DNA from: Diplonema japonicum
Taxonomy: Eukaryota; Protista; Euglenozoa: Diplonemea
Length of the DNA: 64,000 nucleotides
Assembly: GCA_964019335.1 (NCBI GenBank)
Contig: OZ025727.1
Coordinates: 310,001 to 374,000, forward strand
Reading direction: 5' to 3'
Under the pieces are notes generated by a model, which saw nothing but the letters and a program-made list of their open reading frames with translations, ran no database searches and was not told the origin of the DNA. Made by a program: the position numbers and the translations under genes. Every line of letters starts with the position of its first letter. The stretch's first letter is position 1. Positions 1 to 64,000 of this stretch are shown here, piece by piece.

Positions 1-6
1 CCGCAG

Positions 7-1305
7 GTGGTGACACCGGCGAACACTGGGGTGGCGACGCTGCAGCTGGAGGCACCTCGGTCAGGGGAGTTCCTCCCGGAGCAGGGGGCTGTGTCGGTGA
101 CATCGAAACCTGTTGAAGGGAGCCTGCGGGTCTACGGTCCTGTTCCCGACCTGAACGACTTCCTGAAGGGGCTCCGGTTCGACCTGAAGGAGCCTTCGGA
201 GAACCTGTCGAGGGTGACGCTGCTGGTGACGGACGACGTGAACCAGGGGGCTGTGCAGTACAACATCACGGTGGCGGACCTGAAGTTCAACATGCGTCCT
301 GTTTTTGAGGGCAACAAAAACAACACCAACAACAACAACAACTGGGACCCAACAGCGACAACAGGACAAGGCTTTCGCTTCCAACTGGTTCCTATCCGGG
401 TGTCGGACCCCGATGGGGACGCGCTGACCCTGTCTGCTGTGGAGGTGGGTCGGCAATCCCTCCCCGGGTGGCTGGAGCTGGACCCGTCTGGCTACTTCTA
501 CGGGGAAGCAACGGTGGAGGATGTGGGGACGGCTGAGATCAACTTGACGGCGAGGGACACCTACGGCGGGGAGACGTCTCGGGTCTTCAAGCTGCGGGTG
601 AAGCGCTCCTTCTGGGACCTGTTCTGGTACGTGTTCTCAATTGTGGCCCCGATCGTGTCTGGGCTCGGGATGCTGTACGGGGCTTGGGTGTACTACTCCC
701 TTTTGTGGAACAACTTCGGGGGGAGGTGGTACTACTGGGAGGTCCCTCCTTCCCTGTTGTTGACCGGGGAGTGGTACCATGCGGAGAGGAAGAAGAAGAA
801 GAAGAAGGGGTCGAAGAAGGAGAGCAGGAGGATTGACCCGGAGAGCGTGCGAGAGATCCGGATGATGCGGCACATCAAACACTCCCTCGGGCAGAAGGTG
901 CGGTCCCGGCTGAGGTGGGTCCTTCCCTCGGCGTACCTCCGGCACGAGCGACAAGAACCACTGGTGAACGGCGACAACCTCACCCCTTGGATCGAGTACA
1001 ACGAGCTCGCCCACACCTTCCGCCTTCTCTACGATGAGATCGACGACGACGACGCGGGCATCTACTACCTCATCGTCTTCGGCCGCTTCGACGACATCCT
1101 CCAGGAGATCCGCCTCGAGCCCGCCGTTGTGAAGTCCCAGGAGCACAGGCTTCGCACGGCAGAGAAGGCGTCTGTGAGCTTCAAGGACCTCCTCGAAGAG
1201 GCTGAGGTCGAGACCCCTTTGAGTCCCAACCCTTTGGGGTACAGGAAGATGTCGTGCTCCTTGAATCCTGAAGCACAAAGTGAGGCAGACGTCCTGCTCT
1301 TGTAA
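7..1305 (+). CDS. 3'-terminal exon of a single-pass membrane protein with a dystroglycan-type cadherin-like (CADG/He_PIG) domain; 5' part lies outside the window
   Basis: Frame opens right after CCGCAG (acceptor AG at 5-6). Motif VSDPDGDALTLS...LPGWLELDPSG...G...DVGTAEINLTARDTYGG; TM segment LFWYVFSIVAPIVSGLGMLYGAWVYY; strong GC3 bias; TAA at 1303-1305. Confidence 0.75.
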   Translation: MVTPANTGVATLQLEAPRSGEFLPEQGAVSVTSKPVEGSLRVYGPVPDLNDFLKGLRFDLKEPSENLSRVTLLVTDDVNQGAVQYNITVADLKFNMRPVFEGNKNNTNNNNNWDPTATTGQGFRFQLVPIRVSDPDGDALTLSAVEVGRQSLPGWLELDPSGYFYGEATVEDVGTAEINLTARDTYGGETSRVFKLRVKRSFWDLFWYVFSIVAPIVSGLGMLYGAWVYYSLLWNNFGGRWYYWEVPPSLLLTGEWYHAERKKKKKKGSKKESRRIDPESVREIRMMRHIKHSLGQKVRSRLRWVLPSAYLRHERQEPLVNGDNLTPWIEYNELAHTFRLLYDEIDDDDAGIYYLIVFGRFDDILQEIRLEPAVVKSQEHRLRTAEKASVSFKDLLEEAEVETPLSPNPLGYRKMSCSLNPEAQSEADVLLL

Positions 1306-1794
1306 GCAGTGGTAGAGGTTGTTGTTCATCTGAATTGTGCACAGCTACAGGCAGGAGGCGGTCGACCGCTGTGATTGCTGATAAAGGTTGGCTCCGGAAT
1401 TAAAGCAACTAAAGCAACTATGATAAAAGGAATATCTCACGTACACATACCATTTGAGACAGCTGAGCAGTTTTCAGCTTTTGGTGGTCACAATGCTTTC
1501 TAAGAATCTTGTCTAGATAGTTAAATTTTATGCTTTACCGATTCCCTTTTTTTTTTTTTTTTTGTTACAAATATTTATCTTTCAAAAAATGATTTTAAAA
1601 CTATATGCAACTTGTGCCGAGCAAAAAACTTTCGCAGCTTTTTAAAAAAACCTTTTTTGCTCGTGCGAACAACAAAGACATATAGTCATAAAGAATTATT
1701 TTTGTTATTTTCTAAACGGAAAAGAAGGAGATGTTCCGCTATTCTTTTCTCTGAGTTTATTTTTACCTCCCTCTTTACTCTCTCCGGTCCTCGC

Positions 1795-1929
1795 TAGTTG
1801 GTTTCACGCCCAAGCTGAATAGATACTGCGACGGGCCTAAGGCACCACCACGACAGAAGGATCCAACGCTAGATGAGTTGACTGTGTTAGGCGATCCTGT
1901 CACATACTGCAGGTTCCCTCAAAGACATC
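1795..1929 (+). mobile_element. Diverged 3'-end remnant of non-LTR family A
   Basis: AAGGCACCACCACGACAGAAGG..TAGATGAG resembles 54779-54823; terminal hairpin CCTGT-CACATACT-GCAGG followed by a T-tract. Confidence 0.55.
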
Positions 1930-2099
1930 TTTTTTCTTCTTTTAAAACCAGAGTGGAATTTTAAAGAAAATTACGAAAGAACATACTCAAGTTTTTCCTT
2001 CGCCTTTGTTTGTCTTTTTTCAGGTGGTGGGGATAACATGGAAATATAAGAAGTACATCAGAGTGTTGTGGAAGAACGTAACGCAGATGCTCAGGGTGA

Positions 2100-2303
2100 C
2101 GAACAGGCAGCAAACTGCACGAGTGCAGAATCTTGGTTCCCCGGGATGCCCCGGCTAGGGTTGAGCACACCGCACGCAATAAGGACACGACGCGGAACGC
2201 AGAAGAAGCTTCTGCTCGGCCGAGGAGCGCCCCCTGTCATCAAGTAGGTTGTTCGTGCTTCATTGCACGCTTGACGCCACCTTGTGTTGCAATCAAAGCC
2301 CCA
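2100..2303 (+). mobile_element. 3'-end remnant of a retroelement family (E) also present at 20840-21003
   Basis: Shares AGCAAACTGCACG...GCACGCA.TAAGGACACGACGCGGAACGC...CGCCCCCTGT.ATCAAGTAG with the 20.9-kb copy; ends in hairpin ATTGCA..TGCAAT followed by a T-tract. Confidence 0.55.
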
Positions 2304-2830
2304 TTTTTCTTTTTTTTTTTTTTTTTTTTTTATATTCACAGGCAGAACACCTTATGTCATCATGGTTACTTTCACATTTGTGAAACATTAAAGCCAGTTG
2401 ATCCATCCTTCCACTTTTTCTGTTGATTCTAACACATATTTTCTAAGCGAGTCTTTTTCAAGGATGTCTGTGCCAGGGCGATGCTCGGCGAGAGTAAAGA
2501 ATAAGACAAACTTATGGCGAGCAACTGTCACAGACCTTCACATTTGGCTTCAAAAGAACAATCCGAGAAGTGGCACCGAACACGTTGCTGTGATGTCGTA
2601 CTGAACGCCATCCGACTTGACGTTAAGAAATCGAATCTTTTTTTTTTTTAACCCAATGTGGGTTAATGCTCATAATAATATCACAAATCCCCCCCCCCCC
2701 CCCCGTGGAGAAAATTAAAATGAGCTTTTTTTTTTTGTATTTCGGGTTTTTTTTCTTCTTCCATTCTTTTTATATATATTTATGATAAAAAAAAAGAGAA
2801 TGGAAAAAGAACAAGAGCGTATTCTTTTTT

Positions 2831-2895
2831 AGGGGATAGATGCAGGTAGAGGATGAGAACAAGGGGGCGTCTCACAAAGACTTCCTTTAACTCAT
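2831..2895 (+). mobile_element. Diverged 3'-terminal hairpin of non-LTR family B
   Basis: ATGAG-AAC-AAGGGGG-C-GTCT-CACAA-AGAC-TTCCTT-TAA-CTCAT has the same architecture as 28875-28916, with compensatory changes. Confidence 0.5.
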
Positions 2896-3070
2896 ATATA
2901 TATATATTTTTTTTTTTTTTTCTTACTTAGTACGGAGCCGCTGTGTTCTGACAACCGAATTTTCATAACTCGGCCGAAGCTGCACCTGACTTCCTCAAGA
3001 TTCGAAAGCACTTTTCCAAGTTCGAGGATGGGGGTGTTTTTTTTTTCTGAACATTTTCTTTTTTTTAAGA

Positions 3071-3240
3071 CCCCGGCAACCCGCTACATCCTTGAGAGAC
3101 AGCTGTGCAACTATTGTGTCCTTACCAACTCGGTTGAGGGTTTTATACCCAAGGTACCGAGGAGGGTGAACGAGGGGCCGAAGGTCACACCACAGCAGAA
3201 AGGTTCGATCAAGAGACAGGTTGAGACTCTTCAGGTGTCC
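3071..3240 (+). mobile_element. Short 3'-end copy of non-LTR family A (SINE-like), hairpin truncated
   Basis: High identity to 6768-6920 and 54669-54838. Confidence 0.8.
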
Positions 3241-3263
3241 AAGTTTTACCATATTTTCTTTAA

Positions 3264-4403
3264 CCATCTACCAACGGACCATTTTTGCCCACCAGGGGGT
3301 AAATTTTCAAAACTTCAAAAAAAAACTATTCTAGCGCAACGCCAGGGCTATATGCCCCCGGAAATGCCTCCAGATGTCCCAATTCTAGAGAGAGGGTGCC
3401 CACAGCAGGGCCCACCCCCACAACATTGTCAAAAATATCGTCCCCAAAGTGCTCGAGAGGGAGTACAAAAAACAAGTCAAAAAAAACGACTGTGAAATTC
3501 TATAAAAAGCTATTTAAGGCCTTCTTGACGCGGTTCGTACGTGCCCCAGGGCTGGGGGACTTCTTTTTGACCCCGAGAGGGGTTTCTGGGGGGTATCCCC
3601 GGCAAGGTGGTAGTCTTTGAAGCACGGAGTCACGCAACGTTGAATAGGGTTCTTTTCGACTTGCAATGCTTGCACTGCACGTTGTGCTACTTTTTCGGGG
3701 AAATGGTCCCAGAAGGTACTGTTCTGGCGCATTGGGGCCTCGGGGCACTCGTTCTGTGTTTCGGGGCATGTATTGGGGCAGCCTGCTCTGTAGTTGACTT
3801 TAGCTGTTGTTTAGACAGCCTCCCTAGTAGCCCTTCGATGACTGCCTCTTTGAAAAGCGTGAATCCACTGTCGTTCGTACTCAGGGTGTTGGGGGGCAAA
3901 TTTGACTTCACCAGAAGATCCAACGTCGACAGAAAGCGCACAGGCTTGAGGTGCAAAGGATGCTCACGTGCTGGTGGAACTGGGTGTCCCCACAGGATGC
4001 GCGTCCTTGGGCATGCGGCCTCGCTTCTTTGGGGCATCCGTTATCTCCGGGAGGCCTTTGCGATAGGTAGAAGTCAGCACGCTTGTTTGTTTCGCTCAGG
4101 AACATCAGAATCACTGTCCGTATCAAAATTGCATAGTAGGGATGAGCCATCAGTGCTACCATCACTCATAATGTCCTTTTTCGGCCTCTTTCTGGGTGCC
4201 CTTTCTTTGAAGTGATTTTTAAGGGTAAATTTGGGCTGGCGTTTTTTTTTATTTATTCATTTTCTTGCAAAGTTAGGGCAGCATTTAGTTTATATTTTTC
4301 ATATCCGGATGCGAGAAGTGGCCGGGCCGTATTGCATTGAAAGCCCTTTGCGCAAAAGATTTTTTTTCAAATCGTCTATATATAGACGCTCGTTGGTAGA
4401 TGG
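3264..4403 (-). mobile_element. Non-autonomous piggyBac deletion derivative
   Basis: TTAA at 3260-3263 and 4404-4407; 13-bp TIR CCATCTACCAACG / CGTTGGTAGATGG; minus-strand remnant of the transposase Cys-rich tail (QCKHCK...CFKDYH). Confidence 0.85.
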
Positions 4404-4772
4404 TTAAAAAAAGAAAAAAAAACATTTTTTTTTTTTGTCATTTTAGGTTTTTTTTTTTTTTTTTTCTTAAGATTTTCTTTCTTTTTGTATGACTGTTGAG
4501 GCTGTGCCTTTCTCGACCATTGCAGAAGCAGCCAAAGGTGTCAACACCAGGCACTTGTTTCTTCAGAGAAGTCAGCCCGCTAGCAGGCTCTGGCTTTCTG
4601 ATCAGTTGATGATTCTCTTAGAATCCTTTCGCAGCTCATCAATTGTCAATTTCACTCGTATCGCTCACACACTGTATCTCCTCGTCGTCTTGTGATGCAG
4701 TCTGAACTATTTTTATTCCAAACACCCCCCTGAGGAAATACAACAAAAATAAATACACAACTCACCACAATA

Positions 4773-5411
4773 ATGGGTGCCGACAGCCATGCCTACACAA
4801 CGGTTCAGACGGAGGACGTAGAACTGAAGCCGCAAGGCCAGGTACAGGTACAGGTACAGGAGGTTTATGGCAACCAGTGGCAGCCGCAGGAGGTAGCAGC
4901 CGGTAAGCTTTGGGCCACGGGGTTGTGCGACTGCTTCGCGACGGGAGGGAACCTGTGCTGCAACGTGTACTGGTGCCTGCCGTGCATGATAGGTAGGAAC
5001 CACACTGCCGCCGTCCTAGGACAGCCCGATACAATGGACTCCACTGTGTGCTGTGGGCTTATCTCTGCTGATATGATCGGTGCTTCGCTGGCAATTGGTC
5101 TTCCCCTTGCCACCCATGGAGCCTGCTACATCCCTGGCATTGACTTGCTGGGTTTGTGTGTCTTTGCTGGATACACATGGTGGCAGAGGCACTCCATCAG
5201 GCAGAGGTACAACATAAGTGGGGATGCTTGCGGTGACTGTCTCGCATCGTTCTTCTGCCTCGCTTGTGTCACGTGCCAGCACCACACTGAGCTCTCCCAG
5301 AATGGGGTGAACCCAGGTTCTTGCTGCTGCACTGTGGGGCCCCAGGGTACCGTTGCCGTTGGTCAGCCGGTCGTTTCTGGTGTTCAGCCTGCTTATGTCG
5401 GTGGGAATTAA
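4773..5411 (+). CDS. PLAC8/cornifelin/PCR (FW2.2-like) family Cys-rich protein, copy 1
   Basis: W.TGLCDCF...CC..YWCLPC..G and R..IRQRYNI.GD.CGDCL..FFC..C..CQ..TEL motifs. Confidence 0.9.
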   Translation: MGADSHAYTTVQTEDVELKPQGQVQVQVQEVYGNQWQPQEVAAGKLWATGLCDCFATGGNLCCNVYWCLPCMIGRNHTAAVLGQPDTMDSTVCCGLISADMIGASLAIGLPLATHGACYIPGIDLLGLCVFAGYTWWQRHSIRQRYNISGDACGDCLASFFCLACVTCQHHTELSQNGVNPGSCCCTVGPQGTVAVGQPVVSGVQPAYVGGN

Positions 5412-5745
5412 GAATCCCCCCGACTAGCCGTATAGCAAGCTAATCAAAAGGCAGCAGGAAGAAAACAAATCAAGTGTAAACAAATAGAAAGAAAAAAAAA
5501 AAAAAAGCCATTAGCCAACTGTGGAAAGAGAATACCCATGTCACAAAGGTGCTAGAACAATAACACAGGCCGACACAAAAGCACGAACGTCTCAACACAC
5601 TTCCGTTGGCTCCACACAGCCCAGCTGAGTGGGGTCGGTCTGGCTAGACCAAGAGGAGGTGGAATTTAAAAAAAAAAAAAAGAATGTGAGATAAAAAAAC
5701 AAGAATTTTTAAAGTTTTACAAAAAGGCTAACGTTTATTTTTTTT

Positions 5746-6948
5746 CGCTGCCTACACCAGGCGATGCGTCGCTACATCCCCAGAAGTCCTACCCATCTAC
5801 GCAGACGACCTATACCTCTTCTCTAGGATCTCGGAGAGGGCGGTCCAGAGTTCCATTCTCCTGCTTGACGAACATGTCGGTACACCCGGGGAAAACAAAG
5901 GCCTTCAGCACCAAGAAGGGATACAGAGGCAAGCTGGCAATGAAGGACACCGTATTTGAAACAGTGTTGTGAAAAGCATTACTATGCTGGGGTGCACAGT
6001 GTGCTTGCAGCCCAGAACGAAGAACACTAGGTTCGCCACGGCGCGGTCGACAGGCTCGCAGTAACCCACATCACGAGATCGCGTAAGGCTCTACTGATAG
6101 AGGACTGCATCCTCCCGGCGGCGCTCTACGGAGTGCTCTACACACCGCCCACGGACTCGCTTCTGGACTCCCTCAGGAAGAAGATTACCTCTTGCATATG
6201 GGGCCCACACAACCCGACTCGCTCGTCGGGAGCCCTCCTTGGGGTGGCTTTCAAAGGTCACAGGCTGGACCCTTATTCAGCAGCCGCATACCGCAGAATC
6301 ACGACGTTTGCGCGAATGATGCAGAGCGACGAAGGGTCCAGGGCACTCGTTAAGACGTGCAGGGACAAGTACAAGGAAGCCCGGGGCGGGAACCCCCTCG
6401 GCCCTTGCGGGATGCTCGGACAGACCCACGAACTGTTGGGGGAACTGGGGTCCAGCTGGGCGCAGTTCGCGCGGCTATTCCCGCACGTCATCCGATGGCT
6501 CTCGGCCCTTCACTGACAGGTGGACAGGTCTCCAGGCTTGAGCTGGCCGTGGACTTCATTGCCACAGAGGGACTCTCGCCTTGTGGAGAGGGTGAGGACA
6601 TCCACGTGTCATAGGCCGGGTGATAGCGGCACTAGAACGCATCCACACCAATAAGCGCATAGCGCCCCTCATTCTAGCTGCTTCGGTAGTTTCTGTCCAC
6701 TCCCTACGCACGTTGGGTTACTACAACGCCTCCATAAGGGGTTACTCCTCTAGGCCGGTATTCGCCTCCCCGGCGACGCGCCACATCCTTGAGAAACAAC
6801 TGTACAACTACTGTGTCCTTACCAACTCGGTTGAGGGTTTTATACCTAAGGTGCCGAGGAGGGCGAACGAGGGGCCGAAGGCCACACCACAGCAGAAAGG
6901 TTCGATCAAGAGATAGATTGATTGATTGATCATTCCCTTAAATGTCTC
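5746..6948 (+). mobile_element. 5'-truncated, internally deleted non-LTR retrotransposon (family A)
   Basis: YADDLYL at 5798-5818; GHRLDP..AAYR and NPLGPCG align with family B; C-terminal GYSSRPVFA; ends CCCTTAAATGTCTC followed by a T-tract. Confidence 0.8.
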
Positions 6949-7037
6949 TTTTTTTTTTTTTTTTCTTTTTTCTAGTATAGTAGCTTGCTGAGCAGGGAAA
7001 CACCTAGGCATGTTGCTTGTGTCTTTTTTCTTTTGGG

Positions 7038-7250
7038 AGATAGGTAGAGACAAGGGGGACGTTCCAAAACAGGAACCTCCTTTATCTCATCTCTTTTTTT
7101 TTTTTCTATCAGGCGTCCTGCCACATACCGCAGGTACCCTTAAATGTCTCTTTTTTTTTTTTTTTTTTTTTTTTAAATGCAAATATGGTCTTGTGTTCTT
7201 TCCGCCAAAGTCAGGCGTCCTGCCACACATCAGGTACCCTTAAATGTCTC
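7038..7250 (+). mobile_element. Cluster of three minimal retroelement 3' ends: family B (7038-7093) and family A (7109-7150, 7211-7250)
   Basis: Near-exact copies of the terminal 40-55 nt of the longer elements, each followed by a T-tract. Confidence 0.75.
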
Positions 7251-7648
7251 TTTTTTTTTTTTTTTTTGTGCAGGTTTTTTTTTTTACCTTGTCTCCCCCG
7301 CCCCCCCCCCCCCCCCCTTACTCGAGTGGAGAGATTTTACCATATTGTTTTTTATATTCGATTCTTTTTATCTCCTTCTCCCTAACTTCCGCAGCTAGCC
7401 CCCTTGCGTTTTTTTTTTCCCCCTCTTTTTTTTGATGAGCAGAAACAGTTGTTATTTTAGTTGTAAGCAAAAAAAAAAAGAAATAAATCTCTTTTTTTTA
7501 TTATTATTACCAAAGGCTTTGTAACATTTGCGCACTTAATGAACAAAAAAAAAAAAAAAAAAAAAAAAAGAACAACTCGCCTACTGCAAAAAAAACAAAT
7601 ATTCTCTTTTTTCTTTCCCTTCTCCCCTATTTTTTTTTTTTTTTTTAA

Positions 7649-9800
7649 CCATTAAAGGACGGGGGTTTTTGGGCAAAAAAAAGGTCACCATCGACTTTTT
7701 TATTTTCTAAAATTAAAACATCCTCGAGCATGCAACCATAGAACGACGCTTGTGTAAAAGAAAATACATCACCCAGGAGGGACAAAAAACACCCCCAGAC
7801 GCCCCTCAAAGGCCCTGGGAAGTGAATAGAATAAGGAATTGAAGTGAAATTTATTGTAAAAACCCACCCATAGGTTAGACACTTCCTTACTTTTTTCGCT
7901 TGGGCCTCGGAGTGCTAGGGGGGGTTTTGCTTTTGGGACTTGGCTCAGATGACGACCTGGGGAGAAGGGTATGTGGAGACGCTGGTACCTTAGGCGTTTC
8001 TTCGGTGTGGCCGGGCCTCCAGAGGGGGTAGATTGGGGTGGGTAAACCACTGGTTCGTGATAGTCCGCAAAGCAAGCTGGGCACAGATGCACGTTACAAG
8101 CCTTGCAGATGAAGATAGTTTGCACCCGGACCCCCAAAACACGCATGTGGTGTGTGCATTGTCTTGCTGCATCCAGTTTTTTGGACCAGTGACCTTTGGT
8201 GAAGTCGCGCCTGGCATCTTCCCTGGGCACCTCGGTCCCCATTTCAGAACGGGTGCTTGCTGGGCGGTTGTTTCCGGACTGGCGCATAACAGTCGAAAAG
8301 CTGTTGTCGCTCATCGCGAACCCGTTTTTGGGCCTGCCTGGGCCTACTTGCTTCTTCACTGGGGCAAGATTGGTACATTCTGGCGGTTTTCTTCGGATTG
8401 TTACCACCATTGACTGGACTTTCCTCGGATTGTTTCCACCACAAACCCGATTCCCACATCTGTTGTACAAGGGTAACGCCAGTATAGAAGTTATCGATGC
8501 CGGGGTACAAGGGGAACGCTACCGATGCCGAGCCATCCACCAGGTGGACACGAATAGTGGCATCGACAAGTCACGTGGGGTGCGCTTTCAGACTGAGCAC
8601 GACGTTCACTTCATGTCAAGCAAGACGCCATTGAAGGCACCGCAGGAGATACGGGAGAACGTTGTAAGAGCTTTCATTGTCGCGCTCGAGCTGCAGGACA
8701 AGAAGCTCGAAGCAGAGCTCCGCCGCCGAGACATTCTGGTCGCCATGTTGTCCTTTTTTGGCATCATAAGCATTGGTGCTTCTGCAGTGATCACGTGGTA
8801 CGCCAATCCTGCACGCGAGTCAGGGCTCCCAAACACCAGCACCCCCCTACAATGACCTCGATCCTTCACCAAATGGGAAGGTAATATGCCAAGTGCTGAG
8901 ATACCTCACATCGGGGTCCACAGTGCTGTGTTTGATTGCTTTTTCACGCTTTTACAATGGTATTAGCACTGCGGACAGTAGATCGACAAGTTGAACACGA
9001 CCCTGTGTCAGATCCTGTCCGGTGCACAGCCTCAACTGTCCTCTTTGCAGGCTGGAATACTCTGAAGCGATGCCTACCGGGGGGAATAGTGTTGCAGACA
9101 GGTAGGGGAGCAAGAATCTTATTTTTTGCAACCTGTCTGTCTCTTCACCCCTCCAAAATGCAACGACCGCTGTAAGCGCAAAAAGCAGTAACGTTTCATT
9201 ACACTTGCCAAAAAAAGGTGTGGCGAGGGCACAAATGGTCGGCCAGTAATCTTTTTATGCCAGCCTTGCGGATGATGTCCATGAGCACCCACAAGGCCAG
9301 AAACTGATAGATATCGTCCACAGTGAAGTCAAAGTCGGGGTTGTGGTACTTGCAAACGGTGCAAAGAGATTTAACCCCATTGAGATGAACAGCTTGGAAA
9401 TCCTTGATGCACTCATGTGGGAAAAGGGTGATTTCTGCCCCCCCTGTGCCCTGTCACTTCTTACGCGTAACCTGCGTAATATCGCTCTCCCAGGGCATAT
9501 TTTCACTCTTCTCGTCACTACTGGCGCTAGGTGAGGTCCCATCGTCAGTGAGAATGTCCCCTTAGGCACTCCCGAACTCGTTTGAATCAGTACTGCTCAT
9601 ATGAGCTTTCGTGCCACCAAAAACTGGTTTCGAGGGTGGTTTTGGAGGTTAATCTAGGGGACAAAAGTGATTTTCGATGGAAAAGAAATCGCGGAACTAG
9701 GTCATTCTGTGCAAGGGTAAGGGTCTATAGTACTTAAAATGCATATACAAAAATTTTAAAATTTTGATCGCTAGATATCTAGCGCTTCGTCCTTTAATGG
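7649..9800 (-). mobile_element. Degenerate piggyBac transposon carrying a transposase pseudogene
   Basis: TTAA at 7645-7648 and 9801-9804; 13-bp TIR CCATTAAAGGACG / CGTCCTTTAATGG; minus-strand remnants DVRYLSTWH and QTIFICKACNVHLCPACFADYH (piggyBac Cys-rich domain). Confidence 0.9.
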
Positions 9801-9855
9801 TTAATTTAAAAAAGAATCTTTTTTGTCCAGCACAAAAAAAAAAAAGAAAACAAAA

Positions 9856-10518
9856 ATGGTTGCCACCGGATACGCCAATGTACACACTGAGGATGACTAC
9901 GATCAAGCACACCAGCAGGCACAAATCAATGCCCAGATGAACGCTCAGTTTGCAATGCAGGCTCCAATGCAAGAGGTACAAGTTGTCCAGCAAGGTCCGA
10001 AGCTGTGGAAGTCCGGGTTGTGCGACTGCTTCGCGACGGGAGGGAACCTGTGCTGCAACGTGTACTGGTGCACCCCGTGCATGGCGGGGAGGATCCATTC
10101 GTCTGCAGTCCACAACCTCAACGACACCCCTGACACCACGGTGTGCTGCGGACTGACGTCGGCAGAAATACTAGGCGTGGGCCTTGCCGTCGGGGTACCA
10201 CTTGCCACAAATGGTGCTGTTCACCTTCCTGGTTCTGACATGTTGGGGTGGTGTGCAATTTCCGGTTACACCTGGTGGCAGAGGCAGACAATTAGAGAGA
10301 AGTTTGGCATTCACGGTGACCGCTGTGGGGACTGCCTCGTGTCGTGCTTTTGTGTGGGGTGTGCTTTGTGCCAGCACCACACTGAGCTTTCCCAGCAAGG
10401 TATCAACCCCGGCTCGTGCTGTTGCACTGTCAACCCTCCGTTGGCCCAGACGCAGCATGTTTATGCGGCCCATCCTTCTGTCGTTAATGGTGTTCAGCCT
10501 GCATATGTGCAGAATTAG
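9856..10518 (+). CDS. PLAC8 family protein, copy 2
   Basis: ATG at 9856 after acceptor-like TTTTTGTCCAG (9830) and an A-rich leader; same PLAC8 motifs. Confidence 0.9.
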   Translation: MVATGYANVHTEDDYDQAHQQAQINAQMNAQFAMQAPMQEVQVVQQGPKLWKSGLCDCFATGGNLCCNVYWCTPCMAGRIHSSAVHNLNDTPDTTVCCGLTSAEILGVGLAVGVPLATNGAVHLPGSDMLGWCAISGYTWWQRQTIREKFGIHGDRCGDCLVSCFCVGCALCQHHTELSQQGINPGSCCCTVNPPLAQTQHVYAAHPSVVNGVQPAYVQN

Positions 10519-10555
<37 letters not shown>

Positions 10556-11109
10556 TGCATTGTTTTTTATTTTAATTTCCCAATTGACAAGGGGGGGGAA
10601 AAGGGGGCCCTCCTTTCCCCCCCCCCCCTTTCGCGCTCTTTCTTCTTTTTCCTATCTTTTTCTCCCCTCCACAGGCACGGGGGGACAAGGGAAATATAAG
10701 AATACCAAGGCGGTTATTTTTTATTTTTTTATTTTCTTTTTTTTTTATTTTGCAAGAACGAGTCTTTGAACTTGTCTAAACAAAAGGGGACCGTTGCAGT
10801 TCCTCTCTCTTTTTTTTTTTTTTTTTTTTTTTAAACCTGATGCACACCAAGGCACAATAAATTGCCGTTTGAAAAATCTCGTGTTTTTTCTAAGTACTGT
10901 TGAACCTCTACCACCCCTTCTCTTCAAAGAACATTATTTTTGAGCGAGCTTTTATTCACTGGGAGCCATGCCGCAGTGCGCCAGAATACCTCATTTAAGA
11001 CCAAACAGGTTGGGAGAAATTGAATTTAGGGCCTGAGATGGGTCGCAGTGTGCATCAGGTTAAAAATAAATGAACACAAAAAAACCTGAATAAAGTACAA
11101 ATAATATAT

Positions 11110-12136
11110 GAGCTCGTCCGAAAAAAAATGTCAATACTTTTTTGGGCACCTCCGAAAATTTCTTGTTTTGATTATTTGAGCAAAAAAAGGGCAGCATGCA
11201 ACCATAGGAAGATGACATATATGGTGTACATGACGCCGTTCTTTCAATTGCGATGCTTGTTTTGCCATGAGGGTGGCAGGCTTCGCAACCGGTTGCCCCC
11301 GGAAGCGAAAAACAGAGGTCAGAAAAGCGACGAAAAATGATTAAAATGCAGCTTAAAAGCTTGAAATGCAGCACCTAGGGTGCATAAAAGTGGTGAACAC
11401 ACACACCTTTGTGACCCCTGGGTACAACCCAGGGTCGGGTTACTGTTAAAAGTACTTAGCGAAAAATATATGGCGTTGCATAGCCCCCAATAAACCGGTT
11501 TTTTTAGCCCTATTTTTTGCTTTTTCGAGGGGTTCCTAAGGGAATTGGCCTAAAAGGCCCATTTTCCTGAAAACCCGATTCTTAACACTTGACTCAACAT
11601 CGGTATCTTTGGGGCCATACATGCATTCTCTACCCATCTGCTGAGGTATGTCATTTTTTTTTCTTACTCATGACAAATTATAAATTGAGAAGTTGCTTTT
11701 AAAGGGCCCTTAAGGGATTTTAGCCTAAAATAGGCATTGTAGCCTAAAATAGGCCAAAATGGCAGTATTTTCCCCATCCCATTTTATTTGTGATAAAGAG
11801 CCCAAACCACCCAAAATGACCCCCTAAGTTTCACAGATTTCCCATCTGCGTCCATTTCTTCTCGCTTTTCATTGAAGAAAACAAAAAAGGAAGATGGAGC
11901 CTGGGTCATTTACAATTTCCGGATGACAAAAACTAAAAAAAACCATTCTAAAAAGCATGTTTTTGCACGTGTAGAAATGAAACAAACGGCGTGCATTGTG
12001 ACCTATATGGTGAACACACTTAGACCGCAATTCTGCACACAAAGTGGTGTCGGACTACTTTTGTACTTAGAAATTTTCCGAGGATTTTCCGTTGCAAAAG
12101 AGGGTCATTTGTTGACATTTTTTTTCGGACAAGCTC
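11110..12136. mobile_element. Non-autonomous TIR DNA transposon (Sola-like termini, tentative)
   Basis: About 25-bp TIR GAGCT(C/T)GTCCGAAAAAAAATGTCAA; ATAT on both sides; no coding capacity. Confidence 0.8.
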
Positions 12137-12505
12137 ATATATAAAAAAAGCAAGATTTCCTTTTTCTTTTGAAGGAGAAAGAAAAAAAAAAACAAAAACA
12201 AAAAAAGCCTTGGTTTATTTTCTCGTCCCCCCCCCCCCCCCCCAGATACAATTCTCTTTTCTCTTTTTTTTTTCTCCCCTCCCTCTCTCTCTATCCCGTC
12301 CCCCTGCTTATAATAATTTTCCTTTTTTTTTTTCTTTTTTTGCTTGCTTTTCGTTATTATTCAAAAAGTATTTATTGAGGAAAATTCCGAGGGGGGGGGG
12401 GGGGGGGGGGGACTATACTGGCAAGAAACAGAAACGGCCCCAAAGTAAGGATTAGAAACGGGGAAACGTTAAAAAAAGGAGGCGGGAAAAAAAGAAAAAA
12501 AGAAA

Positions 12506-13087
12506 ATGCAATCTAAAGCAACAAATGAACGGCATGCACACGAACCCGCTATGATAGATTTTCTCTTTGCAGGTGGGGTCGCAGGAGCGGTAGCAAGGCT
12601 CGCGACGATGGGAAGGCTGACAAATATTTGGAAGGAAAGAATGGGCGTAGTGGTGGGCTTTCCTGCTCTTGGGTGTCTTTTCTATTCGAGGACAGTGGTG
12701 CCGGTTACGCAATTCGATTCTGTAGAGGTGCACGACATTCTGAGGAGGTTCTTGGGGGGCAGTCTCGCTGGAGGGCTAGCTGCCTCCATAGCCTTTCGGT
12801 CGCGAAAAGCCGTCCTGCGAACCATGCCCTTTTTCGGCCTGCAACAAGCTTCTTATGATTACTTATTGATATCCACTCAGTCCGCCCATACTCCCCTCAC
12901 TTTTATTTCTTTCGGCCTTCTTGCAGGGCTCTTCGCGCAGTCCATCATCTACCCCTTAGAGCGTCTTTCTCACGGTGCCCCGCTTTTCCGGGGCATGACA
13001 CCGACCTTTGTCACTGTCGCTCCAGCAGTGGCTGTCACTCTTACTTGTCGGGATATATATTTGGGCCGGGCTGAGAGCTTGTATTGA
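12506..13087 (+). CDS. Short, divergent mitochondrial carrier (SLC25)-like protein; alternative start at 12551
   Basis: Three Gly-rich odd-helix starts (FLFAGGVAGAVAR, FLGGSLAGGLAA, FGLLAGLFAQSIIYPLERL), plus LFRGMTPTFV.VAP and LRTMPF.GL...YD. Confidence 0.65.
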   Translation: MQSKATNERHAHEPAMIDFLFAGGVAGAVARLATMGRLTNIWKERMGVVVGFPALGCLFYSRTVVPVTQFDSVEVHDILRRFLGGSLAGGLAASIAFRSRKAVLRTMPFFGLQQASYDYLLISTQSAHTPLTFISFGLLAGLFAQSIIYPLERLSHGAPLFRGMTPTFVTVAPAVAVTLTCRDIYLGRAESLY

Positions 13088-13389
13088 TGTTTTGTGAATT
13101 TTTTTTTTGTTTTCTCTCCGAGTTTTTTTTTTTTAAATCAATCTGAATCTACACGTTCACCCCCCCCCCCCCCCCCCGTGTAAATAAAAAAGATCTTGGC
13201 AAACAAATTAAAAAAAAAAAAACTTATGGCAGTTCACATAGTTAACGTACGAGACACTTTCTTTTTTTTTTTTTCTCTCTTTTCTTCTCTCTCTTTTTTT
13301 GTGTTTTTTTTTTTTTTTTTTTTTGTTCACCCATTCATACAACAACAAAAACCCCCCAGCAACAAAAAAAGAAAAAAAAAAATTAAATA

Positions 13390-13872
13390 ATGTTACGAAA
13401 GGCGGCGCTGAACCAGCGGCGAGGAGCGAAATTTGTCCCAACCGTACCACCATGGAAAATAGGGAACACAGCCTGGACGGCGCCGGCAATGAAGCTGTAT
13501 CAGAAGCAGCTGTACTCATCCCATGAGTGGGAGCAGGTTGGCACCCCTCACAACTACCTAAGGTACATGAGTCCCGGAGAGCCATCGTACAATTTGAAAA
13601 CTGGTGCTCAGTTCCACGAGCAGTGGCAAGGACAGTATCAGAATGAATCCCTGAGGCAGACAGGGGTTACCCCCCAGTTCAGGGAATACGCACCTCCCAA
13701 TCCCTTCTACCGCGATATTTACTACGAGTGGCTCCACCGTAATGTGCTGGACGACCAGCCAGGGAGGGACAGCAACTTTGCCCACGAGTACACCAGAGTG
13801 GTTGAAACGAAAGAGAGGGCGCCCGGTATGGCGCTTCAGGTTGAGCAGACTGTGATGGCTCAGAATGTATGA
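13390..13872 (+). CDS. Hypothetical 160-aa protein with a euglenozoan-type mitochondrial presequence
   Basis: N-terminus MLRKAALNQRR; coding-like composition between homopolymer spacers. Confidence 0.7.
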   Translation: MLRKAALNQRRGAKFVPTVPPWKIGNTAWTAPAMKLYQKQLYSSHEWEQVGTPHNYLRYMSPGEPSYNLKTGAQFHEQWQGQYQNESLRQTGVTPQFREYAPPNPFYRDIYYEWLHRNVLDDQPGRDSNFAHEYTRVVETKERAPGMALQVEQTVMAQNV

Positions 13873-13998
13873 TAGCAAGAAGAATTTTTTTTTTTTTTTT
13901 TTAAAGTAACAAAATGGTAAAAAAAAAAAAACCCTCTCGTGCGTAACAAAAAGATGTCAAAGATATCGAAGTCGACCTAGGGAGAGTCCCCCCCCCTA

Positions 13999-14163
13999 GG
14001 GCTATGCTGGCGAGAAACGCGTTCCAAGCACTTTTTTTTTCAAAATAAGGAAACGGAAACGTTTCCAATCCTTACTTTGGGGCCGTTTCCTTAAAAGTAT
14101 CTGAAAAATAAGGAAAACGGCTAAGGAAACGGAAACGTCTGTTTCCCGTTTCTTGCCAGTATA
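13999..14163. mobile_element. Small MITE-like element; partial copy at about 12411-12470
   Basis: Imperfect TIR TATGCTGGCGAGAAACG / CGTTTCTTGCCAGTATA; internal GGAAACGGAAAC repeats. Confidence 0.5.
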
Positions 14164-14215
14164 TTGGAACAACCCCTTGAAGCATAGTTTAGAGGCTGTG
14201 TCTTCTTTTCGTCAG

Positions 14216-14477
14216 CGCGCGACGGACCCGCGACCCGGGCAATACACGCGGCGCGGACGCGACGCGGACGCGGACGGGTAGGAGCCCCGGATTGCCTGAG
14301 GGCAAAGATGAAGATCAAGGCGCTTTGGTTGCGCTTCGAGCTTTGGCACGAACGCATATCGGCTGCCAAGGCTCGCTATGTCGAATCTGTGACCTATGGG
14401 ACACACGGTGGGGAGGGGGTTGTGCTCAAGTTGGCCGCTCGTGTGTTCCCAAACAAATAGAACAAGAAGCTCCAATA

Positions 14478-14511
<34 letters not shown>

Positions 14512-14658
14512 TAAAACCTTTCCTTCACGCAGAACCTCGACCGGCGCAAGGAGGTAAAGGACGAGATCCGCCAGGAGCTGTTCGAGGACTACATGAGGCG
14601 GCGTGCCAAGCGGAACAAGCAACTTGGGATCGACCAGTACGGCACGTGGAGCAAAAAG
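14216..14658 (+). CDS. Putative spliced gene or gene fragment (exon about 14216/14308-14418, exon 14533-14658)
   Basis: Two GC-rich coding-like blocks (MKIKALWLRFELWHERISAAKARYVESV; NLDRRKEVKDEIRQELFEDYMRRRAKRNKQLGIDQYGTWSKK), each preceded by pyrimidines + CAG; the second is followed by AAG|GT. First donor position uncertain. Confidence 0.4.
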
Positions 14659-14907
14659 GTGTGGCCAAAAAAAAAAAAAAAAAAAAGATTGTTTTGTACC
14701 CTTTCCCCCCCCCCCCCCCCCTTCGTAGACACTGGCGTATCTGAAGAAAAACGGTGATTACTAAAGTGGGGTTACTGCTAATTCATTTTTTCCGTTTTGT
14801 TGCATTTTTCTCCCCCCCCTCAGTGTTCGTTTTCTTCTTCTTTTCTTCGTTTAAGAGAAACTACCACTAAAAGGCACAAGGAGAGGGCTCAATAAAAAGG
14901 GCCCAAC

Positions 14908-16632
14908 ATGCCCGTGTACACAAATGAAGATATTGAAGTAGAGGCTGTGAACAAAATCCGCCCGCATTCCGCAGTAGGGATGAGGTGCAAGTTCTTGGGT
15001 GTGAAGGGGCTGAGGAGGAGGGTAGGAACAACGATGAGCAGAAGGAGGGCCTCTTGCCCGTCGGCGACAGAAACGGAGTCTAGCATGTCCCACCGTGACT
15101 GCGACAGCAAGCTATCACCGACCCCTGTACCCGGGTGGGGGAGGGATGCGGAGATGCTCGTTGCAAACTATTCACGTACCGGCACACCCTTTCGCAGCAC
15201 CCCTACCGAAGGGACCCCACTGGGTCTCGACGACCTGCTGACAAGGGAATTCGCCTCTTTCCGAACTCAGGACGCAGCTGGTGAAACACAGGACACACAA
15301 CCCCCTGCTGCACTCATGATGAAATCGGAAGAACAAATACGCAGCTCTCTTATTTTATTAGAATTCTCGGAGAGGAACGTCCTCGACAAGGAGTTCAACT
15401 CTGAGACGGGGCGTGACGCCACGCAGGCTGTCGACGCTGCAGTAGTGGAGCAGATCTTCGCAACGGACCATGCAGAGTATCTGAAGTACGACCTGGAGTA
15501 CAGGCAGCTTTACGAGATGTTGGCGAAAAACCCGCGACGGCACGCCACACAGCTGTGGTGGGCGAAGAAAGTGGTCGCCTCCAGCCCGACACCAGGACGC
15601 CCGCTTCACGACCTCCTCCGCGAGGAGCTGGAGAGCAAACGGCTTCTCAAAATCGCGGAAGATATCTCAATCGATGAAACAGCAGGGCGGGAAAAAATCT
15701 CGCTTCTGCATGAGTTTGTCTACGAGTGTCTTGCTACCGAGTTGCTGAGCCTTATCGCGGAAAGAGCAGCGATGGATTCAAAATCCCTCACCGTACGAGA
15801 GACGGTGGAGAGGAAAACCATTTTGGATGAAGAGTGCATCTCCAGGCTGCTTTTTGTAGTTTGGCGAGAAATCCGCGGTCTGGGCAACCACGAGGAGGAC
15901 TTAAGAGCAGACCTTGCGGAGGAAGAAACCATGGAGCGCACATATCTCGAGGACCTGGAAACCGTTGAAAAACCCACGGTCCAAACCCGCCACATTGGGA
16001 CAGGGACATCATCAGGGCCTATCTGCACTTACTGTGGATTTGAACTCAGCGTGAGATTTTGTTCTGAAACAGGCGAACCACACGCTATGGCTGGGCTGTG
16101 CGAAATATGCGGTTTAGACAGGGAAGGGAACAAATATTGCCCATCAACGGGACAGCCGCACGAACGAGTGTTCTCACTCCCTCATAACTGGTCAACAGCG
16201 CCCTTCAGGTCAACAGGTGTGACGCAAGGTGTTCGCTCGATACGAACCGCTGTGTTGAACGAAGCCATCGCGAAGGGCCTGCCGGCGGAACGTGTTCTTG
16301 AAGAATTGAAGAAAATGCTCGCACCCAAAATGCTGATGGAAATCTGCACTGAGCTCAGCGTTGTCAAAGGGGTCGACATGCCTGTTGTGGACAACATCTA
16401 CAGGGACGCGATGTCGTACCTAAGCCTCTCGCACGAAGGGCTTCTCCCCTCCACCGTTGTAGAAGAAGACGCCGACCAAGAGGAGCAACTCGTGTCCGCG
16501 CACAGCATGGCAAGATCCAAACGCGATTTTAAAAGCTCCGCAGGTGGTTTCGACGACTCGCGTTCCGTTGTCTCGGCCGTTCGCAAAAAGGGCAGCAGGG
16601 GAAGGGCAAAGAACAACTCAGTAAAGCGGTGA
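14908..16632 (+). CDS. Hypothetical 574-aa protein, Glu-rich helical region plus two tandem CxxC..CxxTGxPH fingers
   Basis: Long ORF; CTYCGFELSVRFCSETGEPH and CEICGLDREGNKYCPSTGQPH. Confidence 0.8.
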   Translation: MPVYTNEDIEVEAVNKIRPHSAVGMRCKFLGVKGLRRRVGTTMSRRRASCPSATETESSMSHRDCDSKLSPTPVPGWGRDAEMLVANYSRTGTPFRSTPTEGTPLGLDDLLTREFASFRTQDAAGETQDTQPPAALMMKSEEQIRSSLILLEFSERNVLDKEFNSETGRDATQAVDAAVVEQIFATDHAEYLKYDLEYRQLYEMLAKNPRRHATQLWWAKKVVASSPTPGRPLHDLLREELESKRLLKIAEDISIDETAGREKISLLHEFVYECLATELLSLIAERAAMDSKSLTVRETVERKTILDEECISRLLFVVWREIRGLGNHEEDLRADLAEEETMERTYLEDLETVEKPTVQTRHIGTGTSSGPICTYCGFELSVRFCSETGEPHAMAGLCEICGLDREGNKYCPSTGQPHERVFSLPHNWSTAPFRSTGVTQGVRSIRTAVLNEAIAKGLPAERVLEELKKMLAPKMLMEICTELSVVKGVDMPVVDNIYRDAMSYLSLSHEGLLPSTVVEEDADQEEQLVSAHSMARSKRDFKSSAGGFDDSRSVVSAVRKKGSRGRAKNNSVKR

Positions 16633-16733
16633 CCCCCCCCTCCACCCCCATCTTTTAATTACACACCTTATATTATATTATTTGTTGTTGTTTTCAAGAA
16701 GAGATTCCAGAAACAAAAGGGGGAGAGGGAGAA

Positions 16734-17288
16734 ATGAAAGAATGTAAGAAATCTAAGAAGCTGATTCTCGATAAAAAGAAGATGTGGGTCCTCTTGGCAG
16801 CGGAGGCTGAGAAGGAAAGGGAGAGCGTTGCGATAAGGAAGGAGCTGAACGTGAAACGGCAGTTGGAACTGGTCAGAGAGAACGAGCAGCTGAAGGAAGC
16901 TGTTCAGGAAAAAGAAAACAGAAGGAGGGAGCCGACGGTGCCTGTGCCCTTGTGCTACGAGTGCAAGGCAAGGATACAGCACTCAACTCGTGATAGCTCT
17001 GCAACACCATTGTCCACATTGTCCTTCTCTTCAAAGTCTTCTAACGGTACTACAGTAATTCCTGTTCAGAGGGCCATGCACACATATACCCAAATTTCTC
17101 ATAGGGGCAACCTTCGGCTTTTTAAAATCCCGTCAGCTCAGCCTCTCTCTACTCTTCTCGTCCACTTGTCCCTTACCTCTGATGCCGTAGTCTTGTGGGG
17201 CACCACAGAGCTCGATCTCCAAAGAACACCAGCCGAGTACAATATGCCGTGTGATGTTTCGCAACCAGTATTGCTGCAGGTGGCGTGA
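16734..17288 (+). CDS. Hypothetical coiled-coil protein with CxxC and a possible C-terminal ubiquitin-like domain
   Basis: Heptad-like N half; CYEC; FKIPSAQPLSTL...LWGTTELDLQRTPAEYNM resembles a beta-grasp fold. Confidence 0.65.
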   Translation: MKECKKSKKLILDKKKMWVLLAAEAEKERESVAIRKELNVKRQLELVRENEQLKEAVQEKENRRREPTVPVPLCYECKARIQHSTRDSSATPLSTLSFSSKSSNGTTVIPVQRAMHTYTQISHRGNLRLFKIPSAQPLSTLLVHLSLTSDAVVLWGTTELDLQRTPAEYNMPCDVSQPVLLQVA

Positions 17289-17578
17289 AAGTACTCCCTT
17301 TCTAAAAAAAAAGGGGGGGGGGAGAAAAGGAGAAAAAAGAAAAGTAATGAAATTGTACTCCTCTCCCCCCGTCGTGTTAAAAAGAGAAGAAATAATACCC
17401 CCCCCTCCCCCCTTTCCCTTCCCTGCGCCTATTCTGTGACATTTTAGAGCCCACAAGAAAACGCGTGCCTTCCCCCTTTTCTTGTATTTTTATTTTTTTT
17501 AAAGGGGTTTTTATTCCCTTTCTAATTTTTTTTTTAAAAAAAATCTTTTGTATAGAAGAAGGGGAAAAAAAGAAGGAA

Positions 17579-19015
17579 ATGCAAAGTTTCGTTCTACTGG
17601 CAAGCGTGGTGATGTGCGCCCCACCAAGCGGTGTGCACACTGCATGGAGACAAGACGGTGGCCTGTGGGTCACCTGGTACGACGTCGGCGGCAAAGGGGA
17701 GAAGGGCGCAGGGAGCCCGAGGTGTAAGTACCACGATGCCTCAAACGGGTGGCAACAGGTACCCGCAGACAGCAACACCTACTCAGACATCTGCGACGCA
17801 CCACAATGCACGCGATGGACAGGATGGGTCCACACCGCAGCCCTCCCAAAGGGCTCCCAGCCCACAACTACATATACCTGTGGAGACGACCTAAACGGCT
17901 TCACGAAGAACATCACCACGAGCACACAGCACCACACACCGGGTTCCGGGATAAAATTCATTGTCGCGGCAGACGTCGGCGCATCACCCGCCGCAAAAGC
18001 AGTTCAAACCGCCATCATGTCCTCACCATGGGGGGAAGAGGCAGCGTTTTTTTTAATGCCGGGGGATATTTCATACGCAGGGGGGAACCAGTCGATATGG
18101 GACGACTTTGCAAACCTGTGGGAACCGGTATCCTCCCGCATCCCGACCTTGGTGTCGCCGGGCAACCACGACGGCGAGTTTCTGTACGGGAACAACTACC
18201 ACCTCCCGGCTTCGAAATGGGTCGGCGGAGGGGAATCAGGCACAGCGTACTCCATAAGGTACCCCGGCCCGGGGGAACCCATTACATATGTTTCTGACGA
18301 CGTGGATATACCGAAAATGACGTCTACATCATTTTGGTGGTCTGCAGCATACGGCCCTGTCAGGGTGATTACTACATCTGGTGTGCATAATATTTCTGCC
18401 GGATCGGTGCAGTACAATTGGTTGGAAAAGGAGCTTTCAACAGCGAGCGAGAAATGGGTGATCCTCACCAACCACTTCCCTCTGTACTGTACTATAGATG
18501 ACTGCTTCTGCGGGAACTACACGGAACAGGCCGAGAAAACGAGGTGCGAACCCGGCGCGGACGGTTCTGTGATCCCGGGCATTCTCGAGGTGAACGCTGT
18601 TTTCATCAAGAATGCAATCGAGCCGCTTCTTGCGAAGTACAACAATGTGGACCTTGTGCTGACTGGGCACGAACATGCTTATGAAAGAACGCTGCCTGTA
18701 ATGGAGTTTTCTGTCCCAGCATCGTCGAGGGGGAAATTCGGGTTTCCTGTGACATTCGCTTCTCCAGGAGCTCCGGTCCATGTTATGGCAGGAATGGGCG
18801 GAGGAGGACCTGACACAAAATGGCGGGAGTCATCTGGATTCCCGTGGTCGGCCGTTCGTTCGAACCTTACTGTTGACGACACCTACCCATATGGGTTTAT
18901 GGGTTTCTCTCTTTCCCCTGATGAGACGATTTTAAGCGGGACTTACTACAATGTCGACTCGGGTGACAGTTCTCAGACAGTTGTGAGGGACAAGTTCAGT
19001 ATTGTTAAACCGTGA
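17579..19015 (+). CDS. Secreted purple acid phosphatase (calcineurin-like metallophosphoesterase)
   Basis: Signal-like MQSFVLLASVV; metal-ligand motifs DVG, GDISY, GNHD, VILTNH, GHEH.YER. Confidence 0.9.
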   Translation: MQSFVLLASVVMCAPPSGVHTAWRQDGGLWVTWYDVGGKGEKGAGSPRCKYHDASNGWQQVPADSNTYSDICDAPQCTRWTGWVHTAALPKGSQPTTTYTCGDDLNGFTKNITTSTQHHTPGSGIKFIVAADVGASPAAKAVQTAIMSSPWGEEAAFFLMPGDISYAGGNQSIWDDFANLWEPVSSRIPTLVSPGNHDGEFLYGNNYHLPASKWVGGGESGTAYSIRYPGPGEPITYVSDDVDIPKMTSTSFWWSAAYGPVRVITTSGVHNISAGSVQYNWLEKELSTASEKWVILTNHFPLYCTIDDCFCGNYTEQAEKTRCEPGADGSVIPGILEVNAVFIKNAIEPLLAKYNNVDLVLTGHEHAYERTLPVMEFSVPASSRGKFGFPVTFASPGAPVHVMAGMGGGGPDTKWRESSGFPWSAVRSNLTVDDTYPYGFMGFSLSPDETILSGTYYNVDSGDSSQTVVRDKFSIVKP

Positions 19016-19392
19016 TTTTAAGATTTCCCCTTTTGGCTTTTTGCTTTGAAAAAATGGGAGGAAAAAAATATATTTATTTTTAATGAAAAGATAAAGATAG
19101 AGCGTTTTTGTTGCCCCCAGAAAATAAAAATAAAAAAGAGGAAGAAGGAGGGGGAAAGGTCGCCGTAATGCCATTTTAATATTTTTCCTTTTATTTTATT
19201 TAACCTTGTGTTTGCATAAAACGTCAGGCAGAATGGGGCTTTGTTTTCTCAGAAAAGTTTTCTTTCTTTTTTTTTTCCAGGAACGTGTTGGAAACGAGTT
19301 TTTTACGAGGGCAACGTATAGTTCCTCTCTTTTTTTTTTCGTTTTTTTTTTTCTTTTTTGAATTTTAGGTTTGTGGTTCTTATTTATTTTTT

Positions 19393-19660
19393 TTATTTCA
19401 CTCTTCAGAAATTACTTCACGCACTGGGGGGGCCATTACTTCACGCTAAATCTCATTATTTCACGGAAATAATGGCCTGCTAGGTATGGGAAGGCCTGAT
19501 TAGAGATGGTGACAGTGGCAATGCCAGCGACAGCGGCAGCTCTTAGTCAACAAAAGGAGGGAAAACAACTTGTATTGTAACCTTCCCCTCTCTTGTTGTA
19601 CCCCTTGTCACCCTGTTGTGCCCCTCGTGGTGAAGTAATTTCAGAGTGTCGTGAAATAAA
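19393..19660. repeat. Small foldback/MITE-like element
   Basis: TTATTTCAC..GAAATTACTTCAC inverted against GTGAAGTAATTTC..GTGAAATAA; subterminal ATTA(C/T)TTCACG x3. Confidence 0.45.
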
Positions 19661-19818
19661 ACCACTTACCTACCGCCAAGTAATGCTTTACCGACCTCGA
19701 GGTAACGGTAAAGTCATTACTTGTTGGCAGTAAATAGCTATTTTTCATTTCAAAAAAAAAAAAAAAAAAAAAAGGAGGGGGGAAAAAAAAAGAGAAAGAA
19801 AAAAAAAAAAAGAAAAAA

Positions 19819-20115
19819 ATGGGAGGAAAACCTTCAACAGCAAATGAGGAACAGCAGAAGTGTTGCGCAGGAGTGGTCACCCCTATGGAGAACTGGCAGA
19901 CGGACGAGAGCACCGGGAGCTGCAGGGTGTGCGACAAGAGCTTTTGCGTGTTGTGGAGGAGGAGGCACCACTGCAGGAAGTGTGGGCATGTTGTATGTGG
20001 GGGCTGTGCACCTAAGAGAACTTGCTGCAAGTCAAGGATCTGCACTGGCTGTGGCCTGACTATACGATTTGATCGAAGTGCGACCAAGTCAAACACCTAC
20101 TATAAGACATCTTGA
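19819..20115 (+). CDS. Small FYVE zinc-finger protein
   Basis: WxxD, CxxC, RRHHCRKCG, CxxC, RICxxC. Confidence 0.85.
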   Translation: MGGKPSTANEEQQKCCAGVVTPMENWQTDESTGSCRVCDKSFCVLWRRRHHCRKCGHVVCGGCAPKRTCCKSRICTGCGLTIRFDRSATKSNTYYKTS

Positions 20116-20162
20116 GCTTTTTCGTTCGACGGGGGTTTTTTTTTTTGTTTCACCTTATCAAC

Positions 20163-20387
20163 CATAGTGCCCAGTGTTAACCGATCACCTTCGGGTTTTT
20201 AAAACCGGACCCGAGCAATTTTAGATTTCCGATCCGAGTTATCTTCCCAAAACCCTGGGGTCGGCTTTGTGTATCTGGGAGGTCCGGGATACGAATAGAA
20301 GGGTTTTAAGCATGGTTGCAAGCATGCTCGCCTTTCATTTGACGTCAATTTAAACCCGCGGGTGATCGGTTAACCCTAGACACTATG
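20163..20387. mobile_element. CATAG-terminated MITE
   Basis: 27-bp imperfect TIR CATAGTGCCCAGTGTTAACCGATCACC / GGTGATCGGTTAACCCTAGACACTATG; inverted relative at 57143-57495. Confidence 0.8.
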
Positions 20388-20793
20388 CAAACACAAGTAT
20401 TCGCAAAAAAAAAAAAAAAAAAAAAAAAAAAAGAAGCGGGAGTGGGTAGATATACATTATAAAAAAAAAAAAAAAGATTGGGCATTCTCACTTCTTCGTT
20501 TGTTTTTCTGTTTTTTTTTTTGTTGTTTTATGTGAACGAAAAGAAAGAATAAGAAATATCAAAAAAGGGGGAAGGGGGGGGGGGTATTTTTATCAACAAA
20601 GTACAGGTGGGGGGGGAGGTTTTTTTGTAGGTTATTTGCTTTAGTTTTCCCATATCATTGGATACTCCCCCCCCCCCCCCCCATGACAACACGAATGTAG
20701 TTGTTAACTTTCTCTCTGGCTTGTCGCGTGAATAGCGAGCCAGTTTCCTCTTTTTTTTTTTTTTGAAACCTATAAAGAAACTTTGAACGAACA

Positions 20794-20827
<34 letters not shown>

Positions 20828-20839
20828 CCCTAAATGTCT

Positions 20840-21003
20840 AGCAAACTGCACGGGCTCAGAACCTTGGTTACCAGGGGCGCCACACACTGCACGCATAAAG
20901 GACACGACGCGGAACGCTAGGCCGAGGCGCGCCCCCTGTAATCAAGTAGATGATGCTTGAGCAGGGCGCCATGCCACATACTGCAGGCGCCCTTAAATAG
21001 TCT
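20840..21003 (+). mobile_element. 3'-end remnant of retroelement family E
   Basis: Homologous to 2100-2250; hairpin AGGGCGCC-ATGC-CACATACT-GCA-GGCGCCCT followed by a T-tract. Confidence 0.65.
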
Positions 21004-21035
21004 TTCCTTTTTTTTTTCTTTTTTTCTTTTTGATT

Positions 21036-21136
21036 AAAAAGAGTAGTGGGTAGCATTGTTGGGCTTATCCTTCTACAGGTTAACCCCCCCCCCCCCCCCG
21101 GCTGTGCACAAATAACTATCAAATCGACTCTTTTTT
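21036..21136. repeat. About 80-100-bp element bounded by AAAAAGAGT / ACTCTTTTT; related copies at 21386-21466 and about 22650-22725
   Basis: Shared core GAGTAG.GG..GC.TTGT.G..TTATC...TA/CAGGT..GCACAAA. Confidence 0.45.
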
Positions 21137-21471
21137 ATCCCTCTTTCCTTCCTTATGTCCTTCGCTGCAACTAAGAGTCTTTTCCATAGTTGGACTGCGA
21201 GTTTTTTTTTTTTTTCTTTTTTTTCAGATGCAAACCCCACCCGAAAAGTGCGTACCCCCCGCAAAAAATAGAGATTGAGTTGTTTTTTTTAGTGAATTGT
21301 TATTGCTGCAAGAGTAGTGGCATACAGTTCTTTTTTTTTTTTTGCTGGAACAAGTAAACAAATTTTTGAAAAGAATTGTTATTGCAAAAAAGAGTAGAGG
21401 CAGCTTGTCCGTTTATCCCTACTGTAGGTGAAAACGGCTTGCACAAACAATCAGCCGACTCTTTTTAAGAG

Positions 21472-21611
21472 ACCACGGAAGTGGGCAGCGTGGAGGACCT
21501 AGGCGTCAAGGCAAGGAAGTATGCGCTGAAACGCGTCCAGACCGGCAGCTGCCGAAAATATTTTTTTAAAGGGGGACGTTCCAAAAACAGGAACTTCCTT
21601 TATCTCATCTC
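21472..21611 (+). mobile_element. Non-LTR fragment plus family B terminal hairpin (21568-21611)
   Basis: DLGVKARKY.LKRVQ resembles KKARSF..LERIQ in family B; AAGGGGGACGTTCC-AAAAACA-GGAACTTCCTTTATCTCATC followed by a T-tract. Confidence 0.55.
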
Positions 21612-23243
21612 TTTTTTTTTTTTCCTTAATATTTTTCACTCTTACCTTAGTTCGTATCGCTTTCATATGAGCTTCTGTTTTTTTTTTGGGGGGGAGGGGA
21701 GAAAAGAAAAGTGGTAGTTGTGTTGAGGAAGTATGCCTTCACCCCCCCCCCCCCCCCCCTCGCTCCCTCCTCTTACGGTCTTTTCTTTTTTATCGGACGT
21801 CTTGGGCGGGAAAAAAAAAAAAAGAAATAAATGGGGAATCGAAAGGAAGGGGTATAGAGTTTTGTTATTTATATCTAGCTGATTCTCTTTTCTGCTAGGA
21901 AAACAAATGACGAACACCTTTTCACCAAAGCCTCCAAAAAAATTCGTATAGCTTTTTTTATAGTGTTTGTGATCTTGCCTCTTGTGTTTTTTACATCTTC
22001 CTTCACCTCGCTTTTTTTTCCTGTCAAAAAAAAAAGTAGAAGAAGAAAAAAAGAAATCTAGGTACGAAACTGGCGCATAACACCCTCCTGTTAAGCTATT
22101 TTCTCACTTTTTTTTTTTGTTTTAACGATTTTATTGTCGAGACAAAAAAAAAAAAAAAAAAAAAAAACTACTTGCTAGCAGCGTAATGATCTTATTCTAT
22201 TTTATTGGTATAAGGTAAAAAAATCCGCCCAAAACTAGTTTTTTTTTTTTTACGGTGAGCACCGCACACCGAAATTTTATCAATTTTCTTTTTTTTTTGT
22301 GTATTTGCAAAAGAAAATGCTGGGAAGGTTCTGAGGGGGGGGGGGGGGGGGGGGTATTTTGGGAGGGGGTGGCCGCAAAGGCGTAACGATAAATTGCTCC
22401 GAAGTCTCTTAATTTTTTTCATTTTTGAGACAAAACTCATGTTCTTATTCTTCGAATGGGGCGGGGAAAAAAGAAGAAAAAAAAAAAAAGAAAAAATAGA
22501 TTGGAATTGAGGTTTCTTATTTATTCAAACGCAATAACATGTTTTGAAACGTATTCTTTTTCTTTTTCTGGCGGGCCGTGCTAACCACTTCGTTCCTATC
22601 ATAGTGAATTCTTTTTTTTTTTTGCCGTGAACAAACAAAGAAGTGCTAAAAAAAGAGTAGTGGGCAGCATTGTTGGGATTATCATTCTACAGGTGATTCC
22701 CTGCTGTGCACAAAGGATCCGATTTTTTTTTTTTTTGCAAGAAAGAGCTTTATCTAAACCAAAAAGGGGGAATTGTTGGCAGTCATGTTTTTAGCCCCCT
22801 CCCCACAGCACGACAGCCAGCGGTTCCTCCTTTCATTTTCTCTTTCCCGAAAATCTCTCGAAGATTAACGATAAAAGTTTCAACATTATTCGGTCCAAAG
22901 ATATTTTTTTTTTACTCCATTTTTTTTCGCACTTTCTTTTCTTTCCCCCCCTTTATATTTCATTTCATTCCCCTTTCTGCTATGCCACCCCACCCCCCCC
23001 CCCCCCCCCCTCCCCTTCCCCCCCTTTTTTTTCCTTTGTTCCTTCCTCCAGTATTTTTTATTTTATGGGGGAGGGAGTTTATTTAAAAAAAAAAAGAGGG
23101 GACGAAAAAAAAAAAAAAGAAAGATGGGTTTTGTTCAGTCCTTTTTTTACTTTTTTTTTTTCCTCTCTTCTTACAAAAGCAATTTTTTTTTTTTTTTTTT
23201 TACGACAAAAAAGTTCAGGCAAAAAAAAAAAAAAAAAAAAAAA

Positions 23244-23927
23244 ATGGAATTTCAGCGAAAACCGCCAAAAATATGGAAAACAAAAGAAGACAAGGAGTCC
23301 ATGAAGAGGCTCATCATAGTGCTGGAGAGATGTTGGCTTGAGACAGCGAAGGTAGGGGACCATTACGCCCTCCTGAACGGAGATGATCACCATAGATTCC
23401 TCACTAAATACGGTAAGGACTTTGCAGACTACAGGCCGGATATACCTCACCAGTGCCTTATGACATTGCTAGACTCCCCCTTAAACAGGGCGGGGCTGCT
23501 CCAACTGTTTCTTTGCACGGAAGACGGTGTTCTTATAGAGGTCGACCCTAGGACCAGAGCACCCAGGACTATGAGGCAGTTCCAGAGATTTGTCATTCAG
23601 TTGTTGCATAAATTTAAAATTCGAGCAGATGGGGCCAACCAGACTCTCTTCAAAGTTATCAAAAAGCCTGTTACAATGCACCTCCCTGCCAACTGCAAGA
23701 AGATCGGGACCTCGAAGGAGGGTGAGAAGGTGGATATTTTCGAGTATGTGAAGGACCTCCCCAGTGATGGGCCTACTTGCTTCGTGTTCGGCGGGCTCGC
23801 CCGTGGCCACGTCAATGTAGACTACATTACGGACACCATTTCGTTCTCCCCGCACCCCCTCTCCGCCTCCGTAGCCCTTGGCAAACTGCTCGATGCCTTT
23901 GAGTGCAAGTGGAACGTCGACCCCTGA
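23244..23927 (+). CDS. EMG1: 18S rRNA pseudouridine N1-methyltransferase Nep1/EMG1 (SPOUT family)
   Basis: RLIIVLE..LE, LLN.DDH, YRPDI.HQCL..LLDSPLNRAG.LQ, LIEV.P.TR.PRT, YITD.ISFS..PLSAS. Confidence 0.95.
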   Translation: MEFQRKPPKIWKTKEDKESMKRLIIVLERCWLETAKVGDHYALLNGDDHHRFLTKYGKDFADYRPDIPHQCLMTLLDSPLNRAGLLQLFLCTEDGVLIEVDPRTRAPRTMRQFQRFVIQLLHKFKIRADGANQTLFKVIKKPVTMHLPANCKKIGTSKEGEKVDIFEYVKDLPSDGPTCFVFGGLARGHVNVDYITDTISFSPHPLSASVALGKLLDAFECKWNVDP

Positions 23928-23967
23928 AAATAAAAAGAAATTTTTAAAAAAAAAAAAAAATATCAGT

Positions 23968-24005
<38 letters not shown>

Positions 24006-24014
24006 CTCTCATAT

Positions 24015-25672
24015 CATAGCCTGCACGTTATACCGATACCAATCGGGTATTTTAATCGGTTCGGGTATTTAAATAGTGCAAAATTGGCCTGGGCACGCCG
24101 AGGTCCTCTATACCCGCAGATGTCGAGATGGGGTCCAGAAACACAAAATATGATTTTTGGAGACCATGAACATGGGTAACTTAACATCCGAAGCCCACCC
24201 CAATTTTGGCGAATTTTGGGTGCGTTATTTTTATGTTATTTTATGTTATTTTAATCGGTGAAAATTTGGAGAATGACAAGACGCTGTTTCAAGAGTGCAA
24301 CAGGGAGGGATGAGAGACTAAAAGAGAGCTAGAGAGGTACTTGTGGGTGTTTGGAAGGCATGGCTACCCCCAGAAGAGTCAGTGGGACTCCAGACGATGC
24401 ATGAGATGCATGAGGGAGCAGCGCTTTGTTCGCTGCATCGTAAGCAGAGGGTAAAAGCCTGTTCTTACAACACGAGCAGTCCTTGGTGGCAGGAACGTCT
24501 GGAGACAAGGACTCTCTTTAGTGCTGGTGCGGATATTCCAGAGAAAACTAACGAAATGCACGAGGATTATTTTCCAGAAAAGTTAGTTTCCCCCTTTTAG
24601 TGGTGGTTCCTGGGTCATTTCTGAAGCCGTACGTGGGGAAACCTTGACGGGGGTGGAGGCCCACCCTACGCGTGGCGCCGGTTAGCATCGCCCTCAATGG
24701 AGAGTCCCTTATCCCAATAAATAGAACAAGGAGGTGGCTTCACCAGGTGGCAAGTAGCCTCTCCGCGGCCTTGTGCCAGTGAAGCAAGCCTCCCACAACT
24801 CCCCAGTTGGTGTTTAATTGCTTCTGTGGCTCCTCCCTTTTTGAAAAACCTTCTTTACCTCTCCGCTTTTACTTTCTACGGGACCACAGGGGACTTGGGA
24901 GGCTTCGGGGCGAAGTTTCACAAGGGTGGCCGCTGTGTCACATACCGCATGGCACTAAAATTGAGACTACCTTTTTACCAGTTTCCCTCCCTTCATGTTT
25001 TAAATTTTAATTAGGAGCGACATCAAAAGTCAATGAAATTAAAATGGGAGGCGAGCATTGAAACCATACTCATTACAACCCTTCTATTCGTCTCCCGTGG
25101 GCCCCAGATACACAAAGCCGACCCACTAGAGTTTCGAAACGACATAGAAAAGGATTATTTTCCAGAAAAGCAATGTTGAACACATTCTTTCTGGACGGAT
25201 TCATATCATATCATACATGGGTTTTTTTTTTTTTGCCTGAAATATGGGTAAAGAATCGACCCCCAATATTGATTACAAGTCCTAAAACCCAATTTTCTCA
25301 AAACTGCATTTAAAGCCTTAAATAGGACTCTATTTTGGGTTTTGGAGGTCGGAATGGGCTCAGATCGTCAAAATAGGGTTTTTGAAAAAAAAAGAATTGA
25401 AAATGGTCTTGGTAAAAATGCAACATCGATCATCCATTGAATAAAATAACGTTATTCCGAATAAAATAACGTTATTTTAATATTTGCACGAAATTAAATA
25501 ACGTTATTTTAATATTTCACCGATTAAAATAACGTTATTTAATTCGATTTCGTTAAAATAACGGGTACGTAACAAGATTATTGGCCCTTTTTTGCGTTAT
25601 GGTATTTGATACCGGGTATTTTAAAATATCAATTTGATAACGTTATGCTTGCGTTATAACGTGCAGGCTATG
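24015..25672. mobile_element. Non-autonomous CATAG-TIR DNA transposon (1.66 kb)
   Basis: Perfect 18-bp TIR CATAGCCTGCACGTTATA / TATAACGTGCAGGCTATG; TCATAT on both sides (24009-24014, 25673-25678); about 25050-25125 matches the interior of the 20163 MITE on the opposite strand. Confidence 0.85.
25441..25565. repeat. Subterminal array of palindromic AAATAACGTTATT motifs (four full, one partial)
   Basis: Read directly; lies inside the 24015-25672 element. Confidence 0.85.
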
Positions 25673-25805
25673 TCATATACTTTTCTTTATCAATATCAAA
25701 TGAACTTTTTTTTTTTTTATTCTTTTTCTTTTTTTTTTTTTCTTCATCCCCTCAAAAAAAAAAAGAAAAAATATTTTTTAGAGCAAAAAAAAAAAAGAAA
25801 AAAAA

Positions 25806-26915
25806 ATGTCCCGCCAGTCAGGAGCATGGAAGACCCCTGATGGTAAGGTTGAATGGTTGGCCGACGTAAAGGACGGGGTGTACCCGAACGTCCCGACGAC
25901 AGGTGAGAGGGTGAAGGGAAAGGTGACGAAGGAAGAGGGGCATCCTTTCGGCGGGGGCCCTAGTGTGAAGGAGTGGGGCGATAAGCACGGCGTCAGCGAG
26001 CAGATGGTGAACTTCGTAAAGAAGTGCGGGGCCTGCGGGAAGCCCAACGCGAAAACACTGCCATGCTGCAACGCTTGCGGCTCCAGCCTCAAGGAGACGG
26101 CAGTCACAACAACACCAAACCTCTTCACATGCATAGTCTACGGTTACGACGCCGTGGGCCTATCCCTAAGACACCAGGACGAAGACCTACTAGTAATCGA
26201 TGATCTCCTGGCACTGTCCCCATGCCATTTGAACTCTATCTGGGCAAAGGACTGGATACCCGATGCAAGATACCTCTTTCGCAACCCTGTGGCCGGCCTC
26301 AAAATAGCCGAGAAAATGTTCGCAGCATGTGAAAAAGCCTACAAGGAACAGTTCGTCTCAAATGAGGGCTTTATGAAATCCTACGTTAAGAACGCACCGG
26401 AGAACCCTATGGACCTCATCGCATGCGGGTTCAACACACCTCCGTCGCAGTACCAGCTTCACTTGCAGTTTGTTATGATGCCTTTGCTTCCGTTCCAAGC
26501 TGGGCAAATGCTCAAGGGGGTACATTTTACAAAGTACAGGTTTTGTCCTATTGGGTACATCCTTGAGTCGCTGCAGGTAGCAGGGCAGGCTGGACTGAAG
26601 ATGGACATCACTCTCGACACGACTATGGAGAGCATTATCGAGAAAATGGACGCTGCTGGTGTGTCATATGAAAAGCATTGGGAAAAGGCCTTCGGGGAGT
26701 ACCAGAACGCGCAGAATTCTCACGGCAACTGGGACCCGACCGCGTTTGCTTCCGCTTCTGGCATCCTTGACGACGAGGCTGTGAAGAAACTCGAGACATC
26801 CGACAAGCTCGCCCTCCAGTCCTACGGACGGCCATACGCTGATGGCAAGCCGTGTGTGTCCAACCACTACAAGTTTGCAAAGACCCCTGGCACGGTCAAG
26901 GAATTCGGTGTTTAG
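25806..26915 (+). CDS. Zn-ribbon + HIT-superfamily (DcpS-C/aprataxin-like) protein with a non-canonical triad
   Basis: CGACG...CNACG; LLVIDDLLALSPCHL; GFNTPPSQYQLHLQF. Confidence 0.65.
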   Translation: MSRQSGAWKTPDGKVEWLADVKDGVYPNVPTTGERVKGKVTKEEGHPFGGGPSVKEWGDKHGVSEQMVNFVKKCGACGKPNAKTLPCCNACGSSLKETAVTTTPNLFTCIVYGYDAVGLSLRHQDEDLLVIDDLLALSPCHLNSIWAKDWIPDARYLFRNPVAGLKIAEKMFAACEKAYKEQFVSNEGFMKSYVKNAPENPMDLIACGFNTPPSQYQLHLQFVMMPLLPFQAGQMLKGVHFTKYRFCPIGYILESLQVAGQAGLKMDITLDTTMESIIEKMDAAGVSYEKHWEKAFGEYQNAQNSHGNWDPTAFASASGILDDEAVKKLETSDKLALQSYGRPYADGKPCVSNHYKFAKTPGTVKEFGV

Positions 26916-26954
26916 GATTTTAATAGTTGTTGTTTCTTTTTTTTCTTTTATTGG

Positions 26955-28921
26955 AGGAACGAACGGGAGCGGAGACTCTGTCGTATGCGGACGACGCATA
27001 CCTGTTGCGAAACTAGCAGAAGTACTACAAAAAGCCACGGACAGTGCATCCGCATTCTGCGACATAGTTGGCATGGAGCTCAACACGAAGAAGTCCGAAG
27101 TGTTCGCAGCAGGAGGGAAGGCATCAGGGATAGAGGCAGCAGGAAGGCAGCTGCGGTCTACGAACAAGATCAAGATACTGGGGGCGAGGATACGCACGGA
27201 TGGTCAGACGCAGACGGACAACATCAGGGCCAGGGCGGCGGGCGACACGCTGCGGAGGCTCGCGACCACTCAGCTCTCTTTCTGGCAGAAAGCGGAAGTC
27301 CTGAGAACGACGGTGCTGTCTGTATGATGTTGCATTCGCGCCGCCGTCGGAAGGATACCTCAAATCGCTCACATCAACCGCGACATACGCCTTGTGGGAC
27401 CGAGGTACAGAACAAGATCACCAGCGGCGGTGCTGTCAAACCTGTTCAGCGGACACACACACGACCCAGAGGTAGCAGCGCCCTACAGAGCACTAGCAGC
27501 CATATACAGAACGAGACGAAAAATGGGAGAGGTGTGGGAGCGGTGCCAGAGACTTGCCAAAGGGTACCAAGACCCGACAAGAACGACACCTTTGGGCCCG
27601 ATAGGCAACGCGATGAAGCGGTGGCTCCCGAAGATCAGCACAAACTGGGGGCAGTTCACCGAAATGCTAGCTGAGAACAAGGACAAATTCGCACATATAG
27701 TGCGAGAAAAGCTAAGGTCGGGACGTGCGGAACACATACAGGACAGAAGACGCTCGATGGAGGGGTTAGACCGGGGCGCAGACCCACGCACGAACGACCT
27801 GTGGCGAGAGCTGATGAGACTCGGACCACAAGGAGCAATGGCAGCGAGAGACCTCCGGAGGATCGTGGCGGGAGGGGTTTTCTACGTCCACCCAAAGGCG
27901 TGGTACCAGGACAACATTACCAGACGGGTACCACCCAGAGGGCGAGCAGAGCGAAAGCGAGGACAGCTCGGAAGAGGAAGGGGACGAGACACACGAGCGT
28001 GTGAACAAGAGACCAACAACAGACGAGGTCACATGCGACGCGTGCGGTGCGGAGGAGGACGAGAGCAACATGCTGCGACACGCATTATGGGAATGCAGTG
28101 TGGCGAAGGAGGTGCAACAGAAGGAAGTACATGCAGAAGTAGTGGCCAACAAGACGGAAATGCCAATCTGCATGCAGCTACATGGAACGCTCCCGCGTGG
28201 TCACCGATCACACCAACACCGGCTGAGGAAGACGCAGTACTACCTGCTGGAAGTGGTGGCAAAACGAGACCAGCTTCTCCAGGACAAGAGAATGCTAGAA
28301 ACGTACACGACCCACCCCTGGGAACAGATAACGGAAGGAAACGCTCATGCGCCACCTGAATGGAAGGAGCTGAGGAAGCATGTGAGCGGGAGCCTGATGA
28401 TGAAGCACGGTGAAGACATCGTCAAGTGGCTCAGAAAGCTGAAGTGGTACGATGGACCGAGGACGACAGTCACCACAATGGAACTCGTACTAGACTTCGA
28501 GAACACGCTGGGCGTCGAGCCGATCACGGGGAAGAAGGGTGATCTAGACATGATACAGAAGAAAGCGCGGAGTTTCCACGGCCTCCTGGAAAGAATCCAA
28601 GAGGGGTGGGACACAGCACGCATACAGAAGAAGGTCAGAGGCAAGCGGATCTTCCCAGCGGAGAGCCAGAAGAACCACGCGCTTAGAACCATAGGTGCGA
28701 AGAAGAATCTGGGATGGAACAGAAGGCCAGTTTTTGCATCAGAGAAAACCAAGAAGGACCTTAAGACTGGGCAGAAAGTGGCAAGAAGAAAGGGAGGATA
28801 CTTTGAGAAAGGCAACACAGCCAAAAAAGAAAGAAAGGCCGATGCCCCAGAAGGGAGAAAGGGGTAGATAAGTAGAGACAAGGGGGACGTTCCAAAACAG
28901 GAACCTCCTTTATCTCATCTC
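26955..28921 (+). mobile_element. 5'-truncated non-LTR retrotransposon (family B): end of RT, CCHC finger, C-terminal domain; frameshifted
   Basis: YADD at 26984-26995; GMELNTKKS; IKILG; CDACG..E...HALWEC; GWNRRPVFA; TSD 26933-26954 / 28922-28945. Confidence 0.9.
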
Positions 28922-28940
28922 TTTCTTTTTATTTCTTTTT

Positions 28941-29163
28941 ATTGGTTTCTCCAGGAGGCCTATTTTCGCCACCCGCTCCACGCACGACAAGCTAATGGAA
29001 TTGAAAGCCGACTACAAGCGGGACCGCATCACACGACTCTCCGCAGACGCTCAGGGCCTCAATCGGGATGAAAGCAATGCTCCAGAAGGGGAGTATTAAC
29101 AGATAGACCCCCCCCCCTCCCATAGGGCGGCCCTCTAGCGGGGGGCTTGTCCTGTACTTTGAG
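28941..29163 (+). mobile_element. 3'-end fragment of non-LTR family C (same family as 58421-63664)
   Basis: Aligns to 63443-63664, including the terminal hairpin and CTTTGAG followed by a T-tract. Confidence 0.9.
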
Positions 29164-29506
29164 TTTTTTTTTTTCTTGAACTATTATTAACTTTACCTCC
29201 TTTTTCTTCTTTTTTTTTTTCCCTCTTTTTTTTTTTTCAAAAAAAAAAAAGCCATTTTCTAACCTATACTGGACGGAGAAAAAAAAAAAAGAAACGGGAA
29301 CGAGAAAAAAAAAAGAAATGATTAAAACGAGTGTAGTGTAAGGGTTACACGGTTGGGGGGGGTTTTTTTTCTTAGCGAAAAAGTCAATATTTCTTTCATT
29401 CTTTCAAAAACTAGTTTTGGTCCCCCCCCTCCCCCTCTCTCTCTCTCTCTCTCTACCCCTTTCCATCGTACTTTTCTTCTTTCGAAAAAAAAAAACTTCA
29501 TGCAGA

Positions 29507-31933
29507 ATGCGTCCCCATGCGAGCATAAAGCTAGTAAACATCTCATTCGCGCTGTTCAGCATTGTCATTTCAGCAGGGCTTGCAACCTTTCTCGCGACAA
29601 TAAGTGGTGATCAAGCTCTGTCCGACTGCCAAGCTCTGGTGGATGACTCGGTCGAGAAATGCTTCGAATCCGGCAAATCCACCACCATCAAGGGCACGGA
29701 GGAATACCTACGTCTGCTGATGAAAACTACGGTCGCTTTCATCGAAAACTTTGTGGAACCGCACACCGCCACGGCGGTTAGTATCGCGGGTGAGTTGATG
29801 ACCAGCCCTTGGGATGATATAAAACGATTTGAGTGGCATCGTCTGGAGAGGTACTGGTGGGAGTTCAACACATCAATAGCCTCGGGCAACACTGCACTAG
29901 GGTTGTTCCTCTCAAACGGACTGACCTTGTATTACATAGAAAACGAAAACACGATGAACCGCTCGAAAAATGAATTCCACGACTTATCTCTCCTCATGAA
30001 CTATGGCAACGGCCATCCCTGGGGCGGGGAAAACCGCACGTTCTACACAAGCGCCGAATCTGGAACTGGTAGACCTGCTGGGGTTGTGAACCCTTTGTTA
30101 GACGTCAATTGGGACCCATTGGCAGAGTGTGAAGACTATTCTCATAGAACAGACGGGGCCGTTCACGACGACCCGTGCGTTGTCATGCTAGATGTGTCCA
30201 TGTGGTTACGCTCACTGGTTTTAACAGACAAACCCTTCACTGGTGTTCTCTTGACACCACCTGTATCTTTCGGCCCGTTCGTAACCACAAATACCGTTGC
30301 GCCTATTTTCCACGGTGGGATTCGAACCGGTTACGTTATATTGTGCTCCGACCTCCGGCAGATCAGTCGGTTTTTACAGGAAATCGATCCTCAAAGCAAG
30401 TTTGGAAGGACGTTCATCACCGTCCGAGGGTGGATAGAACCAGGCTACGATGGTTATCTTGTCGCGGCTTCCCACGGGAACTTCTTCCTTCAAAACCGGG
30501 AGAACATGAACGGCCCCTATAAGGGAGCCACATTGATCACCCCTAGAAACAGCACGGACGCTATCATTCGACTGATTGGCGCAAAGATACTGGATTTGAA
30601 CTTGAATTCCATCGCCACATCGGAAATGATCGTGCCGCTTGACCTGGATGGAGTTGATTTTTTCTACAATGTCGCGTTCTTGAAAAACAATTACGGGTTG
30701 GACTGGTTTGTCCATGTAGTTATAGATCGCGAGTACATCTTGGGTACTTTCGACAAGACGGTCATCGCCACACAAGAGACGATCAGGGCAGCTGAAGAAA
30801 CAACAGACAGACAGCTTCGCCGCAATCGCTCACTTCATGCAGTCGCGGTTGTCGTACTGACAGCAGTCATGATCGTAGTTTCCGTGGTGTTCACTATAAA
30901 GGTCATCGAACCATTCATCATACTCGAGAAGGAAATGGCGATGGTTGCGGTTATGAAGCTTGAGAGCGTTGACACGGACAGGCCGTTGAGCGCCCTGCAG
31001 GAGGTTCGCAAGATGCAGATCAGCTTTTTGTCAATGATGGAGAACTTAATCGAGTACCGCAACTACATGCCGGCTTCGGTGCTTCATGACGATGAAGCCG
31101 GGCCCGACGTTGTTCCCGTGCTCGAGACGTCGATGCGACGCAGTGTGCACGGTGTTGAGGCGAACGTCAAAAGGCTCACGCTGTTAACCTGCAACATGTT
31201 GTCATTCCTCTCAGTCGACCCACCAACACTCATCTTAGAGCGTCTTACCCACTACCTAGCAGTCTCCCTGTCCCACGTCATGTCGTCAAAGGGCATCCCT
31301 GACGGGTTCAACGGTGACCGGCTGTACGCTTCATGGAACGGTGCAAAAAGCTGCTGCTCGCACAGAACCGCAGCCTACACGTGCTCCCGGGGTATCACAC
31401 AGGAACCTCATATTGGAGGGTTTTCAATAGGGCTTGTGTCAGGCGAGGTGCGATGCGGGAACATGGGCTGTGATGGTATGAAGAAGTACACGTTCATAGG
31501 ATCCCTCGCCTCCTGGGTGCACATTGTGGAACGGGTGGGGAGGACGCGAGGATCGGACATTGCCATTGACCAAAATGTGCACGATGAGGTGTCGGGCATT
31601 GCCTTTACAAGGTATTTGCAACATGTGTACTTCCCAAAGCACGCGGACCACACCCTCATGGTGTACGAAGCGATGGATGAGAAGAAAGTACGCGAAGCGG
31701 AGTGGATGTATCAGCTTGCCGAAGGAGAGAACCAGAACCCCCACTGCGCCTTCAACGAAAGCTACAGGTTCTTCATGAAACGCGACATAGAAGGCGCGAT
31801 CCTTGCTCTGCAGAACTACCACGATGACAGCCGGGTGACGCAGAGGTATAAAGACAGGCTGTCGCAAGCCCTTATAAAAGGCACGGCGGAGTTTTGCGAC
31901 CCTTATGGGACCTACGATCCCTTGGTGAGTTAG
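29507..31933 (+). CDS. Receptor-type class III nucleotide cyclase-like protein (TM - extracellular Cache-like - TM - HAMP-like - degenerate cyclase)
   Basis: ATG just after CAG; two TM helices; YGLDWFVHVVI; YRNYMP; GDRLYASWN; GEVRCGNMG...YTFIG; EWMYQL. Confidence 0.8.
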   Translation: MRPHASIKLVNISFALFSIVISAGLATFLATISGDQALSDCQALVDDSVEKCFESGKSTTIKGTEEYLRLLMKTTVAFIENFVEPHTATAVSIAGELMTSPWDDIKRFEWHRLERYWWEFNTSIASGNTALGLFLSNGLTLYYIENENTMNRSKNEFHDLSLLMNYGNGHPWGGENRTFYTSAESGTGRPAGVVNPLLDVNWDPLAECEDYSHRTDGAVHDDPCVVMLDVSMWLRSLVLTDKPFTGVLLTPPVSFGPFVTTNTVAPIFHGGIRTGYVILCSDLRQISRFLQEIDPQSKFGRTFITVRGWIEPGYDGYLVAASHGNFFLQNRENMNGPYKGATLITPRNSTDAIIRLIGAKILDLNLNSIATSEMIVPLDLDGVDFFYNVAFLKNNYGLDWFVHVVIDREYILGTFDKTVIATQETIRAAEETTDRQLRRNRSLHAVAVVVLTAVMIVVSVVFTIKVIEPFIILEKEMAMVAVMKLESVDTDRPLSALQEVRKMQISFLSMMENLIEYRNYMPASVLHDDEAGPDVVPVLETSMRRSVHGVEANVKRLTLLTCNMLSFLSVDPPTLILERLTHYLAVSLSHVMSSKGIPDGFNGDRLYASWNGAKSCCSHRTAAYTCSRGITQEPHIGGFSIGLVSGEVRCGNMGCDGMKKYTFIGSLASWVHIVERVGRTRGSDIAIDQNVHDEVSGIAFTRYLQHVYFPKHADHTLMVYEAMDEKKVREAEWMYQLAEGENQNPHCAFNESYRFFMKRDIEGAILALQNYHDDSRVTQRYKDRLSQALIKGTAEFCDPYGTYDPLVS

Positions 31934-32054
31934 TTAGTTCCTTTTACAAGGAGTTCAGTTGCTAGTCTTTGGAAATGATAAATGCAAAACAGAAAATGAA
32001 CAAAAGGAAGGGGGTGAGGGGGGGGGTGAAAAAAGAGAGAACAAAGACATTTAA

Positions 32055-33686
32055 ATGATTCTATTCGGGTGCATATTCTCGCGAGGAGACGGCCCTGTGG
32101 AGGTGCTGAACAAGAAATTGTTTGCGATCTTGTACATTACAGTAATGGTTGCTTCTGGGTCAGTTATTGTACTAAATCGTGAGCAGCGCACGGACTTCTT
32201 CGTGAGCTGGTGTAACTTTCTTTCGGCTAGTACTGGTATGGCGTGCTTGGTGTTCACGAAGCGCCTTGACAGGATCATTGCTGAGGTGTATCTATACATT
32301 TTGACAATACTGTTGTTGTTCAGAAATTTTATTGCGGCTGCCTCTGGTGAGCCTACGGCCTTGTTCGTCGTTGTGGTCATTGTAGACCTGTGCTTGGTAA
32401 TACGCCTTGACAAGCGTGTTGCAATAGTCGTCCTGTCCCTCTCAATTGCGTCGATTGCGTTGAACAGTTTCGAGAGTGCAACACGTGTTGGTTTGTATGA
32501 CCAGGATTTCTTGGGTAAAACGCAGGAAGAGAAACGTGACAAGATTTGCGGGTGTACCCTTGTGCCATGCAAGTATGAAGCGAAGGTCGCCTTTGTCAGT
32601 TTTATCAGCCCCATGTTCGTCTTGCTCCTTGACTTCTATTTCACAAGAGGCTTCGCAGAAGACCTTCACAACGAGCATTCAAAGATGCGCCAGGTCATAC
32701 TTGCCGCCGAAAACATCGCCGCATGCCTGTCCTGCTTTGACCTCAGCCAGGCAGAAGCCATCATCGACTCGTCCAACCTTCCCCCGCCCCTCCGAGGTAC
32801 TTTTACCGATATTCTACTCAATCTCCACATGTACCGGCCTTACCTCCCTCAGTCCTGCTTCTTGTTCGATGAGGACGTGGATTCTACACTCACCACGGTC
32901 GAGAGCAGTTTAGTCGAGAATGCTACTCACAGAGACCTGATGATGATAGTAGAGAAGAAAAGGTGCACCTGTCTAATAAGTAATATGCTCGGCTCACACG
33001 ATCTTGCTCAAGAAATTGCGAAGTTCCAAGAAGTATACAGTAGTTTAACTAAGATCCTGCTTGAAGCCTGCACTACCCACGGAGGAGTGGTGGGTGTGGT
33101 CATGGGGGACCACATCCACGCTTCATTCAATGCAGTGAGGAAGTGCACAGCACATGCCAAAGGGGCAGTGGAGGCGGCACTTCGCATCAATTCGGCAACA
33201 AAAGCTGCCAGGTTTGAGGTAGTGACAGGTGTGTCCTCTGGGCAAGCATACTGTGGTCCATTTGGATGCACTGAGCTTCTGACAGTGGCAACGATAGGCC
33301 GAGCTTCTGTAGTAGCTTCTCTTTTGGAAACGTTTGGGAGGGTGAAGGGGCACAAGGTTGTGTGCAGCAGTTCGGTGTACAGCGACGTGTCGTATGCCTT
33401 TGTGATGCGCATCATCATCGGAAAGGTTCTGTACAAGGGAAGTACTGTTCTTGGGTACGAGGTGGAGGCACTGGCTGGGGATGTTAACGAGGAAGAGTGG
33501 ATGTACCAGATCAAGGGGAATGAGTGGGACATTTACAACGAGGCAGGGCGGCAGTACCTCACCGGGGATCTCATCGCCGCAAGGAAGATGCTCTTGTCCG
33601 CAATCGATTCACATGAGGTACGGAGCTACTGTAGCTCACTACAGCTTAGGTTGACCAATCCCCCAGATGAATTAGCTGTTTGGTGA
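32055..33686 (+). CDS. Multi-TM class III cyclase-like protein, paralog 1
   Basis: About 6 TM helices; YRPYLPQSCF; GGVVGVVMGDHIHASFN; GVSSGQAYCGPFG; EEEWMYQ. Confidence 0.85.
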   Translation: MILFGCIFSRGDGPVEVLNKKLFAILYITVMVASGSVIVLNREQRTDFFVSWCNFLSASTGMACLVFTKRLDRIIAEVYLYILTILLLFRNFIAAASGEPTALFVVVVIVDLCLVIRLDKRVAIVVLSLSIASIALNSFESATRVGLYDQDFLGKTQEEKRDKICGCTLVPCKYEAKVAFVSFISPMFVLLLDFYFTRGFAEDLHNEHSKMRQVILAAENIAACLSCFDLSQAEAIIDSSNLPPPLRGTFTDILLNLHMYRPYLPQSCFLFDEDVDSTLTTVESSLVENATHRDLMMIVEKKRCTCLISNMLGSHDLAQEIAKFQEVYSSLTKILLEACTTHGGVVGVVMGDHIHASFNAVRKCTAHAKGAVEAALRINSATKAARFEVVTGVSSGQAYCGPFGCTELLTVATIGRASVVASLLETFGRVKGHKVVCSSSVYSDVSYAFVMRIIIGKVLYKGSTVLGYEVEALAGDVNEEEWMYQIKGNEWDIYNEAGRQYLTGDLIAARKMLLSAIDSHEVRSYCSSLQLRLTNPPDELAVW

Positions 33687-34035
33687 AACTAGGTCTTCTA
33701 TTTCACTCGAGTTTTTGAATCAAAAAGTTGACAGTAACGAGAGTGAATTATGGCTCATTGACGATAAGCATGTCGTTTTACCCTGTCGTCATCTGAGCCA
33801 CTCGCTAATTAAATATGTTTAACTATGTAATATGTTTAACTAAATATGCAACTTACCATTTTCCAGGGTTCAGCCATTTCACCGGGCCATTTGTTGGGGG
33901 CAAAAGAAAAAGAAAATGACGAAAAAGGGGGTTTTTAAAAAGCCCTTTACAGAGCTTATAGCTTCTCATTGCCATATCCCCCCCTCCCCCCCGTACTAAT
34001 GCCTTCTTGAGTCATACAGGGATAAAGAGCATGCA

Positions 34036-35766
34036 ATGCCTCTAGAGGACTACCCTCCTTATGCATGGATCATGTCCGGGGACAGCGATACCGCTGTGTT
34101 CCACAAGAAGCTGTTATTTTCGATGTACATAGCAGTAGGGACAGCATCGCTGTTCTCGAGCATGTCGTTCAGGGGCTTGGTCATGCTGGGCATCAACATG
34201 TCGACTTTGCTGAGCTCTGTGGTAGGGGTGATACACATGATTTGCACGAAGAGGCTGAACTACCTCTTCGCTGAAGTTTACTTCTACCTGACGGTTGTCG
34301 TTCTGCTGCTCCGAAACTTCGTGGCAGCCTCCACAGGGGGCCTTGCAGAGTGGTCCTTTGTCGTGATTGTCGTTGATATCTGTTTAGTGCTACGCCTCCC
34401 CAGAAGGATTGCATTGCATATCCTTGCGCTCACCGTCTTTGCAATGGCCTTGTACTGCTTCGAGAACATGGCGCGTGTTGGGATCTATAATGCTGATTTC
34501 TTTGGTAGCTCGCAGGAAGATGTTCGTGAGAAGCTGTGCGGCTGCCCTACACTCCCCTGCAAGGAACGTGCGACATCTTCTTTGATCTATTTCATCGGCC
34601 CTGTGCTCGTCCTCTTCCTTGACTACTACTTCACAAGGAACTTTGCCTGCGATCTCTACAAACAGAAAGATGAAATGGAGCAGGTCATTGCAGCAGCGGA
34701 GCAAACGGCTGCATGCCTGTCCCGCTTCGACCTCGGCCAGGCAGAGGCCATCATCAACAACTCCAGCCTCCCCCCTCCCCTCTACTGCGCATTTTCGCAC
34801 ATACTTAGAAATCTTCACGTGTACCGCCCTTACCTCCCTCAGTCCTGCTTTTTTAACGAAGATTTCACCGACAGCACCAGTGAATGTGACTCAGACTTGT
34901 GCTCCGAAACTAGGCCGGAAGGCGACAAGCGCGCCTCATCAGGTTTCGAGCAATCGCACAGATCGTCACACAGCTCTAAGAGCCGTGTAAGCAACGAGTC
35001 GCGTGAGCTGCCTATCGTGGTGGAGAAGCGTAGGTGCAGTTTCACTGTGAGCAACATGCTCGGTTCGCATGACCTCGCAGCCACTGACATCAAGCAGTTT
35101 CAAACTTCTCATTGCGATGTGACTAAGATCTTGATTGAAGCATGCACCACCCACGGAGGAGTGGTGGGCGTGATGGTGGGGGACCACATCCACACCTCAT
35201 TCAATGCAGTGAGGAAGTGTGCAGCACATGCCAAAGGGGCAGTGGAGGCGGCACTTCGCATCAACTCGGTAACAAAAGCTGCTGGGCTTGAAGTAGTGAC
35301 AGGTGTGTCCTCTGGGCAAGCATACTGTGGTCCATTTGGGTGCACCGAACTTCTGACAGTGGCAACGATAGGCCGGGCTTCTGTAGTAGCTTCTCTTTTG
35401 GAAACGTTTGGGAGGGTGAAGGGGCACAAGGTTGTGTGCAGCAGTTCAGTGTACAGCGACGTGTCGTATGCCTTTGTGATGCGCATTATCTTTGGAAGGG
35501 TCTTGTACAAGGGCTGTGTTGTGTTTGGGTACGAGGTGGAGGCAATTGACTGGGATGTTAACGAGGAGGAGTGGATGTACCAGATCAAGGGGAATGAGTG
35601 GGACACCTACAACGAGTCAGGGCGGCAGTACCTCAACGGGGAAGGGGACATAGCAACGCTGTCTATGTCTCACGGGTCGAGCCTTGTTGTGCAACAGCAC
35701 CAGGATCAAGTGGTGGAGATGTTAAGGTCAGGAGAAGCAGTGTCAGTTGACGTGAGAGTCGATTAG
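34036..35766 (+). CDS. Multi-TM class III cyclase-like protein, paralog 2
   Basis: Same architecture; ATG 15 nt after CAG. Confidence 0.85.
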   Translation: MPLEDYPPYAWIMSGDSDTAVFHKKLLFSMYIAVGTASLFSSMSFRGLVMLGINMSTLLSSVVGVIHMICTKRLNYLFAEVYFYLTVVVLLLRNFVAASTGGLAEWSFVVIVVDICLVLRLPRRIALHILALTVFAMALYCFENMARVGIYNADFFGSSQEDVREKLCGCPTLPCKERATSSLIYFIGPVLVLFLDYYFTRNFACDLYKQKDEMEQVIAAAEQTAACLSRFDLGQAEAIINNSSLPPPLYCAFSHILRNLHVYRPYLPQSCFFNEDFTDSTSECDSDLCSETRPEGDKRASSGFEQSHRSSHSSKSRVSNESRELPIVVEKRRCSFTVSNMLGSHDLAATDIKQFQTSHCDVTKILIEACTTHGGVVGVMVGDHIHTSFNAVRKCAAHAKGAVEAALRINSVTKAAGLEVVTGVSSGQAYCGPFGCTELLTVATIGRASVVASLLETFGRVKGHKVVCSSSVYSDVSYAFVMRIIFGRVLYKGCVVFGYEVEAIDWDVNEEEWMYQIKGNEWDTYNESGRQYLNGEGDIATLSMSHGSSLVVQQHQDQVVEMLRSGEAVSVDVRVD

Positions 35767-35831
35767 AAGGTTTAGATTTACATCGCTTCTTCTTAAACTG
35801 CACATAACAACACTGCTGCAAATGAGACATC

Positions 35832-35931
35832 CACCGATAAGTGCAACGGTTCACCGATAAGTGCAATGGTTCACCGATAAGTGCAATGGTTTACCGATAA
35901 GTGCAATGGTTCACCGATAAGTGCAATGGTT
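35832..35931. repeat. Minisatellite, 5 x 20 bp (CACCGATAAGTGCAATGGTT)
   Basis: Head-to-tail units with two substitutions in total and no spacers. Confidence 0.95.
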
Positions 35932-37088
35932 GTCACCGGTTCTTTCTTTGGTGCACGGTGTTTCTTTTCCTCACTTTATTTCCCCCCTCTTCTTGTTTTT
36001 CTCTCTTTAGCTTTCATAGGGCATGCAGTTTTCTTATAGTGGGGAGGTCTTCGGCCATATTGGATACCAATATTAAGGGTTTTCTTTGCTGCATGGCACC
36101 ACTAGAGTCGAGACAACTTCTTTTTTAGAAGACGCTGCGAGAATGGGGGGGGGGGGGGGGGGGGGGGGGCACTAATGATTGTAATTTACAGGAAGTGACG
36201 GAAAGAGTAGTGGCTGGAGGGCTTTCGGACCTGACGGCAGACCTAAAAAAACCTGAGTTCCAATTCTTTTGGAGAGTACGTACGCTGCGATACATCGGAG
36301 CAGTATTGCATCGGCGAAGACTAAGCACCATCGAAGAGGGGGGATAGGTAGGATGATATAATTTATGTCTTTTATATACTGTAAAACAAAAAATGCTGGG
36401 TCCGGGTTTTTGTCGTGTCCGGGAGGTTTGTCATTTTCCCGTCCGGCATTAAAACTCTCTTTACAGCTTTTTCAGTCAGAATTCTCCATGCTTTTCTTGT
36501 GCCCGCTGTTGCCATGCATGGTGTGACACTTGGATGAAACTACCGTGTGGGAAGGGTCAAATAATAAAGGCGAAAAAAAAAGGGAGTAGGGGACTACTAC
36601 GCTACTCTCTTGCCCCTAGGCTTACGTGCGGCTTTTTCCTGGAAGCAGCCTCAACCTTACGCTGCTACCCGGGAGCATCTCCACAGAGGCCGAGGGCATC
36701 CACGTCAATTGCATTGTCAAGTCAGACAGCATGTGCCCTCTATCTGCTTGGCAAGCGCCACGTAGAGGTCGTTTCTTCCTCTTCCCAACCCAGCCCTCCC
36801 ACTCCCAGCCCTTCTCTTCAACTGCTCTTACTTCCCAGCTCGCTTTGAGGTGTTGCCAAGCAGGATAAAAAATGTTTTTTTGTCCAGAAGCTTTTCTCTT
36901 GCCGGCTACAACGAAAGCTCCCATGTGAACAAAATATTTAATGCCGAACGGACAAACGTCCTGGTTTCTGTCGCGTCCGGCTTTTTTCCGCCGGCATTTT
37001 TTGTTTTACAGTATATATCTATATATGGTTGAAAGGTAAGAACCCCAGCCCGAATTCCTTATTCTTGTACTTCTTCACAGGCCTTCCA

Positions 37089-38771
37089 ATGCCCTTGGAG
37101 CACTATGCACCTTTTAAGTGGGTCATGCGTCCCAACGACAGCAAGTTTGAAATTCTCAAAAAGAAGCTAATCTTCACGCTGTACACGGTGCTGTTCCTGC
37201 TGACGATTGGGTCGTCGTTGAATTTTAGAACTCATAGAGCCTTGTTCATCAACTTGGGGATCAACCTGCCGAGCTGTGTGGGAGCTGTACACATGCTGGT
37301 CACGAGGAGGTTCAACATCGTTGTGACAGAGGTTCTGTTTTACGTTCTCGCCGTGGTGTTCATGTTCAGATACTTTTCCTCAGTCACGTTTGGCTTGTCT
37401 AGTGGTTGGTCTCCTATCATCATACTCATAGATCTGTGCCTGGTTGCGCAGCTTGAAAACCGTATTTCTGTAGTGTTGGTCTTCGGTACTTGTGTGTGCT
37501 TTTTTGTCTTCGCCTTCGAGGATATGCTGCGTTTTGGACTATACGATGTGGAAGCTCTGGGCGTCAGTTCTCAGAAGGAACGGTACGACTTCAACTGTGA
37601 TTGCTCAACGCTTCCTTGCAAAAAAACTGCGGCGTATGCTTCAAGCAACGTTTTTTCGAACGCAGTTGTTCTCGTCTTTGATTACTACTTCACAAGGAAC
37701 TTCGCCAACAGCCTCTCCAAGAGGAACAGTGAAATGGAGAAGGTTGTCTCCGCTGCTGAAAACATTGCCGAGTGCCTGTCTCGCTTCGACCTCGGTCAGG
37801 CAGAGGCCATCATCCATTCGTCTCACCTCCCAGTTCCCCTTCATAATGCATTCACCAACATCCTTTCCAACCTCCACATGTACCGACCCTACCTCCCTCA
37901 GTCCTGTTTTTTGTTCAACGAGCTCGCGCCGAGCGATAGTGACACGCCCACAACAGAGAAAGGCCACTCCGATGTCAGCGATAGCAAAAGCAGCCGTGAG
38001 CAACAGCCCAATCGAGAGCTGCTTGCCGCAGTGGAGAAGCGTAGGTGCAGTTTCACTGTGAGCAACATGCTCGGCTCGCATGAACTCGCTGCCGCTGACA
38101 TAACGAAATTCCAAGAGATCCATTGTTATACAGTTTGCAAGCATCTCAACGCATGCGCCACCCACGGAGGAGTGGTGGGTGTGATCATGGGAGACCACAT
38201 CCACGCCTCATTCAATGCAGTGAGGAGGTGCTCGGCACACGCCAAAGGGGCAGTGGAGGCGGCACTTCGCATCAGCTCAGCAGCGGAGGCTGAAGTAGTG
38301 ACAGGTGTGTCCTCTGGGCAAGCATACTGTGGTCCATTTGGGTGCACCGAACTTCTGACAGTGGCAACGATAGGCCGGGCTTCTGTAGTAGCTTCTCTTT
38401 TGGAAACGTTTGGGAGGGTGAAGGGGCACAAGGTTGTGTGCAGCAGTTCGGTGTACAGCGACGTGTCGTATGCCTTTGTGATGCGCATCATCATCGGAAA
38501 GGTTCTGTACAAGGGAAGTACTGTTCTTGGGTACGAGGTGGAGGCACTGGCTGGGGATGTTAACGAGGAGGAGTGGATGTACCAGATCAAGGGGAATGAG
38601 TGGGACACCTACAACGAGGCAGGGCGGCGGTACCTTTCTGGCGACATCAGCGGGGCGAAAAACCTTTTAACGGCAGAAAACCAAGGTGCCGCGCAGACGT
38701 ATGTAGAACGTTTGATGCTGCTGCTGGACTCCGGCGAGCAGGCAGCCATTCTCAATCTCAGATTTGAATGA
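37089..38771 (+). CDS. Multi-TM class III cyclase-like protein, paralog 3
   Basis: ATG at 37089 (MPLEHY, compare MPLEDY in paralog 2) after TTCTTCACAG; same motifs. Confidence 0.85.
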   Translation: MPLEHYAPFKWVMRPNDSKFEILKKKLIFTLYTVLFLLTIGSSLNFRTHRALFINLGINLPSCVGAVHMLVTRRFNIVVTEVLFYVLAVVFMFRYFSSVTFGLSSGWSPIIILIDLCLVAQLENRISVVLVFGTCVCFFVFAFEDMLRFGLYDVEALGVSSQKERYDFNCDCSTLPCKKTAAYASSNVFSNAVVLVFDYYFTRNFANSLSKRNSEMEKVVSAAENIAECLSRFDLGQAEAIIHSSHLPVPLHNAFTNILSNLHMYRPYLPQSCFLFNELAPSDSDTPTTEKGHSDVSDSKSSREQQPNRELLAAVEKRRCSFTVSNMLGSHELAAADITKFQEIHCYTVCKHLNACATHGGVVGVIMGDHIHASFNAVRRCSAHAKGAVEAALRISSAAEAEVVTGVSSGQAYCGPFGCTELLTVATIGRASVVASLLETFGRVKGHKVVCSSSVYSDVSYAFVMRIIIGKVLYKGSTVLGYEVEALAGDVNEEEWMYQIKGNEWDTYNEAGRRYLSGDISGAKNLLTAENQGAAQTYVERLMLLLDSGEQAAILNLRFE

Positions 38772-39147
38772 CGTAGAGTGGGGGGCTAAGATAGGGCTAA
38801 GACTTCTAGCACAATGATAAAGTCATGCTCTAGAACCAACCAGCTCTAATGATACTCTTAACAGGGTTTTTATTTTATTTTTCTTTGGTAATTTTCTCCT
38901 ATTTCTTGAAGAGAGTTTTCGTGGATAGTTTTGTTTAAATCCCTTGGAGCCACAAGTACGGGAGGAGAAACCGCTGTTGAAAGGGGATGAAGCGTCTCAT
39001 AAAGACCTCTTTTAACTCTGACATTCTTTTCTTACTACAGTATTTACCCCCCCCCCCCCCCTTTGTTTACTCCGTTCTTTTTTTAAAACCACACAGGTTC
39101 TATCCCCTTTTACAAACGAAAAGAAAAGAAAAAACACAAAACAAAGA

Positions 39148-42100
39148 ATGAGATTCTCCTTGCTGTTTATCACCCTGCTGTGCAGGGATGCGGCGGGGAA
39201 TATTTACAACAACAGAGACTGCAGGGATTGGGGAGCGCCCCAGAACAAGAACGAGTACCCCAAATGGCACTACTGCAACAGACGGCCTGGGGACGGCAAC
39301 ACGAGGTATAAATTTCTGACAGACAAGATGCCCCCCGCCGATGTGCCTCCGCACAAGTGTGGGAAGGGCCTTGTTCTCCGCCACGATGCAGACGGCATTG
39401 TCTGTGCGAACTATGGTCTAGGAGATGACTACGGCGGGCCCTGCGATGACTTGACGTGTTGCGTGAAGGAGGTGTGCACTTCCTACAAGTGTCCCAAGAA
39501 TTGGGTCAAGAAGTCGGACGCCGACCAGATATCATGCCTCTTCGGATGTGCTGAAGATCTTTGTTGTGACCCTGTGCTCCCTGTCCCCAAGAGGAACCCC
39601 GCAGGCCTCATCTTCGTCGACCGCGACCCCAAGAGGTTCTCCTTCGGAGGGAACATTACCATTCTCCGTGCACCCGATGAGACGGACATCAAAGAGTACC
39701 GCCTCTACTGGGGATACGCCAACATGGTTCGAAAGGTCCCTTCTTGCGGGTTGAAAAACCCTGTCTCGTGGGAGACTATCAAGTGGCGCTCCTCAAAGCT
39801 GATCAAGAAGGTGAAGGTGACCGGGTGCGACATCACCTTCGAGCTTCCCATGGGCACGAAGCCACCCCCACGTGACAGCTCTTGCACCATTAAGACAAAC
39901 CGACAGGACAGAATCACTGCGGGAACGGACCCCTGCAACCCTCACTACATCATCGTGGCAGCGTGGAACGAGAACGGTGAGAAGCCCGTGATGGCTACGA
40001 ACGAGCAGCAGGTGGGCCCCCGTCACCCGATATCGGACTACGAGGATGAGTACGACCTACCGTGCGCAGAGGGCGGCATCACAATGGGACACGACATCCC
40101 TGCTTCGGAGGACTACGTGTTGGGAAAGCGAAACGGCGTAAACTCTGCTGCCGAGTGCGCGAAGCTCTGCAGAGAATACAACGGTGCGAAGGGCCCCTGC
40201 CGCTACTGGACCTGGGCCTACCCGAACAAAGGGCACACCGCAAAGACCTGCTGGATGGAAAGCCAGATCCTACAGAAGACACACTACGGCGTGCGTGTTG
40301 TAGGACCTGCGGTGTGCCCTACGAAGGACGGCGAAAGACCCACTGGAAAGGAACGCCCACGATGCAACAGATGGATCAGAAAGGCCAGCCAAGCACCTTT
40401 TGCGGATGAGAAGGGACGCAACCAGTGGATTGCAAAGGGTCTGCACTGGGTACAGAAACCCAACCTCCCCGATGTCCCGCTGGGCCCGTATGACAACGCG
40501 GAAGAATGCCAGGCCATCTGCGACATGGACATGCTGTGCATAGGTTTCGTGTACATGAAGCGTGACCCCTCTGACAAGTGGTTCCACAGCTGCTTCATGA
40601 TCCGCCAGGATGTGGGCTTCAAAAGCAACATATTCTACGACAGCTGGATGTGCTCGCGTGAAGGCATGGCGCCTCTTCTGAATGGGTACACCATGAACAC
40701 CAACCCATTCGGCTACACGAAGTGCTCACAGGCTCCGTCCACCGAGGAGCAAGCCAACGACGTGGACTGTTGTGCTGCACTGTGCGACGCTGACAAGAGC
40801 TGTGCCTCGTTCACATTTTGGGGTGACAAGAAGTGCCAGCTGTTCAAGTCGTGCAGTATTCAAAAGGTGAACAAGGTCGAAGGCTGCGCGTATGAGTCCT
40901 GCTACGACGGCTACGGGGCGGTAACTTACACCAAAGACACAGCACGGTCCATGTCGGTGGTGGATAAGTGGCCGCAGGCTGGCGGTGACGGTGGTATCCC
41001 TATCACTGTGCAGACGAATGGCGGGATGGACGGCGTGGAGGTTACGTGCGTCGCGTGGAGAGACGGTAAGCCGACCCGCCCTGCTGTCCCAACCACAGTC
41101 AAGGCCATCAAGTCGCAGGCTTCGCTTTCGACTTCGTTCGCCTCTGCTGTCGTCAAGGATGACATAGCGGAGATGCTCATCTCACGCGAGGAGATGTCTG
41201 CGTGGATCGATGACGGGCAAAAATACAAGATCCGCTGTGGGGTTGACGACCCCAAGCCCCTGGGCCTTCCTGACTACGTCGACAGGACCATCGAGACAAA
41301 TTTCGTTGGCGGTTACCAGCTAGTGGGCGCCGGCTACTGCAAGACTACCTCCTGCAGCAGTGCCAAAGCTATCATCCCAAAGAACACCCCGTACACACTG
41401 GCAGGCTGCAAGAAGGAGTGCGACGACCATGGCCCCAAGTGCACCGCCTTCTGGTACCGCAACCACGACGGTTGGTGCCACCTGAAGATCGACGGCTGCA
41501 AGTACGACAAGGTAAATAAGGACGCAAACGTGCAGTGCTTCCGAGTTTGGAAAGGGAAGAACCCCTTCCTCCCAGGGTCGGACATCTGCCCATTGTCCTG
41601 CACTGGGACCTGTGCATTCAAGAGACAACTCGGTGTGTACGAGAGGGATGTTTTCATCCCCCCTAGACAGATCTGTCAGGCAGGTGATGAATGTGCCACA
41701 AGCCCTTGCGGGATGGGACAGACTTGCAAGGACCCCAACACGGCTCCTAGCAGCCTCAACGATTACGTGTGCAGCTGCGATGCCGACCCGAGCGTCACGG
41801 CGATAGGAACAGCAGCAATGTGCATTCTTGACGAGTGTGCTGCAACCCCTTGTGGTGCGGGCCAGGACTGCTCTGACCCAGACACAGGCTACGGAAGCTT
41901 GAACGACTTCTCTTGCTCTTGCAAGTCTGACCCCACCGTCACACAAACAGGAGGCCCTGCAACGTGTCCACCACCGCAAAAGGATGAATGCACTGGTGAT
42001 CCCTGCGGTACAGGGCAGACGTGCAATGACCCCTCGAAGACGACTACTGACATCAAAGACTTCACGTGCACATGTGACAACGACCCTGCCACAAATGCGA

Positions 42101-45100
42101 CTGCGAAGAAGGCCACTTGCGAACTTGATGAGTGTGCAGCAAGCCCGTGCGGCCCCGATCAGGACTGCTCCGACCCTGACACGAGGTACAGTGCCCATGA
42201 CAACTACGAGTGCACCTGCAAGGCAGACTCTACAGTTAAGACGGTCGGTGTTGCCGCCGTGTGCTCGCAAGACGAGTGCTCGTCAAAGCCATGCGGTACT
42301 GGTCAGACATGTAATGATCCTACCAAGACGCCCACGACCCTCAAGGACTATACATGCACCTGTGATAGTGACCCTGCGACAAAGGTCACAGGCGGAGTAG
42401 CAACTTGTGAGCTTGATGAGTGCGCCAGCAGCCCTTGCGGAACTGGCCAGGCCTGCACCGATCCCAACACCAAGTACAGCTCGAAACTTGACTTCGAGTG
42501 TGTGTGTCAGGCAGATGCAACCATTAAGAAGATCGGAGCTCCTGCCACCTGTTCAAAAGATGAGTGTGCTTCCGATCCCTGTGGCACTGGGCAGACTTGC
42601 AACGACCCGACACCCACCATCCATACTGTGAAGGACTACACGTGTACTTGTGACAGTGACCCTGCGACAAAAGCTACTGGTAGCAAGGCAACCTGTGTAC
42701 TAGATGAGTGTACCAGCGGTCCGTGTGGTGCTGACCAAGACTGCACTGATCCCGACACCAAGTATAGCTCGCAGAGCGACTTTGAATGCTCCTGTAAAGC
42801 TGATGCAACAATCAAAAAGATTGGTGCCTCTGCCACCTGTTCGAGGGATGAGTGTGCTTCCGATCCCTGTGGCACTGGTCAGACTTGTAACGACCCGACA
42901 CCCACAATCCACACTGTGAAGGACTACACGTGCACTTGCAACAATGACCCTGCGACGAAAGCTACAGGTGCGAAGGCCACTTGCATGCTTGATGAGTGTG
43001 CCAGCAGCCCTTGTGGAACAGGCCAAGACTGCACCGACCCCGACACAAAGTATAGTTCGAATCTTGATTTTGAGTGTTCTTGCAAAGCTGACACGAGTAT
43101 CAAGAAGGTAGGTGCTCCTGCGACTTGCACGAAAGATGAGTGTGCTTCCGATCCCTGTGGCACTGGGCAGACTTGCAACGACCCGACACCCACCATCCAC
43201 ACTGTGAAGGACTACACGTGCACTTGCGACAGTGACCCTGCAACAAAGTCCACCGGCACGAAAGCAACCTGTGTTCTGGATGAATGTGATAGCGGCCCGT
43301 GTGGTGCTGATCAAGACTGCACTGATCCCGACACCAGTTACAGCTCTCAGTTTGACTACACATGTTCCTGCAAGGCGAGCCCTACCATCGTGAAGGTCGG
43401 TGGCACCGCTACTTGTGAACGAGATGAGTGCGTGTCGTTGCCTTGCGGTGCTCAGCAGACTTGCTCTGACCCCAATAAGTCACCGAAGAGCCTCAAGGAC
43501 TACGTGTGTAGCTGCAACAACGACCCATCGACGGCCACAGGAACACAAGCAACGTGTGAGTTGAATGAATGTACTAGTGCACCTTGCGGCACGGGCCAGG
43601 TATGTGTAGATCCTGACACGAGGAAGGGCTCTGCATGGGACTTTACGTGCACTTGCATGGGCGACGCTGCGACCAGTAGCACAGGTAGAGCAGCTTTGTG
43701 TGTGATTGACGAATGTGTCACCTCACCTTGTGGGTCGCAGGCATGCACTGATCCTGACACTCTTGCGAGTAGTGCTGGAGACTTCGTGTGCTCCTGTCCA
43801 GGAGGTTCACCAAGCAAGGTAGGCGGCATTGCGACATGTAGCACAGGTACCGCCGACGAATGCGCCACCAACCCGTGTGGTGCCCAGCAGTGCAACGACC
43901 CAAACCAGAAGGCATCTAGCACTGGCGATTACATCTGTTCTTGTATTTCTGGAACAGGCACGGCAACTGGAATGCCTGCAAACTGCGTTCTTGATGAGTG
44001 CCTCAGCAACCCTTGCGACAGCCAGGCCTGCACTGATACGAACACAGACCCTGCTGCTGTGAACGATTTCACGTGCTCGTGCCAGGCACCTGCAACAGGG
44101 ACTGCAACCGGCGCCAAGGCAGCATGCGTCGTTGATGAGTGCCTTACATCGCCCTGCAATGCATCGCAGACTTGCAGTGACATCTCTGCAGCTATGTATG
44201 ACTTCACGTGCACGTGTGACAACGGTGTACAAGCTACTGGTGGGAGCGCAACATGTGAACTCGACGAGTGTGCTGCTATCCCGTGCGGAGCCGGGCAGAC
44301 CTGCAACGACCCCAACACGAAGTACACCAGTCAGCACGACTACACATGCACTTGCATCTCCGATCCTACTCGCCTGCAGACAGATGGACCTGCGCTGTGC
44401 TCTTACGACGAGTGCTCTGCCAACCCTTGTGCCACTGGGCAGACATGCAGCGACCCTGATAAGGGCACTCACAAGCTCAAGGACTTTATCTGTACGTGTG
44501 CCAATAGTGTCAAAGCAACTGGAGGGAGTGCGACTTGTGAGCTGGACGAGTGTGCTGGTACTCCTTGTGGCACAGGGCAGACCTGCAACGACCCCAACAA
44601 GAAGTACACCAGTCAGCACGACTACACATGCATGTGCGACAGCGATAGCAGTATTTTCCAAGTCGATGGTCCTGCGCAGTGCACATATGATGAGTGCTTG
44701 AATTCTGTTTGCGGTGTGGGGCAGACATGCCTTGACTCAAACGTTTCAACCCGTTCGCTGAAAGACTTCGTCTGCACGTGTACCAATGGTGTGAAGGCGA
44801 CAGGCGGTGCTGCTACGTGTGAGCTGGATGAGTGTGCAGCTAACCCCTGCGGTGCTGGGCAGACGTGCAGCGACCCCGACACAAGGTACGTCATGCAGCA
44901 CGACTTTACGTGCACATGCGCTGGGGACACAAAACTATTCCAAGTGGACGGCCCTGCCACATGTGAGAACGACGAGTGCAGCAAAAACATTTGCGGGACA
45001 GGACAGACATGTTTGGATCTCAACAAGTCGGTCCACTCTCTAAAGGACTTCACCTGTACATGTTCTAATGGTGTGAAGGCTACCGGCGGCGCCGCCACTT

Positions 45101-46218
45101 GTGTGCTAGACGAGTGTGCGGCTGCGCCCTGTGGTGCTGGGCAGGCTTGCTTCGACCCAAACACGTTATACAACATGCAGCATGACTATATCTGCACCTG
45201 CAACTCTGATACAACGCTTGTCCAGGTGGACGGCCCTGCACTGTGTACCTATGACGAGTGCGCGATGGTAGGCTGCGCGACTGGCCAGACGTGCAAGGAC
45301 AGGAACGTCTCAAGGCGCTCATTGAACGACTTCACCTGCACGTGTGGCAACGGGGTAAGCACCGTAGGCGGCAACGCGACGTGCGAACTGGACGAGTGCA
45401 CTGGAAATCCCTGCGGTACAGGACAGGTTTGCACCGACCCTGACTTGAGATACAACTCGCAGCAGGACTTTGTGTGCAGTTGTGGTAATGACACAAACCT
45501 GGTAAAGGTAGGCACTCCTGCTGAATGCACACTGGACGAGTGTGCAAGTAAGCCATGCGGCACCAACGACAACGAACAGGTGTGTGCTGACCCCGACACG
45601 TCTGCGAAGAGCTTGAACGACTTCACATGCACATGCCAGAACGGCGTGCGCACCGTTGGTGTGAAGGCAACATGTGAGTACAACGAGTGCAGCGCGGCAA
45701 CCTTTCCATGCGGCGACCCCTCGGAGCAGGAGTGTATGGACAGCAACAAAACTTACGCGGCTCAGCATGACTTTGAGTGCATGTGCAAGGGCAACATTGA
45801 CAAACGAGCAGTAGACGGTCCCGCACAGTGCAGGAACGATGAATGCGAGTGGACACCTTGTGGTGAAGGGCAAGCTTGCGAAGATCCTGTAAAGAGCTGG
45901 AGCAGTATGGAGGACTTTATATGTACGTGCCAGAACGGGGTCAGTGCCGTGGGCAGCAGGGCAGTTTGCTTCACTGAACCGCCTCATGAAAAGCTTAATG
46001 CTGCCCAGGATAATGATGACTCGAATGGCTACCTGCTGCCCCTCATCTTCCTTGCGTCCGTGCTGGGGCTTATTGGTCTCGCTGCTTGTTGTGCGTTGTA
46101 TTTCCACAGACAGCGGCAAGCGCTCGATATTTCCACGTTTACTAAAACGGTGGCGGACTACGACCCATCCCCTATCTCCGAGCTGGGTGCTCCCGCAGTG
46201 CATTACGCGCAAATCTGA
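39148..46218 (+). CDS. 2356-aa type I membrane protein: signal peptide, Cys-rich modules, about 4 PAN/apple-like domains, 30 EGF-like repeats, TM, short tail
   Basis: SAAECAKLC..C.YWTW..CW-type PAN motifs; 30 x (D/N)EC...CG.GQ.C.DP..D(F/Y).C.C...A.C at 41683-45969; TM YLLPLIFLASVLGLIGLAACCALYF. Confidence 0.9.
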   Translation: MRFSLLFITLLCRDAAGNIYNNRDCRDWGAPQNKNEYPKWHYCNRRPGDGNTRYKFLTDKMPPADVPPHKCGKGLVLRHDADGIVCANYGLGDDYGGPCDDLTCCVKEVCTSYKCPKNWVKKSDADQISCLFGCAEDLCCDPVLPVPKRNPAGLIFVDRDPKRFSFGGNITILRAPDETDIKEYRLYWGYANMVRKVPSCGLKNPVSWETIKWRSSKLIKKVKVTGCDITFELPMGTKPPPRDSSCTIKTNRQDRITAGTDPCNPHYIIVAAWNENGEKPVMATNEQQVGPRHPISDYEDEYDLPCAEGGITMGHDIPASEDYVLGKRNGVNSAAECAKLCREYNGAKGPCRYWTWAYPNKGHTAKTCWMESQILQKTHYGVRVVGPAVCPTKDGERPTGKERPRCNRWIRKASQAPFADEKGRNQWIAKGLHWVQKPNLPDVPLGPYDNAEECQAICDMDMLCIGFVYMKRDPSDKWFHSCFMIRQDVGFKSNIFYDSWMCSREGMAPLLNGYTMNTNPFGYTKCSQAPSTEEQANDVDCCAALCDADKSCASFTFWGDKKCQLFKSCSIQKVNKVEGCAYESCYDGYGAVTYTKDTARSMSVVDKWPQAGGDGGIPITVQTNGGMDGVEVTCVAWRDGKPTRPAVPTTVKAIKSQASLSTSFASAVVKDDIAEMLISREEMSAWIDDGQKYKIRCGVDDPKPLGLPDYVDRTIETNFVGGYQLVGAGYCKTTSCSSAKAIIPKNTPYTLAGCKKECDDHGPKCTAFWYRNHDGWCHLKIDGCKYDKVNKDANVQCFRVWKGKNPFLPGSDICPLSCTGTCAFKRQLGVYERDVFIPPRQICQAGDECATSPCGMGQTCKDPNTAPSSLNDYVCSCDADPSVTAIGTAAMCILDECAATPCGAGQDCSDPDTGYGSLNDFSCSCKSDPTVTQTGGPATCPPPQKDECTGDPCGTGQTCNDPSKTTTDIKDFTCTCDNDPATNATAKKATCELDECAASPCGPDQDCSDPDTRYSAHDNYECTCKADSTVKTVGVAAVCSQDECSSKPCGTGQTCNDPTKTPTTLKDYTCTCDSDPATKVTGGVATCELDECASSPCGTGQACTDPNTKYSSKLDFECVCQADATIKKIGAPATCSKDECASDPCGTGQTCNDPTPTIHTVKDYTCTCDSDPATKATGSKATCVLDECTSGPCGADQDCTDPDTKYSSQSDFECSCKADATIKKIGASATCSRDECASDPCGTGQTCNDPTPTIHTVKDYTCTCNNDPATKATGAKATCMLDECASSPCGTGQDCTDPDTKYSSNLDFECSCKADTSIKKVGAPATCTKDECASDPCGTGQTCNDPTPTIHTVKDYTCTCDSDPATKSTGTKATCVLDECDSGPCGADQDCTDPDTSYSSQFDYTCSCKASPTIVKVGGTATCERDECVSLPCGAQQTCSDPNKSPKSLKDYVCSCNNDPSTATGTQATCELNECTSAPCGTGQVCVDPDTRKGSAWDFTCTCMGDAATSSTGRAALCVIDECVTSPCGSQACTDPDTLASSAGDFVCSCPGGSPSKVGGIATCSTGTADECATNPCGAQQCNDPNQKASSTGDYICSCISGTGTATGMPANCVLDECLSNPCDSQACTDTNTDPAAVNDFTCSCQAPATGTATGAKAACVVDECLTSPCNASQTCSDISAAMYDFTCTCDNGVQATGGSATCELDECAAIPCGAGQTCNDPNTKYTSQHDYTCTCISDPTRLQTDGPALCSYDECSANPCATGQTCSDPDKGTHKLKDFICTCANSVKATGGSATCELDECAGTPCGTGQTCNDPNKKYTSQHDYTCMCDSDSSIFQVDGPAQCTYDECLNSVCGVGQTCLDSNVSTRSLKDFVCTCTNGVKATGGAATCELDECAANPCGAGQTCSDPDTRYVMQHDFTCTCAGDTKLFQVDGPATCENDECSKNICGTGQTCLDLNKSVHSLKDFTCTCSNGVKATGGAATCVLDECAAAPCGAGQACFDPNTLYNMQHDYICTCNSDTTLVQVDGPALCTYDECAMVGCATGQTCKDRNVSRRSLNDFTCTCGNGVSTVGGNATCELDECTGNPCGTGQVCTDPDLRYNSQQDFVCSCGNDTNLVKVGTPAECTLDECASKPCGTNDNEQVCADPDTSAKSLNDFTCTCQNGVRTVGVKATCEYNECSAATFPCGDPSEQECMDSNKTYAAQHDFECMCKGNIDKRAVDGPAQCRNDECEWTPCGEGQACEDPVKSWSSMEDFICTCQNGVSAVGSRAVCFTEPPHEKLNAAQDNDDSNGYLLPLIFLASVLGLIGLAACCALYFHRQRQALDISTFTKTVADYDPSPISELGAPAVHYAQI

Positions 46219-47107
46219 AAGATTTTTTTTGTTTTTTTTTTTATTTATTTTTAAAAATTTCTTTTTAAATTTTTTCATGTTACTTCATCCCCCTTCCTTT
46301 CTTTGACTTGTCTAAACAAAAAAAAAAAAAAAAAAATGGAAATGTCCGGGCCCACAAAATAAAACCAGGCCAGTTTTCCTCTTTTTTTTTTTTTTCTTTC
46401 GGGTTTTCCTACCCTCTCCTACAGTACAAAACACCAGGGTCACTTCCTCTTTTTTTTTTTTTTTTACACCCCCTGAAAGAACTGCATGACACCAATATTG
46501 AGAACGGAGGGGAAAAAAGAATCTTGGAAAAAAAAAGTAAAGAATATCAGATAAGGCAATGCTACCTGTGTTTATTGGACCTGCTCTTTCCTCTTATGTA
46601 TTGCAACAAGGTAATATATGGATTATAAAAAAAAGGGGGTTGTTTATAGAGATCGCATGCCTTTTTTTCTTTTCCTTTTTTTTTTCTTCTTTTTTTTTTC
46701 TTGTTCCCTTCTTGTTCAGTCAGCTGTTGCACCCCCCCACTACACTAGTACTACTTTATTTTCTCGCAAGGAAATCTTCCCTGCCTTGGGTCTTGCCTCC
46801 CGTTGCAGGTGGCCATCTTGTGTGTCATTGAAAGTAATTTCTTTTATTAACGCCCGCACACAAAACAGCACCAAAAACCACTTTTTTTTTTTTTTTGTCT
46901 TCCTTCTTTTTTTTTTTTTATATTCCTCCACTCCATCCTTTTAATGCGAACGAAACAAAACAAAACAAAACAAAAAAAAAGAAAGAAAGCCATTCTTTAT
47001 TCTTTGAATTTATTGAAACGGGAGCGGAACCTTCTTCAGAAAAAAAGAAAAAAAAGAAGAAAAGGAAAGGGGGAGGAAAGACCTTGCAGATTATCATCAC
47101 GTGTTTC

Positions 47108-47138
<31 letters not shown>

Positions 47139-47699
47139 AAAAGAAAAGAAAAGAAAAGAAAAGAAAAGAAAAGAAACAAGTTACCTGCTGTCAACCTGCG
47201 CTATAACTTATTTTGCGAAGACCAATGCGTTAAGTTATGACGTTTTGGCAATAGAAGCTATTTCTTTCTTTTTCCTTTTTTTTTTTTTTTTTTTTTTGCT
47301 TTTCCTCCTTTCCTTTTTGACTAACTGTTCCCGGAAGAAGAAAAAAATAAACGAATAAAAGAGAAGAATTAAAAACACACACGCGGAGATAGCTTTCGCC
47401 GCTGAATAGAAAATAGGAAAAAAAAAAAAAAAAAGAATGAATAGAAAAATAATGCGAAAAAGAAAAGAAAAAAAACCTCCTTCCCCCCGCCCTCCTTTTT
47501 TTTTTTGATTTATTCAAGCAAAGAAAAATTTATTTATTTTCTATTATCCCTCCCATTTTCTTTTTGTTGTATTTTCAATGCTGTGTGCAAAAGAGAAAAA
47601 AAGAAAAAAAAATTATATCCTCCTCTCTATTTTTTTTTCTTTTTTTTCTTTTTTTTTTTTTTTTTTAATTCAATCGCTTTCCAACCCAAATTTATATAT

Positions 47700-49074
47700 G
47701 GCATCGTTTCAAAAACCCCCCCAAAATGAGGCCAATTGACACTTTCAATATTTCTCTAAGTACTTTTTCCCAAAGAAAAAAAATTCTACAACTTTCCCGG
47801 CCCAGGTTAGGAAAGAAAACACCCCAGAAAATGGGAAAGTGAGTGTTACTAGTACCCAGAAAATTCAGTCCTAGGGGCAAAAATGGGTTTTTTCACTTTG
47901 CACAAATTCAGTAAAAGAGGGAGTGACAAAAATGGATGCTTTTAAACTTGCTGTTGAGAAGCTAGGGGTAAAAAAAAATGGTATTCGGACCGAGAAAGGG
48001 TAAATGGGAACACCACGGCGATCAGGACACTCGCCACAGAGGTTTTTGAGAAGCTCAGTGGCAACGACTGTGCTGCACTAGTTTATGGCGTAGTGTGTAA
48101 AGGGGAACTTCTAGCGGCACTTCTGCTATCATTTTCTGGTTGATTTAGTAGCCAACAAGACACCACACGGCGCCAATTGGTCAGAGGCATGAGGCGGAGG
48201 GAGAAACACGGCAAAAACAACAGGGACAGCCACTTTGGTGTGCTCTCGTGTTTGGTTTTGGGTGCCTCGTTCCACAACAATTAAAACTGTGGAACAAATA
48301 GCTAACATCACCAATACGATACGGTGCGCCGTGCATGTAGTTACTGATGTCTTTGGCCCGTACAAAAAGAAAATTCTTGAGTTTCCGGATTTTACAGGTG
48401 CATATGAGCTCAGGAGCACACCGGAGGGTGTACTTGCTACGTGTGCGTCCACGAGCTAGAAAGAACTAAAGTACATCATCAAAGAACTCGATGCAGACAG
48501 GGCAGAGAAAAGGCCCCCAGTCTATGAATCTTGTGATGAGTATGAGGACGTTCCTGATAGCCTTCCCGGACTTGAAAAACGAGAAAGAATAGTAACCAAA
48601 TTACAAAAATACTCGACACCCCATGACAAGCCCAAAGCACCAAGTACACCTACGAATGAGCCTCTTAAAACCCCCCAAAATGCGGTAGAAGGCCTAATAG
48701 TATGAAAAAGAAACGAGGTCGCCCACTCAGCAGCAGCACATCTCAGCCGCAGAAGACCCTAGGTAAGGTTCCCTAGGAAATGAAGGTTTCCACTTCCAAC
48801 ATCATTTCAGCCACCTTCTAGCAGTGAGTTCCGCTATTTCTTGCTATTGAAAGCATACTCTCTGACTTTACCAAAACCACTAAAACCCGATTTTTACCCT
48901 AAGACTGAATTTTTCATAGGTCAAAATAGCACCCTTGAGCGATTTCTGACCCGGGTTCTTTCCTAATATGGGCCGGGAAATATGGAGAATTTTTTTTAAA
49001 GGGGGCGGCATGCCCAAAGATGCAACGAAAGTGTCAATTGGCCTCATTTTGGGGGTGGGGTTTGAAATCGACCC
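47700..49074. mobile_element. Non-autonomous TIR DNA transposon with ATAT flanks
   Basis: About 47-bp imperfect TIR with core CCCCCAAAATGAGGCCAATTGACACTTTC; further inverted match TTTCCCGGCCCA..TTAGGAAAGAA. Confidence 0.8.
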
Positions 49075-49119
49075 ATATATATATTTTTTTTTTAAAAAAG
49101 ACGGGGGGGGGGAAAAAAA

Positions 49120-50151
49120 ATGGTACACCCGACCCCGAACGAATCGACAAAAATAACCCGAGAAGCCCCCACTGGCTACGTCCAGCTCGGCACGGTCAAG
49201 ATCCCAAAGAGAATAGTAGTAGTTTGTATGATCCTGTTCTTCATATCGTTCGCCTTCGGGATGGGCTTCGGCATTGAACCCCACACCGACGACCCACCAC
49301 CATGGGACAGAATCAGCGCCATCGTCGGCTGGGGCTATACCGTAGCGTGGATGACCTCCTTCTACCCTCAGGTTTACCTCAACTGGGTCAGAAAGAGCGT
49401 GATAGGTCTCTCATTTGACTTTCAGGTCCTCAACCTGGTCGGTTTCCTCTGCTACTCCGCTTTCACAATTTCCCTATTCTACATCGAGTACATGAGAGAC
49501 GAATACAGGTTAATGTATGATGGTTCAAATCCATCCGTTCGGGAAAATGACGTTGTTTTCGCGACGCATGCTGTTGTCCTTACTGCGGTGACATGTTCTC
49601 AGATCGTTATTTATGAAAAGGGCGGGCAGAGGGTGAACCCTGTCACGTGGGTTGCACTTGTTTTGATACTTATATTTTTCTTATCATGGGTTGTCGAGCT
49701 ATCTGTGAATGGCGGGAATTACGCTGATCGTAACCGACCGTGGATCTGGCTCGATTTTCTAAACGGGCTATCTTGGGTCAAACTTGGAATTTCTGTTGTG
49801 AAGTATACCCCGCAGGTTTACCTGAATTACCGTAGAAAGAGCACGTCCGGCTGGAACATTTACAACATCCTCTTGGACTTCACAGGGGGTGTTCTTTCAC
49901 TTGGACAGCTTCTCATGGACTCTATCTCTCAGGGCGACTGGTCCAACGTAACCGGTAATACCGTGAAGTTCGGCCTTGGTTTCTGCTCCATGTTTTTCGA
50001 CATAATCTTCATGACGCAGCACTATGTCATCTATAAGGACAATAATGGGAACTCCTTCCAGTCTTTAGAAGAGGATGATGCCAAGCAGGCCGAGGTGGAG
50101 AGTGCGCTGCGGACGATGACAGAAAGCGACATCGCCAAGGAAGGCGTGTAA
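49120..50151 (+). CDS. CTNS: Cystinosin-like PQ-loop lysosomal cystine transporter
   Basis: GW.Y..AW..SFYPQ.YLNW.RKSV.GLS.DF..LN..GF; KY.PQ.YLNYRRKST.GWNI.NILLDFTGG; KFGLG..S.FFDIIFM.QHY. Confidence 0.92.
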   Translation: MVHPTPNESTKITREAPTGYVQLGTVKIPKRIVVVCMILFFISFAFGMGFGIEPHTDDPPPWDRISAIVGWGYTVAWMTSFYPQVYLNWVRKSVIGLSFDFQVLNLVGFLCYSAFTISLFYIEYMRDEYRLMYDGSNPSVRENDVVFATHAVVLTAVTCSQIVIYEKGGQRVNPVTWVALVLILIFFLSWVVELSVNGGNYADRNRPWIWLDFLNGLSWVKLGISVVKYTPQVYLNYRRKSTSGWNIYNILLDFTGGVLSLGQLLMDSISQGDWSNVTGNTVKFGLGFCSMFFDIIFMTQHYVIYKDNNGNSFQSLEEDDAKQAEVESALRTMTESDIAKEGV

Positions 50152-50266
50152 ATAAAAAAAAAAAAAACCTTTCCCACCCATCTTGCTTTTTTTTTTAAAA
50201 AAGAAGAAAAAAAAAGAAAGGGGGGAAAAAAAAGATGGGTTTATGACCAAAAAGATTGCAGCCCCA

Positions 50267-50300
<34 letters not shown>

Positions 50301-50857
50301 CAGTTCACATTCTTATCCCTCTCTCTCCCGTTTTTTCGCATTCGATGAAAAAGAAAAGTAAAAAGGGGGAAAGAAAAAAAAAGCTCTCTCCAAAGCGGGG
50401 AAAAAGAAAAAAAGTAACATTCGACTGCAATATAAAAGAGGGGGGGGGGGGGGGGGGGAATAACCCCCCTCCCACCCCCCCGCCTTGTTAAACCCGATGA
50501 ACTGTGTCGCTCAAGACGTGGCTTTGGGGACATTGCAGCTTGCCCTGCGCCTGCTCAAGGGGAGGGAGGAGCATGGTGCTTCTGCCAAAAGCCTAAAGCA
50601 ATCGGAAGGGCAATGTCGAGAATGGGTTCGGGTGGTAACAAAAGAAGGAAGCCCACACCTTGAACTTGATACAACAGTCGCTATAGCTTCCTGCTGAGGG
50701 CCCCCCTACCTCCCTACCCCGGTTATAACAAAAACACGTGTGGCATTTTTTTTTTTTTTTTTTCACTCCCTCCCCTTTTTTTTTCTTTTTTATTTTTTTC
50801 TCTCTGGGGGGGGGGAAACAAAAAAAGCTTTTTTGTTGCTTTAAAAAAAAAAAAAAA

Positions 50858-51092
50858 ATGTCAATAGAAATTGCAAGGCCCAGGAGAGGCCAGCAGTCGA
50901 CCGCCATGGCAGTGAGACCTGAGAATCGGGAAGGAGCTGGGCAGGTATAATAATAAACAACAACAACAACAAAAAAAGATTTTTTTTTATTTCCCATCCA
51001 GCTAGTAAGCGCCCCGTCTCAGCAAGAAGAAACCTATGACGAACCGTATGTACCTGGAGAGGGCGAAATGGGGTTGCTAGAAGTATGGAAAG

Positions 51093-51124
<32 letters not shown>

Positions 51125-52021
51125 AAAAACACAGGTATACTATAACACAAGACACAGCGGGGAGAAGATACCAGTGTGCAGCAGGCCGACCCACGAGCTC
51201 GCCAAGAATTTCACCGACTTCGAGAACCAGCCCGTAAACCTGGCGGACCCCATACTGCTCCGAGGCAAGCTGTCAGCCATGCAGGACGCCATGATGGGCA
51301 ATGTCCACGACTCCGCAGTTATAAGCGGCGCACAGTTCAAAGGGATAGCAGGTGAGCTGGACACCTTCATGGCCCATGAGTACATTCTTGTCGGGTACAA
51401 GGACTATTCCCAATGGGCGGCGCATTCCATGAGTGAAGGCGGTCTGGGATGGCTGAACCCGTTTGGTAAGAAATATGTAAAACGGTTTTTCGCGATCGAA
51501 ATGGGCAGCGAGCCCGGGATGTTCATCGAGATCACGGAGAAGCAGTTTTTAGTAGGGTGCAACAAATTGCACAGGAAACGGGTAAGAGCACCCGGGGCAG
51601 GTCGCAAAACTGGTCTTCAAAACTACGAGGCGCTCAACCAGGAGCAGTTCAATGCGGTGTACAATAAGAAGGAGGTCGAAGCCGGACATAGTTCTTCTAA
51701 CAGCGATGCGCACAGGGAGGAGCCCGTTCCTAGAAAGAATATGTCGGCACTTGATGTGTTTATTTCTTACACGCCGCTTGGGTACTACCGTCGAGTTCGA
51801 GACGAGACTTACAAGGCTATCGGGAATGCTGTTGTTACAATAGCTGTGACATCTGCTGCGGTATTCGTCCTTTACAGGTATTGCGTCCGCCCCTTTCTCC
51901 CATCGTCTGGGAGGCAACCGGCGTCTTACCGCAGTACGAGACGACAAGCACAGCAATCTTGGGAACCTGCCGGTTTCTTTGGTTACCGTGTTGGGGACGT
52001 GTTTGATAGGATTTTGGGAAC

Positions 52022-52025
<4 letters not shown>
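50858..52025 (+). CDS. Hypothetical membrane protein of about 352 aa, three exons: 50858-50944, 51002-51082, 51135-52025
   Basis: Two phase-0 GT-AG introns (57 and 52 nt) join ATG 50858 in frame to the ORF at 51174, which has no ATG start of its own; C-terminal TM AVVTIAVTSAAVFVLY. Confidence 0.75.
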
Positions 52026-52057
<32 letters not shown>

Positions 52058-52597
52058 TCTTGAAAAAAAGTGTGGTTAAAAAAAAAAAAAAGAAAAAGAA
52101 AAAAAAAAAAAAAAAAGAGGGGGGAAAAATATTTTACTAACCCTTCCCCCCCCCCTTCTTTTTTTTTCCGTGCTATAATTAGGCGGTTTTTTTTTTGTAA
52201 GAAAAGAATTTTTAGAAGCATTAAAAAAAAAGAAATGTGAGAAAAGAAAAACTTGAAGGAGGGGAGGGGTAAATATAGGGAATGGGTGGGGAGGGGAAAA
52301 AAAAGATATCTTTTTTCTAAAAAAAGAAAAAGAAAAAAAAAAGAGTTGAAAAAAAAGGTGCGATGCCCTCCCCCTCTTGTTTTTTCCTCCCTCTCTCCCC
52401 TCGATCTACCCTTCTTTTTTTTTTTCTTTTAAATTCTGGAACCCACCCTCCTCTTTCACAACAAATAAAAAAAAGATCCTCCCTTTCCCCCCCCCCCCCT
52501 ATTTTCTTTTCTTATTTCATTGTCATTCTATTTTTAAAAAAAAAAAAAAAAAAGAGGGAGAGAGGGAAGAAAAAAAAAAAAAAAAAAAGAAAGAAAA

Positions 52598-53266
52598 ATG
52601 GCAAAACTTATTATGTACTACGATTGCATCTCCCCTTATGCAATGATTATGTACAGTAATCTCTTGAGGCATGGGAGGGAATGGAATGATGTCAAGATGG
52701 CGTTCAAGCCAGTGCTCCTTGCTGGGGTGATGCAGATGTCTGGGAACACCCCCCCTGGTATGAACAAGGCCAAGGCGGCCTACATGGGCGCGGACTTGAA
52801 AATGAATAGCGAAATGAGTGGAGTGAAACTCCTCAGGATGCCAAAGAACTTTTTCGATGTTGCAAAGGACATGAGGCCTCAGAGAATGCTCTCATCGATA
52901 GAAAGAACAGAGACAGAGCAAATTCAAAGAGAAGCCATCAGGCTCACATTTGCTGCCATACACTCCAACCCCGAGAACCGAGATGGCCCCAACTTCATCT
53001 TCCCTCCCACACTTCTCGAGGATATCTGTAAGGCTGCTGAGGTCAGCAATATCCCGCGTACGCTTTCCTCCATTGAAACAGATGATGTTAAAAACCACCT
53101 CAAAGAGAACACTGCTGAGGCTGTAGGCCTTGGGATGTTTGGGGCACCATTCATCCATGCTACAAACTCTGCAGGTGCCACCCACTCCTTCTTCGGGTCC
53201 GACAGGCTTGAGCACCTTTGCGCGTTCATCGGAAAGCCATACCATGGAATGGGGCACAAATTGTAG
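52598..53266 (+). CDS. GSTK1: Glutathione S-transferase kappa / HCCA isomerase (DsbA-like fold)
   Basis: YYDCISPYA, PVLLAGVM..SGN.PP...AKA.YM..DL, A...G.FGAPF, FFGSDRLE. Confidence 0.88.
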   Translation: MAKLIMYYDCISPYAMIMYSNLLRHGREWNDVKMAFKPVLLAGVMQMSGNTPPGMNKAKAAYMGADLKMNSEMSGVKLLRMPKNFFDVAKDMRPQRMLSSIERTETEQIQREAIRLTFAAIHSNPENRDGPNFIFPPTLLEDICKAAEVSNIPRTLSSIETDDVKNHLKENTAEAVGLGMFGAPFIHATNSAGATHSFFGSDRLEHLCAFIGKPYHGMGHKL

Positions 53267-53638
53267 GTTGATGCAAAAAGAATACTATTTCCCCCCCCCC
53301 CCCTCCCCCATTTAAACCTCAACAATAGGGTTTAAAAAAAAAAAACGAAAACAGAAACGTTATATGTTAGGTTCTTCTGTCGGGAGACTTTTGAGTCCCT
53401 CAGTGTCCTCTTCAAGAAAGAGGTGCACGAGGGAGGGGTCAAAACTAACGAAGTTACCACTTACCAGGTTAATATTATTTTTCTTCTCTCTCTTTTCCGG
53501 ATTGTTTTTTTTTTCCTTTGAGGGCAGGGCAAAAGATTTTCCAACAGACAGAAAGTTTACATCCCTTCTCTTTAGTACTATTTTCTTTTTCCAAGCACAG
53601 TTAACCCTACAAACAGGCTGTTCTCTGAACAAAAAAGC

Positions 53639-54502
53639 ATGACTCACGGCTACACCAACATCAGCACGGAGGAGGATTGCAACGAGCCACACCAAGAGGT
53701 CCACCATGAGGCAGCGGTGCCGCCGCCTGCGACTGTGCCCATGCAGCTACTTCCTGCTTTCCCTGCTTATGCGCCACAAGGACCCCCTATGTACCAGCAT
53801 CCCCCTGTGGTGTACCCACCCGCTTCAGTGTACCCCCCTGCACAGGCACCAGTTGACCCCCCTGCACAGACTCCCGTGTACCCCCCTGCACAGGCACCAG
53901 TTTTCCCTCCTGCACAGGCTCCAGTGTACCCCCAGGCATCTGCGCCTCCTGCACAAGGGTTGCCTGCGATGTGGAAGTCCGGACTGTTTGACTGCATGTC
54001 GACGGGAGGGAACCTGTGCTGCAACGTGTACTGGTGCCTGCCGTGCATGATAGGTAGGAACCACACTGCCGCCTTCCTAGGACAGCCCGATACAATGGAC
54101 TCCACTGTGTGCTGCGGGCTCGTCTCTTCCTGCCTTATTGGATATTTTTTGACTTCGGCCTATATGCTCCTTAGCAGTTTTGCATCTAATGCCCCCCTCT
54201 GCTGCTACATGTTTGGCTGGTCTACTGCTTCAGGGTACACCTGGTGGCAGAGGCACACCATCAGGAAGAAGTATGGTGTGCACGGGGACATGTGCGGGGA
54301 CTGCCTTGTGTCCTCCTGCTGTATAACTTGCGTTACCTGCCAGCACCACACTGAGCTCGTGCAGCACGGAGTGCACCCTGGGTCCTGCTGCTGTGATATT
54401 GGCGTCCCTCAGCTCCCGCAGCGAGCCATGTATATTGTAGGTGCGCCTCAACAACAACAGCAGGCCTCTTCTGCGGTTCAGCCTGGGTATGTCCAGTCCT
54501 AG
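53639..54502 (+). CDS. PLAC8 family protein, copy 3, with Pro-rich N-terminal 8-aa repeats
   Basis: PV(Y/D/F)PPAQ(A/T) repeats (24-bp units, about 53805-53958) followed by the PLAC8 domain. Confidence 0.9.
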   Translation: MTHGYTNISTEEDCNEPHQEVHHEAAVPPPATVPMQLLPAFPAYAPQGPPMYQHPPVVYPPASVYPPAQAPVDPPAQTPVYPPAQAPVFPPAQAPVYPQASAPPAQGLPAMWKSGLFDCMSTGGNLCCNVYWCLPCMIGRNHTAAFLGQPDTMDSTVCCGLVSSCLIGYFLTSAYMLLSSFASNAPLCCYMFGWSTASGYTWWQRHTIRKKYGVHGDMCGDCLVSSCCITCVTCQHHTELVQHGVHPGSCCCDIGVPQLPQRAMYIVGAPQQQQQASSAVQPGYVQS

Positions 54503-54668
54503 AAGGTGAAGGTTGTGTTGGAAAATGCTTTTTTCTGAACTTTTTGTTTTTCGGGACGGGCGAGCAGTGTTACAAAGTTTTTTCTTTTATTCGAATGCTG
54601 GCAGCGTTATGCATTACAAGTTTTCACGGTTGATCGGAACTAGTGATAGACTTCGGATTTATTTCTTT

Positions 54669-54870
54669 CCCCGGCGACCCGCCACATCCTTGAGAAACAA
54701 CTGTACAACTATTGTGTCCTTACCAACTCGGTTGAGGGTTTTATACCTAAGGTACCGAGGAGGGTGAACGAGGGGCCGAAGGCCACACCACAACAGAAAG
54801 GTTCGATCAAGAGATAGATTGAGACTCTTCAGGCGTCCTGCCACATACCGCAGGTACCCTTAAATGTCTC
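54669..54870 (+). mobile_element. Complete short family A copy (SINE-like, about 200 bp)
   Basis: Matches 3071-3240 and 6768-6948; intact hairpin at 54821-54870 followed by a T-tract. Confidence 0.85.
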
Positions 54871-55058
54871 TTTTTTTTTTTTTTTTTTCTTTTTTTTCTT
54901 TTTTTATCGGCTTGTGCAAACAACAAACGGGTGAGCATGAGACCTTTTACAGAGAAGCACATTAAATTTTCATTTCTTTTTTCTTTTCGCAAAAAGAAAA
55001 AAAAAAAGAAATCCCAATCTTTAGGATCCCCCCTTAATTCTCGTTCTAACAAACAACA

Positions 55059-55655
55059 ATGACTGCTGGTAGGTACAGCTCTGTTGCGACTGATGAGCAG
55101 CATGAGATGAACATGCAGCCTGTGACAGGGCAGCCTGTTGCTGCGACAGGGCAGCCTCTAGGACTTGCCGCCCCGAAGATGTGGAAGTCTGGACTTTGCG
55201 ACTGCTTCGCGACTGGGGCGAACCTGTGCTGCAACGTGTTCTGGTGCTACCCGTGTATGGCGGGGAGGGTGCACTCTGCAATGGCCGACGATCACCGTGA
55301 CCACATGAACGTCTCTGTGTGCTCCTCCCTGATCCTGGCACAGGTGGTAACGGCTGGTCTTACCGTCGGCCTTCCCCTGGCCACTCATGGGGCTGTGCAC
55401 GTTCCTGGTGCAAACATGATTGGGGCGTGTGCCGTCTTCGGGTACACCTGGTGGCAGAGGCACACGCTGAGCAAGAAGCTTGGGATCCAAGGAGACATGT
55501 GTGGTGACTGCATGATCTCGTACTTCTGCTCCTCGTGTGCCCTGTGCCAGCACCACACTGAGCTTGTTCAGCATGGTGTGAACCCTGGGTCCTGCTGCTG
55601 TGAGGTTGGTGAGGCCCCTGCTGGCGTGCAGCCTGCTTACCCGATGACTAATTAG
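55059..55655 (+). CDS. PLAC8 family protein, copy 4
   Basis: PLAC8 motifs. Confidence 0.9.
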   Translation: MTAGRYSSVATDEQHEMNMQPVTGQPVAATGQPLGLAAPKMWKSGLCDCFATGANLCCNVFWCYPCMAGRVHSAMADDHRDHMNVSVCSSLILAQVVTAGLTVGLPLATHGAVHVPGANMIGACAVFGYTWWQRHTLSKKLGIQGDMCGDCMISYFCSSCALCQHHTELVQHGVNPGSCCCEVGEAPAGVQPAYPMTN

Positions 55656-56467
55656 AAACTCTGCAGTTATCTCCTAAAATGAACTTTTAAAATAAATAGG
55701 TCTCTTCTTGTTTAATAATATTTTTAAAAGAAAGAAATAACCTATAAGCAGCTTATAAAGAAAGAAAGAAGGAAAAAAAAAAAAAAATAAAGAAAAAGCG
55801 CTCGAATGAAAAGAAAGAAAGAAAAATGGGTTTGAAATTTTATGAATTTCCTTTTCTTTTTTTTTTAAAAAGCATGTCAGATCCCTGTACTGTATCGGAG
55901 CCGACCACACACGGGCATGACGGCCGGTTACTCCCAGTCATGAGCACAGGCGTCCCCGACTACCCAGAAGGGCCTAAGCTCAGCTCGGCTGGTGAGCGTA
56001 AAGAGTAGTTTTTTTTTTTCTCCCTTCCCCTTTTGTGTCCCCACTTCTATTCTCAGACTTTTGCAGGTCGCCATGAAAGAAAATAAAAAGAAAAAGTCTT
56101 TTTTTTTTCCTCCATTCTATCCCTGACCCATCCTTCCTGCTGTTTCACCTGCGTAAAGGGAAAAAAGAAAATGTTCCATACGCAAGATGAACGGCGAGAG
56201 GGAGCACCGCAGAAAACAGAAAAAAAGAGCGCGCACAGCCCCCCTTCCACAGTTTTTTCTTCTTTTTTATATTTCTCTCTCTCTTTTTTTTCTTTTTTCT
56301 TTTTTTTTTTTGTTAAATACAAGGAACATAAAGAATCAAAAGCGTTTGGACACTTCCTGTGATTTCTTTTTCCTGAAATAGTTCCTTTTATATGGCTTCG
56401 GATTTCAAGCGTTAAAAACCCCCTACACACCACACAGGGAAACAAACAACAAAACAACAGAACAACA

Positions 56468-57064
56468 ATGACTGCTGGTAGGTACAGCGCTGTTGCGACT
56501 GATGAGCAGCATGAGATGAACATGCAGCCTGTGACAGGGCAGCCTGTTGCTGCGACAGGGCAGCCTCTAGGACTTGCCGCCCCGAAGATGTGGAAGTCTG
56601 GACTTTGCGACTGCTTCGCGACTGGGGCGAACCTGTGCTGCAACGTGTTCTGGTGCTACCCGTGTATGGCGGGGAGGGTGCACTCTGCAATGGCCGACGA
56701 TCACCGTGACCACATGAACGTCTCTGTGTGCTCCTCCCTGATCCTGGCACAGGTGGTAACGGCTGGTCTTACCGTCGGCCTTCCCCTGGCCACTCATGGG
56801 GCTGTGCACGTTCCTGGTGCAAACATGATTGGGGCGTGTGCCGTCTTCGGGTACACCTGGTGGCAGAGGCACACGCTGAGCAAGAAGCTTGGGATCCAAG
56901 GAGACATGTGTGGTGACTGCATGATCTCGTACTTCTGCTCCTCGTGTGCCCTGTGCCAGCACCACACTGAGCTTGTTCAGCATGGTGTGAACCCTGGGTC
57001 CTGCTGCTGTGAGGTTGGTGAGGCCCCTGCTGGCGTGCAGCCTGCTTACCCGATGACTAACTAG
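56468..57064 (+). CDS. PLAC8 family protein, copy 5 (near-identical to copy 4)
   Basis: One amino-acid difference from copy 4 (S8A). Confidence 0.9.
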   Translation: MTAGRYSAVATDEQHEMNMQPVTGQPVAATGQPLGLAAPKMWKSGLCDCFATGANLCCNVFWCYPCMAGRVHSAMADDHRDHMNVSVCSSLILAQVVTAGLTVGLPLATHGAVHVPGANMIGACAVFGYTWWQRHTLSKKLGIQGDMCGDCMISYFCSSCALCQHHTELVQHGVNPGSCCCEVGEAPAGVQPAYPMTN

Positions 57065-57142
57065 AGACTCTGCAGTTATCTCCTAAAATGATATCTTTAA
57101 TAAGAGCTTTCTCTTTTCTCTTCTTTTTTTTTTTTGTATTTG

Positions 57143-57495
57143 CATAGTATCCAGGGTTGACCGATCACCCACGGGCTTTTAATTACAATCGGGTTTTAAA
57201 TTGACGTCAATTGAAGAGCGAGCATGCAACCAAGCTTAAAACCCTTCTATTCGTCTATGGCAGTAAACCCGCCATGGGATTACCGAAAAGTTGTTTCTTG
57301 GCTCAAAAAAAAAAAGAAATGAAATATTGAGCATGGCCTTGGTATTTCTTGCCCGAAATATGGGTTTTAGATCGATCGATCAAACTGATCATTAATCAAG
57401 ACAACTCATCATTAACCTGACTGTGATCGGAAATCTGAAATTGCTCGGGTCGGGCTTCAAAACCCGAAGGTGATCGGTTAACACTGGGTACTATG
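57143..57495. mobile_element. CATAG-terminated MITE (inverted relative of 20163-20387)
   Basis: TIR CATAGTATCCAGGGTTGACCGATCACC / GGTGATCGGTTAACACTGGGTACTATG. Confidence 0.8.
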
Positions 57496-58420
57496 TGTTG
57501 TTGAAAAAAAAAAGAAAAAAAAAAGATTTTTCTACTGGAAAAGAATTACAAGAATGAATGGTGAGGGAGAGGAAAAAGATAATATGAAAGAAACAAAAAA
57601 AAAAAAGAACTTATTCTTTTTCCCTTTTTTTCTTCCCCACCACGAAACGGAAAAAAAAAAAAAAAAGAAGAAAAAAAAAGAAGACCACATTTCTTATTTG
57701 AGATCATCCCCCCCCGCTTTTTTTTCCCTGTCTCTTGCAGTTTTTCAAGAAGAAAAAAAAATTGAGCCTGTATAAAAGGAAAGATGGCAATGCGAGTTGT
57801 TCGGTTCTCACCTTGTTTATCTTGCTTCACCGCAGTCTTCTTACCTCTCTCTTGCGCACCTGCTTGGATAGCGTAGGAGTAGGCTCAAAAGGAAAGAAGG
57901 AAAAAAAAATAATAATTTCCCCGTTCCCCCCCCCTTATTTTTTGCTTCTTTTAATTCACACGGCGAACGACGGGAGAAGAATTGAGAAAAGAAAAATGCA
58001 AAAGAAGAAAAAAAAAAAGGAAAAGAGAGAGTGCGTTGGCTACGAATAACAGCCAGTTCTTTCTTTTTCTTCCGTTTTCACTTTTTTCCTTCCCACCTCC
58101 ACACCGTAAGCAGGAATTAGCACAAATAGCAACTTTCTTTTTTTTTTTTTTTTTTTTTTTTTTAACTAGCTCTTTCCTGCACCCCCACTGCACAACAAAA
58201 ACGCAAAGATATTAAGAATATAGCTGTCGGAAAACCCTATTCTTGAGAGAGAGGAAAAAAGAGGGGGGAAAAAAAAAACGTGTTTCGAAAAAAACGAAAT
58301 ATCTAACCAAAAGTTCACCGTTTTTTTTTTTCTTCGTTCTGATTTTCCGACATATTTTCTTTTACAAGTTTTTAATTATTTCCTTTTGATATTTTAAAAT
58401 TCTTTTTTTTTTTTTTTTTC

Positions 58421-58459
58421 CACCAACGATTCTAAAGCTACAGTTTCTGTACTTTATTG
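58421..58459 (+). other. Spliced-leader (mini-exon) sequence, 39 nt, at the 5' end of the retrotransposon
   Basis: CACCAACGATTCTAAAGCTACAGTTTCTGTACTTTATTG: contains the conserved euglenozoan core CAGTTTCTGTACTTTATTG, has the canonical 39-nt length and a diplonemid-like 5' half. Confidence 0.92.
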
Positions 58460-58591
58460 GTGTCCGACCGTGCCAATAAAGTATCACTCAGCAACGGTTT
58501 GAAAAGAAAATACAAATATTGGAAGTTGAAGCGCGACACAGATCAGCAACGTAAAGGAGAAGAGAAGAGAAGAGAAGAGAAGAAAATCGAG

Positions 58592-58633
58592 TCATATCGA
58601 TCATATCAGATCATATCAGATCATATCAGATCA
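58592..58633 (+). repeat. (GATCATATCA)n, about 4 copies, in the element 5' UTR, preceded by (AGAAG)n
   Basis: Read directly. Confidence 0.8.
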
Positions 58634-58675
58634 CAGCAAACACATTGACAATCTAAGCAACCGCGTCAGTCTAAG

Positions 58676-61600
58676 ATGGACGTTCACAAAGCTTTGAAGG
58701 GGTACGGGATGACGGCCCGCGGGAAGGGGTACGGGATTGGAAACGGAAACTCCTTCTACGGAGTGGTCGGAGAGAAGACGGGAAAGAAGGGGAGCGACGT
58801 TAGGCGTCGCATGATACAAGAGCTGCGAGGAAGCGAGGAGTACCGGGTGAATGTCATCGGAGACTACGACCTGTACTGCTCCCAGCACGCCAGGGAGGGG
58901 ACCGCCGCGGACCCGGTTACCATCCAAGCCACCGCCCGCGCACTGAAGACCGACATCCACCTGATTACGGCCGACGGCGGCGCCCTCATCGTCTCCCCTA
59001 TCGTGGGAGAGTCCAAGTCCAAGAAGCAGCCCATTCACGTCGCCTTCGACGGCCGGGCATACCTCAACGCCACGGAGCCGTTCAACGTGAACGTGCTGAA
59101 GAAAGCTATGCAGCAGTTCAAGCTGCCACGGGTCGGGATTCCAACCTCAGACGGAGAGGCGAAGGCATGGAGGGGACCGAACAGCAAGCCACCACGGAAG
59201 GAACCGCAGGCAAAGAAATGCTGGCTCCTCGAGCAGGGACAGTTCGACCTACCTTTCATAGAGTGGGAAGAGCTGGTGGCAGGAAAGGATGGCATAGCCA
59301 TCGCGACCGAGGTCAACGTGGAGGAGGCAGAAAAGATGACCTGGGACGGGAACAAGGCAGTCCTCCTCAAGCGCAACGGCAAGGGACGATACGAACACGA
59401 CGTCGTGCTCAAAGCGGCTGGAGAGTACTCGAACAGGACAATGTTCTTGCACGTACTGAGCGGAAAGATCTCGCGCTCTCAAAAAAACAAAAACACGGTG
59501 GGCATTGACCTAGCCGCGATGTACACGCGGGTAGCATTCGTCGTCTCGAAGACGCACACCCCGGCCCAGACTTGGGAGAGGGTGACCTCCGAACCCCGCA
59601 AGCTGGTCCAGGAGATGCTGGGCTGTAAGACGATCCACAGGATCGACAAGTACGTGGATGGACCGGCCCCAAGGGTTGACGTGCTCGTCACGATCGCAAC
59701 CGAGAACCGCCGCCGCCTCGTAGGTGCATCCGGGAAGATGGGGATCTTCGTCAAGCCGAAGGACGTGGAGAAGTCCCCTGTCGCCTGGCTCCCGAAGGAG
59801 ATCACTCTGGAAGAGGCACTCGAGCTGGCGGAGACTGAGAAGCAGGGGTTAGCGCTGCGCGAATCCGACGGCCGTCTCGGGGTGAGGACATCGGAGGAGA
59901 GGAAAACCACGCTCCTCGACAAGGTATTAGGCGAGGAGGAGCGACAACGCGGGCAGCATGGGGAGCCCAGGTGGCGTTTGTCGGGACTGTACGGGCAGTG
60001 CGGAGCCGAACACGTTGAGGCGATACTCGAGGCGATTAAGTGGGAGGCCGTCCCACTACACGGCGGATGGTGCAACAGCATGAGGTGCTGGTACATCCGA
60101 GGGGGCGAACCCCCAACCACGTCACTGAAGATCACGTCCCCAACTGGGCGGGTCCTCAACTGCAGGATAGCTCCCGACGTTAGAAACCCACCCGCCAAAA
60201 AGACACCGCCAGCTCAGTCCTGGGGAAGGCCGAAAACGGGGACCACAAACAACGCGGGCAAGTCGTACCTCGGAGCAGTGACGGGGTCCTCTCAACCAGA
60301 CCACAAACCACCAGCTTCAGGAAAGAAGGTTGCCCCTGCGGGTAAAGCCGCCCCACCGAAGTCCGGTAAGTCGCCCACAACATCGAAGAAAGCCGATCCC
60401 CCGGCCTTTGAGGACCGCCTCACAGCAATCGAGAACGCACTTCGTAAACTTGCAGGGGAACCGGTCAGCGACGTCAAGCCGCCGGCTGAGGTGGTCAGTC
60501 TACGGAGGGAGAACGCGGAGCTACGGGAGGAGGTCCGGCAGATGCACATCCAGATGGCCGCGCTCACCGAGCAAATTAAGAGACTCACGGAAGCGACGCT
60601 CACGAAGCCCGTCCCCGGGAACCGGGCCCCGATGATGCGCCCTGCTGCCGGGGAGGAGATGATGGACGACTCCGAAGATGACTTGGGTCCCCCCCAACTG
60701 ACGATGACACCGACATCGACTTGGACGAGGGCCCCGCCGACATTGACGACTGCCTGGGCAAGGGCATCTGCCACGTCTACAACGGGACATATCAATGCTG
60801 GAAGGGGGTGTGCCACTACTGCGGCGGGAACATCACAAAGAACAACCCAGCACAGACCTGCATATTACCAGACTGCAAAAGGGTAAAATGCCGCGGGTGC
60901 GAACAATGCGAACAATGACTCCATGAGGGCTCCCCCCAAACCCACCCCCCAAACCCATTCCCTCCGCCCCGTTCCCATCCTTCCAAATACAATCCGATAC
61001 GCTTATCTGACATGAAATTTGAACGTCTCACCGAACAGGGTATCGAACCCCACCCCGGACCAGAGCCAGAACACGAGAAATTCACCATTTTCACACACAA
61101 CGGCTCATCACTTAACAACAGGCTGAGCGAGTACTCCACCGTCCTCCCGGACGCATTCTAGGAGACAGCCCTCACGGCTCAGACGCAGCTGGAAATCGAA
61201 CACGTGCTGAGAGACGATGACTGGGGCAAACGATACGCCAGATTCTGGAGCAAGCCACAGCCAGGCAGAGAGTCCAGTGGTGTCACATCTCTGACGATAG
61301 CGAAACGGGGTGGTCTAGGAACCCTGGTGAAGAAACCACGTACGGCGGTGCGCTGTGAAACGAATGGGCCGCACAAGGACAGGTGGTCACACGTGAAGAT
61401 CTCACTCGATGGAAGCAAACGGTGGCTTCACCTGATCAACGTCTACTGCCACTCGGGCCAGGACCAAGCCAAGACGAAATACCGTGAAGAGCTTCTCCAC
61501 TACATCCTTTGCCGTCTTAAGTTCGAACTGGGAGACGTGCCGTGGTGGGCGATTTCAACACGGACGAAGTACGATCCCCCACGTTAAGGAAAGCTATACA

Positions 61601-63607
61601 GACAGACTGGGTAGACGCCGCTGCGTTCTGTGCAAGAAGGGATGGTGTACAGGCGGAGGACACGTTCGTTAGGACCAACTGCAGCACGAGGATTGACAGG
61701 GTCCTGCTGAATAACATCGCGGCCCAAGGTCTCGAACATTGCGGAGTAAACGATATGATCACCGGGTCGGACCACCGATGCTTGTCGGTGACACTCAACA
61801 TCCCAGCTTTTCGTCAACAAGTCCTGAGGTACACCATCCCACAGGAGATACCGAAGACCAAGAAGGCGCCTGGCGAGGTGGCGAAGGCACTGATGCAGAA
61901 GTCGAGGTACCGGGAGTTCATAGCAGCACAGGAGCCCACCGAAGCTTTCTCGGAGATATCAGACCTCGCAGAGGAGTACCTATTACATGGGTACAAGGGG
62001 ACGACGCGCAGCGTGTACACCGGGAGAGGCAAAGTACGGGAACCTACGAAATCGGAGCTAAGTGCGAGGTCGGCGGAGTCGGCGGTCGGAGCAGCATCGA
62101 ACAGACAACAAAGACTGGAAAAGCTGAAGCACAAGATCCGCAGTGCGAAACAGCAAATGCTAGGGCTTTATGAAAACGGACACTGCGGTCCGCCGCCGGT
62201 AGAGTTAAGGAACGTCCTCAGAAATATTGCGACTCTAGGAGAAGAACTGAAGGTTGACAACTGCCAGGTGGACGCGACAGGGGGTATCGACAGCATCAGG
62301 GAGGAGCTGGACATAGCAGAGGACTTCGCTCAGGGAATGCTATCAGAGCTACTCCAATACCGCAAGAGAATGCAGACGAAGGCCTACGAACGCTCAGTCC
62401 GTGCTGACTTTGGGGAAGAACGCAAGCACATCACAGCCTGGGTCAGAGACCGCCCAAACCAGAGAACGGACGTGGTTGAGGCAGCAGACGGAGGGGTGAC
62501 GGCGAACCTACAGGAAATGGACAAGGTGATGCGGAACGCGTGGTCGGGCGTCTTCTGTGCGCGAACACCCGAGGAAGAGCCACAGTATGAGCGGTTTGCA
62601 CAACGTTACGGGGACCTGATCAAGAAAGCCCCAATGGCACGGACTCCCATCACTGCAGAACAGCTGAGGGAAGTAATCAGGAAGAAGCCGGAGAAAGGAG
62701 CATGTGGCGTGGACGGTTGGCGGATGAGTGAACTGAAGCGTCTCCCAACGAGCATCCTGAAGGCTTTCGCAATCTAGTGCCACAACGGCTGTCTCTCGAC
62801 CTCATGGACGCCCTGGGGATGGACCAATCCATAGGGAGAGCACTCCAAGGGATGTACACCCAAATCACAAGGAGGTTCAAGTACCCCATAGGAGTGGGAG
62901 ATACGTTTGAGACAACGAACGGAATTCTCCAAGGATGCCCCCTGTCAGTCATCGTCGTCAACGCCCTGTTGTCCATCATGGTGCGGGCAGTCGAGCAAGT
63001 CGCGCCAGACGCCGAAGTGCTAGCCTACGCTGACGACGCATACCTGCTGGCAAAGCTGCGTGGCTCACTACAAGCTGCGGTCAATGGGACATTGGAGTTC
63101 TGCGACCTGACGGGGATGGAAATCAACAAGGAGAAGACTGTTGGTTTCGGCACTGCTGAAGATTTCAAGTCGAAAGTCATAGGAAACCGAACGGAGATGA
63201 GGAAAGGCTTGGAGGTCGCGGTACCCTACAAGACGGTGACAGACCTCTGCGGACTGGGGGTGAAGATCAACACACGCAGGACAGGAACGACGTGGAATAA
63301 ACCGACCACGGGGGCGCTTGGCTCGCTGGACCGACTGGGGGGCACAAGGATTGCTTTCGAAACCAAAGCACACTTGGTCAGCACGACGGCGGATGAACAG
63401 AAGAGCGTGAAGTCCCTCATCGCAATAGGTGGGAAAACGACTATGGGTTTCGCCAGGAGGCCCATCTTCGCCACCCACTCCACGCACGACAAGCTGATGG
63501 AACTGAAAGCCGCTTACAAGCGAGACCGCATCACGCGACTCCGCAAGACGCTCAAGGCCTCGATTGGAACGAAAGCAATGCTCCAGAAGGGGAGTATAAA
63601 TAGATAG
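58676..63607 (+). pseudogene. Disrupted retrotransposon polyprotein: OTU-like - ORF1-like/coiled coil - Cys finger - 2A-like - APE - RT - C-terminal motif
   Basis: Frameshift in the C7 run at 60689-60695; in-frame stops at 60916 and 61159; frameshift at about 61542; deletion of the N-terminal RT motifs at about 62777; deletion of most of the C-terminal region at about 63390. Confidence 0.8.
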
Positions 63608-64000
63608 CCCCCCCAACCCACCCAAGGGCGGCCCTCCATGAGGGGGTTTGTCCTGCACTTTGAGTTTTTTTCTATATTCACTCAGTGTGTCGGGGTGTTT
63701 CAGAATGTCGTGAAAAAAAATCAAAAAAACCACTTTTTTACCGCCAAGGAATGACTTTACCATGCCTCAGGTCCTCAGGCCAACACGGGAGCCTCGAGGT
63801 GGCAGTGAAAGTCATTTCTTAGCTTGGCAGCTATGATTTTATACATCCCCCCCATCCCCACCTCCTTACAATTCCTCCTTGCCTCTCGCTTCATTATTTA
63901 TTTATATATTTTTCTCTTTTTTTTTTTTTTTTTTAGATCAATTATTCACACCAGTTGGGAGGCCCTTTTTTTTTCGGGTGGATCAGTAAAGCAGAATGAT

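Follow-up and report, generated by a model that had tools for sequence, protein, structure and literature searches.

A dispersed APE-type LINE family of Diplonema japonicum whose copies begin with the host spliced leader

The window analysed here, a stretch of 64,000 nucleotides from contig OZ025727.1 of Diplonema japonicum, contains at 58421-63664 on the plus strand a retrotransposon copy that begins with the spliced leader (SL) of its host. It raises the question of what kind of element carries a leader in its DNA, and whether this leader is a working part of the element or a scar left by the copying of a trans-spliced RNA. The interval is one old, defective LINE copy of 5,244 bp, whose parent element is an APE- and reverse transcriptase (RT)-encoding non-LTR retrotransposon of ~6.84 kb. 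The family to which this dead, degenerate copy belongs is an autonomous APE-type non-LTR retrotransposon of this diplonemid. The initial annotation had proposed here a retrotransposon system adapted to trans-splicing, and every feature that it listed was found in its place.

The genome copy survey yielded at least eight near-full copies at 98% identity and numerous truncated copies with break points at various positions. Full-length copies span 6,836-6,867 bp. At least six insertions are 99.8-99.9% identical to each other and therefore recent; the intact sisters, identical to the same degree, have flanks differing between loci, and both frames are open at four independent loci. A second subfamily (B) is ~79% identical to the first (A), and outside the conserved head the subfamilies are only ~80% identical. 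Compared with intact copies, the window copy carries two large and three small deletions. The loss of ~329 bp after 62771 removed the N-terminal part of the RT region, and that of ~1,257 bp after 63389 (junction 63389/63390) removed the C-terminal domain of ORF2 with its C2HC finger. The small deletions are of 1 nt after 60688, shifting the frame in the ORF1 remnant, of 6 nt after 61159, creating an in-frame TAG at about 61160 in the APE region, and of 7 nt after 61538.

Domains were assigned by Pfam on intact sister copies. In the sister L071, an APE domain (PF03372, E 3.8e-9, ORF2 residues 45-259) lies N-terminal to the RT domain (PF00078, E 6e-21 on the intact sister). The corresponding regions of the window copy are 61140-61790 (APE, disrupted) and 62560-63150 (RT), and both enzymes named in the initial annotation are confirmed on the intact sister. 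The Pfam scan of the intact sister detected neither RNase H nor a restriction-enzyme-like endonuclease family. The closest solved structures to the RT are LINE-1 ORF2p (E 1.9e-14) and R2 (E 4e-12), and the nearest named sequence matches are automatically annotated proteins of Diplonema papillatum (44-46% identity). By reading, the two ends of the element are unrelated to each other. The N-terminal APE domain, the non-LTR RT, and target-site duplications with truncated copies place the family among the APE-type LINEs. Its copies lie in T-tracts on many contigs, which agrees with the earlier description of a dispersed APE element distinct from the CRE/SLACS type residing in SL arrays.

The host SL is 39 nt long, and the head of the window copy (58421-58459) matches 38 of these positions: 58422-58459 is identical to exon nt 2-39 of the six promoter-bearing SL RNA genes of the same genome, and C at 58421 replaces the A of SL nt 1. 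The full SL exon originally assigned here thus holds for nt 2-39 and fails for nt 1. All full-length copies start at the same boundary, N+ACCAACG..., where any of the four bases (T, C, A, G) may occupy the position of SL nt 1, even in 99.9%-identical copies; in most copies a pyrimidine precedes the A at SL nt 2. The proposal that full-length copies all start with the SL was borne out: SL sequence stands at the 5' end of 42 out of 42 family heads, with at least 12 nt of it ahead of GTGTCC in each and the whole SL kept in 27-29. An AG directly before GTGTCC without the SL occurs in none of the 42. The RNA copied by the family begins with the host SL, and reverse transcription reaches SL nt 2; the SL therefore heads every full-length DNA copy.

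The junction between the SL and the element might be an assembly chimera, or an SL RNA gene might adjoin a retrotransposon by chance. Nothing observed favours this, and the same junction is shared by 42 loci of a HiFi assembly, with unrelated flanks and target-site duplications, the promoter and the intron of SL RNA are absent at the family loci, and the family is also present in independent runs from other studies. The junction, for which a check against chimerism had been suggested at the outset, is not chimeric, and this explanation can be ruled out with near certainty.

The SL was also observed on other retro-copies of this genome. Two are copies of non-LINE RNAs (L063, L064), and one is a copy of the SL RNA itself (L033). 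There are several SL-headed families, including ones that have no hairpin after the leader and still keep a single SL.

One possibility is that the SL in DNA is a passive scar. The element would then be an ordinary trans-spliced LINE with one or several SL-less masters bearing AG before GTGTCC, and the SL would be a functionless copy of the leader, like that on dinoflagellate retrogenes. Because trans-splicing affects all mRNAs of Euglenozoa, the SL must be present on any full-length cDNA; the leaders on the retro-copies of non-LINE RNAs and of SL RNA point in the same direction, as do four variants (L007, L010, L015, L059) joined exactly at AGs. These variants prove that such elements can retrotranspose from read-through transcripts trans-spliced at AGs, and starting at the head is therefore not the sole route. 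On the other hand, no SL-less head was found among the 42 although at least six insertions are recent, and the scar would have to be assumed separately for every one of the several families with an SL head. Conservation of the hairpin and of nt 40-118 clearly exceeds the level expected from the divergence of the coding sequence. Finally, the base after the SL is G much more frequently than it is in ordinary mRNAs: position +40 is G in 192 of the 222 genomic SL copies of D. japonicum and in only about a quarter of ordinary transcripts, as counted in about 110 SL-bearing transcript contigs from related diplonemids. We consider a passive scar quite improbable.

The genome contains only six SL RNA promoters, each with a true intron downstream, and all six SL RNA genes are uninterrupted. 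Among the 42 family heads none lies behind an SL RNA promoter. Re-trans-splicing at the AGs within the SL shows as a partial duplication of the leader, and such duplications are rare: they occur in only 8 (7+1) of about 222 genomic SL copies, and about 86-96% of the LINE copies have a single complete leader. Given the lack of an SL-less or promoter-backed source and the rarity of duplications, the DNA-encoded SL looks like a heritable, working part of the element rather than a passive scar.

A single leader could also be maintained if the SL were made anew in each cycle. Read-through RNA would be trans-spliced, using an AG that lies within its own SL or upstream of it, and the duplicate would collapse when the RNA is reverse transcribed, through slippage from one repeat to the other or through a homology-guided switch onto the SL of SL RNA or of another mRNA, possibly aided by the hairpin. 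Indeed, re-trans-splicing at internal AGs of the SL is documented in L007, L010 and six more copies from other families. Template jumps are documented as well, by L058, which consists of SL RNA, AAA and an element without its own SL, and by the junctions of L066 and L067, which show TG/TTG microhomology. Moreover, family copies stop at SL nt 2 exactly as retro-copied genuine SL RNA does in L033 and L058. However, this route requires the collapse of a 16-22-nt repeat in more than 90% of events, two partial SLs stacked on each other occur in none of the about 222 copies, and the families without the hairpin behave in the same way. It is thus rather unlikely.

The leader is followed by a hairpin (58450-58483), which the initial annotation described as masking the SL 3' end. 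Indeed, the arm 58450-58460, formed by SL nt 30-39 and G40, pairs perfectly with 58473-58483, and the resulting 11 bp span the SL 3' end and G40; the loop (58461-58472) includes CCGTG. The hairpin appears in the centroid folds of three copies and is characteristic of the whole family: both subfamilies, A and B, keep it, as do two other families, and only wobble-compatible changes occur in the anti-SL arm. It is dispensable for keeping a single SL, as hairpin-less families also keep one. The 5' UTR of the window copy occupies 58460-58675. Between the subfamilies, identity over its first ~80 nt (to about 58538) is 89-92%, and nt 40-118 are much more conserved than the coding sequence; short tandem repeats of variable length follow. 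An Rfam scan of the window produced no known ribozyme or RNA family over the threshold.

The head might have arisen by a template jump onto SL RNA that contributed the exon, the first intron bases and a fold resembling stem-loop I, later trimmed. GT comes directly after the SL, just as it does in the SL RNA gene; in true SL RNA, too, TTTATTG forms base pairs with a CAATAAA located about 24 nt further on; and a chimera of SL RNA and the element exists (L058). However, apart from GT and the CAATAAA motif nothing aligns with the SL RNA intron, and the likeness could be convergent, as an anti-SL strand necessarily contains this motif. Such a capture, which we regard as a tentative suggestion, concerns the origin of the head and is compatible with an inherited, working leader.

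In intact sisters the same frame continues throughout and is broken by a single in-frame UGA between ORF1 and the part encoding the 2A motif, APE and RT. The single polyprotein ORF of the initial annotation is therefore not upheld. In the window copy the ORF1 remnant (58676-60918) ends at this UGA (60916-60918), and the in-frame spacer with the 2A-like peptide follows (60919-61062); after the second large deletion only the terminal portion of ORF2 is left (63390-63607, stop codon 63605-63607). ORF1 consists of a pseudo-OTU domain, an RRM-like middle, a coiled coil, an acidic stretch and a Cys-rich C-terminus, the last corresponding to the Cys finger noted earlier. The OTU domain is weak by Pfam (E 0.01, below the cut-off). 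Phmmer connects the N-terminus (E 7e-7 to 8e-4) with proteins whose matched part has a strong Pfam OTU domain. All three catalytic positions (Asp/Cys/His) are replaced in both subfamilies (GDGNC by GNGNS, HY by AY). The OTU-like N-terminus assigned initially is thus retained as homology, its catalytic triad is lost, and from these replacements the domain is a predicted pseudo-enzyme.

The 2A-like peptide (61012-61062), also predicted initially, is of the HPGP (class B) type. The motif reads EQGIEPHPGP in subfamily A, including the window copy, and EQGVEPHPGP in subfamily B, and it matches the C-terminal class B consensus E-E/x-G-I-E-P-(H/N)-P-G-P. Its aromatic residue is F at position 15 from the end; the W of class B is about 16 from the end. 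For class B, with the published consensus EEGIE-P-H/N-PGP, peptides with HPGP are active in reporter assays, replacement of W by F retains part of the activity, and register shifts abolish it (PMC12338488). The spacer between the UGA and the motif is conserved in frame in subfamily B, where the apparent start of ORF2 is Lys rather than Met and no AUG is present. Translation would first yield ORF1p, with a minority of ribosomes continuing past UGA-CUC/CUA, and the candidate 2A motif would then free the APE-RT protein. We infer these roles of readthrough and 2A in translation from the conserved layout.

The 3' UTR of the window copy (63608-63664) contains a stem-loop (about 63624-63656), whose stem is preserved in both subfamilies, the C/U change between A and B being compatible with pairing. 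All copies end in ...ACTTTGAG directly against T-rich target, and no poly(A) tail is present at the 3' end of any copy. The duplicated sequence reported on both sides of the element is confirmed: TTTTTTTC occurs at 58413-58420, at the end of a 17-nt T-run, and the same 8 nt at 63665-63672. Insertion into T-tracts is family-wide, with T-rich target-site duplications of about 5-15 nt; the 3' hairpin and the lack of poly(A), claimed for this copy, likewise apply to the whole family. Within the element there are no T-runs of 5 or more, which is not significant (0.57 expected). All long ORFs of the window are on the plus strand. A same-strand ORF lies just downstream of 6 out of 8 copies and a clearly opposite one of 0 out of 8, and the direction of insertion is that of the host genes. 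The element integrates by target-primed reverse transcription into T-tracts, in sense orientation within host gene arrays. The T-tract target and the tail abutting the T's suggest priming by the oligo(dA) of the bottom strand, and the stem-loop with the ...ACUUUGAG tail may be the recognition and priming site for the RT of the element. The 3' module was also found in other contexts (runs X1 and X2).

Taken together, the data are best explained by an SL-headed APE LINE with an inherited working head, transcription starting at the head, and readthrough combined with 2A; we give this reading a probability of roughly 0.55. The template RNA would most likely start at the head itself, with the A at SL nt 2, and would extend as far as the T-tract which the target duplication sets just 3' of the stem-loop. 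Such RNA would resemble a trans-spliced mRNA and would need no 3' splice site. The hairpin may sequester the SL 3' end and the following G|GT, otherwise a copy of the splice donor of SL RNA. We infer the roles of the hairpin and of the head as a promoter from sequence; against a promoter, comparison of the 5' UTR with the region upstream of the SL RNA genes gave no significant similarity. The proposal that the element solves the cap problem through the SL itself becomes likelier because no SL-less or promoter-driven master copy was found; an SL-less master could be present in unassembled sequence.

No published description of the combination of SL head, hairpin, 2A and APE LINE was found in the literature searched, and an SL-headed, hairpin-bearing LINE of a marine diplonemid is apparently undescribed. 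Several known systems share parts of it. Transcripts of CRE, SLACS and CZAR begin with SL sequence because these elements sit inside SL RNA genes. They insert site-specifically there by means of a restriction-like endonuclease, and they carry poly(A) (PMC12278014). Like them, the family is a Euglenozoa retrotransposon linked to the spliced leader. However, it is dispersed in T-tracts, uses APE, carries the SL within its copies and never lies behind an SL RNA promoter.

In dinoflagellates, the SL enters DNA via retroposed trans-spliced RNA, the carriers being retro-copies of host genes; re-splicing at the AG inside the SL produces partial tandem leaders, and truncated relicts pile up. Here too the DNA copy starts with the SL of the template RNA, and eight partial tandem leaders are present. 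However, the carriers are autonomous LINEs with a conserved hairpin after the leader, and truncated leaders do not pile up. The 3' end is analogous to that of R2 and the L2-clade (UnaL2) LINEs of the stringent type, which need no poly(A) and have a 3' stem-loop with a short fixed tail. The family shares the conserved stem-loop, the short fixed tail at the exact 3' end and the absence of poly(A), whereas its target is a T-tract, its tail abuts the T's and its 3' recognition is putative.

Reports of class B 2A peptides concern mainly dsRNA viruses, ticks and the TSAR clade (Rao et al. 2025, PMC12338488), whereas the putative 2A described here belongs to a diplonemid LINE. Its core, E-x-G-(I/V)-E-P-H-P-G-P, is identical to the published consensus; its upstream aromatic residue, however, is F and lies one position away from that of the invariant W.

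The 77-nt Pr77 of L1Tc/ingi acts as an internal promoter for Pol II; it binds TBP and SNAP50, which are factors of the SL genes, and the RNA made from it is unspliced and translatable (PMC8190864). L1Tc/ingi, like the family described here, are dispersed APE and RT LINEs of a trans-splicing euglenozoan, with a 2A-type peptide ahead of the APE domain and a zinc finger after RT. In both, a short conserved 5' module is common to several families; in the SL-headed family, too, it would handle the 5'-end problem. However, in place of Pr77 and its HDV-like ribozyme (first 77 nt; Rfam negative here) the family has the SL exon and the anti-SL hairpin. It also has a 3' stem-loop and T-tract insertion without poly(A), a separate ORF1 with a pseudo-OTU domain and a UGA readthrough layout, a 2A motif of the HPGP (class B) type, and no RNase H detected by Pfam. 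The SL-headed family apparently represents an undescribed way for a retrotransposon to live where every mRNA needs a leader.

The genome searched comprises 62.5 Mb in 132 contigs, and the window lies at C80:310001-374000. A genome note on Diplonema japonicum YPF1604 describes a HiFi assembly of 62.30 Mb with 118 chromosomes (PMC13598402). The leader sequence of the genome is of the diplonemid type, and the nearest named reverse transcriptases are Diplonema papillatum proteins. Querying the genome with the element yielded 96 matches, including at least eight near-full copies at 98% identity, which form subfamily A together with the window copy, and a second set, subfamily B, at about 79%. The longer stretches of copies give 6,836-6,867 bp for the intact element. 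Six independent young insertions are mutually 99.8-99.9% identical, and both frames are open at four loci. The copies L071 (C69:70044-78500) and L080 (C69:34638-43100) represent a single insertion: they lie about 35.4 kb apart, have identical flanks and are 99.99% identical over 8.4 kb, and thus reflect recent segmental duplication of a region with an intact element in it.

The window copy (58421-63664) is 98.2-99.4% identical to the young intact copies; it is older than the six young insertions and is dead. Two large deletions (about 329 bp after 62771 and about 1,257 bp after 63389) and three small ones (1 nt after 60688, 6 nt after 61159 and 7 nt after 61538) distinguish it from intact copies. 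These coordinates come from BLAST and the loose ends of run contigs; they were preferred to a global MAFFT alignment with an intact copy, which misplaced the large 3' deletion. All long ORFs of the window are on the + strand, so the element is in sense orientation within a one-directional gene array. The longest of them (39022-46215, + strand) is an open frame of 2,398 codons. Another copy (C98:9968-10275) contains about 11 tandem repeats, spaced at 27 nt, of a segment near the ORF1 C-terminus (element 2290-2327).

Genuine SL RNA genes were found at six loci, sharing a conserved upstream block of about 50 nt, the 39-nt exon, an intron starting with GTACCC and a T-run terminator. Window positions 58422-58459 are identical to nt 2-39 of this exon, and position 58421 is C where the exon has A. 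Thus the full leader ascribed to the element start by the initial annotation holds for nt 2-39, but not for nt 1. The hairpin that it placed over the SL 3' end was recovered in window 58000-64000: positions 58450-58460 and 58473-58483 form 11 perfect pairs covering the SL 3' end and G40. All 17 loci whose 5' end is complete show, directly after the flank, one variable nucleotide followed by ACCAACG. Among the genome-wide matches listed, 42 element heads contain the anchor GTGTCCGACCGTGCC, always preceded by at least TGTACTTTATTG. The whole SL is present in 27-29 of these heads; in about 13 the copy starts near SL nt 24-29 and a T-run immediately precedes it, a pattern that would fit microhomology of the SL's TTT with the T-rich target. 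The expectation that other full-length copies also start with the SL is therefore borne out, as 42/42 heads carry SL sequence. The SL thus forms the outermost 5' part of the element's template RNA, and reverse transcription extends to SL nt 2.

Among the 42 heads, a pattern search of the assembly found neither GTGTCC preceded by AG without the SL nor any SL-less master copy. A master behind an SL RNA promoter was not found in the assembly either, all six promoters leading into the true intron. The family has nevertheless jumped very recently, so new copies must derive from the SL-headed ones. The boldest reading, to which we give a probability of roughly one third, is that the SL head, the hairpin and the following 80 nt or so, which are conserved, act as an internal start module, producing an SL-bearing, cap-competent and translatable RNA straight from the DNA without trans-splicing. 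The element would then be a unit starting at the SL and stopping at a T-run, with oligo(U)/oligo(dA) priming.

The head shows several signs of selection. Between the subfamilies, nt 40-118 are 89-92% identical, compared with about 80% in the ORFs, whereas the next 130 nt or so cannot be aligned. The hairpin is present in at least four families, and in one of these (L041) its anti-SL arm differs at two positions, with pairing kept at both by G-U. The base after the SL is G, mostly as GT, in 192/222 genomic copies among the matches listed, but in only about a quarter of some 110 ordinary SL-bearing transcript contigs of related diplonemids. The loop motif CCGTG stands at a constant distance across families whose loops otherwise differ. 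Pr77, the 77-nt promoter signature of L1Tc, contains a CGTG downstream promoter element (PMC8190864), and the likeness of the two motifs is a lead rather than a result.

At 58541-58640 the 5' UTR contains (AGAGA/GAGAA)n and (ATCATATCAG)n, short tandem repeats whose length varies between copies and which cannot be aligned between subfamilies. Promoter capture was considered and rejected: local alignment of 200 nt upstream of the SL RNA gene with the element 5' UTR scored 20, the shuffle mean being 17.8, and 108 of 500 shuffles scored as high. Avoidance of T-runs as a sign of termination was also considered. T-runs within the 6.84 kb reach 4 nt at most, which is uninformative because only 0.57 runs of five or more are expected at 15.8% T.

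The main rival explanation is that each cycle renews the SL, either through re-splicing and subsequent collapse of the repeat or through template switching guided by homology. The variable first nucleotide is compatible with renewal, and equally with a start at the head. Trans-splicing has left traces: in four variants the SL is joined exactly at AG, either within the element's own SL (L010 after nt 17, L007 after nt 23) or in the 5' UTR with loss of the hairpin (L015, L059). Hence read-through transcripts from headed copies undergo trans-splicing and remain able to retrotranspose. However, with re-splicing as the main route, leaders should accumulate, and among the matches listed a partial second leader was found in only 7+1 of about 222 SL copies genome-wide, and two partial leaders in none. 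Retro-copies of SL RNA, exon plus intron, start at nt 2 after a T-rich flank (L033, C2:150563; L058, C30:484556). In L058 the SL RNA is followed by AAA and a different element without its own SL, the signature of a reverse-transcriptase template jump. Some junctions in other families show TG/TTG microhomology, not AG. The reverse transcriptases of this genome thus also jump templates. We regard renewal of the SL as less probable than a start at the inherited head.

Tandems of the SL followed by SL nt 7/8-39, joined at non-AG positions, were seen in many environmental diplonemid transcripts (metatranscriptome contigs L082, L085, L099, L108, L129, L135, L147, L151, L153, L188, L191). These are possibly a library artefact, with reverse transcriptase stopping near SL nt 6-7 at modified cap-proximal bases and then jumping.

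The assembly contains only six promoter-bearing SL RNA genes versus about 216 retro-copied leaders. The genes lie at C4:650074-650137, C15:779064-779479, C51:59127-59190 and C59:512399-512808, and near contig ends four of the six form two pairs with a spacing of about 350 bp. The assembly may have collapsed the SL array, or the array may be truly small. Other SL-headed families, in which the head is followed by GTCGTTCGTG... or GTCGTCTGTG..., occur beside (CCCGCAAA)n-type repeats at contig ends (L039, L040, L044, L049, L050, L060 and L067 at the ends of C5, C6, C9, C24, C20, C118 and C62). Their heads face the contig end, and some are eroded and directly abut the repeat. These families look like telomere-attached retroelements. 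One old copy from these telomere-associated families, L060 (C118:8400-9050), has CG-to-TG changes along the head, SL included (CAACG to CAATG), which suggests cytosine methylation of old repeats.

The 3' end agrees with the initial annotation. The window copy has no A-tail and is flanked on both sides by its target-site duplication, TTTTTTTC (58413-58420 and 63665-63672). Every copy ends in ...ACTTTGAG adjoining T-rich sequence. The previously noted 3' hairpin is a stem-loop in the last 45 nt or so, common to both subfamilies and kept through a compatible C/U change. This 3' module (window 63623-63671) recurs in several unrelated contexts in contigs of two sequencing runs of related organisms, X1 and X2. 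Target-site duplications are T-runs, with one clear case of TTTGT(T), and a long same-strand ORF is found shortly downstream of 6/8 copies, with none clearly opposite. Integration thus occurs in sense orientation, into pyrimidine tracts before host genes. In one X1 contig, the SL plus G (58460) is joined straight to the 3' UTR (63608), just past the stop codon, and AG stands at the end of the stretch left out. The contig may represent a short RNA of the SL plus 3' module or a SINE-like derivative.

Intact copies have one shared frame of 2,177 codons with a single stop. The single ORF proposed earlier therefore stands as a frame, but is interrupted by one in-frame UGA. ORF1 encodes 747 aa. Its N-terminus, described earlier as OTU-like, has a weak Pfam match (E 0.01) and is connected by phmmer to true OTU proteins, but in both subfamilies Asn, Ser and Ala stand in place of the domain's Asp, Cys and His. 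The middle region belongs to no Pfam family; its AlphaFold model (pLDDT 81.6) gave no Foldseek match at E <= 0.001, and with VIA-align only RRM-type matches at Z 7-8, possibly reflecting a common arrangement according to the warning of the tool. We tentatively call the modelled region RRM-like. It is followed by a coiled coil, an acidic stretch and a Cys-rich end. A word-based homologue search with ORF1 gave no match; a full HMMER search gave 21 hits.

The UGA has the context CAA-UGA-CUC in subfamily A and CAG-UGA-CUA in subfamily B. It is followed by 31 in-frame codons conserved between the subfamilies at the protein level and, after this spacer, by the peptide (M/K)KFERL(T/I)EQG(I/V)EPHPGP, then APE, RT and a C-x2-C-x12-H-x4-C finger. 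The 2A-like peptide, APE and RT originally listed are all present in the family. The residue at the apparent ORF2 start is Met in subfamily A and Lys in subfamily B, so reinitiation at AUG is not the general rule, and UGA readthrough to ORF2 would be the simplest reading. The class B 2A consensus is EEGIE, then Pro, His or Asn, then PGP, and HPGP members of the class are active in reporters (PMC12338488). The peptide of the element matches this consensus, with the upstream aromatic residue being F, one register off the class tryptophan, and is a putative class B-type 2A.

In the mechanism we consider most likely, new template RNA would start at the head, on the A of nt 2 that follows a pyrimidine, and stop at the downstream T-run. 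The hairpin would conceal the copied splice donor, and the 3' stem-loop could serve as a handle for the reverse transcriptase. The ORF2 product would be made by UGA readthrough followed by 2A skipping. On the boldest reading, the head and the T-tract that each insertion gains downstream would together give the element the layout of an SL RNA transcription unit.

To our knowledge, each mRNA in Euglenozoa is capped via the spliced leader and hardly any defined Pol II promoter is known, so that a capped, defined 5' end is a real problem for retrotransposons. The only worked-out answers we know of are Pr77 (L1Tc/ingi) and insertion into SL RNA genes (CRE/SLACS). If the proposed reading is true, an inherited, DNA-encoded leader with a hairpin over its splice donor is a third answer, and the head is a compact natural test sequence for Pol II start sites, cap/SL recognition and splice-donor choice in diplonemids, which are marine, abundant and poorly studied. 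The family would also allow natural tests of UGA readthrough in combination with an HPGP-type 2A peptide, and of target-primed reverse transcription that is directed by T-tracts and needs no poly(A).

SL-headed LINEs are unmentioned in the genome papers of D. papillatum and D. japonicum, in a paper on diplonemid introns and in a survey of the trypanosomatid mobilome, and a full-text literature search found dinoflagellate cases only. A metagenome scan for SL+G with an anti-SL within 30 nt gave no match; a scan with the SL 3' half gave at least 120 mostly transcript contigs, none of those listed being similar to ORF1 or ORF2. No Rfam family was found at threshold in the whole window, and thus no known 5' ribozyme.

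The closest working analogy is L1Tc/ingi, from which the element differs in having neither Pr77 nor a poly(A) tail. As initially suggested, this dispersed APE element is distinct from CRE/SLACS, differing in both site specificity and endonuclease type. In dinoflagellate retrogenes leaders pile up; the copying of the leader is shared with these relict SLs, whereas stable single-copy inheritance in an autonomous element is not. Finally, LINE-1 relies on poly(A)/oligo(dT) priming, and the oligo(U)/oligo(dA) priming proposed here would be its mirror image.
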